A DNA stretch of 64,000 bases, from the NCBI GenBank assembly GCA_002269645.1, contig NIVC01000153.1, forward strand, positions 324,019-388,018, written 5' to 3'. Shown here one piece after another: positions 1 through 64,000 of this stretch. The notes under the pieces are model-generated. The model saw only the letters and a list, made by a program, of their open reading frames with translations, was not told the origin of the DNA and searched no databases. This DNA comes from Macrostomum lignano (lineage: Eukaryota). A program made the position numbers and the translations under genes. Within the stretch, counting starts at the first letter, position 1, and each line of letters starts with the position of its first letter.

Positions 1-648
1 TACAAAAATAGCGCTAGATTCACAAAAATAGCGCCAAATTCACAAAAATAGCGCCAGATTCACAAAATAGCGCCAGATTCACAAAATAGCGCCAGATTAA
101 CAAAATAGCGCCAGATTCACAAAATAGCGCCAGATTTACAAAAATAGCGCCATATTTACAAAATAGCGCTAGATTCACCAAATAGCGCCAAATTCACAAA
201 AATAGCGCCAGATTTACAAAAATAGCGCTAGATTTACAAAATAGCGCTAGATTCACAAAAATAGCGCCAGATTTACAAAAACAGCGCTAGATTCACCAAA
301 ATAGCGCCAGATTAACAAAAATAGCGCCAGATTCACAAGAATAGCGCCAGATTCACAAAATAGCACCAGATTCACAAAATAGCTCTAGATTTACAAAAAT
401 AGCGCCAGATTCACAAAATAGCGCCATATTCACAAAATAGCTCTAGATTTACAAAAATAGTGCCAGATTCACAAAATAGCGCCAGATTCACAAAATAGCT
501 CTAGATTTACAAAAATAGCGCCAGATTCACAAAATAGCGCTAGATTCACCAAATAGCGCCAGATTCACCAAAATAGCGCCAGATTTACAAAAATAGCGCT
601 AGATTTACAAAATAGCGCCAGATTCACAAAATAGCACCAGATTTACAA
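1..648. repeat. Tandem minisatellite, 20-21 bp unit (TTCACAAAATAGCGCCAGA)
   Basis: About 30 imperfect head-to-tail copies are directly visible; the array runs off the window start. Confidence 0.95.
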
Positions 649-1334
649 GTTCGCGCATTGTGCAACTGTGCTGTTTAGTGAACTTGAACAAATACAATAA
701 CGGCCATTACTGAAGAAAATGCTTAAGCTAAATACAAGCGTTACATTTACATTATAGAATCAGAATTAACAAAACTAATATTTCAGCTACCGAAAATGAT
801 GTTGGTTCTGGCTGCTGCACACGGGCTCTGACAGCCAGTCTGCCACTAAATGGAAAGAATCAGGGTCGGAGTTGTCTAGAAATAAAAGAAAATAAAAAAA
901 CGTTAACCGCTTCTGTAGTGTGGTGTGCCCTCTTCTCCAAGCAGCTTGCGATGGCTGGGCCAAGTCAAAACGCATCATTCATTCTTTCCAAAGAGAATTT
1001 CTGCTGGCTGTACAAAACAATTAAAAGCTTTTTGTACAGCCTGTGGAATGGTCTGCAGGTCCGAATCTACGGAGCAGAGTACAGAGACTGGCGGTGTGCC
1101 CCAGTCCCAGCAAAGCTAATAGCTAATCACGTGGTTTAATGGAAATTCAAACTGCACTGGGCGGCCGGCTTCTGTCATGGCCTTCTCTAGACATGAGCAG
1201 TTGGACTGCAAGTTTCCGTCCAATGTAGCTTTAATTGACTTTTGACTATTATATTCATTTTTTCTTAACTTTGAAAGTGTCCGAACCCAGTTTCAGGTAG
1301 CATCCATCCAGCTCTACAGGATTTTGCTTGCCAC

Positions 1335-2112
1335 TGGGGGCGCCATTCGCGCCAACTTGAAGGCGCAAACGAGGGTCGCCAACTGGGGGCGCCAAACTGG
1401 GGGCGCCAATTAGGGTTGCCAACTAGGGACGCCATCTATGGGCGCCAATTAGGGTTGCCGCCTAGGGGCACCAACTGGGGGCTCCAACTGGGGGCGCCAA
1501 CTGGGGGCGCCAATTAGGGTTTGCCAACTGGGGGCGCCAACTATGGGCGCCAATAGGGTTTGCCAACTGGGGGCGCCAACTATGGGCGCCAATTAGGGTT
1601 TGCCAACTGGGGCGCCAACTATGGGCGCCAATAGGGTTTGCCAACTGGGGGCGCCAACTATGGGCGCCAATTAGGGTTTGCCAACTGGGGCGCCAACTGG
1701 GGGCGCCAACTGGGGGTGCCAACTGTGGGCGCCAACTGGGGGCGCCAACTGTGGGCGCCAACTGGGGGCGCCAACTGGGGGCGCCAACTGGGGGCGCCAA
1801 CTGGGGGCGCCAACTGGGGGCGCCAACTGGGGGCGCCAACTGGGGGCGCCAACTGGGGGCGCCAACTGGGGGCGCCAACTGGGGGCGCCAACTGAGGGCG
1901 CCAACTTGGGGCGCCAACTATGGGCGCCATTTAGGGTTTGCCAACTGGGGGCGCCAACTGGGGTCGCCAAACTGGGGGTGCCAACTTGGGGTGCCAACTA
2001 TGGGCGCCATTTAGGGTTTGCCAACTGGGACCGCCAACTGGGGGCGCCAAACTGGGGGTTGCCAGCTGGGACCGCCAACTGGGGGCGCCAAACTGGGGGT
2101 TGCCAACTGTGG
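1335..2112. repeat. G-rich tandem repeat (GGGGCGCCAACT core) with interspersed AATTAGGGTTT variants
   Basis: Directly visible; it accounts for the repetitive ORFs at 1462-2271. Confidence 0.95.
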
Positions 2113-2779
2113 GTTATGAGCGGGACGTTGTCTTTTGTCTTTGTGGGCCGGGGCGCCCCCCTCACCGTAGGATCTGTATCTGCTCCTTGTCCTACGCTAG
2201 ACACGTTGTCTGTTTTAAAATGTCCTAGCTTAGCATTCCAGATGTTATTCTGCAGAAGTCCGCGGCATTGAAGCGCGCCGGAGCCTGTTCCAGTCCAGGG
2301 GGGGGGGCGTTCATTGGCCTGGCGAACAAAAATGAGGCGGGTGTGTGGAGGAAGGCCGGGGTGGCAGTCTAAAGAGTAAAATATTTGCCGCTTGACTTGC
2401 TCTCCCTCTCGCTCCAAGCTGTTTTTGCCTTCTCTAACGGGAAAAGAATCCCCCAAAATTATCCTTCTATCTGTTTATTTACTCCAGATTCCAGAACCGC
2501 TTCTCAACATATATACGGTTTGAAGTGGTTTTGAGACTGTTTTTCTCAACTATAAATTTTATCAGTTTTACAGCCGCCTTATCTTAAATTAAACTCCTTT
2601 TCATAAGAGCCACCTCTCCGTTCTCTTCTTATCTTAGATTCCCAAAGCGGCATTTAACAGACTAATTACGAGCTATTACTCCGGTTCCGATCCGGTTCAA
2701 AAGGTTTTTCGGTTGAGTATTTATATTCTGTCAGTTGGAACTTTATCAGTTTAATATAGCGCCAGCGAAATCCAGCAGC

Positions 2780-12325
<9,546 letters not shown>

Positions 12326-13604
12326 TCTGGTGAAGAGGCTCGGCTTTAGCGTGGGGAAGAACACGGAGAATCTATCGGGATTTAATTTCACGATTGAGTA
12401 ATTAATTGAGCTTTAAATTGAGTTTCTGTCAGTTCATCGCTACAAGAGCAGTGGGGAAAAAGGAGTTGACAGTGAATGCAAATATGCCGAGTTTTTTCAA
12501 GTAATTCGTACAGCATAGGGAAATTTCAAAAGTAAAAATGTCGATCAGGTTACTAATTTTCCCTTTTTAGTCTACTAATCGATTAAAAATCGCATTAAAA
12601 ATATAAGAGCAAATTTTATTTATGTTAAAATTAAAAATTTCGGAATCAGTTTAAATCTGTAATGATTACGCTTTGCTTTGTCCGTGCGCTTTTATCTGTG
12701 TTGTCAAATTATTTCAAATTTCAACTGGCAAATAACTGTACTTTTTGATTTCGCTATAATTGCAAATATGTTTTGTTAAAATCAACCAAGCGTTTCAAAT
12801 TTTATTTTTAAATTATAACAAAAATTATGTTTAGCTTTTTTTTACTCGCGAACTTGAGTGGCCAAGTGAACCAGTGTAATTTAGTTCAACTTGCTGGCAA
12901 TTTCTGTGTTTTTGTTTAACCTGAAATTCTCCCAAATAAAACCAGAGCAAAGTCAAGCCCTGATCTTCTTTGCCCGCCCAACCATGCGCTAAAGTTGTGA
13001 AAGTTAGAGCTGATTTCCAAGCCCCATTGTGAAATGCGATCGGTTTTGCAATAGAACTACAGCTAGAGAAACTCTAGAGACGTGTTGCTGTCGGATCGAA
13101 AGGCAAACAAGAAGCTTGGAAAGAAGCCGCCGCAAATTACAACTTGTGACCCCCTCAAATTTAAACAAAAATTTCGAATTCTGCGCTTTAACTTTTCCAA
13201 TTTACTGTGCTAAGATAAATCTTTAACGCTTTTTTGTTTACTTATTCAATTTTCTTCAATGCGAGCGATTCTTTTCGGATGAATTTTTCAGCTCCGAGAG
13301 ATTTAGATTTTTTAAAACTGAATCGGTGGCCGACAGGTTTAAACAAAAAATTATCTAAATTATCGCTCTAGTCTGGTCTTGACCTACCTGTATGCAAGCA
13401 GCAGTGGACCGCAGACCGCTGCTTTTGATAGCATCAGCTTTTTCAAGTCACAGGAAGGCAGCGACCTGTTCGGTTTTATTACGTTGCACTTTTAGCGCGT
13501 GACTTAATTTTTCGATAGGGCTTGAGCGGTAGTGCAGGATGAAAGATTAACAGGCTTCATTATCTGTCCTTTATTCTCCTAGCAGAAAATACAACTAAGA
13601 GAAA

Positions 13605-16060
13605 GTGGAGAGGCAGATTCAAGCACTGAGACAGCGAAGAGGCAGATTCAAGCATTGAGACACGGAGAGGCAGATTCAAGCATTGAGACACGGAGAGGCA
13701 TGCAGATTCAAGCATTGAGACACGGAGAGGCATGCAGATTCAAGCATTGAGACACGGAGAGGCAGATTCAAGCATTGAGACACGGAAAGGCAGATTCAAG
13801 CATTGAGACACGGAGAGGCAGATTCAAGCATTGAGACACGGAAAGGCAGATTCAAGCATTGAGACACGGAGAGGCAGATTCAAGCATTGAGACACGGAGA
13901 GGCAGATTCAAGCATTGAGACACGGAGAGGCATGCAGATTCAAGCATTGAGACACGGAGAGGCATGCAGATTCAAGCATTGAGACACGGAGAGGCAGATT
14001 CAAGCATTGAGACACGGAGAGGCAGATTCAAGCACTGAAACAGCGGAGAGGCAGATTCAAGCACTGAAACAGCGGAGATGCAGATTCAAGCACTGAAACA
14101 GCGGAGAGGCAGATTCAAGCATTGAGACACGGAGAGGCATGCAGATTCAAGCACTGAAACAGCGGAGAGGCAGATTCAAGCACTGAAACAGCGGAGAGGC
14201 AGATTCAAGCACTGAAACAGCGGAGAGGCAGATTCAAGCACTGAAACAGCGGAGAGGCATGCAGATTCAAGCATTGAGACAGCGGAGAGGCATGCAGATT
14301 CAAGCACTGAAACAGCGGAGAGGCATGCAGATTCAAGCATTGAGACAGCGGAGAGGCATGCAGATTCAAGCATTGAGACAGCGGAGAGGCATGCAGATTC
14401 AAGCATTGAGACACGGAGAGGCAGATTCAAGCATTGAGACACGGAGAGGCATGCAGATTCAAGCATTGAGACACGGAGAGGCAGATTCAAGCATTGAGAC
14501 ACGAAGAGGCAGATTCAAGCACTGAGACAGCGAAGAGGCAGATTCAAGCATTGAGACACGGAGAGGCAGATTCAAGCATTGAGACACGGAGAGGCAGATT
14601 CAAGCATTGAGACACGGAGAGGCAGATTCAAGCATTGAGACACGGAGAGGCAGATTCAAGCATTGAGACACGGAGAGGCAGATTCAAGCACTGAGACAGC
14701 GGAGAGGCATGCAGATTCAAGCATTGAGACAGCGGAGAGGCATGCAGATTCAAGCACTGAAACAGCGGAGAGGCAGATTCAAGCATTGAGACAGCGGAGA
14801 GGCATGCAGATTCAAGCACTGAAACAGCGGAGAGGCATGCAGATTCAAGCATTGAGACAGCGGAGAGGCATGCAGATTCAAGCATTGAGACAGCGGAGAG
14901 GCATGCAGATTCAAGCACTGAAACAGCGGAGAGGCATGCAGATTCAAGCATTGAGACAGCGGAGAGGCATGCAGATTCAAGCATTGAGACAGCGGAGAGG
15001 CATGCAGATTCAAGCATTGAGACAGCGGAGAGGCATGCAGATTCAAGCATTGAGACAGCGGAGAGGCATGCAGATTCAAGCACTGAAACAGCGGAGAGGC
15101 ATGCAGATTCAAGCACTGAAACAGCGGAGAGGCAGATTCAAGCATTGAGACAGCGGAGAGGCATGCAGATTCAAGCACTGAAACAGCGGAGAGGCATGCA
15201 GATTCAAGCATTGAGACAGCGGAGAGGCATGCAGATTCAAGCACTGAAACAGCGGAGAGGCAGATTCAAGCATTGAGACAGCGGAGAGGCATGCAGATTC
15301 AAGCACTGAAACAGCGGAGAGGCATGCAGATTCAAGCATTGAGACAGCGGAGAGGCATGCAGATTCAAGCATTGAGACAGCGGAGAGGCATGCAGATTCA
15401 AGCATTGAGACAGCGGAGAGGCATGCAGATTCAAGCATTGAGACAGCGGAGAGGCATGCAGATTCAAGCACTGAAACAGCGGAGAGGCATGCAGATTCAA
15501 GCACTGAAACAGCGGAGAGGCAGATTCAAGCATTGAGACAGCGGAGAGGCATGCAGATTCAAGCACTGAAACAGCGGAGAGGCATGCAGATTCAAGCATT
15601 GAGACAGCGGAGAGGCATGCAGATTCAAGCACTGAAACAGCGGAGAGGCAGATTCAAGCATTGAGACAGCGGAGAGGCATGCAGATTCAAGCACTGAAAC
15701 AGCGGAGAGGCATGCAGATTCAAGCATTGAGACAGCGGAGAGGCATGCAGATTCAAGCATTGAGACAGCGGAGAGGCATGCAGATTCAAGCATTGAGACA
15801 GCGGAGAGGCATGCAGATTCAAGCACTGAAACAGCGGAGAGGCATGCAGATTCAAGCATTGAGACAGCGGAGAGGCATGCAGATTCAAGCATTGAGACAG
15901 CGGAGAGGCATGCAGATTCAAGCATTGAGACAGCGGAGAGGCATGCAGATTCAAGCATTGAGACAGCGGAGAGGCATGCAGATTCAAGCATTGAGACAGC
16001 GGAGAGGCATGCAGATTCAAGCATTGAGACAGCGGAGAGGCATGCAGATTCAAGCAGTGG
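13605..16060. repeat. 28-33 bp minisatellite (GCATTGAGACAGCGGAGAGGCATGCAGATTCAA)
   Basis: Directly visible; it accounts for the repetitive ORFs at 14176-16263. Confidence 0.97.
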
Positions 16061-17141
16061 AGAGGCAGGTTAAAGGATTGGGGGAGGCGAAGCGAGAGGC
16101 TGAGTCACTTCCAGCTGGGTATAGAAACCAAAAAGCTTCGGATAGACCTGCGCGCATACAGCATTGTGGCTATATTTTTCAGCTTTCAGTTTTTGTGATG
16201 TTAACTCCTACGATTGACCCAGCTGAGAGGTCACCATGTGTGTCAACACTTGCATTTGTGTAGCCACTGTAGTACAGACCAGATATTAGTTCGGAACTGT
16301 GCTCAGATACGTGAATATCCTACTGCTGTAGGCCAATGCGCATTAATCAAAGTATTACGTGACTTCAGTATTGGCATCTATACAAACGTCATGACATAAA
16401 CTCTTGTACTGGTTGCCGGGAATATTGGTTGTCACCCACTGTCACTCATTTTACTCCAATGCGTCGTACCTCACTACTGAAGTAATATTTCGCATGTTTC
16501 CCTAAAGGCCATCTGTTGAAATTTGTCTTAAAATAAATCTTAGGAGACAATTGTTCATAATGATATAGATAGATTATCCTAAGATCTTGCAAAAATGTTT
16601 TCCAAGATTCTTCTTTTAGGTTTCCGTAATTGTCGAAGAAAGCTTAGAATATTTGTCAGTAAATCTTACGCCTGACGATGCTAGTATAAATATTATTGAA
16701 TTTCTTACACTTGGGCCCTTGATGACATTTTGGCAAATTTAAGCTGCTGTACTTATTGAGTTGATACTTGGATGAGTCGTAACAGTGCAAAAATAGAAAA
16801 TAATCGGAAGAATTAGTCCAAGAACATGACTTAAAAGCAGGATTTCTAGAGGTGCTTCCTAAAAGGTTTTTTTAGGAAGAACGCAAGATTATCTTGGAAA
16901 ATTCTAAGAAGTGTGCATGGTATTAAATGTGTGGACTTTTTAATTGCTACATGTGCTTGCAGATGTTCAAGTTGTTGTTTTATATTACGAGTAGCTAAGT
17001 ACCTGGTAAGTCTATGGTTAAATATGATCACCTGATGAACATACTCTATGAACTGCATGCACTGAAATTATAAGTACAATCAAAATACGACATCCTTTTT
17101 GTTCCGCACTGACACGCGAAAGGAATTCCTGCCGCATTGGA

Positions 17142-18974
17142 ATGCCAGCCAAGAAGAAGCGGCCATCAACCAGCAGCTGGCTGCTGCAGGAGCAGCTCGA
17201 TTCCGACTCAGAAACTGACGTGCCGCCGCCCGCCGCTGCTCTGCAAGGCTTGGAGGAGGATGAGGCCAGCAATGGTCCGGTTTTCACCATTAAAAATGAG
17301 GAGAGCTCAGAGATTGTGGAGTTTGCCCATCCCGGCTCGGATGGTGAGTAACGTTGAATTAAATGTGACTTTTTGGTTCGAAATTAACTTTCGAATAGTG
17401 AGTTCAAACGGTGTGTTGGAGCTGCCTTAATAATCCTGCGACAGGGGCAGGGCAGGTCAGCGGCAAACACCTCCGAATCTCGCGGCACAACCGCGGCAAC
17501 ATTCATTTGGGGCTTGTGTGCACTTGTAAAGCGAGGGGTGTCCATGAGGGCCAACTCCCCAAGGCACACAGAGTGTTCATGCCTGACGGTTAGACAGCCA
17601 GGGCCGATGTACACCCTGTGTGAGCGAGTGTACGAGTGCGTACTTGCGTACAGTATTGGCGCGCTGCCATGTGCTCAGTAGTCAGCGGAATGGGCAGAAT
17701 TGCCTCAGCGCTGGTTGTGGGAAGATGTAGCCGAAGGCTGTGACGTTTATTAAACTAGCTTAGCCACAGCCTCCTGCCAGTATTTACAATTTTAAGCCTG
17801 GGACTTGTGGGTTTCCAATGGTAAAGTTGGATCCATGATTTTGTAGAGTGTTATGAACCCAAAAAGCTAGAAGAACTGGATTTTGAAATTGAAATTTCTC
17901 TTTTAGGGTATATACATCGGAAGTATCTCAGTATCCCAGCCTATAGCTACGCTACTATAGCTGGTCAGGGGCTTTGAGAGACTACAGGGCCGCTTGTACG
18001 AACATACGCTTTATGTACTATACATGTATGCATTTTTACGAGTTGCATAATGCATGTACAATACATCAGTTGCTCTCCAATCGTCCCCTCATCTATCAAG
18101 ATCGATATGGGCGCTCACTAAAGCACGTTAAAAGACGGGAGCGCCCACTAAGACACGTTAAGAGATGGGAACACCCACTAAGACACGTAAAGAGACGGGA
18201 ACGCCCACTAAGACACGTTAAGAGATGGGAGCGCCCCACTAAGACACGTTAAGAGACGGGAACACCCACTAAGACACGTTAAGAGACGGGAACGCCCACT
18301 AAGACACGTTAAGAGATGGGAGCGCCCACTAAGACACGTTAAGAGACGGGAACACCCACTAAGACACGTTAAGAGACGGGAACACCCACTAAGACACTTT
18401 AAGAGACGGGAACACCCACTAAGACACGTAAAGAGACGGGAACGCCCACTAAGACACGTTAAGAGATGGGAACGCCCGCTAAGACACGTAAAGAGACGGA
18501 AACGCCCACTAAGAAAGCGTAATTCCAATGAGTCAAAGCACAGCTGGCACAGAGCTGCCGCGCTATTTCAATTGATCAGGCGGTAAGCGGTACTCATCTC
18601 AGCTGCGCTGGAGCGTCGCGCAGAGCTGCACTCCGACACAGAGCAGCCTGGACTTCTACGCCAGGCGAAAGCAGAGCCAGTCGCAGCTCAGCAGGCGCTC
18701 TCAACTAGCCGAAGAGCTCAGCCAGAGCGAGATCACGCGCAGCCTGGTCTCAAGCCGGTGCAGCTCGTCATCCGTGGTGCCGAAGTCGATCAAAAAGGCG
18801 TCAGGCGCTCGCAGCCAGCCGAGGCATTCAATGCGCTACCCGAGCGTCGGCAGCCTGGACCTGGAGAAATTCCTCTCCCAGTCGTCTCCCGAGTCTGACG
18901 ATGACGAATTGAACGACAGCGCGGCTAAGAAGATGGAGCGGCAAAGCAAAGATGTGCAGGACAGGAATAAATAA
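17142..18974 (+). CDS. Possible small orphan gene (acidic/basic exon 17142-17344 with GTGAGT donor; Ser-rich open frame 18603-18974)
   Basis: GC-rich, exon-like composition and a donor site. No recognisable domain, and exon phases are not clearly compatible. Confidence 0.3.
17490..17745 (+). mobile_element. SINE family A copy (body and tail)
   Basis: Shares CATTCATTTGGGGCTTG, GAGGGCCAAC.CCCCAAGGCAC, GTACACCCTGTGTGAGCG and GTCAGCGGAATGGGCAG blocks with the copies at 22.4, 42.2, 46.1, 48.4 and 48.9 kb. Confidence 0.8.
18120..18515. repeat. 30 bp minisatellite (CCCACTAAGACACGTTAAGAGACGGGAAC)
   Basis: Directly visible. Confidence 0.92.
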
Positions 18975-21308
18975 TTATAAGTAAAAAATCATCGCCTCTC
19001 TGGACTTGATGATGGACTTGGACCGCCAATCGAATTATCCTGATCTTTTTCGTTATTTCTACAGCGTATCTTATTACCGGAATGTTTATTGTAAAAACAA
19101 ATATACAATTCTACTTGGCAGCTGAACTGTATATAAGTGCTGCTGGTGCTATAAGATCGCAAAAGCACGACATGGGTACATTACAGCTTGTCAGACAGAC
19201 GTCTCTGGTTAGTAAATGTACAATCCAGAGCGAGTATGTATTAAATCTGCTTAGTATGAATTAGTCACACAAATGGCTTTGAAGACCGTCTCCGATAAGA
19301 GACAGAGGGTTATTCTCTTTTTCATTATATACAGTAAAATGCAGTAAAAGTTGCTGCTTCCTGCATGTTGCATGTGCTACTGTAGCGGATGTATATGTAC
19401 ATATCTGATGTACATGTAGACGTGTAGTACATACACAGTAATGTTTTGCGCATACCCTGGAAGTATTCAATTACTTACAACTGTATAATAAACCTACGGA
19501 GTTATAAGTCGCTCTTTCGTAGTATGCTACAACGTAGATTCAAATATATATTCAAAGGGTTAAAGACCAGGGATGATCAAGGGGTCAAGTATATAGCACA
19601 GCAGTAGTACACATGAACGAGTCTATGCTGGAATTCAGGCTGCGATTGACTTCAGATGCACGCGAATGCTAAAGTGAGCAATACGAGCTAATGCATCATT
19701 ATCAAGGATGACTATAAATTTGCATTGTGCATGCATGTATGCATGCGAATGGTAGGTGCTCAAAATGTGTGTATATAAATTCCCACTGACTTGGAGAAAC
19801 GCAAAGCAGATTTCAATCAGTTATGATAATGATAATAACGTACTCGTAGCTATTGTACAAGACACAGCTAGTAGTCCACGGAGCTTAGAAGTGTCCTAAT
19901 CATCTTATTCGATGCTAGCTAAAACATGTAAAGTATAACCTCGTGCGGTCGTGCTCGTACCTATGAGAACTCAACGTTCGCGCGTATTATCTATTTAAAT
20001 AAATTGTTAAACATTTTAAAGCGATTAACAAAACTTTGAACCGCTTATTCTAAGAGATGCGCATCTCACTGTTTTAAAAAGCACACTTAAATTTCAAAGA
20101 ATTTAATTTAGAATGCATATAAACAGAAGTTTGTTTGTGAAAATGGATCTATGCCCGCACCAATTAAAAACACACGAAAACCTTAAATTTACAAGAACCG
20201 CATACCGCATACATACAAATTCTAGGAGCCGTACAAATTTACTGCTTCTATAGCCGTCGTAAAGTTTTTATTATATTACTATTGTATTTCTATACATATA
20301 TCAGCATTGTATCGTCATGAATAATTAGGTATTTTTTGTTTACCAGTCGTGCAACTTTTATAAGTATATTTATATTTTTCAGCAATAACCCTTCCGTCTG
20401 GCTTCTACAAACGACAGACTGCAGAACGACAGACGATAGTTCCTAAAAATGTTTTTGAAAGACTAAACTTGCAAAAAAATATTTTTTTCTTTTCAGTAAG
20501 ACTATGACTATAGACTTATCTATAACTATGTTGCTTATTTTACTGTTTATTAACAATAAGATTGAATAATAATTGTTTATATAAAATTAATTTAAAGTCA
20601 TATGAGCATACTTTTGTTTTTAAGCATAATATTTGGCTAATTCTATGGAATATAGAAGCATTCCATGCAACGCTATGTTGCTATCTAACTGTTTTATAGA
20701 TTATCATTAGCTTTTTATATTAGATAATGATCACATTGTTTTATTTGCTTTGGTAATTTTTTGTTTTTGTAAAGTAACCCTGGTTGTACTAGCTTTCATT
20801 TTTTAATATTTTGCTAGTTACTGACAATTAGCAGAATACGAGTATTTGAAGTTCATAAAATGAATTCCATCAGTATAATGCCCATTTATAATATAAATTA
20901 TGTGTTTTTATTTAATTTTTGGAAATTTTAGGTTATTTCTAAATTGGGGCCCAAATTGTATGCAATGCAGCAATATATAAATAGTATTACTTGTTACACA
21001 ATTTACAGTCTTTATCATAGGAAGACCTTAAAATAAATATTAATTTTTTCTGCCTACCCAAATAAAAATAATTTTTGATACACTACTTTTAAAATTCACC
21101 CTTTAAAAAAAGGCATATGTTGTATGGAAAAACAAGGTTTTTGTCAGTTTCAATGCCAACTTAATATTTCTGATTACATTTATTATTGGATTGAATTTTC
21201 AGTCTGTATGTGAATGAATTTGAACCATATTTTTAAGTGAACTCCAAATATTATTTCTAGAGTTATATTAGTAACAAAACAAAACCTTTTTCTACAGGCG
21301 TGTGCACA

Positions 21309-24300
21309 ATGCCGGCAGTCAGTGCCAGCAAGGCCGCCCGCCTGTGGGCCTGTGCACTCCTGCTGGCCATTGTCTGCGCTGCTGGCGGTCCAACCCAGGC
21401 TGCCGCGCTAATTCTCGCAGCTGTCTGCTTTGCCGCTGGCTGCCTGACCAGCTTCTGTCGGGCTGGCCGGCTTGTGCACCAGAGGCGTGGACCTCAGTTC
21501 CCCACCAGCCTGCCTGCTTCCACCTGCCCGGCCGGTCGCGGCCTCCGCACTGCTAGCCAGAGCAACGGCAGCGGCCCTGATGAAGCTGCGCATGACGGCT
21601 CAGGCCGCTGCATCACCGAGGACCTGCGAATCGACCAGCAGCTGGATGACCTGCTCGACTGCTCCGTTCGCGAATTCGTCTCGGCCGCCTGGTACGACCG
21701 GCTCTCCGACTGTCCGGCCGTGCCCGCCGAGCTGCGCCGCCTCTCCCGTTCCGTAGTTGTCGGCGCCTGCCAGCGCGCCAGCCGCGCCGACTGGACGGGC
21801 TGGCTGACCCGGCGCGCGCCCGATTTGTTTGCCGGCCACGTCCGGCTCTACCGGCGGAGCCTGCAGCGGCGCCAGGCCGACCCGGCCGCCGGCTTCTTCC
21901 GTCTCGAGCGCGAGATCGATGGCCGCTCGAGGGCCGTCCTGTGCCGGAGCCGGCGCCGGCTGGGCGAGTTTCTCGGCCGCCTGGCCGAATCTCTGGCCGG
22001 CCGGCTGTTGCTGGGGGCGCCGGCGCCGGGTGGACACCCTTGCCATCGGCGCCTATTCGCCGAATTGGCCGCCTCAACCATCCTGCGCGGCATAGATTGG
22101 CTGGCCAGTCCGGACAGCGTCAATCAGCTGATTGTGCGCCTGAGCCGACCCTGCGATGTGGACAGCCTGCTGCAGGTGAGTCTCGGGCACAGTAAGCAGT
22201 GTTGACTGCGGCTAGCTCAAAGGTTGATTAGGCTGAACTCACCCAAAAAAGTTAACAGACGCATCCGAATCGAATTTCCTGAGTTATTGGCTTGGGATGC
22301 CAATTTTTAGTTTGCAGAAGATGGAGGCGGCTTGCCAGAGTGGCGCATCCCAATTTATTTGGATCCCACAACTGGATCGGCTGTTTAAGTGTCAGTGTAA
22401 TCATTGGAAATTGTTAAGACTGATCAACATTCACGGGAGGGCTGTAGGCACCTACGCAGGCACGCACTCGTACACTCGCTCACACAGGGTGTACATCGGC
22501 CCTGGCACTCTCTGCGCCTTGGGGGTTGGCCCTCATGGACACCCCCCCCCGCTTTACTTTTGTGCACAAAAGCCCCAAATGAATGTAGCCGCTCGCGAAA
22601 TTGAACCGTATGTTAAGAATCTTGTGAGCACCATATCGCTGATAATCATTAGCGTTACCGGAATTGGGCGTGCCATTAGCCAAGCTATCCGTTCCATTTC
22701 ACAGAAAAATTCGATCTGCTAAAGACAGCTTTCTCGCCCCAACCCCCCCCCCTTTCGCAGGCGCTGTCGGCAACAGCCGATCCAGATGAGGTGGCCGCAC
22801 TGGACAGTTTCGCCGCCGCCGAGGTGGCCCGCCTCCGTGCGCGCGACTGCGGCGGCAGCGACGACGACGAGGTTCGCGCCGGCATGGCCAGCCTGGACTT
22901 CCTGCGGCGGCGCTGCCACGAGCGGGCGGCCCAGCTGCGCAGGCGGCGGTTGCCGTTTAGCGCTGTGATGGACAACCCGGCTGGGCTGGCAGCCTTTCAC
23001 TCCTACCTGGACTCCGCCGGCTTCGGCCGCTACCTGGGCTTCTATCTCAATATTGAAGGCTGGCGTGGCGGCGGCAGCAGCTCGGAGGCCGCCGTCTGCA
23101 TTTTGGCTGATCATTTGGAAGGCCCGGCAGCTCAGGTGAGCTCACCTTGCTAAAATTGCCAATGTTCAAATCTGCCAAATCTGCCTCCTCTCTGTAACAA
23201 AACTGCCTTGATTACTGCTCAAATCTGCTGTCCCTGTGTCAGAACTGCTTCGAGCACTGCTCAAATCTGCTGTCCCTGTGTCAGAACTGCTTCGAGCACT
23301 GCTCAAATCTGCTGTCCCTGTGTCAGAACTGCTTTGAGCACTGCTCAAATCTGCTGTCCCTGTATCAGAACTGCTTTGAGCACTGCTCAAATCTGCTGTC
23401 CCTGTGTCAGAACTGCTTTGAGCACTGCTCAAATCTGCTGTCCCTGTATCAGAACTGCATTCAGCACTGCTCAAATCTGCTGTCCCTGTATCAGAACTGC
23501 TTTGAGTACTGCTCAAATCTGCTGTCCCTGTATTAGAACTGCATTCAGCACTGCTTATTGAATCTGATGTCCCTGTACTAGAACTGCCCTAAGCACTGCT
23601 CAAATCTTCTATCCTCACCGCAACTGCAGGAGCTCCGCCAGCTCAACTCATCCATAATCCGGCGTGCTCAACAGCTGCTTCACGCGGCCTCATCGGCGAC
23701 AACTCCGGCTGCCAGTCGGTCAGCACCATCGGGTCTGGCCGCGGTGCTGGAGGATCTTCGCGCCGACCTGCTGAGGCTGCTAGCCCAGAGCCAATTCTAC
23801 GGCCAGTTCACCAACAGCGAGGAGTACAGGCAGCTGCTGGACAGTCTGGCCGATGAGGCGGAGGCTGCGGACTCTTCCGGCGACGTTTTGGCCGGGTCGG
23901 AGTCCGGGCCCATGGATGACAACGGCGGCAGTGGTGACGGTGATGTTAGCGGCTCAGATACCGAACTCCTAGCCAGTGTTGTTCGGCACGAGACAACTCG
24001 GGTGAGCTATTGCTGAGTCAGTTGCAGTTCTTACATGTATGGCTTCTTTTCTTCGAATCGTTTTCCTACTGTGTTGAGTCGAATGAACAGCCAAGGCTGG
24101 ATTTTAAGCAGAGTTGGTCTTGGTTAGTACGCAGCTGAATAGGGTTGCGTCACACCCCCCCCTCCAAGGCAGCGAGTCCAGCGACAGTGATTGAGTTGGT
24201 TGGCAAGTTGAGCGAAGCCGCCGATATCTACCTACCTACCTACCTACCTACCTACCTACCTACCTACCTACCTACCTACCTACCTACCTACCTACTTACC

Positions 24301-25583
24301 TACCTACCTACCTACCTATCCAGTGTCGATCTAACTATCTAACCAGTGTACTCGCTTTTCGAAAAAAATCGGCCCTCAAAACGTGTCTCTGGGTTTTTCA
24401 ATGTACTTAAAAGTTATTTACGCAACATATCGTTAAGGATCTCCCTTCCCCCTTACCCACTGCCCATCTGCAGACGGACTCGGAGACGTACACCAGCTAC
24501 GCTATTCGGGTGACGCGGCCGCCCGCCGCCCCAGGCCAGCCGGCCATCCAGTGGGAGCTGCTGCGCCGGTACTCGGAATTCTCCGACCTGCAGTCCGGCC
24601 TGGCTACCCGCTGGAGCCGCTTGGGCCGGCTGCCATTTCCGGCCAAGACTTCCGTGCGCGGCCGCCTCAATCCCAGCTTAGTTGAGCAGCGCCGGCGCCA
24701 GCTTGACGCCTTCCTGCGCGCCGTTATCGATGCCTGCTGCGCCGGCGTTGGCGCCGACAAACCGAAAGCCGAATCGGCTTTGCAATTGCTGCGCCAATTT
24801 CTGCAACAACCACAGGAGCAGCAGCAACAGCAGCAGCAGCTGGCGGCAGTCGGGAACGCTCTGGACAGTCTTATCGATGGCGTCAAGCGCAGCTTCATGA
24901 AGCGGCCGAGCTCCACGCCGACCCTCGGCTCCAACGTCAATTCCTCCGCCGTCGCCGCGTCGCCGACAAACTCCGGCTCCGATTCCGACATTGAAGACGG
25001 CGACTCCTCAGACGACGGTAGCGGCGCGGCCGGGCCGAGCAACCTGCCGCTGCGGCTGCTGCTGCTTCTGCTAGACGAGGTGTTCGACCTGCGCGACAGG
25101 AGCCGCGTCCTGCGCAAGGCCGTGGTGTCGACGCTCAGCCGACTGCTACGGGCGCTGCTCGGCGACCGGGTGAACCGGCGCATTGTTGACTGGGCCCGCC
25201 TGCTTACCGGGCCGCAGAGCGTCGCCGACGGCCTTCGTCAGCTGCGCGAGGCGCTGTTCGACCAGCCGGCTGAGACGCCGGAACGGCAGCCGGTTGACGC
25301 CGTGCGGACTCGCCTGCTGTGCCGGGCGGTGCTGCTGGCCAGCGTGCCCGGCGAGCTGCGCCAGCTGCTTGGCAACGAGGCCGTCCGGCAGGGCGTTGAC
25401 CGGCTGTTCCGCATGCTGCAATGCGAGGAGCTCAACAGGCGGCTGCTGCTGGTGCTGTTGGAGTCCGCGCTTGCTGTGGCGTTTCCGGAATGCCGGCTGG
25501 AGCCGCTGTTGGCCCGGCTGGCCGCCCGGGCCGAGGCTGAGGAGGCTGAGGCAACGGCGGAGGCGGCTGCTGCGGCTTCATGA
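21309..25583 (+). CDS. SNX13: Sorting nexin 13-like (TM-PXA-RGS-PX-PXC). Exons 21309-22175, 22761-23135, 23630-24001, 24474-25583
   Basis: N-terminal hydrophobic segments; PXA (VREFVSAAWY); RGS-like (FSAVMDNPAGLAAFHSYL..GFYLNIEGWR); PX (LRRYSEF..FPAK..VEQRRRQLDAFL); C-terminal PLRLLLLLLDEVFDLRDR resembling SNX13. GT-AG junctions are in phase. Confidence 0.85.
22440..22615 (-). mobile_element. SINE family A copy (internally deleted), intronic
   Basis: Reverse complement of the family A body; B-box remnant AAATTGAACC. Confidence 0.75.
23215..23610. repeat. 42 bp intronic minisatellite (GCACTGCTCAAATCTGCTGTCCCTGTGTCAGAACTGCTTTGA)
   Basis: Directly visible. Confidence 0.93.
24228..24320. repeat. 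(CTAC)n microsatellite
   Basis: Directly visible. Confidence 0.95.
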
Positions 25584-27226
25584 CGCCCCCCCCCCACTAA
25601 TTGGTTTTATTTGATTATTTCTAAAGTTGATATTAAACTTGCGCCGTACTTTTATAGCAGCTTTTAACTACTAATTAGCTGACGAGGCACTTAGAACTTA
25701 GTATTGCTGGTATTTACTCCAGCCGTTTACCTTTACATTACCTTACAGACCACCAATAACACTTAGATTGACACTGGCCATATGCTTTGTAGGTAATTAT
25801 AACTACTAATTAGCTGACTAGGCAGTCAACGCTAAGTAAGTTTGCCTTACTGTATTTTATGCAATAAAGCATGTTTAAAGGTTAAGCGATTTCTAAAAGT
25901 TTATGTGAAGATCTGCTTCAATAATATGGAATCTCAAAGTTGTAAAAGTTTTATTTTACAAAATAAGCATTATCAGCCTGTTTGTACCATTTCTTTCTAT
26001 TTTATTTTCACTAGCGCAATCAATTTCGACTCAGCGACCTTACGCAGCACTATTTTTGTACATGCTTACAATTTGTATCGCTTTCATTGTGCGCATTCGA
26101 TCACTTCTATCAATGTTTGGTCTCAGCTTCTATCAGTTTATGCTTTTCTGCTTTCCTATTGTCTAAATTTTATATTTACATTTAGGGTGAGCTACTACTC
26201 AGTTTAAGTAGTAATTACTGACAAATGACAATGTTGTTGTTATGTCACTGCTAACTCTATATCAGCTCTTCCTTGCCTTTTTGGTGTTGTTCACAAAAAT
26301 AATTTATCTGATGTGAACTAGCTAGCTATATTTTTATCTATTCATATTTTTCGTTGTCTTTTGCGTGTTTCACAGTCACCGATGCGGCGCCGCTATATCC
26401 ATTTTCCCAACTGAACATTGTCGTTCTGTGATTCCAAAGCTAAGATGTTTATTAAGTTATTTTGTTAAAATCAGATATCAACCACTTACAGATTGGATTG
26501 CATTCTAAATTTTGTTGAGCTACTTAATAAATTATTGTTGCTTTTTCTTTCGATTCTTCCGGCAATATGCGGCAAATTTAAATTGCGATTAAATTGAAAA
26601 AGATAAACAAATTTTATTTGCCTTTTAGTCGCTTGATTTAGGATTAGTTGCAGTGTATTTATTGCAGCTGATAGTGCACTTTTATAGATGACAAAGGTGC
26701 GAGATTGCTATGAATCAATTAACAATTAATATTTTATTCGTCAACCTCTTTAGCTAGTTTTTTTTTAATTTTAATTTCTCTGGTTTTAAAAAGAACACCT
26801 CAATTTTTTGAAGAAAACACTTGGCACAAATTTAAACAGATTAAATTTTCGGAAATTAATAATGAAAATAGAAACTACAATAATTTGATCGCAAAGCTTT
26901 TGCTTTTGATAGTTGAAAGGTTTGAAATTAGGGTTGATAAATTTTTAATAAGACAAAAATATTAGTCAACTTGCTACACTAGAAGAAACAAAGAGTAAAT
27001 TTCACTGTCATTTTAGACTTACGGAACTGTTTGGTACATATCTTCCTGCAAATCGATACATATCGGCATTCGTCTTTCCTGCTATCATTGTCTAACCACT
27101 GTGCTCCTAACCGAATGTACATAGAGGTTCGCTTCTCTCTACCCCCTAGTCTGTCGCTCATTGGCTGGCGCAAGTTGCAGCCAACCCCATGACAGCCGCA
27201 CCCACCTCACGCCCCCGCCCAGGCTC

Positions 27227-27766
27227 TCAGTCGTCGCAGGCGCCCCTGGCGCAGGCCTCATTAATAATGTCGTGCGCTTGCGCGATGCCCTGATTAGCGG
27301 CGCTGTGCAGGAAACGCCGAACGTCGCCTCGTTTCAGCTCCGTCTGGATGCCTTTGAGATGCCCGACGGCCAGGTTGTAGGAGGCGTGCGGATGTCCCTG
27401 CTCGGCGGCCTTGTGAAACCAGCGCATCGCCTCCGGATGGTGCTGCTCCACACCTTTGCCGTGCAGGTAGCGCTGGCCGATCTGGTGCTGCGCCTCCTTG
27501 AAGCCCATGTGGGCGTAGGCCTTGGTCACATGGAAGTGAAGGTGATCGAAGTAATAATAGGCGTAGTAGGCGAAACAGGCCGTGCCCACGAGTACGGTGA
27601 TCTCGATGGCCGTCACCCACCACGGGTCCGGCTTCTTGCGCCTGGCTAGAAACACCTTGCCGCCGTAGGGCATGCTGGGGTCCCAGTCGTCATCGGGCGC
27701 GGGCTGGTAGGCCGGCTCGCTGCTCAAGTTGCTCCTCTGACGCAGCTGACTTCCGCTGGCTGACAT
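27227..27766 (-). CDS. Single-exon membrane-anchored Sel1-like repeat protein (179 aa)
   Basis: One TM segment (WWVTAIEITVLVGTACFAYYAYYY) followed by Sel1 repeats (AQHQIGQRYLHGKGVEQ..AMRWFHKAAEQGHPHASYNLA). Confidence 0.85.
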   Translation of the reverse strand: MSASGSQLRQRSNLSSEPAYQPAPDDDWDPSMPYGGKVFLARRKKPDPWWVTAIEITVLVGTACFAYYAYYYFDHLHFHVTKAYAHMGFKEAQHQIGQRYLHGKGVEQHHPEAMRWFHKAAEQGHPHASYNLAVGHLKGIQTELKRGDVRRFLHSAANQGIAQAHDIINEACARGACDD

Positions 27767-28336
27767 GTTGCTGGCTAGGGGTGAGTTGTAGAATCTGGGC
27801 AGTATAGAATATGGGAATACTGCTTGACTGGGGAGCAGCGGATTTTAAAGGGATATGCAAATTTTCTGCTTCACTGAAAACTCCCTTCCTAGTTTCTCCT
27901 CTGAGTGTACGGCGAGAGAGCTGTTTACCTCTGGTTGTCATGGCAACTGACGTTTCCGTCTCTCCCTCTCCCACTCTCTGTCTCTCTTGAGCGGAAAATT
28001 GAGGCAGCTTTTGGGAGAAGAAATGCTCCCAGTGTAATCCCTCCAGTGATGGCGGAGGCTGCGGGAGTAAAGGTAGACAAAGCCTGAGCAGCAGAAGAGA
28101 TGAGAACACGACTAAACAATGGAGAGCTGCATGGTAGGATGGCAGCGCTGGGGTCCGCGTACGTTGTCTGCCACTTCCCCCGTGCTTTCCTCAAGCACAG
28201 CTGCAGTTCTGCAGTTGATCAGTCAGGCAATGCAGGAAGCAACCTTTCTCAGCAGGGGTTAAGTTCATTTCGGCTTGCTTGAGCTGATGATATAATTCTG
28301 ATAAAAGCCACTTATAGTGTGATAGTGTATTTACAA

Positions 28337-29297
28337 TATTCCTTTTTGCGGCCTAGTTGGTACTGCAAGCTTTCAATTTAATCAAAGATACGGAAATCAG
28401 ACTTGCGAGACTGAAAATTTTCTGTTCATGGTCGACACTCGCTGGCATAGCGGAGTTCAATTTAATCCGGGGAGCATCAATTTGATCATTCTAATCATAT
28501 AACGTTAGATATCCTGTGTTGAAACAAAATTCGCTTACTTATAATCGTTGACAAAAACTGAAACAGAACTACACAATAAACAAATAAACGCTTTGGCGCT
28601 GGATGTTGTCGAGTCAAAAAATGTTTAGTTGACTGGCTGTCCGGCGATGCAGGCTGGAATAAACCTCAGCATCTGCCGGTACCAGCCTCCGTATTTGGCA
28701 ACGGTCACTTCTCGGGTTGCGTCCTCTGCAACCCTCTGTAGGACAAGGATTCGCCACTCTCGTAGCGAATGACCATCAGGCGGAGTGTCCAGCTCTCTTG
28801 CAGTTGTGGTTGAGCCAGCTGGCGTTTGATGGCTGCCTTCAGGCAGGCGTGCGCGTTTTCCACAGGATTGAGGAACGACGAGTAAGGAGGCAATGCCACC
28901 AGGCGCCAAGCGGGCTGAAATTGATCTGGAATTGTCACTCCATGATGAAAACGGGCTCCATCCATGATCACACAGAACTAACTCCTCGCCATCCAGGTAC
29001 ATCACGACTCTTCACGCTTTGCACCAGATCATTGATGAACGTCTGGAACCTGACTGCCGTCATAGTCTCTCCGAGGATCATGATGTAAAAGACAAGCTAA
29101 AAACAAGTGACGATGACAGTAAAAATGTGCATTGAATGCATAGAATGATCAAATTGATGCCCCCAGGATTAAATTGAACTCCGCTAAGCCAGTGAGTGTC
29201 GACCATAGACAGAAAATTTTCAGTCTCGCAAGTCTGATTTCCGTATCTATGATTAAATTGAAAGCTTGCAGTGCCAACTAGGCCGCAAAAAGGAATA
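28337..29297 (-). mobile_element. IS630/Tc1-mariner deletion derivative with about 157 bp terminal inverted repeats and TA ends; DDE_3 transposase fragment at 28625-29005
   Basis: 28337-28493 is the reverse complement of 29141-29297 and both end in TA. Internal IMDGARFHH...LPPYSSFLNPVE motif. Confidence 0.85.
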
Positions 29298-30823
29298 ATG
29301 CTTGAAATTATATGCCATTGATGGTGAAAACAGGTTCTCACTTTAAAATCATGAGTATGTTTGAGTATTTTCTTTAAACACCCTAACTACTAAAGGTTCA
29401 AACCAAGCCTCAAAATTCCATCAGCACGTCGACCACATGTGTCTGCATCAGCCCTGACTTCGTTGGTCACTGTCCTTCACCCAGGCTCCTTCAACAGGTG
29501 GCTCAGGTGGTTCATGGCTTGAACTGAACACCTTGATGCGAATTTCTCAAGTTTCGCTGATCAAGCTTTGACAACGGGCAAGTGTCGACTGTTGGACATC
29601 CTCAGCTAATCTCAGCTAAGCGCAGCAAAAAAGTTGTCAGGGTGGGGGATCGAATTCCCCCTTTTGGTAGTTCTACTGTTAAACATGGTTCTGAACCGAC
29701 TGTAAATTGCTTTGCTCAATCTTGAACCAGCGGGGCTACTAGGCCGGCCTTAACCGAAATTTGAGTAACCGGATTTTAATCGGAAGGTAGACGATGTTAT
29801 AGTGACATAAAAATTGTTTGCTCCCGATATGATGTACGAGAGTACATTTAAACTTGGTGTAACGCATGTCATCCAATATACTGTACATAATGTTCGGAGT
29901 GAATATAGTTAATGTGTCCGATTTTTTCCGGTTTTGATCTTCATTTCTCGACCGTTACTCGCCCGTTAGTCGAAAGCGTGTCTGGTTTGGTCGCGGACCG
30001 TTTGTTAAGAAAATCAAATTTAAACTCGCGCCAAAAAAACAGTCCTAAACAATCGTTTCAAAACACGTCCAAAGTGTACTTTCAGGATTAAATAAATCGT
30101 TTTTGGTTGTGTTAATAATAGTTTTCAGGATAGTTAAGGATGGTTTAACAATCGCACATTTTGGCGCCAATTTGAATTGGGTTTATTTTTAACGATTTCA
30201 CCAAAAACGTTGCGGAATATGATCTTTTTCGGGTTTCAAACTAAATTAAGCATTGAAAATAACAAGGAAACTATAAAATTGTTTATTTTGACTTTATAAA
30301 CTGTTTTAAACAACTCGATAGAAAAACAAAACTAAGAAAGCAAACTCTGTAACGGTATATTTTAAACTTGCAAGACAAAAGTATGCCCATTAGTTAGTCA
30401 ATACAAAGCTATCTGCATGCAAATTCGCAAGTTTGTGCAGTACTGTTCAATCTGTGGTTTGGCATACGCAGTCAGTGTGAAATAAGTCGAGTAAATACGG
30501 CAAATGTGAATCATAGGCACGGCAATTGTTTACCAAAGCTGGGAAGTTATGTAATATTTTGGTTTGCCATAACTTTCGTTGCTAATTCATGATTTATTCT
30601 TCTCTTTTCTAGTTTCAGACCATGCCCCATTTGCACTCGGAGTTATTTATCCTCCAGACTGGCCTGCACCCACCCCACACTGTACATTATTTATCAACCA
30701 GACTGGCCTGCACCCACCCCCTTCACACTGTACACTATTTATCCTCCAGACTGACCTGCACTTTACCCCACACTGTACATTACTGTTTAAATATGATTAG
30801 TCGAAGGCCACACGGAGAGGCAA

Positions 30824-33800
30824 TCAATCCTCGGCCGCTCCCTCCACCTCCAGCTTGTTCCAGATGTTGCGCTGGAACGGGTTTCTATAGTCGGGAAAGT
30901 CGCTCTCCCAGCCGAATCGCTGGCGGTAGCGCGACTTCGACGCCAGCAGGGACCCGGTGTCCGGCTGCTCCAGCCAGTGGCCTTTCGGGTGCGCTGTCAC
31001 GTCCTCGGCCTCTTCGTAGCCTCCGTCTAGTGCGTTGGCGTCGTGCAGAATGCGAGCCTTCCGCCGGATGTGCGCCTCCTCTTCGTCTTCGATGCGCGGT
31101 GCCGGCGCTGGCGCCTGGACGATGCTGTCGGCGAGACGGCGCGCCCCGCCTTCGCTGCCTTTTGCGCTGCCCTGAGATGGGAGTCGATTTGAGACGAGTT
31201 GAGTTAAGGATTGGAATAGTGGCTAATTCAGGGACTTCTAGGTATATTAAGGATAGGACTAGGGACTGCATGTAACATCAAGCAATAGAGACGTGCTTGT
31301 TATCAGAGCGTGGTGGAATGCAGTAGCAGTGTATACACCGAGTACACACGAGGGTTGGTCTGGAAATATCTGACAGCATTTTACTCACATCTAATCCATG
31401 AAATCACTGTGATATGTTAGGTTTCCTCACCTTCCCTTTGGCGCTCTTTTTGCCGCCACCTGCCGCGCCCTTTTTGCCGCCGCCTTTGCCGCCGCCCTTG
31501 CTGCCTTTTCCTTTGCCATCCTTGGCCGCTTCGATAGGAAATTTGGTGCGAATGAAATCGATCACCTCTGCCGAGCCCCAGATCTGCACCACTTCGTGAA
31601 TCATCTCGCCTGAAATGTAGAGGTCAGATGAAAAGTCAAAGGTCTTCGCTGGTCCCATCAGTACCTCTTGAGCAAACGCTTTCATTTGGGGCTTGTGCAC
31701 GAAAATTGGCCGGGGGGGGGGGCTGTCGTGCGATTCCCACCCATCGGGGCCAGCCCCAAACGCGCACAGAAAACCTGAAATTCTTAACAGGAAAAACAAA
31801 ACTTTTTGAAATATACGAGTGAGAACAGAAAAGCTGGGTTAAACAGCTGACTGAATAAGTCTTTTTTGGTGTTGAGTTGCAACATTTCATTCACCTGTCT
31901 TGGTCTCAATAGACGCTTTAGCTCCTTGTTTGAGCAGGAACTCCACTAGGTTGAGATTTGACGTTTCGATAGCTCGCAGCAACGGTGTGGCGCCATTCAG
32001 CGCCACGGCTTCAATGTTGGCGCCGTTCTTCAGCAGCAGTTCGACCATGTCGATCAGGCCAGCGTGGCAGGCGTGGTGCAGCGGCGTCCATTTGAAATTG
32101 TCGCGTGCATTCACATCGGCTCTAAATTAATATGGATAGTGACGTTTTCTGATTGTTGATTCTTCCTGTAACAGCTGTGTGTCTGTAACAGCTGTGTGTC
32201 TGTAACAGCTGGGTGTCTGTAACAGCTGGGTGTCTGTAACAGCTGGGTGTCTGTAACAGCTGTGTGTCTGTAACAGCTGTGTGTCTGTAACAGCTGTGTG
32301 TCTGTAACAGCTGGGTGTCTGTAACAGCTGGGTGTCTGTAACAGCTGTGTGTCTGTAACAGCTGGGTGTCTGTAATAGCTGGGTGTCTGTAGCAGCTGTG
32401 TGTCTGTAACAGCTGGGTGTCTGTAACAGCTGGGTGTCTGTAACAGCTGGATGTCTGTAACAGCTGTGTGTCTGTAACAGCTGGGTGTCTGTAATAGCTG
32501 GGTGTCTGTAACAGCTGTGTGTCTGTAACAGCTGGGTGTCTGTAACAGCTGGGTGTCTGTAACAGCTGTGTGTCTGTAACAGCTGGGTGTCTGTAACAGC
32601 TGGGTGTCTGTAACAGCTGGATGTCTGTAACAGCTGGGTGTCTGTAACAGCTGGGTGTCTGTAACAGCTGTGTGTCTGTAACAGCTGATTGTCTGTAGCA
32701 GCTCGGTGTAGGCACCGGCATTTCATGTTTTAGTTGTATTCCGAGTTGGGCAATTTCCCCTAACTCTTGTGAGGTTTCTTCTGGTCCTGGGATGCTTAGC
32801 CTTTGTGTTTTGGACTTTTGTTTTGCGTCACTGACGTCATCACACAAGACACACAGAAGCCGATGCTCACCCAGCCTCCAACAGGAACTTGGCCACCTCC
32901 ATGTTGCCATAGTGAGCGGCCACCATCAGCGGCGTCTTGAACAGGCGGTCCCGCGTCTCAGTGCTGTAGCCCTTCTGCAGAGCCAGCTTAATAGAGTCCA
33001 GATCGCCGTGTTTCGCCGCGTCGTTGATGTTGACGAAGGTGTGGGCGGGCGCGGCCACGTACCAGGCGGAGTCGTCCTGCAGCGGGTGAGCAGGCGGCCG
33101 GTCCCGGTCGAAGCGCTCTGCGTCGGTGACGTTGCTGACCTGCGGCACGAACATGATGGGAGGGCCGCCCTCAGCCGTGCGCAACATCTGCTCGTCTGGC
33201 ATCACGCAGATCTCAAACGGATACTTGGCCTTCTTCTTTCGGCCACCCTTGCCTTTCTTGCCTTTGCCCTTCTTCTCCTTCGGCTCGTACGCAGACATGA
33301 GGTAGAGTTTGTTGATGTACTTCTTCGCCAGCAGGAAGTCGCGATAGTCGAACGAGCCGTTTTTGGCCTTGTCGTACAGCGGCCCGAGCTTCTTGGCGCA
33401 GTCCTCGGTCCACGGGGCCCCCAGCGCCAGCATCGTCTGCGCCGCGTCCTCCAGAGTCACCTGGCCAGAGCCGGACGTGTCAAACTCCGCCTGCAGCCGC
33501 GCCTGAAGATCGGCGCCCCGAACCACCGTCCAGTCGTACAGCGCTAGCGCCCAGCGCTCGCAGTTCCGCCCGGCCCGGCCGTAGGACTTCTCCACCTTGC
33601 GTAGCTCTTTCAGGCACTCCTTGAAGCCTTTGTCCTTAGCGATCACTCGCGGAGTCTCGCCGTCGGCGTTCTTCGGCTTCGGATTGCAGCCTCGCTGGCC
33701 GAGGAACTTGATGCACAGCGCCCGGTCCGCCGCGGCCGCCTCGTGCACCGGGTTGCACTGGCGCAGGTCGTAGGCGTCAAAATTGGCTCCGTAGCCGGAC

Positions 33801-35688
33801 AGGGCAACCAGGCAGCTCAGGTGGCCTCCCTTGGCCGCGTAGTGCGCCGCTGTCCAGCTCTGCTTGTCCACCCGGTTCGGGTCCGCGCCGCCCATCAGCG
33901 CCGCCAGGGCCACTTCGGCGCTGCCGCTGGCGCAGGCGGCCATCAGCGGGGTCCGGTTGCTGGCCCGCTGCACCACATCCGGGTTGGCCCCGTGGGCCAG
34001 CAGCGCCCGGCAGCAGGCCGGATTCTTGTCGGCCGTCTCGCAGGCGACGAAAAATGCCGTCCGACCGTCATTAGCGGCGGAATTGACGTCGGCCTCGTGT
34101 TTTAGCGCCACCTGCATGCACTGAGCATGCCGCTCGGTGGGCTGGATGCAGTAGAACAGCACGTCTGCACAACACGGATTGGGAATAGAAATGCACATGC
34201 GTCAGAATTAGACTGGTCCTTTTAATTACCCTCTACTGAAGAATCCCATCCCCCACCCAGCCTTCCCCACCCCCTCTCCTGCACAATCCCGCCCCGCCAC
34301 CCAGCCTTCCCCACCCCCTCTCCTGCACAATCCCGCCCCGCCACCCAGCCTTCCCCACCCCCTCTCCTGCACAATCCCGCCCCGCCACCCAGCCTTCCCC
34401 ACCCCCTCTCCTGCACAATCCCGCCCCGCCACCCAGCCTTCCCCATCCCCTCTCCTGCACAATCCCACCCCGCCACCCAGCCTTCCCCACCCCCTCTCCT
34501 GCACAATCCCGCCCCGCCACCCAGCCTTCCCCACCCCCTCTCCTGCACAATCCCGCCCCGTCACCCAGCCTTCCCCATCCCCTCTCCTGCACAATCCCGC
34601 CCCGCCACCCAGCCTTCCCCACCCCCTCTCCTGTGCCATCCCCGCTTCCTTGCCTCCCTGATATACATTTACTGTCTCCAGATGAAGCAACTCGGTGTTT
34701 AAAAATAACAAATACAAAGTGAGCCAAAGTAATAACTAATACCAGTAAATTTAAAACAAAATAGCAAAGTGATTCAACTGGTGATTCTTCGAAATAAAAC
34801 GGACCCACAGAACTGTAACATGAGAGTGATCTTAAACAGTTGAGGCTAAAGATTTCACAGATACCTCATTAAACAAACCACGGTATTAGAAAACAGCTAG
34901 AAATCTGCAAATGTCAGTCGCGTAAAATTTTGTTGGTTTTAGGTAAAATATCATGGCAAAGGGCTTGATTCGGTAAAATGCAGCAACATGCATCTCTGCG
35001 TCAGTGAATGCATTTGCGCATGCATCATTCAAGTTTTAAGTGCGTAGGCTAGCTTTTTTCTAGTTGATAATTTTCCAACTCACTTTTTCCTGACGAATCG
35101 CGCGCTTTCATATCGGCGCCAGCTTTGGCCAGCGCCTCCAGCGCTTGCACGAAGCCCTGCTCTGCTGCGCGCATCGCGGGCGTCACGCCGCCGCGGTCGC
35201 CGAAGTCCGGCAGGGCACCCATCTCCTTGATGAGGAACTGCGAGCGTAGGGAAGAGATGATGGAGCGGCTAGGCGGGGTTGCTAAGGGAACTTGAAGGAA
35301 TTAGTGTGAGACATGCTACATAGTGTCTAACAGCGAACAGTGTAGGTAGCTGTTGTGTCTAACAGCGAACAGATAGCAGTGCAATTTCGTTCTGGTCTGT
35401 CTATCATCAGCGAGAAGTACCTGATTGTTGCATACTCTGTTTAAGCGCACATTGACAATGCAGACAGGCAGTTCAGCCAACCCCCAACCCCACCTCAACC
35501 ATATCCTCGTCGTTCTCCTTGGCCGCCACAATCAGCGGTGTCTCGCCATCCTGCGGCTCTCCGTAGTTGACCAGCTGCGGGATGCCGCTGGCCACGAGTT
35601 TGCGTATTTGGTCCCGGTTCCTGTCGCGGACGCATTGTATCAGCTTGCAGATTTGCAGCGAATCGATTCGCTCCCTGGCGATGGGCAT
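30824..35688 (-). CDS. ANKEF1: Ankyrin repeat and EF-hand domain-containing protein 1. Exons 35688-35494, 35237-35084, 34164-32871, 32121-31895, 31609-31431, 31171-30824
   Basis: LQICKLIQCVR..N-terminus, VLFYCIQPTERH, multiple ankyrin repeats, WALALYDW, RFDRDRPPAHPLQDDSAWY, DNFKWTPLHHACHAG. Splice phases are consistent. Confidence 0.92.
31670..31775 (+). mobile_element. SINE family A fragment, intronic
   Basis: TTCATTTGGGGCTTGTGCACGAAAA...GGGGCCAGCCCCAA matches family A. Confidence 0.65.
32165..32705. repeat. 17 bp minisatellite (CTGTAACAGCTGGGTGT)
   Basis: Directly visible. Confidence 0.95.
34250..34635. repeat. 44 bp C-rich minisatellite (CCCAGCCTTCCCCACCCCCTCTCCTGCACAATCCCGCCCCGCCA)
   Basis: Directly visible. 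Confidence 0.93.
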
Positions 35689-38218
35689 TCCAGCTGGCGC
35701 ATGAGTTATTTGAGACCACAAAAGAAATTTAAATAATTTGCAAATAAGTATAGAATTTCTTTAAAAATCTTCAGGAATTATATTGTACTTTCTTTCAATT
35801 TCTTTTAGAAATAATAAAATATGGCTCTGTTAGACTTGCGATTGAAAAAGTTGACTCGACTTTAAAGAGATGAGTATTTTTAGCTCTTACTAAAATACAA
35901 ATATAGCAAATTTGCCTAAATATTTGCTATAAACAAAAAACTCGGAAATAACTCTAGTTAGACCTTAAGCTTCTCTAATTATATAATGGAATTTAAATTA
36001 CTGTTTTATACAAATAAAACGCTTCTGTAAATAAGACATGAAAGTATCACAACCAAAAGTGTTTTATAAAAACTCGACAATTCAAGTAAGAACTTTGAAA
36101 TAATATTATATTTTTATATAAATAGAGTAAAGAAATGCAATAATGTGTGTATAATCATTCAACAAAAAATTCTATGTAGGCCCTATATAATTATTACTTT
36201 TATTTTTATAATAGAAATGTTCATGGGTAATTTTATGCTTTTATTTTATTTTATTTTTAATTGTTTATATTGTTCTAATCTAGCTGACTAGCTATAAAAT
36301 GGATTTTGGTAAAAAAGCTTATACATAAAGTAATGAAAATTCTCGAACTTCTCGAAGAAAATATACTTAGTAGCATATACCAACACAATAACTATTAGAC
36401 ATTTGTGCAGAGCCTTTGAAAAAAAGTGAGAAAACTAAAAACAGTGAACAAAAATCTGTCTAAAAAGCCAGACGGATAACTTCATCTGAAGGCAAGACTG
36501 CTTTTAGTTCTTTAAGTTTTCGTGCTAATTTCCAACGACCTCTTCATTTTGAATGCACTTTAAACGATGCGTCTACAACTTCTATGACAACGTAGTATAG
36601 ATTAACAAACACTTGATATTTAACTTGAAATGATGTTTTACAAAGAGTAAAACCCAGATAGCTAATTTACTTTTAAGCGTTTTTAATCAAAACCAACAGT
36701 TTAATCAAAAGGTTAAATAACCCTCGAAAACTTCGGCTTTTTCTTAGACTTGAATTCATATGGTTAAATAATAATATGTTTATCGCTCTCAGGATTAAAT
36801 AAAATCTTGCAGTCTCGTATTTTGCCTTCGCTAAGTCTGGTGACGTTATGAAAAGGCTCGAATATATTTCTGATAGGCCTATAGATCACTTTTTGCAGAT
36901 TTCCTTTCTTAAGTTATAAATCTGTTTAATCTAGTGCATCTAGGGCAAATTTAAATTGGCGATCAAAAAAGCTACAGAGCTCAGAGCTGCATAATTTAGG
37001 GGTGTACTACAATGCAAATAGAAATCCTAACTGCGTTGAATAAAAAACGAGAATTGGATTTTAACACGATGCAGGCAAATCAACAATAAATTATCGTTGT
37101 TTTCTGTGTTCGGGAATACATAGGACCGTGATCTATCTGATCATATTGCTCTCTTTCAAAATTACAAAAAGTTTATAACAATAGTCATATATATAGAATT
37201 TTCGAAACTCGAATCTTCTTTCAGGCTGAAAGTGCGAACTTGTAGTTCATCCAACATTTATTAGCTATATGCTCATGACATTACGGCCATAAGCCAACGA
37301 GCGGGTGACTCCGCAGACAACTTCCGCCGTGACTCCCCAAGCCCAGTTAGAACTCTGCATGGAAACTGCACTGTTCTGCGAAAATTAGTAGCATACATCT
37401 TATGTTGGATATCTGATTATATTAGGCACGCTATATGGATGTTGATGAACTAGATAATCTTTGCGCGTTGTTAGGATCTACATGTATGTAGAGCAAGGTT
37501 ATTTTGGGCTGTGAACCTGCTAATGCGGGCCGACAGTACATTTGAAATTTGTCTGAGGAATTCTGCAGGTTGGAAAAACTCTAATTAAACGTACAAATTG
37601 AACGTAAATATTTCCAATTCAAGCCTGGTATAATTTTTAAATCTTTTACTGCTTCCTTTTAAAAGAAAATGAAGCAGAGATTTTTTTTTTGCTTCTGAAA
37701 TTTTGCAATCGAAGCGAGCCTTCCTCGAACGGAACGGAATTTTATTATCAATTCAAATTCCTGCCGCCGCAGTGAAACGAAAGGAAACTTAACTGTTTTT
37801 TATATTTTTAACAGAGAAGCAGAGGTCGAACAACAGATACTATAAGAATAACCAGATGGGCCACTCAGCAAAATGTGCGTATAAGCTACTTTCAGTTCAG
37901 TAGAAAGTGTCGCATAAGTATTTTAATGTAGTTTAGGCTTTTGATGTAACATAACTCCCCCGACCGCGTCTTTCCGCCACACAAATATCGGTGTTTTACC
38001 TTGAAGCTGCCCCGAACATTTTCACTGTGGCTGGCTAGTGCTGTTTACGTCTACAAGTCAACTCCAATCGCCTCTATTTTCATAAAATAGCTTTTTAATT
38101 CTTACTTGCTACTGAGCTGAAAGTAGGGCCAGCTGTATAATGCCAAGCAAATGTGCCCCAGTGGCCCAATCTAATTTTGTAGTATCTGAGGGTCGAACCA
38201 AAAGCTCAACATAAACGT

Positions 38219-41200
38219 CTAATTGCATCCAGAACCGAACATGTCGTTGATCACATCTCGAACCTGGCCTGTGGCCTGTCTGGCACTGCTGCTCTTGACT
38301 TGAAATTCGCGCGTAGCGCCGCTGAATTGGCGCGGTTTCTGCCAGAGCAGCACGGGCTTGTACCAGCCGGTGTGCAGCAGGCGGTAGGTGCCGGGCCGCG
38401 CGCAGCTCGGAATGTCCCAGTCCAGGTGCGCTAGGCTGTGACCGAGGAGAGCGTTGGTTCTCTGCCAGCGGAATCTGCGGTGCGGGATGCGTATATGTGG
38501 CCTTACTTGTATCTGTCTAGCACATGGTGTCCCTTATGGTCTGAGGGATGCGATTTCATTTATTATACTCAGCAACAGTCAAAAGTTCCACCCTCCAAGA
38601 GAGATGAAAATTTTCTCACTTATTGTGACAACTAACTTCTCACTCATCACAATTCAACCCTCAAGTTACGCAACTAAGCAGCCGCGAGGAAAGGTAAGTT
38701 GATCGAATCTAACGTCAGTCGCACAAAATCATAAGTTTATTTTTTTATGCAATATGAGCACTTAGAATTGCGATGCTTAATAACGCGTATGAGGCGGGCG
38801 CAGTGTAGGATCCCCTTTCACGCAGAACTGCGGCGACTCTGCGGGGCATCCTCAGGATGAGGCGGCGCAGAAAGTCCTGGAGAAGCTGCTGCCAAGCGTT
38901 TTCAATGGCATGACGCAGCTCCGCAACATTCTGTGGTGGATTCTCTTTTCGAATGCTGCGTTTTAGAAAGTCCCACGAGACATGCTCGATGGGATTCATG
39001 TCTGGGGACCGGGAAGGCCAGCGCAGAGTGCTCAGCTGTAGCTGTTCTTTTAGTCGACTAACAGCATCGGCTCGGTGTGGTGGCGCGTTATTGTTATCCT
39101 GGTCAACTCAAGTAGCAATAAGACTCGCGCGTGCCGTAAGTTGCGTCACTCGAAAAGTGAGAAAATTCATCTCGCTTAGAGGGTGGAACTTTTGACTGTT
39201 GCTGAGTATAAACAGGGAACTGCAGAAACATCAAAATTGAGTCAGAACAGCGGCAGAATTGCCAGCTGGAGTCGTCAACGATGCAAACAGGTCGCTTGGA
39301 CAAGTCAGTCTGATCTGTCAGAGTGCGCCGCGTCGATTTGCTCGTCAAGCGAGTCTGATTACAGCACACGTCTCGGAAAATCCGAAATTCATTTGAACAG
39401 ACAGGTGCCAGCGAAGAAAAAGCCTCTCATAGTTGCGTTACCTGGTCTCCACGCATGCGTCGTTGCAGATTTCCTCCCAGTCTCCTGAGCTGTTCTTCCG
39501 CTGCACCATCATGAAACTGCCGCCAAGCATCATATTGTTTCGCGGATGCCCAGTGCGGAAGCTGGCGGACACGGTGTCACCCTGAGACAGAGTGATGTAG
39601 GGTGTAGTTTCAGTAGGATACAAGCGCAACAATAGGTACATTTTACTGTTCATTTCATGAGCAGAGCCGCTAAGATTTAATGTAGCTCTAAAGTACCTGC
39701 TAGGTTCGATCCCTGGGTCTGGACTTGTAAGCTTGTTGTGCGGGTTTGATCCCCGGGTCTGGACCCGTGGCTTGTTGTGCTAGCTTGATCCCCGGGTCTG
39801 GACCTGTGGCTTGTTGTGCGGGTTCGATCCCCGGGTTTGGACCTGTGGCTTGTAGTGTAATTCACACCAATGAGAACAAATTCCAGCGGCTCAGAGAGTG
39901 TACATGCCAGATAGATGATGATAAGGTAAGGACAGCTGTACACTCAGTAGTGGGAGAGTGCGCCTGTGTATTCATCCGTGCGGGTGTTCTTGCATGACTG
40001 CCTGCCTCCTCACTAGCTGCGGATCAATTGTGGCCTTAATTTGCAGGGGTGCCCTCTGTGACTCATACTAATTCACTAACTGTGACTTTCTATTTCGGAT
40101 GCCTACACAAGTTGCAAAACGTTAAGACTGCGCCGAGTTTTTGAAGAAAACAACAATATTCAAAATCGAGCAACCTACAGGCCGATAGGCGACCTTGGGT
40201 TGAGTCACAACGTCTCCAAAATTTCGGCCGATGCCAACAGAGTCGTAAACAATAGGCGTAATGAACGAATAGCTCTTGATCTTGTTGTACAGGTTGGGCA
40301 CCGGAGGTCCGGAATCCACGGACGCGTTGGTTGCCAAGGCCCTGGCTAGCTTGCCAAATTGATCCACGTAGGCTGACAGCGTGTGAGGACCGTAGATTGT
40401 CGAAGCCGCTTCGTAGCGTTGAGCCTGAGGTCGGAGTTGGGGGAGCCGGCGAGGGGTTACTGAGTGATGACCCAGAAAAATCTTTGCTACTGTGGCGGCT
40501 ATTTTGAGGCATGTATAATGCAATCTACGACACTTTGGTTGAACTTTGAAGTATAGTATAAATAAGCATAAGGTACTGGTACCCTCGGTAGGGCATAAAA
40601 AACCTCTGTTTCTAATTGATGATAGATATCGGTAGATACGAGCTATTTGGATGATTTTGGGGGCTGGTCGGCTTGAGAACTGCTTTTAGAAAAGCAAAAT
40701 TTCAGATTTTTTGTGTTTTTCAACTCAGGTACAGATGAATGAGCTCAATATAAAGCAGAAAACTGATTAGAACAAGCTCAGTTTCGAGTTCTTACATTTA
40801 GACACACCACAGCTGCAAAAAGAGCTCCGCAAGAGAGGTAGAAATAGCACCGAATAACTCAAAGCTCACCTGATACTCCTCATATGTGGCTATGTAGCTG
40901 GAGTAGAGGTTTGACAGTCCCGCCAGGATCACCGTGCCATCCGGCATGCCGTTCTGCTCCAGCGCAGCTCTGACCGCATCGCGGACCCGCCGCCCCGACA
41001 TGGTGGTGAACTCGCCGGGCAGGGCCACCAGTGTCAGCGGCCCGATGCGCACCAGCTGCGTCTCTACTATGCTGGGCTGCCACTGGGTTGGGAAGCTCAT
41101 CTGGCAGAGTTTGTGATTCGCCAATCATTCATACACGGGCTAGTAAAGTGCGGCAGAGCATTATACAAACTTTTTTTTGAAATCGACATACCTACAAAAC

Positions 41201-44200
41201 TAGACAGATACCTACCGACAAACTATTTTTAGTATATGGGATTACACCTGCCCAAATAGGCAGCTGTAACCAACAGCTCAGCCGCAGCTATTGCGCGGCG
41301 CATCTGAAGGCTGCGTACGGCTGTTCAGTCCAAGGACTGGGGGGTCGCCGCATAGCCTCAATTACCCCAGCTAATGCTGGCACCCATTTTACAGCTGAGT
41401 GAAAGTGTCTTGCTCAAAGACACAAATTGTTTCGAGTAGGTCAAGAATCGAACTCCCGAGCGGCTGAGCTGTCGGTTGCACATCTGTCCATTACAGCAGA
41501 TGTAATCAATTATTATTGTTATAAGTCGGAGTTCCAGTAACTTTGTATAGGAGAAATATAACAATTTGGCTACTTACGAGAAGCAAGAAAGAATGTAAAA
41601 AACAATTTTATGATCCAAGAAAAACAGTGTCCATTGACAGTTGAGTAAAACTTCGAAATGTTCGTGGTTAAAACCAGCTGATAAAAAAGTAAGAATCGAA
41701 CCTCAATTTCGCACATCACATTGAGAAGCTGGCAAATCCAGAGCTAAGCAGAAATGAGCCAGACTCACGTATCCCGTGTTCAGAAGAATCGGTTTTGGCT
41801 TCTGACAGTCCACCTGCTCGGCACTGGGCTTGCTGAGCACGCTGCGGACGATATTCCAGAACAGGTTGCCGCTTGTGTCGCCCTGGGTGAAGTCGAATCC
41901 ACCCGGACCGTCCGTGGTGCCGGCGGCGAAGCTGAAGCCCATGGCCGGCTTGCAGGTGCGCACCCGCTTTCCGCTCACAGTCAGCTCATAGTTGGTCATG
42001 TCAACGTTCTGATGCACGACGCTGATGCTGTCCACTTGTACCTCTCTGGTGGCTGATTGGAACAGAGACTAAGGGGGGGGGGCGTTGAACATATTAAATG
42101 GACGTAAGTAAAATCCACTATTAACATATAATAGTATTAATATATTAATAGTGATGGTGCTATTCACAAGAGGAAGCTCTGACGCAACGCCTTCGGTGAC
42201 ATCGTCCACGACCAGTGCTGAGGCAATCCATTCCGCTGACTCCTGAGCACACAAGCGCGCCCATACTGTACGCACTCATGCACACGCTCACTCAGGGTGT
42301 ACAGCAGCCCTGACTTTCTAATCGTCAGGCCTGTACACTCTCTGTGCCTTGGGGGTTGGTCCTCATGTGTGCGACAACTTCTTGGACAACTATTCGCACA
42401 CAAGTCCGAAAAATGAATGTGTTTGAGCACGAAATCGAACGAGAGGTCGTGGCGCGAGGGTCAGACGCGCTTTACCGATGAGCAGCTCCTCCACACTTTT
42501 TAATGCACGGAACGTTATAAATAGACCTTCAATGCACAAGTAGCGATAAGATATCGAATAAGAGCCAACTGAATGAATGACCTGCGCAGAGTGAACAAAC
42601 CGACAAGAAGAAACTATCCAGTTACCAGAAAAGTGCCTAATTAAATCAGACTAAACACACGAGCTGCCATGTCAGCACAGCAAATGTCCTCTGAAGCCAC
42701 TGCCAAGCGGAACTTGAAGATGCAGCCCGACTACAACAGAAGCTCCCGCAACCAGGCCAGCTCCCTGCAGCGCTTCAAGCCTTTCATTGACGCTGCTGTG
42801 GCCGCCCACACGTCCGACCTGACCGAATCGCGGGGTCCCTTCGTGATCGCCGACTTCGGCTGCAGCACCGGACTCAACAGCTCCGACGCGGTGTCCCATC
42901 TCATCCGAGAGGTGCGCGCCAAGTACGCCAGCAGCCAGAGCTGCAGCTCGGTGCTCGTTGTGCTCAACGACATGCCCCACAATCAGTGGAGCGTCCTGTT
43001 CGACTTCCTGAACGGAGACCAGCGGTCCTTCCTGAAGCAGCTGCCGGGAGTGTTCGCGGTGACCTCTGGGATCAGCTTCTACAAGCAGGTGGGCACCGTT
43101 TGAGCTCACGGAAGCTGGGAGAAATGAGCAAGACGAGTGAGATGAGGAATCTGAGTGAGATGAGGAATCTGAGTGAGATGAGCAATCTGAGTGAGATGAG
43201 TACACTGAGTGAGATGAGTACACTGAGTGAGATGAGTACACTGAGTGAGATGAGTACACTGAGTGAGATGAGCAATCTGAGTGAGATGAGCAATCTGAGT
43301 GAGATGAACAATCTGAGTGAGATGAGCACACTGAGTGAGATGAGCAATGTAAGTGAGATGAGCAATCTGAGTGAGATGAGCAATCTGAGTGAGATGAGGA
43401 ATCTGAGTGAGATGAGCAATCTGAGTGAGATGAGCAATCTGAGTGAGATGAGCAATCTGAGTGAGATGAGCAATCTGAGTGAGATGAGCAATCTGAGTGA
43501 GATGAGCAATCTGAGTGAGATGAGCAATCTGAGTGAGATGAGCACACTGAGTGAGATGAGAAATCTGAGTGAGATGAGCAATCTGAGATGAACACACTGA
43601 GAGAAATTGCCATATGCTGTTCTGAATAAGAGACTTGGGAGGCTATCACTAAAAGTGCATAGCTCACTCGCGCTACAACAGTTGTCTGTACCTTCCAGGT
43701 GCTGCCACCAAGCAGTCTGCAGATTGGAATCTCCAACATCTGCCTGCACTGGTGCTCTCAGCTACCCACTAAACTGTCCAATCACGGATTCTCTTTGTTC
43801 GGCACCGAAAAGGAGCAGGAAGCGTTCAGGAAGCAGGCAGCCAAGGACTGGGGCAGCTTCCTCCAGGCGAGGTCCAAGGAGCTCGTCAAAGGCGGCGTTA
43901 TTGTCGCGAACTTCCTTTCATCGCAAGACAAGGCCGCCAGCATCTTCGACGAGATCTACAAGTCGGTCGAGGCGCTTCGTTCGCGCGGCGTCATCGAGTC
44001 GGAGGAGCTCGTGAACTTCAACTGTCCCATTTGCTTCCGCTCAGTGGAGGACGTCAGCGAGCCGTCGCAGTACGAGCGGCTTGGCCTGGAGCTGCTGCGG
44101 GCCGAGGCGCTGCCGCAGAGCCGCTCGACTTACTACGAGGACTTCCTGCAGCACGGAGACCTGGACCGGTTCGTCTCTGAGTACGTGAACTCTTGCCGAG

Positions 44201-47200
44201 TCACGTGCGAGTCCACGTTCTCGGACGCGCTGAACGCGGCCCGGTCCGAGGCCGACAAGGCGGCGGTGTGCGCCGAGCTGTGGGTCGAGCACCGAGCTCG
44301 GGTGGCCCGGCAGCCGCGGCTGTTTGAGTTCACTTGGCGAACTGTGGGAGTTGTGCTGCGCAAGCTGTAGGCTGCTGTTTGAGTTCACTTGGCGAACTGT
44401 GGGAGTTGTGGTGCTCAAGCTGTAGGCTGCTGTTTGAGTTCACTTGGCGAACTGTGGGAGTTGTGCTGCTCAAGCTGTAGGCTGCTGTTTGAGTTCACTT
44501 GGCGAACTGTGGGAGTTGTGCTGCTCAAGCTGTAGGCTGCTGTTTGAGTTCACTTGGCGAACTGTGAGAGTTGTGCTGCTCAAGCTGTAGGTTGCTGTTT
44601 GAGTTCACTTGGCGAGCTCTGGGAGTTGTGGTGCTCAAGCTGTAGGTTGCTGTTTGAGTTCACTTGGCGAGCTCTGGGAGTTGTGGTGCTCAAGCTGTAG
44701 GCTGCTGTTTGAGTTCACTTGGCGAACTGTGGGAGTTGTGCTGCTCAAGCTGTAGGCTGCTGTTTGAGTTCACTTGGCGAGCTCTGGGAGTTGTGGTGCT
44801 CAAGCTGTAGGCTGCTGTTTGAGTTCACTTGGCGAACTGTGGGAGTTGTGGTGCTCAAGCTGTAGGCTGCTGTTTGAGTTCACTTGGCGAACTGTGGGAG
44901 TTGTGGTGCTCAAGCTGTAGGCTGCTGTTTGAGTTCACTTGGCGAGCTCTGGGAGTTGTGCTGCTCAAGCTGTAGGTTGCTGTTTGAGTTCACTTGGCGA
45001 ACTGTGGGAGTTGTGCTGCTCAAGCTGTAGGCTGCTGTTTGAGTTCACTTGGCGAACTGTGGGAGTTGTGGTGCTTAAGCTGTAGGCTGCTGTTTGAGTT
45101 CACTTGGCGAACTGTGGGAGTTGTGCTGCTCAAGCTGTAGGCTGCTGTTTGAGTTCACTTGGCGAACTGTGGGAGTTGTGGTGCTCAAGCTGTAGGCTGC
45201 TGTTTGAGTTCACTTGGCGAACTGTGGGAGTTGTGCAATCGCTGCAGTGAAATTTTTCTACTACGTCGAGTGGCTTATTTCATTCTTGGTGATCCAAGAT
45301 CCAAGATCCAAGATTAAATGATCCAATAAATTTATTGATCCAATAAAAAACACCCGGAATAAATTATAGTAGATTCGTATGAGTATGAGACCAAAATAAA
45401 AAGTTTTATCAATTTAGTATCGCTATACTCGTATATATTAGAAATTTCTTAATTTTTAATTTTACCTACCAAGGCCTTGTTAAACTGCCTCTGTCCAATA
45501 ATTCTCGCACTGTCCATCATGTCGCGTCCCGGCCCGAACGCGACGCACTTTTGCGTCCGGCCGCCGCAGGTGCTCGTGAGGATGTCGCAGGGCTCGCCGG
45601 TGTCGATGCACCGCGGTCCAGCCGTGTTCGGGCTGACGTCGCCTTCGTTAGCATTGGAAAACGCGGCTACAAACTTCTGCTTGCCGGGCAGCTGGGCTCC
45701 CCGGGACATGTAGCGCTCGAACAGTTGAGCCGCCCAGCCTTTGTTGTCGCCGCTGATCATTTGGTTGGTGTTGTTGAGGCTGGTGCAGTGCACCGGGAAC
45801 CAGTTTAGCATGCCGAACGGCTCGCCAGTGCTGCCGTCTACCAGCTTCAACAGCTGCATCGTTCGGTCCACGTCGCCCGAGTAGCGAGCCCTCTCGGCTG
45901 CCGGATTCAGCAGGTAGGAGCTGGGGCTGCGGCTCACGCTGCTGTCATTCAGTTCGCCTTCGTTGTAGAACAGGCGGGCGGGTCGGAGAGACAGGTGAGC
46001 CTGCTCGATGCTCTGTAATTTAGTTGGATAGACGGGGCTCGTTCGTCGGGATGCTAAAAGCAGTTCCATGAGAGCTGCTAGCTAAATAATAATAATGACG
46101 TGGGCTGTGACTCCTGACAAGCGGGCGGATACTGTACACAGGCACGCACTCATACACACGCTCCCACTGGGTGTACAGCAGCCCTGACTTTCCAATCGTC
46201 AGGCATGTACACTCCGTCTGTGCCTTGGGGGCTGGCCCTCATGGATGTGAATTTCACGACAACCTCTTGACCAATTTTCGTGCACAAGCCCCAAATGAAC
46301 GCGTTTTGCGCACAGAATCAAACCAAGGGGTCGCGGCGCGAGAGTCAGACACATTTTACGACTACTAGTAGTGAGCTACCAGCTTACACTGGCGATGCCG
46401 TTAGAAAAAGCTTCAAATGTGTCGGACATGTAGCCTAGAGTCGATATCGCATAGAGCGTGTAGCCATGGAAACCGCCGGGACCGGAGTGAGTGTGAATGG
46501 CCGATAGTAGAACGTTCTTCTCCGTATAGGTGTTGCCGAACTTTTTCTTGAGAATTTCCAGCACCTGAATTCGATACAGACAGTTTGAGATTTTGAGAAA
46601 GTCTAAGATACTTGTAAAACTTCTGAGCATTTTTACATTAGTTTAAACAGCAATTGGTCTGTCGGATTATGATACAGTTAACCCGAGTCGGACCCACCCA
46701 TTAGACCTGCACCACCCCTCTCTAGACTGGTGACTGCACCAACCCCTCTCTAGACTGGTGACTGCACCACCCCTCACTAGACTGGTGACCTCACCACCCT
46801 TCTCTAAACTGGTGACTGCACCACCCTTCTATAAACTGGTGACTGCACCACCCTTCTATAAACTGGTGACTGCACCAACCCCTCTCTAGACTGGTGACTG
46901 CACCAACCCCTCTCTAGACTGGTGACTGCACCACCCCCTCTCTAGACTGGTGTGATTGCACCAACCCCTCTCTAGACTGGAGTGATTGCACCAACCCCTG
47001 TTTAGACTGGTGACTGCACCAACGTACGTCTCTAGACAGGTGTGATTGCACCACCAACTCTCTAGACTGGTGATTGCACCAACGTACGTCTCTAGACAGG
47101 TGTGATTGCACCACCCCCTCTCTAGACTGGTGACTGCACCAACCCCTCTAGACTGGTGACTGCACCACCACCTCTCTAGACTGATGACTGCACCAACCCC

Positions 47201-50200
47201 TCTAGACTGATGACTGCACCACCCCTCTCTAGACTGGTGACTGCACCACTCCTCTCTAGACTGGTGTGATTGCACCACCCCTCTCTAGACTGGTGACTGC
47301 ACCAACCCCTCTAGACTGATGACTGCACCACTCCTCTCTAGACTGTTGACTGCACCACCCCCTCTCTAGACTGATGACTGCTCCAACCTCTCTCTAGACT
47401 GGTGACTGCACCACCCCCTCTCTAGACTGGTGACTGCACCACCCTTTCTCTAAACTGATGACTGCACTAACCCCTCTATAGACTGGTGACTGCACCAACC
47501 CCTCTCTAGACTGGTGACTGCACCAACCCCTCTCTAGACTGATGACTGCACCAACCCCTCTCTAGACTGGTGACTGCACCAACCCCTCTATAGACTGGTG
47601 ACTGCACCAACCCCTCTCTAGACTGGTGACTGCACCAACCCCTCTCTAGACTGGTGACTGCACCAACCCCTCTATAGACTGGTGACTGCACCAACCCCTC
47701 TCTAGACTGGTGACTGCACCAACCCCTCTCTAGACTGGTGACTGCACCAACCCCTCTATAGACTGGTGACTGCACCAACCCCTCTCTAGACTGGTGACTG
47801 CACCAACCCCTCTCTAGACTGGTGACTGCACCAACCCCTCTATAGACTGGTGACTGCACCAACCTCTCTCTAGACTGGTGACTGCACCAACCCCTCTCTA
47901 GACTGGTGACTGCACCAACCCCTCTCTAGACTGGTGACTGCACCAACCCCTCTCTAGACTGGTGACTGCACTAACCCCTCTCTAGACTGGTGACTGCACC
48001 AACCCCTCTATAGACTGGTGACTGCACCAACCCCTCTATAGACTGGTGACTGCACCAACCCCTCTCTAGACTGGTGACTGCACCAACCCCTCTCTAGACT
48101 GGTGACTGCTCCAACCTCTCTCTAGACTGGTGACTGCACCACTGAGAACCAAACCCAACCACTTCATACAAGCCAAAGAGAGCCAGCTCACCCGCAGCTT
48201 AACCATCTGGGACACCATCGCCGCGTCCACGTTCACGTAAGCGACTGTCGCACCGAATCGGTCGCGAAACACAAACGCCCTGGCGAACAGGCGGATGTGA
48301 ATTCCGGCTGTCTTTTGCGAAGCCTTGGCGTAGCCCATCTGGAGGAATAGGCGGGGGGTTCGACCACATTCGACACGTCAGAACGTTTGTTTAATAACGA
48401 CCCCTGGTTCGATTCCGTGTGCAAACGCATTCATTTGAAACTTGTGCACGAAAATCTTGTGCACTAAGGGGTTGTCGTGAGATTCGCACCCGTGAGGGCC
48501 AGCCCCCAAGGCACAGAGTGTACATGCCTGACGGTTAGAAAGCCAGGGCCGCTGTACACCCTGTGTGAGCGTGTGCATGAGTGCTGTGCCTGCGTACAGT
48601 ATTGGCTGCCTGCATGCTCTCAAGAGTCAGCGGAATGGGCAGTTGCCCCAGCGCTGGTTGTGGGACCGATGTCGCCGATGACGTTGCGCCATGGTGCCCA
48701 TAGCCCTCCTGCGATTACTGTTATTAATTTTCTACTTTTGTGAGACAGCAGCCTGAGATGAGACGATTAGGAATGTCCATTGTGCTGACCCCTACGCCCG
48801 CAGTCAATCGCTCTCGTTAGGCATGTACACACTCAGTGCCTTGGGGGCTGGCCCTTACAAAAAAGAATCTCATTGTAAGCCCTTATCTAAAGGGGGGCCG
48901 TAGCCCAGCGGTAGCGCAGCTGCTCTGGTGTGCCGCGACCCAGGCTCGATTCCAAGTGCAGTCACATTAATTTGGGGCTGGATTGGAATCTTGGCTTGGC
49001 TCGCTTGTGCAATTAACGACCTTGAGAGCCAACACCCCAAGGCGCAGTGAAGTGTACATGCCTAACGATAAATAAAGTTAAGGCCGCTGTACACTCCTGT
49101 GTGAGTGTGTGCCTGCGTACGTATCCGCGCGCTTGTATGCCTGCTCAGGGGAGTCGGCGGAATGGGCAGTAATGCCTCTCGCCGGTTGTGTGCCTATGTC
49201 GCTTAAAGTGCACACAACCCCCTGCCTCTAATAAAAAAAGCCCTTATCCATGCCACTATCCGGTAAAAGTTGCAAATTCAAGCGGCCGCGCAATGAGTCG
49301 ATACTTACTGTAGGAGTCTCTTCATATTGCTTGTTCTGGTTCTAAAACCAGATCCAATTTGTAAAGTATAACTTTTTAAAGTATTCTAAAGTATAACTAG
49401 AGGAATATTAGTGCTTTAAAATTGTGATTATTGAATGGCAAAAGCCAAGAAGAAAGTAAAAAATTGTGCAAAGTGAGGCTGTTTTAAGGCAGTCAAACAT
49501 TCAACAAAGTTAAATAGTTATACTGCTTTTTTTCTTGGAAATCCGAACTGATTCTGGTTCTGGAATTGATTGCCGTGAAGAGGCTCTAGGTCAAACGCGT
49601 TTTCAGCTAATCCACTCCGCCCCACCCACACTTGCCCCGAATCTCTTCATTGTCATGAAGTGTACACAACTCGCATAAACTGTATCAATATTTCGTTTTT
49701 ATTACACCTGCCCTAATAAGTCAATGTGCAACCGACAGCTCAGCCGCAGCTATTGCGCGGCGCATCTGAAGGCTGCGTGCGGCTGTTCAGTCCAGGGACT
49801 GGGAGATGGCCGCATACCCAGCTAATGCTGGTCACCTATTTTACAGCTTGGGTGAACTGAAGCAGTGCAGAGTTAAGTGTCTTGCTCATTCTCAAGGACA
49901 CAAATTGTTCCGAGTGGGTGGAGAATCGAACCCCCGACGGTTCAGTCGTGAGTCTGGTGCTCTTATACCTACGCTACAACCCCATTGTTACGTGATCCTC
50001 AAGCATAGATCATTCTACCTGCTGCCATATTTCTGCATTCAGAGTCTGGAACCCGCACCACATGCCCTCGCTCACCATGGGAACCTCGCCAGCCGGCCCC
50101 GTGATGTCGGCGACTCCAACTCCGGCCATCAGTCCGCCGCCGCTGGCTCCGCAACCGGTGGAGAACAGGCTGAGCAGGCCGAATGAGATCAGGCAGAGCC

Positions 50201-50228
50201 AAGCAGACAGCTGGCTACGGCAGGTCAT
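38219..50228 (-). CDS. ASAH2: Neutral/alkaline non-lysosomal ceramidase. Exons 50228-50076, 48338-48192, 46564-46388, 46012-45470, 42068-41769, 41100-40870, 40424-40179, 39581-39442, 38474-38219
   Basis: Signal peptide; GVGVADITGP..MMGYA; RLFARAF; SAIHTHSGPGG (Zn motif); NWFPVHCTSLNNTN; NEGDVSPN; GFSFAAGTTDGPG; PGEFTTMSGRR; GLSNLYSSYIATYEEY..QRYEAASTIYGPHTL. All junctions are GT-AG and in phase. Confidence 0.95.
38564..39210 (-). mobile_element. Tc1-family deletion derivative with terminal inverted repeats (TATACTCAGCAACAGTCAAAAGTTCCACCCTC...), intronic in ASAH2
   Basis: 38564-38620 is inverted relative to 39155-39210. Internal PDMNPIEH..W..LKR..W..L..RMPRRVAAV Tc1 C-terminal motif. Confidence 0.85.
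39703..39855 (+). repeat. Four tandem copies of a 39 bp unit containing GGTTCGATCCC (Pol III B-box-like)
   Basis: Directly visible. Confidence 0.75.
41241..41500 (-). mobile_element. SINE family B (CORE/MIR-like) copy
   Basis: CCCATTTTACAGCTGAGTG..AAGTGTCTTGCTCAAAGACACA resembles the reverse complement of the CORE domain; B-box GAATCGAAC; homologous to 49701-49985. Confidence 0.75.
42175..42470 (-). mobile_element. SINE family A, near full-length copy with tRNA-like head
   Basis: Minus strand reads TGCTCATCGGTAAAGCGC (A-box-like) ... CGTTCGATTTC (B-box), followed by the family A body. Confidence 0.8.
42669..44370 (+). CDS. SAM-dependent carboxyl methyltransferase, SABATH/Methyltransf_7-like. 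Exons 42669-43088 and 43699-44370; nested antisense in an ASAH2 intron
   Basis: YNRSSRNQ, IADFGCSTGLNS (SAM motif), VVLNDMPHNQWSVLF, GISFYKQV|LPPSS, SNICLHWCSQLP, QAAKDWGSFLQARSKELVKGG are characteristic of this family. Confidence 0.88.
43130..43590. repeat. 18 bp minisatellite (CTGAGTGAGATGAGCAAT) in the methyltransferase intron
   Basis: Directly visible. Confidence 0.95.
44320..45236 (+). repeat. 55 bp tandem array duplicating the last codons and stop of the methyltransferase (about 16 copies)
   Basis: Unit GCTGCTGTTTGAGTTCACTTGGCGAACTGTGGGAGTTGTG(C/G)TGCTCAAGCTGTAG matches the coding end LFEFTWRTVGVVLRKL*. Confidence 0.95.
46125..46375 (-). mobile_element. SINE family A copy with B-box
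   Basis: Minus strand GGTTTGATTCT B-box plus family A body. Confidence 0.75.
46705..48142. repeat. 28 bp minisatellite (CTAGACTGGTGACTGCACCAACCCCTCT)
   Basis: Directly visible. Confidence 0.96.
48390..48720 (+). mobile_element. SINE family A copy
   Basis: GGTTCGATTCC B-box followed by full body and tail. Confidence 0.8.
48893..49230 (+). mobile_element. tRNA-derived SINE (family A variant) with intact A and B boxes
   Basis: TAGCCCAGCGGT (A-box, 48901-48912) and GGCTCGATTCC (B-box, 48943-48953), followed by a body related to family A. Confidence 0.8.
49701..49985 (-). mobile_element. SINE family B (CORE/MIR-like) copy
   Basis: CCTATTTTACAGCTTGGGTGAACTG..GAGTTAAGTGTCTTGCTC..AAGGACACA plus GGAGAATCGAACC (B-box on minus strand). 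Confidence 0.8.
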
Positions 50229-50319
50229 GACTGAAGCAGCTGTCTGGATGAACAAGTCTGAATTGAGGTGGGGTCAAGATATAGCTTGTAGTAAGTCACA
50301 GATATTCCAACTGTAAATT

Positions 50320-51845
50320 GATATCAGTGTCAGCTGGTTCCAACTCAATCGACATAAGTATCAGCTGGTTCCAACTCAATTGATATCAGTGTCAGCTGGT
50401 TCCAACTCAATCGACATAAGTATCAGCTGGTTCCAACTCAATTGATATCAGTGTCAGCTGGTTCCAACTCAATTGATATCAGTATCAGCTGGTTCCAACT
50501 CAATTGATATCAGTATCAGCTGGTTCCAACTCAATTGATATCAGTATCAGCTGGTTCCAACTCAATTGATATCAGTATCAGCTGGTTCCAACTCAATTGA
50601 TATCAGTGTCAGCTGGTTCCAACTCAATTGAAATCAGTATCAGCTGGTTCCAACTCAATTGATATCAGTATCAGCTGGTTCCAACTCAATTGATATCAGT
50701 ATCAGCTGGTTCCAACTCAATTGATATCAGTATCAGCTGGTTCCAACTCAATTGATACCAGCGGATTCCAGCCAACTCGATTGATACCAGCGGATTCCAG
50801 CCAACTCGATTGATATCAGCGGATTCCAGCCAACTCGATTGATATCAGCGGATTCCAGCCAACTCGATTGATATCAGCGGATTCCAGCCAACTCGATTGA
50901 TACCAGCGGATTCCAGCCAACTCGATTGATACCAGCGGATTCCAGCCAACTCGATTGATACCAGCGGATTCCAGCCAACTCGATTGATACCAGCGGATTC
51001 CAGCCAACTCAATTGATATTGGCGGATTCCAACCAACTCGATTGATACCAGCGGATTCCAGCCAACTCAATTGATATCGGCGGATTCCAACCAGCTCGAT
51101 TGATACCAGCGGATTCCAGCCAACTCGATTGATATCAGCGGATTCCAGCCAACTCGATTGATACCAGCGGATTCCAGCCAACTCAATTGATATCGGCGGA
51201 TTCCAACCAGCTCGATTGATACCAGCGGATTCCAGCCAACTCGATTGATATCAGCGGATTCCAGCCAACTCGATTGATACCAGCGGATTCCAGCCAACTC
51301 AATTGATATCGGCGGATTCCAACCAGCTCGATTGATACCAGCGGATTCCAGCCAACTCGATTGATATCAGCGGATTCCAGCCAACTCGATTGATACCAGC
51401 GGATTCCAGCCAACTCGATTGATATCAGCGGATTCCAGCCAACTCGATTGATATCAGCGGATTCCAGCCAACTCGATTGATATCAGCGGATTCCAGCCAA
51501 CTCGATTGATATCAGCGGATTCCAGCCAACTCGATTGATATCAGCGGATTCCAGCCAACTCGATTGATATCAGCGGATTCCAGCCAACTCGATTGATATC
51601 AGCGGATTCCAGCCAACTCGATTGATACCAGCGGATTCCAGCCAACTCGATTGATATCAGCGGATTCCAGCCAACTCAATTGATATCGGCGGATTCCAAC
51701 CAACTCGATTGATACCAGCGGATTCCAGCCGACTCGATTGATACCAGCGGATTCCAGCCAACTCGATTGATACCAGCGGATTCCAGCCAACTCAATTGAT
51801 ATCGGCGGATTCCAGCCAACTCAATTGATATCGGCGGATTCCAAC
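50320..51845. repeat. Two abutting related minisatellites (31 bp TCAGCTGGTTCCAACTCAATTGATATCAGTA, then 29 bp GCGGATTCCAGCCAACTCGATTGATATCA)
   Basis: Directly visible; the switch occurs near 50760. Confidence 0.95.
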
Positions 51846-52384
51846 TCACCTCAAACGTAAGATTTGATATCAGAAAAAAAGATTCCTTGGAGGTCCACTT
51901 ACCGAATCAATGCAGACAGCACAGGGCAATGCTTCTTATCAAGCTTTTATATATATTTCTACACGAGTTCAGTTTTCTGCTCTATAAATTAAACAGACGA
52001 AGAGCGGTCCCCAGCAACAAGCAGCTGTTTGTTTTCTTAAATGCAAGCAGTAAATCCGAGAGCGCCCCAGCACTGGCCGCTCTTGCACTTAACAGTTGTC
52101 ACTGGACGAGGGGCGTTCGGCGGCCGCCTAGCGACTAACTGAATAATCGGTTCAAAATATGATTAGTTAAACAAAATATATAGCTGGCAGTTCTAACATT
52201 GCCATAGAGAAATAAATTGCGGGTTCATAGAGGCTCGCGAACTTAGTCGAGGAGTTCTATAATTAGTATTGTTCCCTGATCCATATTTCAGCAAATCATG
52301 TCCGAGTAGACACTTTGTGTGTTATTTTGCAAAAGCTCGACAATTAAATTTTCCAATTTATTTTATTTTAATTTTTGATGAGCT

Positions 52385-52568
52385 CGTGTGAGAGTGTGTG
52401 TGAGTGCATGTCTGTGTACAGTATTGGCGCGTTTGCATGTGCTCAGGACTCAGCGGACTGGGCTGAATCGCCCCAGCGCTGGGTGTGGAATCATGTCTCA
52501 TAAGGCGTTGCACCAGGGTGACCACAGACCTTCTGCAACTAATAGTAATTCTTCTTATTGTTATTGTT
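52385..52568 (+). mobile_element. SINE family A 3' fragment with (TTATTG)n-like tail abutting the viral terminus
   Basis: CAGTATTGGCGCG..GCTCAGGACTCAGCGGACTGGGC..CAGCGCTGGGTGTGG matches the family A tail. Confidence 0.7.
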
Positions 52569-52839
52569 AGTAGTATAGAAAAAGACGCTTCTAGACCCAG
52601 AGCACTTTTTTAATGACCGTTTTAAGGGTCTAGAGGGGGGACACGGGGGGTAAATAAAAAAACACATCTAAACACCATTAATACATCTAATCACCCATAA
52701 TCACCCCTAACAATAAAAATCACTTCCCAACACTTCCAAACACTCCCCAACACTCCCCTCGCGTCCCCCCTCTTAAGACCTTACAAACGGCCATTAAAAT
52801 AAGGTCTGATCTAGAAGCGTCTTTTTCTCCACTACTACT
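52569..52839. repeat. Imperfect terminal inverted repeat / fold-back (about 85 bp arms; AGTAGT...ACTACTACT)
   Basis: AGAAAAAGACGCTTCTAGA (52577-52595) is the exact reverse complement of 52810-52828, and similarity extends inward. Confidence 0.85.
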
Positions 52840-52893
52840 CTATAACCCCTTGCCCGCGCCGCAGGCGCGAAGGGTCTTTTTCTGTTACTAAAA

Positions 52894-53208
52894 ATGACCC
52901 GAGTTTACACCTTTTCTGTTAGTGATACTTTTGAGACTGTTGCTAAAAATGCAGAGATAATAAAACAACATATTTTGAATGGAATAATTGATGAAGTTTA
53001 TTTAAAATATGACGACAAGCACGACCTAAAACTTTATCCATTAGAGCTAGATGAGATGTATGATTTAGAACAAGAGGGTGAGTTAATATTTCAACTTGGA
53101 GATTATTTAAATTCGGATGATTGGGAGGTTAGATCAACAGATTCCGAATCAACAAATAGTTCATATGAAACCAGTGATTCAGAGAATGAAAGTGAAATTT
53201 TTATGTGA
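52894..53208 (+). CDS. Viral hypothetical acidic protein (104 aa)
   Basis: Intact ORF with AAAAATG start and a D/E/S-rich C-terminus. Confidence 0.6.
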   Translation: MTRVYTFSVSDTFETVAKNAEIIKQHILNGIIDEVYLKYDDKHDLKLYPLELDEMYDLEQEGELIFQLGDYLNSDDWEVRSTDSESTNSSYETSDSENESEIFM

Positions 53209-53224
53209 AAAAAATATTTAAAAA

Positions 53225-53449
53225 ATGAACTATTATTCTATAACAGAAACGACATTTATTGTGAAAAATATATATAAAAAAATGAAGGTAAACCATTCCT
53301 ACATCGGAAATGTTCCAATTAATGAACTTAATGAAAATTTAAGTTTGATAACAGTTGAACAAATGTCAATAATAATATTAGTAACAATTATAGTAATAAT
53401 ATTGTTTTTGTTTGTTATAAAAAATTTACTACCATGTTGTCTTAAGTAA
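53225..53449 (+). CDS. Viral small membrane protein (74 aa)
   Basis: C-terminal hydrophobic helix IIILVTIIVIILFLFVI. Confidence 0.55.
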   Translation: MNYYSITETTFIVKNIYKKMKVNHSYIGNVPINELNENLSLITVEQMSIIILVTIIVIILFLFVIKNLLPCCLK

Positions 53450-53459
53450 CTGTTTGAAC

Positions 53460-55069
53460 TTAGTTCGCAGACATTATCTGGTTCTCATAAAAAGAACCCA
53501 ATATTTCTTCACCATCCTTATCAGCAATTATATAGGTTGTAGGATTTGTATTTAAAACTTTACTGATGGTAAATTTCTCACTTATTTTCCAATATCCTTT
53601 TCTTCCCTTTTCAAACTTATCTTTCCATTTATAGATATAAACAGAATCACCAACCTTAAAACCTTTAGTTTTCTTTTTTTCAAAATCTCCAAAAGTAACC
53701 CTAACGTTTTCAGGATTGTTATAAGCTTGTTGAGGAGTCATCTTTATCGCCGAATGATATGAATTATTATAATCTTTCACTACGTCTGGTAATATTTTTA
53801 CCCATTTTTGGTTACCATTAAGACTAAACTGAAACCACAATTTCTTACCTAAAGTTCTATTAAATCTTTCTATTAATGCGTTTTTACTCTCTCCATAAAT
53901 AGAATAAATTTTATTAATATACTCCCCATTCGCGTCCTTTTTCCTTTCTTGTCCTTTTTCAAAATGGTATAATTTATACATATGAGGATTGTAAAATTCT
54001 TTTCCTTCGTCAACACACAACCTTTCACTTTTTTCTCCAAGACTTCTAAAAGCAGCAGCAACATCCTCTCCCTTTTTGGATTTTAAAGGAACAGCCCACG
54101 CGTATCGAGTAAAACCATCTAATATGGTTAAGATATATTTATATCCTCTTTCGTTCGGCATCGACATTAAATCAGCATACCAAATTTCATTCTTTTTGAA
54201 GTTCATGATTTTTCTATAAAATTTAGGTTTTCGATATTCTTTATGAAGAATCTTTGCCTCATCAGAACTTAACCCGCCGCCACTTAACAACAAACACTCA
54301 ACACAATTATTTCCATGTTGATTATAATTAATTCCTAAACCAAATTTAACTTTAGACTGCAAGATCTTTTTAACCATCCACCTAGTTAATTTTTGACCTA
54401 CCGATAATCCCTGCAAGTTATCTAATCCTTGAATCATTTTTTGATCGGCTTCATGTTTTAATCTTAATGCTTCCTCGGGTGTGTTCTTATCAGCATCTCT
54501 GTATGCTAAGTCATGATAGTATGCTAACCAATCAATTCCATTTATGGGAATTGAATCGGCTTTTGGGTGCCATCAGGATTTAATCTCAAATCTAAGCGAG
54601 TGCCGGGTAGTTTACCCTCAATCTTTCGAAAGAGGCTGGAGCACACCTTAAGCGGCGATAATTACCGCCCATCTCCGTCTGCTCTCTGAACCTTCTCCTT
54701 ATATTTAAAATACTTAGGAGCTTGGCTGCGCATTGCCACCGTGTCTTCAAGCTTTTTACCTTTGGGAAGAGGAGTTACCTCTGTTCCTTCAAAAGATTTC
54801 TCAATTGAAGTGGTACTTGAAGCAGTATGACGGGTTTCACGCAATTTGGAGATGTCGCCACAAATAGTGACTAGCAAGGACATTGCCTTCCTCACTCAGG
54901 CCACGGGTTAACCTGTGAAGTTCATTGATGGTAGGTGTAGTTCCCCTGTATATTTACCAGTAGTAAAGATTGGTGGTAAGCTTGTTAATCCTTTTTGAAC
55001 ATCTAACAATCCTCCTTCAAACACTATTTGATCGTTCCGAAGGAACGCGAACTTCGTTCGGTTGCTCAT
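53460..55069 (-). CDS. PLA2 (parvovirus-type) - rve/DDE integrase fusion, about 435 aa after splicing. Exon 1 55069-54911, exon 2 54607-53460 (one -1 frameshift at the GGG run near 54566)
   Basis: Spliced reading ELHLPSMNFTG|PGTRLDLRLNPDGT(P)KADSIPINGIDWLAYYHDLAY...HEAD...KVKFGLG, continuing in frame into WYADL..ILDGFTRYAWAVPL..CVDEGKEF..IERFNRTL and FKVGDSV..SFYE. Exon 2 length plus 1 nt is divisible by 3. Confidence 0.88.
54608..54910 (-). ncRNA. Group I intron, subgroup IC1 (303 nt, no internal ORF)
   Basis: P1 CAGGU/GCCUG with U.G at the 5' site; GCUAGUC..GGCGAC P2.1; P3 CAUCUCC/GGAGAUG; P4 UGCGUG/UGCGCA; P5a CUUCAAG/CUUGAAG with A-rich bulge; P5b GAAA loop; P5c; CCUAAG receptor; P7 G(A)GAGCA/UGCUCC; P8 GGCGGU/AUCGCC; J8/7 GCUUAAGGUG; P9. 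Removal restores the conserved FTGPGT. Confidence 0.93.
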
Positions 55070-55619
55070 TTTTAATAGCCATAAAAATACATGATAGCAC
55101 CAATTGTTTTGCAAACTCTTCAATGGTTGGTTGTTGAACTTTTTTATAGCGATTATCTACGCTAGTTAAGTATCTTTTATTTCTCCAATTTTCAGACTTT
55201 CTCATCTGGTCATTATTTTTGTAAGTAAATGAAGAAGCGGGGATCAAATGATCAATATCTAACTTTCCAGTATAATCTTTTGGCACATAATAATTTCTTG
55301 TGAAATTTAACCAATCAAAAAAGAATTCTTTTGTGCAACCAAGATAAGAGATATAGTCCTTGTCATTAAAATTTTTCAACGCCCAATTTATTCTATTTCT
55401 AATTAAAACAATATGTTTGTAATTATCATCAGTGTGATACTTATTTTTTCTATATTCATTCCATTTATCTTTATTGTTTTTTATCCAAATAGCAGATGAG
55501 GTATTATGACAAGATCGACAATCATTTCTAATTTTTTTTGAATCATTTCTCCAAAAATAAAATTCTTTCGTCATCGGTTTTTCTTGTTTACACTTAGTAC
55601 AAATCTTATTAGTTTCCAT
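55017..55619 (-). CDS. Free-standing HNH / endonuclease VII-like nuclease with N-terminal CxxC-CxxC zinc finger (200 aa)
   Basis: CTKC..CRSC; YLGCTKEFF; DIDHLIPASSF...NWRN..L..VDNRYK resembles the LGC..HIDHIIP..N..DN..K family of large-DNA-virus nucleases. Confidence 0.78.
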   Translation of the reverse strand: METNKICTKCKQEKPMTKEFYFWRNDSKKIRNDCRSCHNTSSAIWIKNNKDKWNEYRKNKYHTDDNYKHIVLIRNRINWALKNFNDKDYISYLGCTKEFFFDWLNFTRNYYVPKDYTGKLDIDHLIPASSFTYKNNDQMRKSENWRNKRYLTSVDNRYKKVQQPTIEEFAKQLVLSCIFMAIKNEQPNEVRVPSERSNSV

Positions 55620-55642
55620 TTTATAAAAAATAAATTTAACAA

Positions 55643-56311
55643 TTAAACTCCTGTATGTCCAGCAGCTTTCGCAGCAGCTAAAACAAGTTTTCGCGGTGTT
55701 TTAAATCCATCACCAACAGCTGGTTTGTTATTTATAGAATTAACAATCCTTTTATACAAGCTGGTATTTTTAACACCTCCACCTCCTAACTCATCGTAAA
55801 AAATTCTAGCACTTATTAATTCATCCCTAGTATATAAATCAGGGTTAAATTTTACCCTAGGGTTCGTAATAATATTAAATGCTCCACCCAATTCTCTATA
55901 TAGTTCATTTCGATTTTTATCAACTCCACCAATTCGATAATTATTATTACCTAAATCTGTCGCAGCAATACTAGCTGGTACTCTTGGATATTGTTCCCGA
56001 TCGCCCCGCTCTGCACGTCTAATCTCTGCAATTCTCAATTGTGCTTGATCAACATCATAAGCAGGCGGCTCATCTAAAAGTTCATCCTCTTTTGGCTCAG
56101 TATTTTTAGCAATTTTTTCCAGAAGATCTTTATCTGTTTTTTCTAGTTCACTAATTTTCCCAGTAATAGGATTAACAAAAGGAGCAGCAAATCTTTCACC
56201 CGCTAATTGTATTCCTAACTTTCTTTTTTGTAAATTTCTAACAAAATCAGAATATCTTTGCTTCTCTTTATAAATCGCTAACTCTCCATCAACGTCCATA
56301 AATTGACTCAT
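55643..56311 (-). CDS. Viral hypothetical protein (222 aa), possibly the conserved Maverick core ORF with an N-terminal helical segment
   Basis: Intact ORF with AAAATG start. KLG.Q..E.F..PF..PIT motif is reminiscent of Maverick conserved ORFs (recollection, not verified). Confidence 0.6.
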   Translation of the reverse strand: MSQFMDVDGELAIYKEKQRYSDFVRNLQKRKLGIQLAGERFAAPFVNPITGKISELEKTDKDLLEKIAKNTEPKEDELLDEPPAYDVDQAQLRIAEIRRAERGDREQYPRVPASIAATDLGNNNYRIGGVDKNRNELYRELGGAFNIITNPRVKFNPDLYTRDELISARIFYDELGGGGVKNTSLYKRIVNSINNKPAVGDGFKTPRKLVLAAAKAAGHTGV

Positions 56312-56345
56312 TTTTTAACATAAAAAACTTTTTTAACTTAAAAAA

Positions 56346-57816
56346 ATGGCTGAAACAAAAACTATGTGGAGTGATAAATTTCATTTCAAAAAGCACCGAC
56401 AGTATATTAATGAGGTCAGAGCAAGAGATTTAAATTATACCCTACCAACAAGTGATAATTCAAATAACTTTACTACTGGAACGGTAACTTTTGACATCGG
56501 CGCAACCAACACTATATTGGATATGAAAAATGCGTTTTTCCGCGTTAGATGGTTGTATACTAGAAATGATGGAACTGCTCTTGCAGCCGGAGATATCGCA
56601 GATCGATCCGGAATAATAATAGAAAATGATTGGTTTTATAAATGTTTTTCCCAAGCTCAACTAACTGTTAATGGTGCTGAGGTTGAGACATCATCAAACC
56701 CCGCAGAGATTAATGGAGTTTTGAAACATTTAAATTATACTTATTTATCAAAACAAGTTGGTGATAATGTTGGGTGGATGCCGGATAAAGGTAACGGTCA
56801 AGCAGTAGTTTTCCCTAATGTACAAAACGCAGCCGGTGCAGATACTGCAGCGCTAATTGTTTACCTTAATACAAACATAGTTCCAGTTGTAACCACTATG
56901 ACTAATACAAAAGATATTAATACTGGTTTTATAGATCGTCAGAATAAATTCCCAGTCGCGGTTTTAACCACAGCAACAGCATATGAGCAGGACTTTTCAA
57001 TCTTTCCACTATTTGGGTTCTTCTCACCAAATCGGGTATGGAAAGGATTAAAATTTGGGATACAGTTGCAAATATCTGGTGGATATCAGCCTAGGATACT
57101 TTATGGAACCTCAATTTCAACCGATATAGCAGTTCGTATAGATTCAATTCAATTAGTCGTACCAACTATTGAGGTAACAGCCCCACTTTTAAAACACATC
57201 GATAATCAGTTAACGCATGATCAGGAAATATTTTATTTGAATCGTAGACACTTTATGCGAACCATTAATAACAATCAGGATTCATTCCAGTGGCAAATAC
57301 TGACATCAAAACGTCGGGTGAGATATATTTTTGTTTGGTTTAAATAACAAACAGAAGGAGTAAAAGAGCAAATGGGGATTTATATTGGCTTCAATCGGGT
57401 GACATAGCAGCACAAGCAGCTACCGCAACAGACAACGCAGTTGCTGCAATTAACGAGTTTAATGTTCAGAATATCCGCCTGCAGGTTGATGATCAATATT
57501 ATCCGGTTAAAGACCCCTAAATTTAAATATAGCAAATAATAATGTTAATGATTTTATAAAATATTATCAAGATTATGCCAAAAATGAAGCGTATGCCGTC
57601 CCTCAGTACACACCCACAGAGTTTCTAAACATTCATCCAGTGGTTGTTTATGATCTAACGGCACAGAAAGAAAACGTAGCCAATATTGGACTTAATTATA
57701 TGTTAGAGATTAATAAAACCGGTAATCAGGCACTTGACGCCCACGTATTGTTTCTAGAGGAATATATGTCAATTGCTAAAGCTGATGGCACGATTGTTCG
57801 GGACGCGCCACTTTAG
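56346..57816 (+). CDS. Major capsid protein (double jelly-roll, Polinton PY/hexon-like), about 490 aa; two -1 frameshifts near 57343 and 57515
   Basis: TFDI..TILD..FSQAQLTVNGAEVE..FPLFGF..IQLVVPTIE..RYIFVWF. Adding one base to each homopolymer extends the frame through NIRLQVDDQYYP..HPVVVYDL to the TAG at 57816. Confidence 0.82.
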
Positions 57817-57847
57817 TGTCGCACCTATTTAAATTATTTCTTTAAAA

Positions 57848-58634
57848 ATGGTAAAGGCAAAACACAATAAAATATTTCCAAATGATCCTTTTCTTTGTTT
57901 AGTAATCGGAGGATCAGGTAAAGGAAAAACACACTTTGTTTACGATTTATTAACAACAGATGGAATGTTAGACTATAATAATTTAATAATTTATACTAAT
58001 AAACCTAGAATAAAATATTATGAATTTCTTAAACATGGATTAAAAAACAAATTAAAAAAAGATGTCTTGTTTAGAATGTTAAGAGCATATGAGCAATATG
58101 AGGATGATGACGAACCGCGATTTAATCTAGCAGACATTGAGGATTTATGTAAAACAATGGCACAACAGCCAGAAAACATCACCGATCGCCCCGAAGGGTC
58201 GCGGACTTCGTCCGATCGAGCCCCAACTTAGAGTATCAACCGATTAGCTATGATCAAATTCCAAAAATGATAAAACACTAATTATTTTTGATGATTGTAT
58301 TAATGACGGTGATCAAGAATTGCAAAAGGAAATTTTTGTTAGTGGTAGAGGAGATGGAATTGGAGCTTTTTATCTAACACAGTCCTTTAGAGAATTAGAA
58401 TCGATTATAAAAAAGAATGCAAGTTGTTGTGTAATGTTTGATTTAGATAATTATGATTTACAAAATATACACGCTAGATTTAATCCCGGATTGGATGCAA
58501 AACCATTTAAAAGTATGTGTAAAAAAATTTGGGATGATAGCCAATACAAACATATTTATATCAATCCGAGGTTAGAAAGGAAAAATCGAATCTTAACAAA
58601 TTTGATAAAAGAAGATAATGAGGAAGAAGAATGA
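57848..58634 (+). CDS. A32/FtsK-like DNA packaging ATPase, about 262 aa; two -1 frameshifts near 58223 and 58265
   Basis: Walker A GGSGKGKT, Walker B LIIFDD (58279 region), TQS motif, ARFNP..HIYIN. Confidence 0.88.
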
Positions 58635-58678
58635 TCGTGCATAGCACGCGGACTTCGTCCGATTCTTCCACTATAAAA

Positions 58679-59461
58679 ATGGCTACAAATTTAGATACTA
58701 TAAAACAATTGGTAGATCGAACTAATTCAAAATTTAGTACAACATTACAGTTTATAATGACAACCAGCGAGCAACGGATTCAATTGCGCGATCCATTACA
58801 ACTTGATCAAAGCCTAAGTTATCAAATAGGTTTAATACTATTTTCGGTTTTTAACATGCCTCAATTAATTAATGCAACAAATAATCAATTTAGATATTCT
58901 AAAGATTCCGGAGCCAATTGGACAACATTTAGCGTTAACCCAGGAGCGTATAGCTATACTGATTTGAATGCTTATATAGAAGGAGAATTAACAACTAATG
59001 GTGATTGGGTATCAGGCGCAATTGTTATAGGGGTTGATTTACCGTCTGGCAGATTCACACTATCACTAGGATCCGGATATCAGGTTGATTTCACAATTGC
59101 AAATTCACTCAGAACCATACTTGGATTTAATTCCCGAATAGTTACCACATCAAGCACCGGAGATACAGTGGAAATATTGAGGGTGGAGTTAATACAATTA
59201 ATATAACAACCGACATTTCAAACGGTGGTTATATAACAGATAATAATGGAGTTTTGGTTCAACGTGGAATTATTTATTCAATCCCATCTTGCTGTTCCAA
59301 TTGGAGAGAAAATGATTGTATCACCTCAAACCCCAATATATTACCCATTAAATCAATATAATGTTCAATCAATTTATATTAGGATTGTAGATGAAAGCGA
59401 TAGATTAATAAGTTTTGGTGGGCAGTCAATAACAATAATTTTACGTATAAAACAGGTTTAG
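58679..59461 (+). CDS. Minor capsid (penton) protein; frameshifted near 59170-59290
   Basis: F..VNPGAYSY.DLN, LRTILGFN, VPIGEKMIVSPQTPIYYP..IRIVDES..ISFGGQSITIILRIK are typical of Polinton pentons. Confidence 0.8.
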
Positions 59462-59505
59462 CCGAACCAAAGGTTCGAGGACTTTGTCCGTTTCCTATAG
59501 TAAAA

Positions 59506-59712
59506 ATGGGTAATCGAACAACATGTTCGCGTGCAAAGCACGATAATAATAATTTAATAAAAAAACAATCAGAAAAAGTTAAAAAAGCTGAAGATAATTA
59601 CGAACTAGAACTAGCAAAATTAAGGCAGTTACAAGCTGATAAAATAAGAAAGGAATTGTTAAAACCCACACCTACGAAACTAACTAAAACCAAGAGTTTT
59701 TCAGGAACATAA
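59506..59712 (+). CDS. Small basic viral protein (68 aa; starts MG)
   Basis: Intact ORF with AAAAATG start and a coiled-coil-like segment. Confidence 0.5.
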   Translation: MGNRTTCSRAKHDNNNLIKKQSEKVKKAEDNYELELAKLRQLQADKIRKELLKPTPTKLTKTKSFSGT

Positions 59713-59713
59713 A

Positions 59714-60153
59714 ATGACCATGACGTGGGATGATTTTAAACAAAGATATGGAACGGACACAACAAGCAATATCGAATTAACAAATTGGGCGAGGCAGTTA
59801 AAAATAAAACCATTCAGATGTGTTATGCGAGATGAGATCAAAGACTTACCACAATATGGATGTTTCATTGTTAATATTGAAACAACAAAAGAAAATGGTG
59901 TTCATTGGTCAGCAGTTTATTCAAAACCAAACTTGTTTATTTTTTTGATTCATACGCGCTTCCTCCGTTACAGGAAATAAAAGACAAATTTAATCATACT
60001 AAAAATCGTTTATGTGGAGATCATCACGAACAATTTCAAACATTTGAAAAAGTTATTGCGGGCAAGCGGCGTTGTATTTTTATATATCGACTTTCGAATG
60101 AAGCTCGTGTAAACCCCGAAGTATTTAAGACTATTTTAGACTCTATAAAATAG
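59714..60153 (+). CDS. Adenain-like cysteine protease (frameshifted)
   Basis: NIE..KENGVHWSAV (His), YFFDSYALPP (Asp), Q.QTFEKVI. Adding one T at about 60056 gives VICGQ (catalytic Cys; inference). Confidence 0.8.
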
Positions 60154-60163
60154 ACAGTAAAAA

Positions 60164-62207
60164 ATGTTATTTTCTGGAACACCCTCATGGAACGGAACAA
60201 CAAGTAGTGGCGGTGGTGGCACATCTGGTGGAATAAGTGTTACATTTGGAGATAATCGATATATTAATGAAGATGAAGGTTATAAAAAAAGTGAAGTTGA
60301 TACTAAACTAAATTTAAAAAGAAATGTTGCAGATTCCTATACTAAAACTCAAATAGATGATTCACTAAATCTGAAACGGAACGTAGCCGATTCTTATACC
60401 AAAACCGAAGTTGATAATTCATTAAATTTAAAACGCAATACAGCCGATTCTTATACCAAAACCGAAGTTGATAATTCATTAAATTTAAAACGCAATACAG
60501 CCGATTCTTATACCAAAACCGAAGTTGATAATTCATTAAATTTGAAACGGAACGTAGCCGATTCTTATACCAAAACCGAAGTTGATAATGGATTAAATTT
60601 AAAAAGAGATGTAACTGATTCTTATTCTCGAACTGATTCTGATTCACGTTATGTTCAAACCACCGCAACCGGAAACCTAGATATGAGCAACAACCGAATT
60701 ATAAATGTTTCAATTACAACTAGTGATTCAGTGGTTGATAAGAACTATGTCGATAATCAAGTTGCCACTCGTAGTGGTAATATTAATATGAATAATTTTA
60801 AATTAACAAATTTATTATTTGGAACAGATAACGCAGACTCGATAACTCTAGGCCAAGTAAATGAGCGAGCTAATGCAACCGACGCCGATATTTTTACCAC
60901 GCCGCTTACATCAAATACTTCAAATCCTGATGTTGTTCTTACAGCATCTGAAAATGGCAACACAGCTTTTCGAGTTGGAGATGGAAGCCTTGCGACACAA
61001 TGGTCACCAAATACCGGAACCACAACCAATATGGAAATTCAATTTGAATTTTTAGGTTATAATAGAAGAATATTTGAATTAAGAATTACAGGCAGTGAAA
61101 CAATTGAGATACCCTCGGGTGGTCGGTTCGCGCAAAAAATGTTGCTACCGATTCATGGACGACATTAACTACGTCGGGATCACCAGTTCAAGCAACATCA
61201 TTTGCTCTATCTAATTTAACGACTAATTTTTGGAAATATTATAGCGTATTCTTCCCAACTGGTGGTACCGGTACACAACCTATCGAGGTTCGTCAAATAC
61301 AATTATTTGAACACCGTGTTGAAATTCAAGATCTTAATTGGCCAACTCAAATACTTTCTGCAGTTCCGCGAGCGTACGTAGATCAGCTAGCTACTCCAAC
61401 ATCAAATGGTAGAATGTCTGGAAGCGATAAAAATAAATTGGATGGAATACCTGCTATTGATGCGGCCTTGTTCGAACCAGTAATTTGTAATTGGTCTGGA
61501 TATCAAAATCCAACAACCGCCGGAGATATATATCCAGTCGGTTCTTTAATTGGTGACGCTTCTTATATCGATTATCAAAATGGAGCTAGAATTACTCGTG
61601 AAACCGCAGTGTAAGTGGGCTTTACAATTCAATTTCACACATTTTCAAAATATATCTGCGTCTTTCTTTTTCCGAGTTGCTAATGCTACAGGAGATGGTG
61701 CAGATGCGGTTTGGTTTTATGCATACTGTCACCAACGTCCAACATCGGAATTTGGACTGGATTATCAACCGACGCCGGATTGATAGTTTTTGCAAGTGAG
61801 TGGCATGATAGGTTTGGAGTTGTTTGGAGTAATAAAAAATCAGACGGATCTACGGTTCGTAACGATGTTAGTAGTGATGCGGATCAAACTGTAGCCTATG
61901 CTAATATTGATAACGGCATTGGCATTTATTTGAAGTTAATATTTTAAATCAAAGGGTTTGGTACCGATTACAGTCATACAATGTTGCTGGTGATTCTTTT
62001 ACCCTCATTGGACAGAACGTTTTCACATATGATAGTGGAACTTGGGGAACTTTAGATAAATCTGGAACCCTTATGGGTTTTGGTGCTCGAACTGGTGGAG
62101 CGGATGCTGCACATTTTATTCGTGGTGCAGTTGTATGTGGTAGTACGTCGTTTGGTTATGTTTTTCCCTCTACTGCTTATTTGGAAAAACCTCCTACTCA
62201 AATATAA
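60164..62207 (+). CDS. Fibre/spike-like protein: 19-aa repeats, DM.N..I.N repeats, discoidin-like segment, SNGRMSGSDKNKLDGI motif, C-terminal L-type lectin/ConA-like domain; several frameshifts
   Basis: DSYTKTEVDNSLNLKRN(V/T)A x6-7; GDGSLATQWSP; GDGADAVWFY; GFGARTGGADAAHFIR, read across the frame changes. Confidence 0.72.
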
Positions 62208-62238
62208 AATATTTATATATAAAATATTTATATATAAA

Positions 62239-62565
62239 ATGGCTTTTAGTAGAACTCCATCGATGCGGCAAAATAATGTTATTATTCCTATTCCTAAACA
62301 AGAATCAAATATAAAAACATTCAAATCTCATACCAAATTTTTATTTAGTACTGTAAATGTTCAGGATAATAAGAAGCTTCAAGAATTAATTAAGTTATTA
62401 AAAAATCATATTATACTTCAAGAGTTTTGGAAAATAGGATTTAAATGGGAGAAAAAAGAAAGAATCACTCCAATACAATACCTATTGAGCTCGGGACAAA
62501 TCCCCAAAGAGCGCGGGGAATTCATTTTGGTGCTATTAAAAATAGACGAGAATGTCGGTATCTGA
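62239..62565 (+). CDS. Viral hypothetical protein (108 aa from the AAAATG start)
   Basis: Open frame with the element-typical start context. Confidence 0.5.
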   Translation: MAFSRTPSMRQNNVIIPIPKQESNIKTFKSHTKFLFSTVNVQDNKKLQELIKLLKNHIILQEFWKIGFKWEKKERITPIQYLLSSGQIPKERGEFILVLLKIDENVGI

Positions 62566-62860
62566 AGCAGATAAATGGGAACGCGACCGGTTCAACCAAC
62601 GTAAAGGTCAGATGTTAAGTAATGTTGATCGAATAAATTATGATTATGATTTATATGCTAAAAAAGTAAGAAGAGTTTCAAACCATATAAGAAATATGGA
62701 CTTTTTCAATATTGGATTTGGAAGCTTATCAATGTTATGTGTAATCGTTTTAGGTATTTTACAATCTATTCCAACTCTTAATTTATCTCAATTATTTTTA
62801 GGTATTTCAATTGGCTCAATATCAGGTTTTGAATTGATCAGAACTTATCAATACTTTTAG
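62552..62860 (+). CDS. Viral two-TM membrane protein (102 aa)
   Basis: Two hydrophobic segments (FFNIGFGSLSMLCVIVLGIL; LFLGISIGSISGFELI). Confidence 0.6.
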   Translation: MSVSEADKWERDRFNQRKGQMLSNVDRINYDYDLYAKKVRRVSNHIRNMDFFNIGFGSLSMLCVIVLGILQSIPTLNLSQLFLGISIGSISGFELIRTYQYF

Positions 62861-62910
62861 CAATTAAATTATATCTTAAAAAAGAAAGGAAAAATATAAA
62901 TCATTAAGAG

Positions 62911-63189
62911 ATGTTGCCAAGCAATATAAAAATCAAGTTATATTTATATGTGCAAAAAATATTGGATGACGGAGAGATAACGATTCATGAATTATCAACC
63001 GCGGTTGAATTATATGAAAAATATTTAAAAGATAGAAATAGAATTTTAGATGTTGAAACTTTTACCGATATGGAATTAAAAGAGTTGAGACTCGATAAAC
63101 CCAAAGCTCCACCGATAGAAACATTAGGTATTTACGAACCGAAACTATTGCTACTGGGGCACAAAGCCCACGGTCAGGAAGTGCGGTAG
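62911..63189 (+). CDS. Viral hypothetical protein (92 aa)
   Basis: Intact ORF; ILDDGEITIHEL resembles segments in small Maverick ORFs (unverified). Confidence 0.45.
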   Translation: MLPSNIKIKLYLYVQKILDDGEITIHELSTAVELYEKYLKDRNRILDVETFTDMELKELRLDKPKAPPIETLGIYEPKLLLLGHKAHGQEVR

Positions 63190-63393
63190 AACTTCAGGTT
63201 GTTTAGTTTTTCTAATGCATATGTTATATATTCTTCCCAAAGTGGTAACTCTCTTCTGATCCTAGGTTTAAATTTTTTATCAATACATAAAAATTCCAAT
63301 GACTTTTTCAATAACATTTCGTTAGGTATGTTACCTATCCTTATAAACTTTGTATTCTCTCGAATAAGAAAATTGAAATAATATCCAACTAAA

Positions 63394-63684
63394 TTAAAAT
63401 CCTTTCGAGTCTTTCGAACTTAATCCCTTTCCTTTATTTAAATGGAAAAAGTTATTATATAAATAAACATTATTTCCGGGAATTAAAATTGGATCAGAAA
63501 TGTCTCTTGTAAGATTTCTTAAAATTGTGTTTTTAAAATAGTAATATGAGTTTTCAATCTTTTTTGTTTTTTCAAATTGATATATTTTAGAACATGAATA
63601 ACACATATGATATATATCTCCGTTTGCTGTTTGCCCTCTGTGCATAGTCACATTACATTTATTACAAACATAAATGTCTTTCAT
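63394..63684 (-). CDS. Viral zinc-ribbon protein (CNKC...CYSC, 96 aa)
   Basis: Two CxxC pairs and an AAAATG start. Confidence 0.55.
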   Translation of the reverse strand: MKDIYVCNKCNVTMHRGQTANGDIYHMCYSCSKIYQFEKTKKIENSYYYFKNTILRNLTRDISDPILIPGNNVYLYNNFFHLNKGKGLSSKDSKGF

Positions 63685-63710
63685 TTTTTTGTTATTTTTT
63701 TAGATTAAAA

Positions 63711-64000
63711 ATGGAGAGCTGGTTCAAAACCGATTCTAATGTGATTAATTATCTCACACCCAATATGTTGGAGAATAAAGAATATAATATTATATGTTTG
63801 AGACAGGTTAAATTTATTGGGCTTCAATCAATATTTTTACAATTAGATGGCGCAAAAATTTTATGTCTAAGCGGAGATGATGTTAAAAATTTTCCTGTTT
63901 TAGTTATTAATAAACCTAAAGCGTTTGTTATGAAATACTGCAACGAGGGTGGATTGCAATTTAAACTAAAACAAACAAATAATAAAAAGAGTGATAGGAC
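63711..64000 (+). CDS. Viral ORF, truncated by the window end (MESWFKTDSNVINYL...)
   Basis: AAAAATG start and a frame open to the end of the window. Confidence 0.5.
   Translation, partial: MESWFKTDSNVINYLTPNMLENKEYNIICLRQVKFIGLQSIFLQLDGAKILCLSGDDVKNFPVLVINKPKAFVMKYCNEGGLQFKLKQTNNKKSDR

Follow-up and report, generated by a model that had tools for sequence, protein, structure and literature searches.

The 64,000 nt of Macrostomum lignano DNA analysed here (assembly GCA_002269645.1, contig NIVC01000153.1, positions 324,019 to 388,018; hereafter the window) include 303 nt that had been predicted to be a self-splicing group I intron, set within a protein gene of a Maverick element. Is this insert really a ribozyme intron in an animal nucleus, and what could maintain it there? 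The Rfam model RF00028 matched positions 54920-54617 at 62.1 bits (gathering threshold 50; E 3.8e-15; model positions 1-253), and did so again on a 12-kb stretch (E 4.6e-14), though with fast filters a scan of the whole window let the match slip; introns of a sister family scored 72.7-91 bits against the same model. The coordinates, the length and the exon junctions all came out as predicted (Table 1). Exon 1 ends at 54911 with a Gly codon, the U of which forms a pair with a G in P1, exon 2 starts at 54607 with a Pro codon, and the intron between them has no ORF and meets an in-frame stop at its start.

Table 1. Features located in the window, numbered from its first nucleotide
Feature	Position	Strand	Basis or remark
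Host SLC6 transporter exons	8418..12325	plus	Pfam SNF; same contig as intron
Maverick/Polinton element, cut by contig end at 64000	52569..64000		GC 0.28-0.39; 0 GGNCC
Maverick left terminus, starts AGTAGT	52569..52870	plus	Flanks differ between copies
Exon 2, rest of PLA2-like domain and rve integrase	53460..54607	minus	PF08398 E 7e-4; rve E 8.5e-8
Group I intron, 303 nt	54608..54910	minus	RF00028, pairings, folds; IC1-type periphery
Terminal (omega) position	54608	minus	A in window copy
P7 strands, 54684-54680 and 54643-54639	54639..54684	minus	Guanosine-binding G-C pair kept
P5abc domain	54745..54822	minus	Fold z -3.87; 0/200 shuffles as good
Exon 1, 53 codons from likely ATG to Gly of PLA2 calcium-binding loop	54911..55069	minus	Homologous N-termini of intron-less relatives
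Free-standing HNH/endonuclease-VII-like gene	55017..55619	minus	phrog_1035 E 1.6e-7; phrog_2255 E 5.5e-5; viral clusters at 0.95
A32-like packaging ATPase, two reading frames	57848..58634	plus	Pox_A32 E 0.004 and 0.002, under cut-off

Checked letter by letter, the pairings proposed for P1, P2, P2.1, P3, P4, P5a, P5c, P7 and P8 were all present: four Watson-Crick pairs plus the U.G in P1, 4/4 in P2, 5/5 in the P2.1 core (one G.U), 7/7 in P3, 6/6 in P4 (two G.U), 7/7 in P5a, 5/5 in both P5c and P7, and 6/6 in P8. P5b, P6a and P9 were visible in the folds and in the Rfam alignment, while the proposed P10 held for four of its five pairs and failed at one mismatch. The window intron accordingly has the U.G at the 5' splice site, the P3, P4, P6, P7 and P8 core and the G-C binding pair of P7. 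Introns of the IC1 type are recognised by P2 together with P2.1, by a P5abc domain with an A-rich bulge and a GAAA loop, by a receptor in P6 and by P9.0. Each of these was found, along with a short P9, in agreement with the IC1 assignment; the tetraloop receptor is canonical in the sister family and altered at one base in the window copy. The introns of the two families are 79% identical and differ at three pairs of P7, with pairing retained on both sides. Folding of the whole intron with its flanks gave only z -2.0 (3/100 shuffles as good). Together these results establish the insert as a true group I intron.

The interrupted gene had been taken for a PLA2 gene. Its calcium-binding loop is indeed split, but exon 2 encodes a PLA2-integrase fusion whose frame is broken near 54565 in the window copy; the PF08398 match lies in residues past the break, and an internal Met opens a 325-aa integrase frame. 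PLA2+rve fusions are present among the homologues. Upstream, exon 1 and the HNH-like gene overlap, the shared stretch being the 3' end of the latter.

The surroundings bear out the placement of this gene in a Maverick of an animal nuclear genome. One SLC6 exon on the contig (8418-9101) is 98% and 94% identical to two Macrostomum lignano proteins (P0003 and P0004). Three other loci (L219-L221) match the window from 52568/52569 onwards and have unrelated flanks. As for Maverick hallmarks, rve lies in the window, terminal inverted repeats were found in both of the two elements checked (351 and 322 bp) and a 6-bp target duplication in one of them, and pPolB (PF03175) lies 8.8-10.2 kb from the intron on eight other contigs, so that in the window it is expected just past the end of the contig. 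The window element has several further genes that are in pieces. One of these, at 56346..57816 on the plus strand, is by its position a probable major capsid gene; it gave no informative Pfam or PHROG match, and its single-sequence fold reached a pLDDT of 29. A search of the element for an adenain protease returned nothing useful.

Many related copies exist. The genome contains 141 exact IC1-core motifs (control 0) and 23 motifs of an IE-like intron, a second type that occupies the same site, and of 212 candidates the 40 that were scored are 96-100% identical. Clearly, then, a Maverick family with the intron has spread to more than 100 places in the nuclear genome of this free-living flatworm. 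A survey of PLA2 genes in other Maverick copies, suggested by the original prediction, recovered both intron-bearing and intron-less copies, the latter by a protein plus family search. Intron-less copies (L216, L246 and L247 in the window family; L212 and L213 in the sister family) have an unbroken Gly-Pro, which confirms the predicted Gly|Pro junction in the calcium loop. A degenerate junction pattern was discarded, its five matches lying in an unrelated repeat and not in PLA2. The HNH-like gene of the window copy occupies a slot that, on comparison, varies more from copy to copy than any other part and holds an Eco47II-like nuclease in others.

This nuclease, encoded outside the window copy and absent from the original prediction, fell just short of the Pfam cut-off for RE_Eco47II (PF09553; E 1.4e-5, 25.2 bits vs 25.9), which its homologues exceed. 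Its structural model (pLDDT 88) found its best PDB match in EcoO109I (1WTE; E 1.2e-4, TM 0.64-0.69). It shares the PD-(D/E)XK fold, the profile match and a predicted GGNCC core with these enzymes, but differs in being linked to an intron, in having no methyltransferase partner and in its identity of only about 12% to EcoO109I. Homologues of Eco47II have been linked to GGNCC (PMC10305163) and EcoO109I cuts RG^GNCCY (PMC3089450); GGNCC is most likely the target of the flatworm enzyme as well. A C5 methyltransferase is adjacent at 14 of 15 homologue loci from giant viruses and metagenomes, whereas none of the 12 PF00145 matches in the flatworm genome lies at a nuclease-bearing element. The giant-virus homologues in turn showed no intron (14 loci at the gathering threshold, plus a motif check). 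Homology and neighbourhood suggest that the nuclease may stem from a restriction-modification pair of giant viruses, having left the methyltransferase behind.

The nuclease occurs in two arrangements. In the sister family it lies inside the intron, within a perfect 12-bp extension of P2.1 (L037), and in the window family it is free-standing ahead of exon 1 (L217, L218). Thirty-seven placements of the free-standing gene beside the intron were found in the window family; an intron-sized gap to exon 2 was seen in all 37 paired placements, and the intron itself in all 22 read there. Since intron-less copies are rare (three in the window family), their absence among the 37 is not significant alone, and the nuclease-less comparison sample (n=23) was hand-picked.

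The Gly|Pro junction reads GGNCC, and it is this site that the intron splits; to judge from the junction sequences, the predicted target lies across the point of insertion, and the intron abolishes it. Elsewhere in the window element the word is missing: there are 0 GGNCC in 11,432 bp, compared with a mean of 14.2 and a minimum of 6 in 300 dinucleotide shuffles, which makes it the most depleted of the 256 xyNzw words. A maximal-order Markov model expects 6.0 rather than 14 (P ~0.002). Gly-Pro is likewise absent from the 2,897 aa of the element (5.4 expected). Family loci had 0 sites against 92.5 expected and 14 against 131, in both cases over loci that are not independent. An intron-less copy (C3031) carries a single GGNCC in 7.4 kb, where 8.1 are expected, and this one is the junction; one of the two sister-family intron-less stretches (L212) has a second site upstream. 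Element-wide loss of this kind argues for a 5-bp site and not for a long recognition sequence. The recognition sequences of homing endonucleases are 14-40 bp.

We consider it likely that a group I intron, a GGNCC nuclease and site purging together make up a selfish module of flatworm Mavericks, one that homes when elements share a cell. The nuclease would most likely be a restriction enzyme turned to homing or competition, with the intron and the purging of sites as its immunity. GGNCC has been purged from these elements except at the one place where the PLA2 calcium loop, with its invariant Gly-Pro, leaves no choice. There the intron splits the site, the DNA becomes immune, as follows from the sequence, and splicing would restore the protein. 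If intron-less and nuclease-bearing elements met in one cell, the intron-less element would be cut at its single site, and either be lost or be repaired from an intron-bearing copy. With the nuclease beside the intron, as in the window family, this would be collaborative homing; with the nuclease in the P2.1 loop of the intron, as in the sister family, it would be ordinary homing. The window copy would be an ORF-less immune passenger, its nuclease slot being taken by an HNH-like gene. Counting against the model are the terminal base, the altered tetraloop receptor and the frame break of the window copy, and the harm to be expected from an enzyme with a 5-bp site, which would cut host chromatin to pieces on gaining access to it.

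The last base of group I introns is a universal G, and restoring the protein would require that the window intron splice with an A. Position 54608 is the 3' splice site on two grounds, the P9.0 pairing (CU with the AG that follows P7) and the reading frame; nearby G-ending sites were rejected, as using them would shift the frame or as they fall within P9. The terminal A, which the original prediction had not noted, is common, being found in 23/30 and 22/28 sampled IC1 copies of the window family (45/58; the remaining 13 have G), while the sister family has G at 27 of 28 loci, with one locus not parsed. Its presence lowers the case for an active ribozyme, not for a group I intron, because a known exception splices: the coral mitochondrial intron ND5-717, without a terminal G, gives ligated exons in vivo (PMC6545197). 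This hexacoral intron is thus also an animal group I intron lacking the base, but it is mitochondrial and obligatory, whereas the flatworm intron is nuclear, optional and A/G polymorphic (PMC6545197).

It is possible, though we lean against it, that the intron was spliced in an ancestral free virus and that its A-ending genomic copies are now inactive, amplified by Maverick transposition with an integrase made from the internal start codon. This explanation concerns present activity only and fits the nuclease history. The prevalence of the terminal A speaks for it, as do the frame break of the window copy with the internal Met behind it and the fragmented state of several other element genes. 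Additionally, no spliced joint across 54608-54910 was found among seven joints in contigs from four of the 24 listed runs (X1, X2, X6 and X18), and one contig from the same runs bridges the border of intron and exon 2 unspliced; this is no proof of absence, as contigs lose rare forms and the kind of each run (RNA or not) was guessed. Against inactivity, the P7 changes on the A-ending lineage are compensatory, and the coral intron splices without its G. Moreover, codons beside A-ending introns vary mostly silently: with the frame-shifted copies L009 and L013 left out (2/32), pS was 0.154 and pN 0 over the first 12 codons of exon 2, and pS 0.222 and pN 0.063 in exon 1. The first four exon-2 codons occur in 11 DNA states, 10 of them silent. 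Such variation could also stem from homing into alleles that had evolved without the intron, and it comprises only 3-7 haplotypes. On balance, copies of the window type that end in A are probably spliced, or were until recently, perhaps with protein help.

Homing itself may be questioned. The nuclease could be a weapon aimed at host DNA or at a large virus infecting the same cell. Purge and intron would then do no more than protect the element itself, and the intron would have spread through inheritance and ordinary recombination. Known nuclear homing enzymes recognise 15-20 bp, far more than the 5 bp of this site (PMC3679873), restriction systems have been discussed as a defence in these viruses (10.64898/2026.10.13.758929), and the purge spans the whole element. 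We regard this as unlikely, since in one family the intron contains the nuclease gene and in the other the two are immediate neighbours, and further homologues likewise read into the same intron core. Identical introns are also found within diverged flanks: L002 and L003 have 0/303 differences in the intron and 35-45/880 in the integrase, although these loci were chosen for intron identity.

An improbable variant of the homing model would make the HNH-like neighbour, and not the Eco47II-like nuclease, the partner of the window intron. Its gene is directly upstream and overlaps exon 1, it sits in the slot that varies most, and free-standing HNH/EndoVII enzymes act in this way in phages (PMC3984707). 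However, the intron-less L216 has an HNH-like gene beside an intact junction, and nothing ties HNH to the GGNCC purge.

Very improbable, in our judgement, is a GGNCC gap that is compositional or imposed by another enzyme, with the match to the nuclease family arising by chance. CCNGG is low too in the window element (4 vs 14 expected), Gly-Pro is uncommon in integrases generally, and controls are mildly depleted at 0.76-0.81 of expectation (119 vs 147 in the host part; 373 vs 490 in 80 viral loci); an unrelated Maverick family likewise has somewhat fewer sites than expected (3 vs 6.2 in 4 kb). Yet zero sites and first rank among 256 words go beyond this, Pfam and fold are two independent assignments that both indicate a GGNCC core, and the sole site of an intron-less copy is the insertion site. 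Contamination or chimeric assembly, with a virus or a co-cultured protist or alga as the true owner of the elements, is hardly credible: the element is AT-rich compared with the host, runs to the contig end and has close protein relatives only in metagenome records, but matches lie on about 100 contigs, some above 1 Mb, with a sharp common terminus, differing flanks, inverted repeats and a target duplication, flatworm genes share the contig, and 20 runs of one organism label from seven studies contain at least half of the words.

Where, then, did the selfish module come from? Lateral transfer by way of a virus had been proposed, from a protist, algal or fungal source. No such donor emerged from the comparisons made. 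The nearest intron sequences found are pieces about 70% identical in viral contigs, in which neither close PLA2-integrase relatives nor the P5abc motif were found. A general core motif occurred in 122 stretches of viral contigs; 12 of these had HNH-like matches, and PLA2, integrase and Eco47II-like matches were absent from all of them. Because the nearest introns are viral and the partner nuclease has giant-virus relatives, virus-to-virus transfer is indicated. In its full form, the history would be that a giant-virus restriction enzyme without its methyltransferase became a homing nuclease in an animal virus, that purging left one site, by which a 5-bp cutter came to cut its kin at a single place, that two kinds of ribozyme intron compete for this site, with the nuclease beside and inside the intron, and that these introns, including those ending in A, splice from protein-coding RNA in a bilaterian nucleus; we would call this quite possible, while stopping short of calling it probable.

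An intron in such a provirus had been supposed undescribed. This holds for the animal host, for which we found no report in the literature, but not for the virus class: group I introns (RF00028, ~300-380 nt) are described in Polinton-like viruses of Rhodomonas, Paulinella and Desmodesmus (PMC12220804). The novelty lies in finding such introns in an animal and in the nuclease that goes with them. No report of a group I intron in an animal nucleus was found in a search that lay outside most subscription papers and the supplements of PMC12220804 (tables S11-S12, possibly with animal elements), nor did the literature searched report an intron-nuclease selfish pairing of this kind in animals. The protist introns, like the flatworm copies, interrupt protein genes of endogenous nuclear elements; they come from few protist groups and a short gene before the capsid gene, whereas the flatworm intron is in a bilaterian, splits the PLA2 calcium loop and has a partner nuclease (PMC12220804). 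As far as the text of PMC9240083 goes, animal group I introns are placed only in non-bilaterian mitochondria.

Nuclear rDNA introns of the IC1 type, such as Tetrahymena L1925, share the core, the periphery and the coexistence of HEG-bearing and ORF-less forms (PMC3679873). According to the same account, nuclear group I introns are confined to the rRNA genes of microorganisms, and their nucleases are all of the His-Cys kind with sites of 15-20 bp; the flatworm differs in having a protein gene, an animal host and a restriction-type nuclease (PMC3679873). Its elements resemble alpha adintoviruses or Mavericks with PLA2X in their pPolB, rve, putative packaging ATPase, probable parvovirus-like PLA2 and inverted termini, but have the PLA2 fused to the integrase and split by a ribozyme intron (PMC8502044).

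More than 160 group I introns in protein genes of a flatworm nucleus make splicing in animal cells, and the function of a terminal A, directly testable. Purging a short site except at one indispensable codon pair suggests a new way to homing specificity. Since homing needs related genomes in one cell, animal Mavericks would, on this indirect evidence, live or recently have lived as competing viruses. Interference competition through introns and nucleases reportedly occurs between related viruses, and is likewise comparable to the flatworm model. In Bodo saltans virus, too, essential viral genes have their target hidden by introns, and there are nuclease-less offspring introns, but the enzymes are of the HNH and GIY-YIG types and the host of this cytoplasmic giant virus is a protist (PMC5871332). 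The psbA intron of cyanophage S-PM2 with the free-standing F-CphI similarly combines an ORF-less intron, an adjacent nuclease and one conserved site (PMC3984707). The flatworm system differs from it in belonging to an integrating virus of a eukaryotic animal and in having a short palindromic site made unique by purging (PMC3984707). Composite mobile introns have been proposed to arise when such a nuclease moves into the intron (PMC3984707); both states are present in the flatworm, so that the two stages on the proposed way from a free-standing nuclease to a mobile intron can be seen in a single genome.

The insert in the PLA2 gene is a group I intron, as originally predicted: the Rfam covariance model RF00028 matched it across the full model at 62.1 bits (E 3.8e-15; cut-off 50 bits), whereas a rapid scan of the entire window did not pick it up. 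The helices that had been paired by hand were borne out letter by letter, apart from P10, which has one mismatch in five, and the fold z was -3.87 for P5abc and -2.0 for the whole intron. It had also been suggested that copies with and without the intron be sought. Five natural insert-free copies (loci L212, L213, L216, L246 and L247) were found, and since all five read through an unbroken Gly-Pro at the insertion place, both splice sites are fixed. The final intron base in the window copy is A, a point originally missed, and we place the 3' splice site after it because P9.0 and the reading frame both put it there. In two samples from the Maverick family of the window element, the terminal base was A in 23 of 30 and 22 of 28 IC1 copies, the rest having G. 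In a second (sister) Maverick family, which uses the same insertion site in this genome, it was G in 27 of 28 loci, the remaining locus being unparsed.

Coordinates of the intron, its flanking exons and the element terminus in the window
Feature	Position	Strand	Remarks
Exon 1 end	54911	minus	Gly codon
Group I intron, 303 nt	54910-54608	minus	opens with an in-frame stop
Exon 2 start	directly after 54608	minus	Pro codon
Element start, sequence AGTAGT	52569		three other copies join unrelated flanks there

Here too the prediction held: the element is a Maverick, present as many integrated copies in the nuclear genome of an animal. On the window contig an SLC6 exon shares 98% identity with a protein that bears the label Macrostomum lignano, and the 764-Mb genome contains 212 intron candidates, the 40 scored being 96-100% identical. 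Exact matches to the 17-base intron core motif number 141 (control, 0), and all 30 intron copies fetched share the same gene context. Of two elements checked at both ends, one has inverted repeats of 351 bp and the other of 322 bp, and a 6-bp target duplication was seen in one of the two. An origin of the elements from contamination is unlikely. The interrupted gene encodes an rve integrase joined to a PLA2-like domain, an arrangement often seen among its homologues; in the window copy the frame is broken near 54565. On eight contigs pPolB was matched at 8.8-10.2 kb from the intron, a distance that in the window would lead past the contig end. Within the window element an A32-like ATPase was matched weakly, and capsid and protease gave no confirming match.

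Several other features of this region were noted. Window positions 1-52000 hold host genes (SLC6, PXA/sorting nexin, Sel1 repeat, ankyrin repeat and ceramidase) with many long tandem arrays between them. The left terminus (52569-52837) contains an inverted pair, 52568-52650 and 52755-52837, about 80-85% alike, which could form a large hairpin, and a probable fibre gene carries 5.8 copies of a 57-bp coding repeat (60293-60625). Several further Maverick families are present in the genome: the PLA2-like family gave 426 candidates, the 150 scored being uninterrupted, and pPolB gave 974, of which 91 were scored.

The indirect evidence leans towards an intron that splices or once did. Exon 1 stops at once if the intron is left in. 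Contigs from four of 24 sequencing runs contained no joint across it, and no listed run was recorded as RNA. One contig, from run X1, covers 54573-54940 with one difference; it bridges the 3' border unspliced and is one base short of the joint rule at the 5' border. At the start of exon 1 (55030-55066), two small hairpins are missing from many copies, and these 35 bases are also skipped in contigs from each of the four runs. Beside A-ending introns, with two frame-shifted copies of 32 excluded, exon 2 varied only silently over its first 12 codons (pS 0.154, pN 0; three haplotypes), and exon 1 mostly silently over its last 32 codons (pS 0.222, pN 0.063; seven haplotypes). In the short loci, the first four codons of exon 2 occur in 11 DNA states, 10 of them silent. 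Homing into different alleles could also have produced this pattern. The coral intron ND5-717 likewise lacks a terminal G, and ligated exons are reported to form from it in vivo all the same (PMC6545197).

Three forms of intron occupy this site. Searching the genome with RF00028 gave 28 places at 72.7-91 bits, all in the sister family, which shares about 64% DNA identity with the window's family. The sister-family intron lies at the same codon boundary and is 79% identical to the window intron over 303 aligned positions, with three P7 pairs changed on both sides. The third form combines a core that we take to be IE-like with an IC1-like periphery, and its motif is matched exactly 23 times genome-wide. 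Where it was delimited (L214:763-1095 and L215:790-1125), it shares the 5' splice site of the IC1 introns, and its P2.1, P5abc and P8 are near-identical to theirs; it is apparently a chimera of a different core with this periphery. It scored 30.2 bits with Rfam (E 5.7e-6), and in the 12 copies seen its 3' junction is without the usual Pro-Gly frame.

The sister-family intron at L037 is 880 nt long and contains a sense-strand ORF, seated in the loop that caps a perfect P2.1 extension of 12 bp. Its product matched Pfam RE_Eco47II just under the cut-off (25.2 bits against 25.9; E 1.4e-5), and its predicted model (pLDDT 88) was nearest in structure to EcoO109I (E 1.2e-4). Eco47II homologues are reported to be tied to GGNCC (PMC10305163), and EcoO109I to cleave RG^GNCCY (PMC3089450). 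This nuclease has 112 matches in the genome. Thirty-seven placements could be matched with an exon 2 from the family of the window element, and each left an intron-sized gap of 495-612 nt. The 22 junctions read from these comprised 17 IC1, five IE-like and no intron-less forms, against 13, seven and three among 23 hand-picked placements without the nuclease, a contrast that is not significant because intron-less copies are too rare. At L217 and L218 the gene stands free directly before exon 1, in the slot of the window's HNH-like gene. This slot, between a 222-aa gene and PLA2 exon 1 (window 55017-55619), serves as a nuclease cassette: some copies have divergent HNH-like genes there, others the Eco47II-like gene, and every one of these overlaps or abuts the start of PLA2. 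Nine database proteins (P0121-P0123, P0127, P0272, P0274, P0277, P0154 and P0177) have ends that continue into this intron core or emerge from its P9, so the intron-nuclease composite also exists in other assemblies. Homologues of about 30% identity occur in giant-virus and metagenome contigs, at loci where no intron was found; a C5 methyltransferase adjoins the homologue in 14 of 15 such loci scanned (22 fetched). The flatworm genome gave 12 methyltransferase matches, none at nuclease-bearing elements.

Because Gly-Pro is always coded GGN CCN, the intron-less junction is itself a GGNCC site, which any intron destroys. The window element has no GGNCC in 11,432 bp, whereas 300 dinucleotide shuffles averaged 14.2 with a minimum of six and a maximal-order Markov model predicts 6.0; none of the other words of this form, 256 in all, is as strongly depleted. 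Gly-Pro is likewise missing from the 2,897 aa of its ORFs (5.4 expected). Across loci that are related and not independent, counts were 0 against 92.5 expected (30 loci, window's family) and 14 against 131 (28 sister-family loci). Controls were mildly low (host part of the window, 119 against 147; 80 viral loci, 373 against 490), and a small 4-kb sample of an unrelated Maverick family had three against 6.2. In an intron-less copy of the window's family the junction is the sole GGNCC in 7.4 kb (8.1 expected); an intron-less sister-family copy (4.8 kb) has the junction and one further site upstream. Three related PLA2-integrase proteins (P0157, P0159 and P0160) have Gly-Ala in place of the loop Gly-Pro and no Gly-Pro anywhere, possibly a mutational escape from the nuclease.

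We propose a model that joins the multicopy Maverick and its animal host, the three intron forms, the nuclease beside or inside the intron, the loss of GGNCC and the lack of an accompanying methyltransferase. The nuclease, from its predicted specificity, would cleave GGNCC; intron-less kin would be cut once, in PLA2, and then excluded or converted. The intron would confer immunity, splicing would restore the protein, and the window copy would be an ORF-less immune form. As a whole, such a homing or competition system is, in our judgement, fairly probable. Phages offer a parallel in collaborative homing and in the path described as leading to composite introns (PMC3984707), and for Bodo saltans virus a competition mediated by introns has been proposed (PMC5871332); the model follows both. 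Our guess is that host chromatin is spared from a 5-bp cutter by silencing of integrated copies, or by expression of the nuclease only in a productive or cytoplasmic phase.

The original observation thus stands, and its interpretation stands in part. A ribozyme intron in such a setting had been thought undescribed. For animals this agrees with the literature, in a search largely confined to papers outside subscription: we found no publication describing group I introns in the nuclear genome or a Maverick of any animal, nor one on a restriction-type enzyme in this homing role. The consulted parts of papers on nematode Polintons, entomopoxvirus-associated elements, adintoviruses and mosaicism mention no such intron. 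According to one review, group I introns in nuclei are confined to microbial rRNA genes and come with His-Cys nucleases (PMC3679873); another records animal group I introns only from sponge, placozoan and cnidarian mitochondria (PMC9240083). For the class of virus there is a precedent, group I introns being reported from Polinton-like viruses of a few protists (PMC12220804); the animal host and the nuclease arrangement are what we found no report of. The nearest intron pieces that we found, about 70% identical, are in viral contigs. The same 17-base core motif is present in at least 122 viral contigs (L064-L185), many from giant viruses, and some of these carry several introns together with HNH-like genes.

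Follow-up and report, generated by a model that had tools for sequence, protein, structure and literature searches.

Collaborative homing has been described for the free-standing endonuclease F-CphI and the psbA group I intron of cyanophage S-PM2 (PMC6083498, PMC3984707). F-CphI belongs to the DHHRN/Endo VII enzymes, which are defined by a central DHxH flanked by CX2-4C and CX2C, without a central Asn (PMC6083498). One review describes a model whereby the enzyme is at first free-standing and then enters the intron (PMC3984707). The predicted link from collaborative homing to composite mobile introns has, in the sources consulted, been argued from separate systems. As far as we found, collaborative homing has been demonstrated only in phages. 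For Polinton-related elements, the accessible text of two reports raises it as a hypothesis about helicases and replicases only (PMC11296320; bioRxiv 10.64898/2026.10.13.758929). Here, we describe a locus in Maverick elements of the animal Macrostomum lignano that resembles F-CphI and psbA in having a free-standing nuclease gene beside a group I intron without its own ORF, in this case in a PLA2-like gene. Unlike F-CphI, the Maverick nuclease is of predicted HNH (H-N-N) type, and its host element is integrated in an animal genome. The Maverick site also differs in having two exchangeable nucleases and two introns, and its cleavage is a prediction.

Bodo saltans virus provides a second comparison. 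Its RNA polymerase genes carry group I introns and HNH and GIY-YIG endonucleases, and its ORF-less introns are thought to home in trans (PMC5871332). The Maverick locus likewise combines a eukaryotic DNA virus, a structurally related HNH family, and ORF-less introns that would rely on a nuclease acting in trans. However, in the giant, cytoplasmic Bodo saltans virus the nuclease lies in another intron, whereas in the Maverick it is a free gene overlapping the start of its presumed target gene. Group I introns are also reported from Polinton-like viruses of cryptophytes, Paulinella, and Desmodesmus, and are described there as limited to few protist groups (PMC12220804). These too are RF00028 introns (~300 to 380 nt) in host-integrated Polinton-type elements, but they lie in an unannotated gene upstream of the capsid gene, without an identified partner nuclease, unlike the Maverick introns in PLA2.

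A 2013 review places nuclear group I introns only in rRNA genes of eukaryotic microorganisms (PMC3679873), and a 2025 database describes animal group I introns as mostly mitochondrial, in placozoans, corals, and sponges (PMC11835236). Against this pattern, the introns reported here lie in a protein gene of elements integrated on an animal’s own contigs. Insertion of HNH domains into the PolB of Polintons has been described (bioRxiv 10.1101/2023.08.22.554363), and the word “intron” is absent from the accessible text of a coral polintovirus survey (PMC11131425). Our search of literature outside subscription journals turned up no account of animal Mavericks that carry group I introns.

The stretch of DNA analyzed (64,000 nt; hereafter, the window) is the end of contig C153, in a genome that we searched across 764 Mb and 5269 contigs. 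GC content falls from ~50% to ~34% past 52.5 kb of the window, and this low-GC part encodes an rve integrase (Pfam rve, E 6.8e-8). At least 12 other contigs carry PolB (PF03175) at a distance of ~9 to 10 kb from their HNH gene; there is none within the window, which stops at the contig end. On the basis of the integrase and the PolB of other copies, we identify the element as a Maverick/Polinton. It has the traits of the adintovirus type, namely an rve integrase, a protein-primed PolB, a PLA2-like gene, and multiple copies in an animal genome; adintoviruses typically carry PLA2-like genes (PMC8502044). The 86 Wnt matches in the genome mark it as that of an animal. Contigs C506 and C952 carry Wnt exons together with copies of the HNH element, which is therefore integrated and not a contaminant. 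Upstream of the nuclease gene, in nearly all copies, is a 222-aa gene of unassigned family (55643..56311, minus strand). Beyond it lie a probable capsid gene and an A32-like ATPase fragment (56346..58231, plus strand), the Pox_A32 match (E 0.004) being below the cut-off. The window includes one end of the Maverick. Near this left end, an inverted repeat of ~30 nt with AGTAGT-type ends, its arms ~240 nt apart (52569-52840), is probably part of a terminal repeat. Other PolB families were also seen in the genome (974 candidates, 91 scored), and these indicate further Maverick lineages.

The PLA2-integrase gene lies on the minus strand. Exon 1 (54911..55069; 53 codons) ends in ...NFTG, and its first 53 nt overlap the 3′ end of the HNH gene in another frame. 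Exon 2 (53460..54607) encodes the PLA2 catalytic part (PGTRLDL...YYHDLAY; Phospholip_A2_4, E 0.001, below the cut-off) and runs into the rve integrase. The two parts form one frame in most copies (open frames of ~400 aa) and in intron-less copies of a sister subfamily; the frame of the window copy is broken near 54565. Integrase expression from the PLA2 start would thus depend on splicing. Across both exons, PLA2 and integrase make up a single frame of ~440 aa in both subfamilies (window 53460-55069), and an internal ATG at 54437 could bypass the need for splicing in integrase expression.

Between the exons is a group I intron of 303 nt (54608..54910, minus strand), here termed type A. It matches Rfam RF00028 at 62.1 bits (gathering score 50), has a P1 with U-G at the 5′ splice site, the U belonging to the site itself, and has a P3-P9 core. 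Ten copies of the intron show compensatory changes at 6 of 86 predicted pairs, including pairs in P2 and P9. The P7 strands, read from sequence comparison, are 54684-54680 and 54643-54639 (within 54639..54684, minus strand). In P7, the type A and sister-subfamily introns differ by paired changes, with one G-C pair kept that we take to be the guanosine site (Tetrahymena numbering). The intron splits the GPG motif of the PLA2 domain. We place its 3′ boundary at 54608 from three natural intron-less copies (L037, L064, and L077) and not from Rfam, whose match ends 9 nt earlier. The G at the Rfam end (54617) is in frame as a splice site, but it would add three residues and break P9, and the intron-less copies favor 54608. 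As the preliminary description had it, the intron contains no nuclease ORF: the only frame of at least 40 aa is one of 73 aa across the ribozyme core. Long inserts in the introns of L100 and L049 were considered as nuclease genes and rejected, since they look like host insertions.

The last nucleotide of the window’s intron is A, not the usual G. Among 103 distinct copies of type A, 76 end in A and 27 in G. An exon 2 frame of 333 open codons is retained by 48 of 74 copies ending in A and by 15 of 27 ending in G, so the A-ending copies are not more decayed than the G-ending ones. A printed exception of the same kind, the ND5-717 intron of hexacoral mitochondria with its terminal A (PMC8146996), means that a terminal A does not remove the Maverick intron from group I. 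Both are group I introns in an animal with A in place of G, but ND5-717 is mitochondrial and fixed, while the Maverick intron is viral and nuclear-integrated, with A and G versions side by side. Contigs from four sequencing runs, whose RNA status is a guess (none is recorded as RNA), gave no splice joint at this site, and one contig reads through the unspliced intron.

Other copies have a second intron, type B, at the same 5′ site in PLA2 (L086:1725-2058; also L031, L050, L085-L095, L097, L100, L109, L135, L142-L145, L151, and L152). Its core is another one, while its periphery is held in common with type A (77% over 133 nt). An Rfam scan missed it, and we assign it to group I by eye, from its apparent P3 and P7. 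Its 3′ end is ambiguous, as each in-frame G would either lengthen the usual PLA2 motif by one residue or shorten it by one or two. Even so, 17 of 21 distinct type B copies have an open exon 2.

The HNH gene (55017..55619, minus strand) is a free-standing ORF of 200 aa located where the PLA2-integrase gene begins, a position that we call the nuclease slot. The preliminary description of this ORF, co-oriented with PLA2 and bearing CxxC..CxxC and DH...N...N motifs, holds. Paired CxxC motifs at 7/10 and 34/37 form an N-terminal zinc finger (residues 1 to 43), which is followed by a helical linker and a catalytic core with D123, H124, N147, and N156. The stop codon lies 106 nt upstream of the 5′ splice site of the PLA2 intron, as was also noted at the outset. 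The 53-nt overlap with PLA2 given there is correct for the window copy but is specific to a variant. In the commonest form, the PLA2 ATG lies 126 nt before the intron site and the overlap is 20 nt; in the window and some other copies, a hairpin-like in-frame insert (55031..55065, minus strand, bounds approximate; 33 nt net by comparison with contigs that lack it) extends these distances to 159 and 53 nt.

An AlphaFold2 model of the HNH protein built with an alignment (A1) reached a pLDDT of 93; folding from the single sequence gave 42 and was uninformative. The model has strands at 120-124 and 148-152 and a helix at 153-159. Its best PDB matches are HNH domains, individually weak (Foldseek E 0.056 and above; Z 4-6), and a profile search of PDB sequences also returned weak matches only. 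In a library of viral structures, 38 matches reached E 0.001 or better, among them Mimivirus L246 and, at E 5e-9, an “intron encoded endonuclease” of Bodo saltans virus. Pfam found no HNH match in the window protein and matched 3 of 103 homologs. In these 103 aligned homologs, H124 is kept in 102, N147 in 100, and N156 in 99. From the catalytic His, the central Asn, and the metal-binding residue, together with the modeled fold, we classify the ORF as a predicted HNH (beta-beta-alpha-metal) nuclease. The initial label “EndoVII-like” does not apply, and the kinship with F-CphI that it implied is not supported: DHxH occurs in 2 of 103 homologs and a CxxC after the catalytic DH in 1 of 103, so that the Endo VII signature is nearly absent, and the central Asn is present.

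Within the genome, 56 distinct long HNH ORFs all keep D123, N147, and N156, and 55 of them keep H124. Their dN/dS rises from 0.35 (core) through 0.47 (helical part) to 0.67 (zinc finger); for comparison, piN/piS of PLA2-integrase exon 2 is 0.08. The catalytic core of the HNH protein is under purifying selection. At the same time, the ORF is short and broken in 24 of 90 distinct copies with a findable start. A second HNH family, sought in the genome with a distant homolog, was not found.

A word-based homolog search with the HNH protein found nothing, while a full HMMER scan retrieved 1709 relatives at E 0.001 or better. The family is frequent in giant viruses and phages, where it is unannotated. 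In a giant-virus RNA polymerase gene (L189), a group I intron contains one relative of the same architecture (BLASTP 32% over 68 aa, E 2e-7). A close search of viral contigs gave no relative of the HNH protein, the Eco47II-like protein described below, or PLA2; closer alignment gave one phage HNH relative (L188), which adjoins a terminase and has no intron. A P1-like pattern matched 20 times in viral contigs and at no PLA2 locus; of the 19 matches scanned with Rfam, 2 (of the same sequence) are giant-virus introns. In L189 (2400-6300), the RNA polymerase gene is interrupted by three or more group I introns and by an insert that resembles an intein. One of these introns starts with nearly the P1 sequence of the Maverick intron, and another encodes the HNH relative.

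We find that the HNH gene and the introns co-occur, as would be expected if the two were partners. Searching the genome with HNH gave 131 matches, from which 109 loci were fetched; 4 have no PLA2 site, leaving 105 scorable. An intron is present at 102 of these (85 type A, 17 type B). The three intron-less copies are L037, L064, and L077; the first two have a full HNH with all catalytic residues intact, and the junction of L064 and L077 resembles that of some intron-bearing copies. We also scored 150 of 483 PLA2 candidates, loci being picked by nuclease or PLA2 matches. Forty PLA2 loci of the window’s subfamily have no HNH match. In 36 of these, the slot holds an ORF of 167 aa that is unrelated to HNH, and the other 4 are cut off or split. 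All 36 have an intron (29 type A, 7 type B). Thus, among 141 scorable loci of the subfamily (counts inflated by duplicated haplotigs; there are 128 distinct loci), the intron site is empty in 3 and the slot in none. Genes of both kinds begin after a common upstream motif and overlap the PLA2 start, and most of them stop 106 nt short of the site (55 of 66 full HNH ORFs, 11 of 17 full ORFs of the alternative kind). HNH variants differ most in their DNA-binding half, and the most divergent HNH type is paired with intron B at every scorable site.

The alternative slot protein and an intron-borne form of it match Eco47II family PF09553 (E 4e-4 and 7e-6; Atlas 0.93-0.94), which places it, by Pfam and Atlas, with putative PD-(D/E)xK nucleases of Eco47II type. 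A profile search of PDB sequences gave weak matches only. Unlike the restriction endonucleases of the Eco47II family, the Maverick gene is intron-encoded or beside an intron, with no methylase seen. No title on homing endonucleases of Eco47II type was among those listed by our literature search.

The intron-borne form comes from the sister subfamily. Genome-wide, Rfam detected 28 more introns, and 15 of the 16 fetched begin at the same PLA2 codon as intron A. The 13 with a resolvable 3′ end are 836 to 895 nt long and all finish in G. The sister-subfamily introns enclose an Eco47II-like ORF, 58 to 66% identical to the slot form, which sits between positions 43 and 51 of the intron and reads on into the ribozyme core. 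The same layout is found on a metagenome contig (L167), where an Eco47II-like gene lies inside a same-site intron. Among 24 database homologs of the Eco47II-like protein, a pattern flagged 11 with a similar intron-core tail. HNH was not found in the sister subfamily and was never found inside a PLA2 intron. The 20 intron-less copies of the sister subfamily share one junction haplotype, which differs from those of the intron-bearing copies, none of them matching the pattern exactly, and the 18 examined have neither an HNH nor an Eco47II-like gene upstream. This single haplotype is in keeping with a history in which susceptible alleles were converted and resistant ones persisted; common descent explains it too. 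Separately, a protein cluster in other assemblies (P0156; 30 members, contigs up to 65 kb) contains the intron-tailed Eco47II-like protein in multiple copies, which suggests amplification of the composite intron in another host.

We built an unrooted tree of 39 Eco47II-like proteins, leaving aside 7 short proteins as well as genome copies that were short or broken. All 15 free-slot copies group in a single clade (100/100), nested among intron-borne relatives. Such nesting would suggest that the Eco47II-like gene escaped from an intron, the reverse of the movement in the published model (PMC3984707), but with neither a root nor a clade test we claim no order of the free and intron-borne states. 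Because the gene occurs both free and inside a same-site intron, the free-standing and composite states of the collaborative-homing model are represented in one genome. The Eco47II-like gene is intron-borne at this site in the sister subfamily and on the metagenome contig, and a giant virus encodes an HNH relative within an intron, so it is very probable that the genes in the slot are those of homing endonucleases.

Maverick copies that are otherwise near-identical show local swapping of the slot and the intron. Even where their flanks are 99% identical, two copies can disagree in the slot gene only, in the intron only, or in the two together. L127 (Eco47II-like) and L003 (HNH) are 99% identical to the left, in the intron, and to the right, and differ in the slot; L031 and L009 differ in intron type and have 100% identical slots; L144 and L028 differ in both, with flanks 99 to 100% alike. 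Joint and separate swaps therefore both occur. When flanks match at 98% or more, 53 of 125 pairs have a different slot or intron; for a 700-nt integrase stretch taken as control, the figure is 7 of 168 (pairs are not independent). Mosaicism is nevertheless widespread, with at least one 105-nt window below 95% identity in 102 of 168 control pairs. Slot identities of ~0.77 to 0.83 between unrelated or distant genes reflect aligned columns only and were not used. We also looked for a peak of diversity at the intron site and set it aside as marginal: synonymous diversity just past the site (0.54) is the top of 40 windows, barely over others (0.50).

We consider collaborative homing the best reading of these data, and probably the correct one: the window’s HNH protein would be a free-standing homing endonuclease partnering a group I intron that lacks an ORF, with a target at the PLA2 site that we infer. 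Its strongest support is indirect: sister elements carry the alternative slot occupant, the putative Eco47II-like nuclease, within an intron at the same site. With two Maverick genomes in one nucleus, the HNH enzyme would nick or cut the intron-less PLA2 allele at or near the insertion site. Repair off the donor would then copy intron, exon 1, and nuclease together, and the donor would be immune because its intron splits the recognition site. Both slot nucleases would recognize the PLA2 insertion site, the two unrelated enzymes competing for the slot and introns A and B competing for the site. The intron would have to splice, mostly with a terminal A, to yield a one-piece PLA2-integrase. The two-component selfish system proposed in the preliminary description is supported by the HNH fold, the co-occurrence with the intron, purifying selection on the core, and localized swapping of slot and intron; its kinship with F-CphI/Endo VII is not supported. 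The preliminary description had missed the exchange between two nucleases, the second intron, and the frequent terminal A of the first. The complete picture is more tentative, and we rate it at slightly less than even: well over a hundred group I ribozymes in Mavericks of an animal nuclear genome, two unrelated homing endonucleases and two introns competing for one PLA2-integrase site, an Eco47II-like protein caught in both states, and a nuclease-free intron that largely gave up its terminal G and still splices.

The main rival, which we regard as considerably less probable, is that the HNH gene is selfish on its own account. Its target would be the PLA2 start, with the slot either empty or taken by the rival gene, or else some gene close by, and the intron would hitchhike by co-conversion or have been spread earlier by the Eco47II-like enzyme. 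Several observations would agree with such intronless homing: intron-less copies with an intact HNH exist, slot and intron can be swapped separately, the intron-borne form ties only the Eco47II-like gene to the site, and divergence concentrated in the DNA-binding half could mean that HNH variants have several targets. However, no empty slot was seen among the 141 scorable loci of the subfamily. HNH also takes the place of a nuclease that is intron-borne at this very site, with an equal stop position in most copies, and its most divergent type is accompanied by intron B at all sites that could be scored.

It is also conceivable, though unlikely, that the element keeps the nuclease as a domesticated weapon against competing Mavericks or a helper virus. 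The intron would then be self-immunity and spread by gene conversion a by-product. Interference of this kind has been proposed for the introns of Bodo saltans virus (PMC5871332), every scorable copy of the subfamily has a nuclease, and purifying selection persists on it with few sites left empty (3 of 141), a situation in which a purely selfish enzyme should decay. Yet more than a quarter of the distinct HNH copies are in fact short and broken, and the many sister copies without intron and nuclease show that neither part is essential. The target would moreover be the same as in collaborative homing, the two differing only in who benefits. An ordinary viral accessory nuclease (a resolvase or an enzyme for host-DNA degradation) or a relic, placed beside the intron by chance, is very improbable: the family is indeed common and unannotated in giant viruses and phages, with one phage relative adjoining a terminase without an intron, but the HNH gene is exchangeable with an unrelated nuclease that is intron-encoded at the same site, is absent from the sister subfamily, and has no Endo VII resolvase motif.

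If the complete picture is true, it would extend collaborative homing to an animal virus and provide a natural series for the assembly and disassembly of mobile introns. Homing would also imply that Maverick genomes meet and recombine in one nucleus. The locus supplies, as natural sequences, one nuclease in a free and in an intron-borne form, alleles that lack the intron, and one ribozyme ending in either A or G, so that questions of nuclease-intron assembly and collaborative homing become directly testable in vitro.

Two further features of the Maverick copies were seen. In L098 and L099 (G000:C87), HNH is followed by the reverse strand of a small basic, hydrophobic gene of virion type and not by PLA2, an arrangement that is probably a rearrangement. 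Short hairpin-like inserts (~30 nt, often in-frame) come and go in PLA2 exon 1 (window 55031-55065) and, within the introns, at two places in the P5 region and in P6 (L131, L107, L102, L158, L111, and L116); these may be tiny mobile hairpins.
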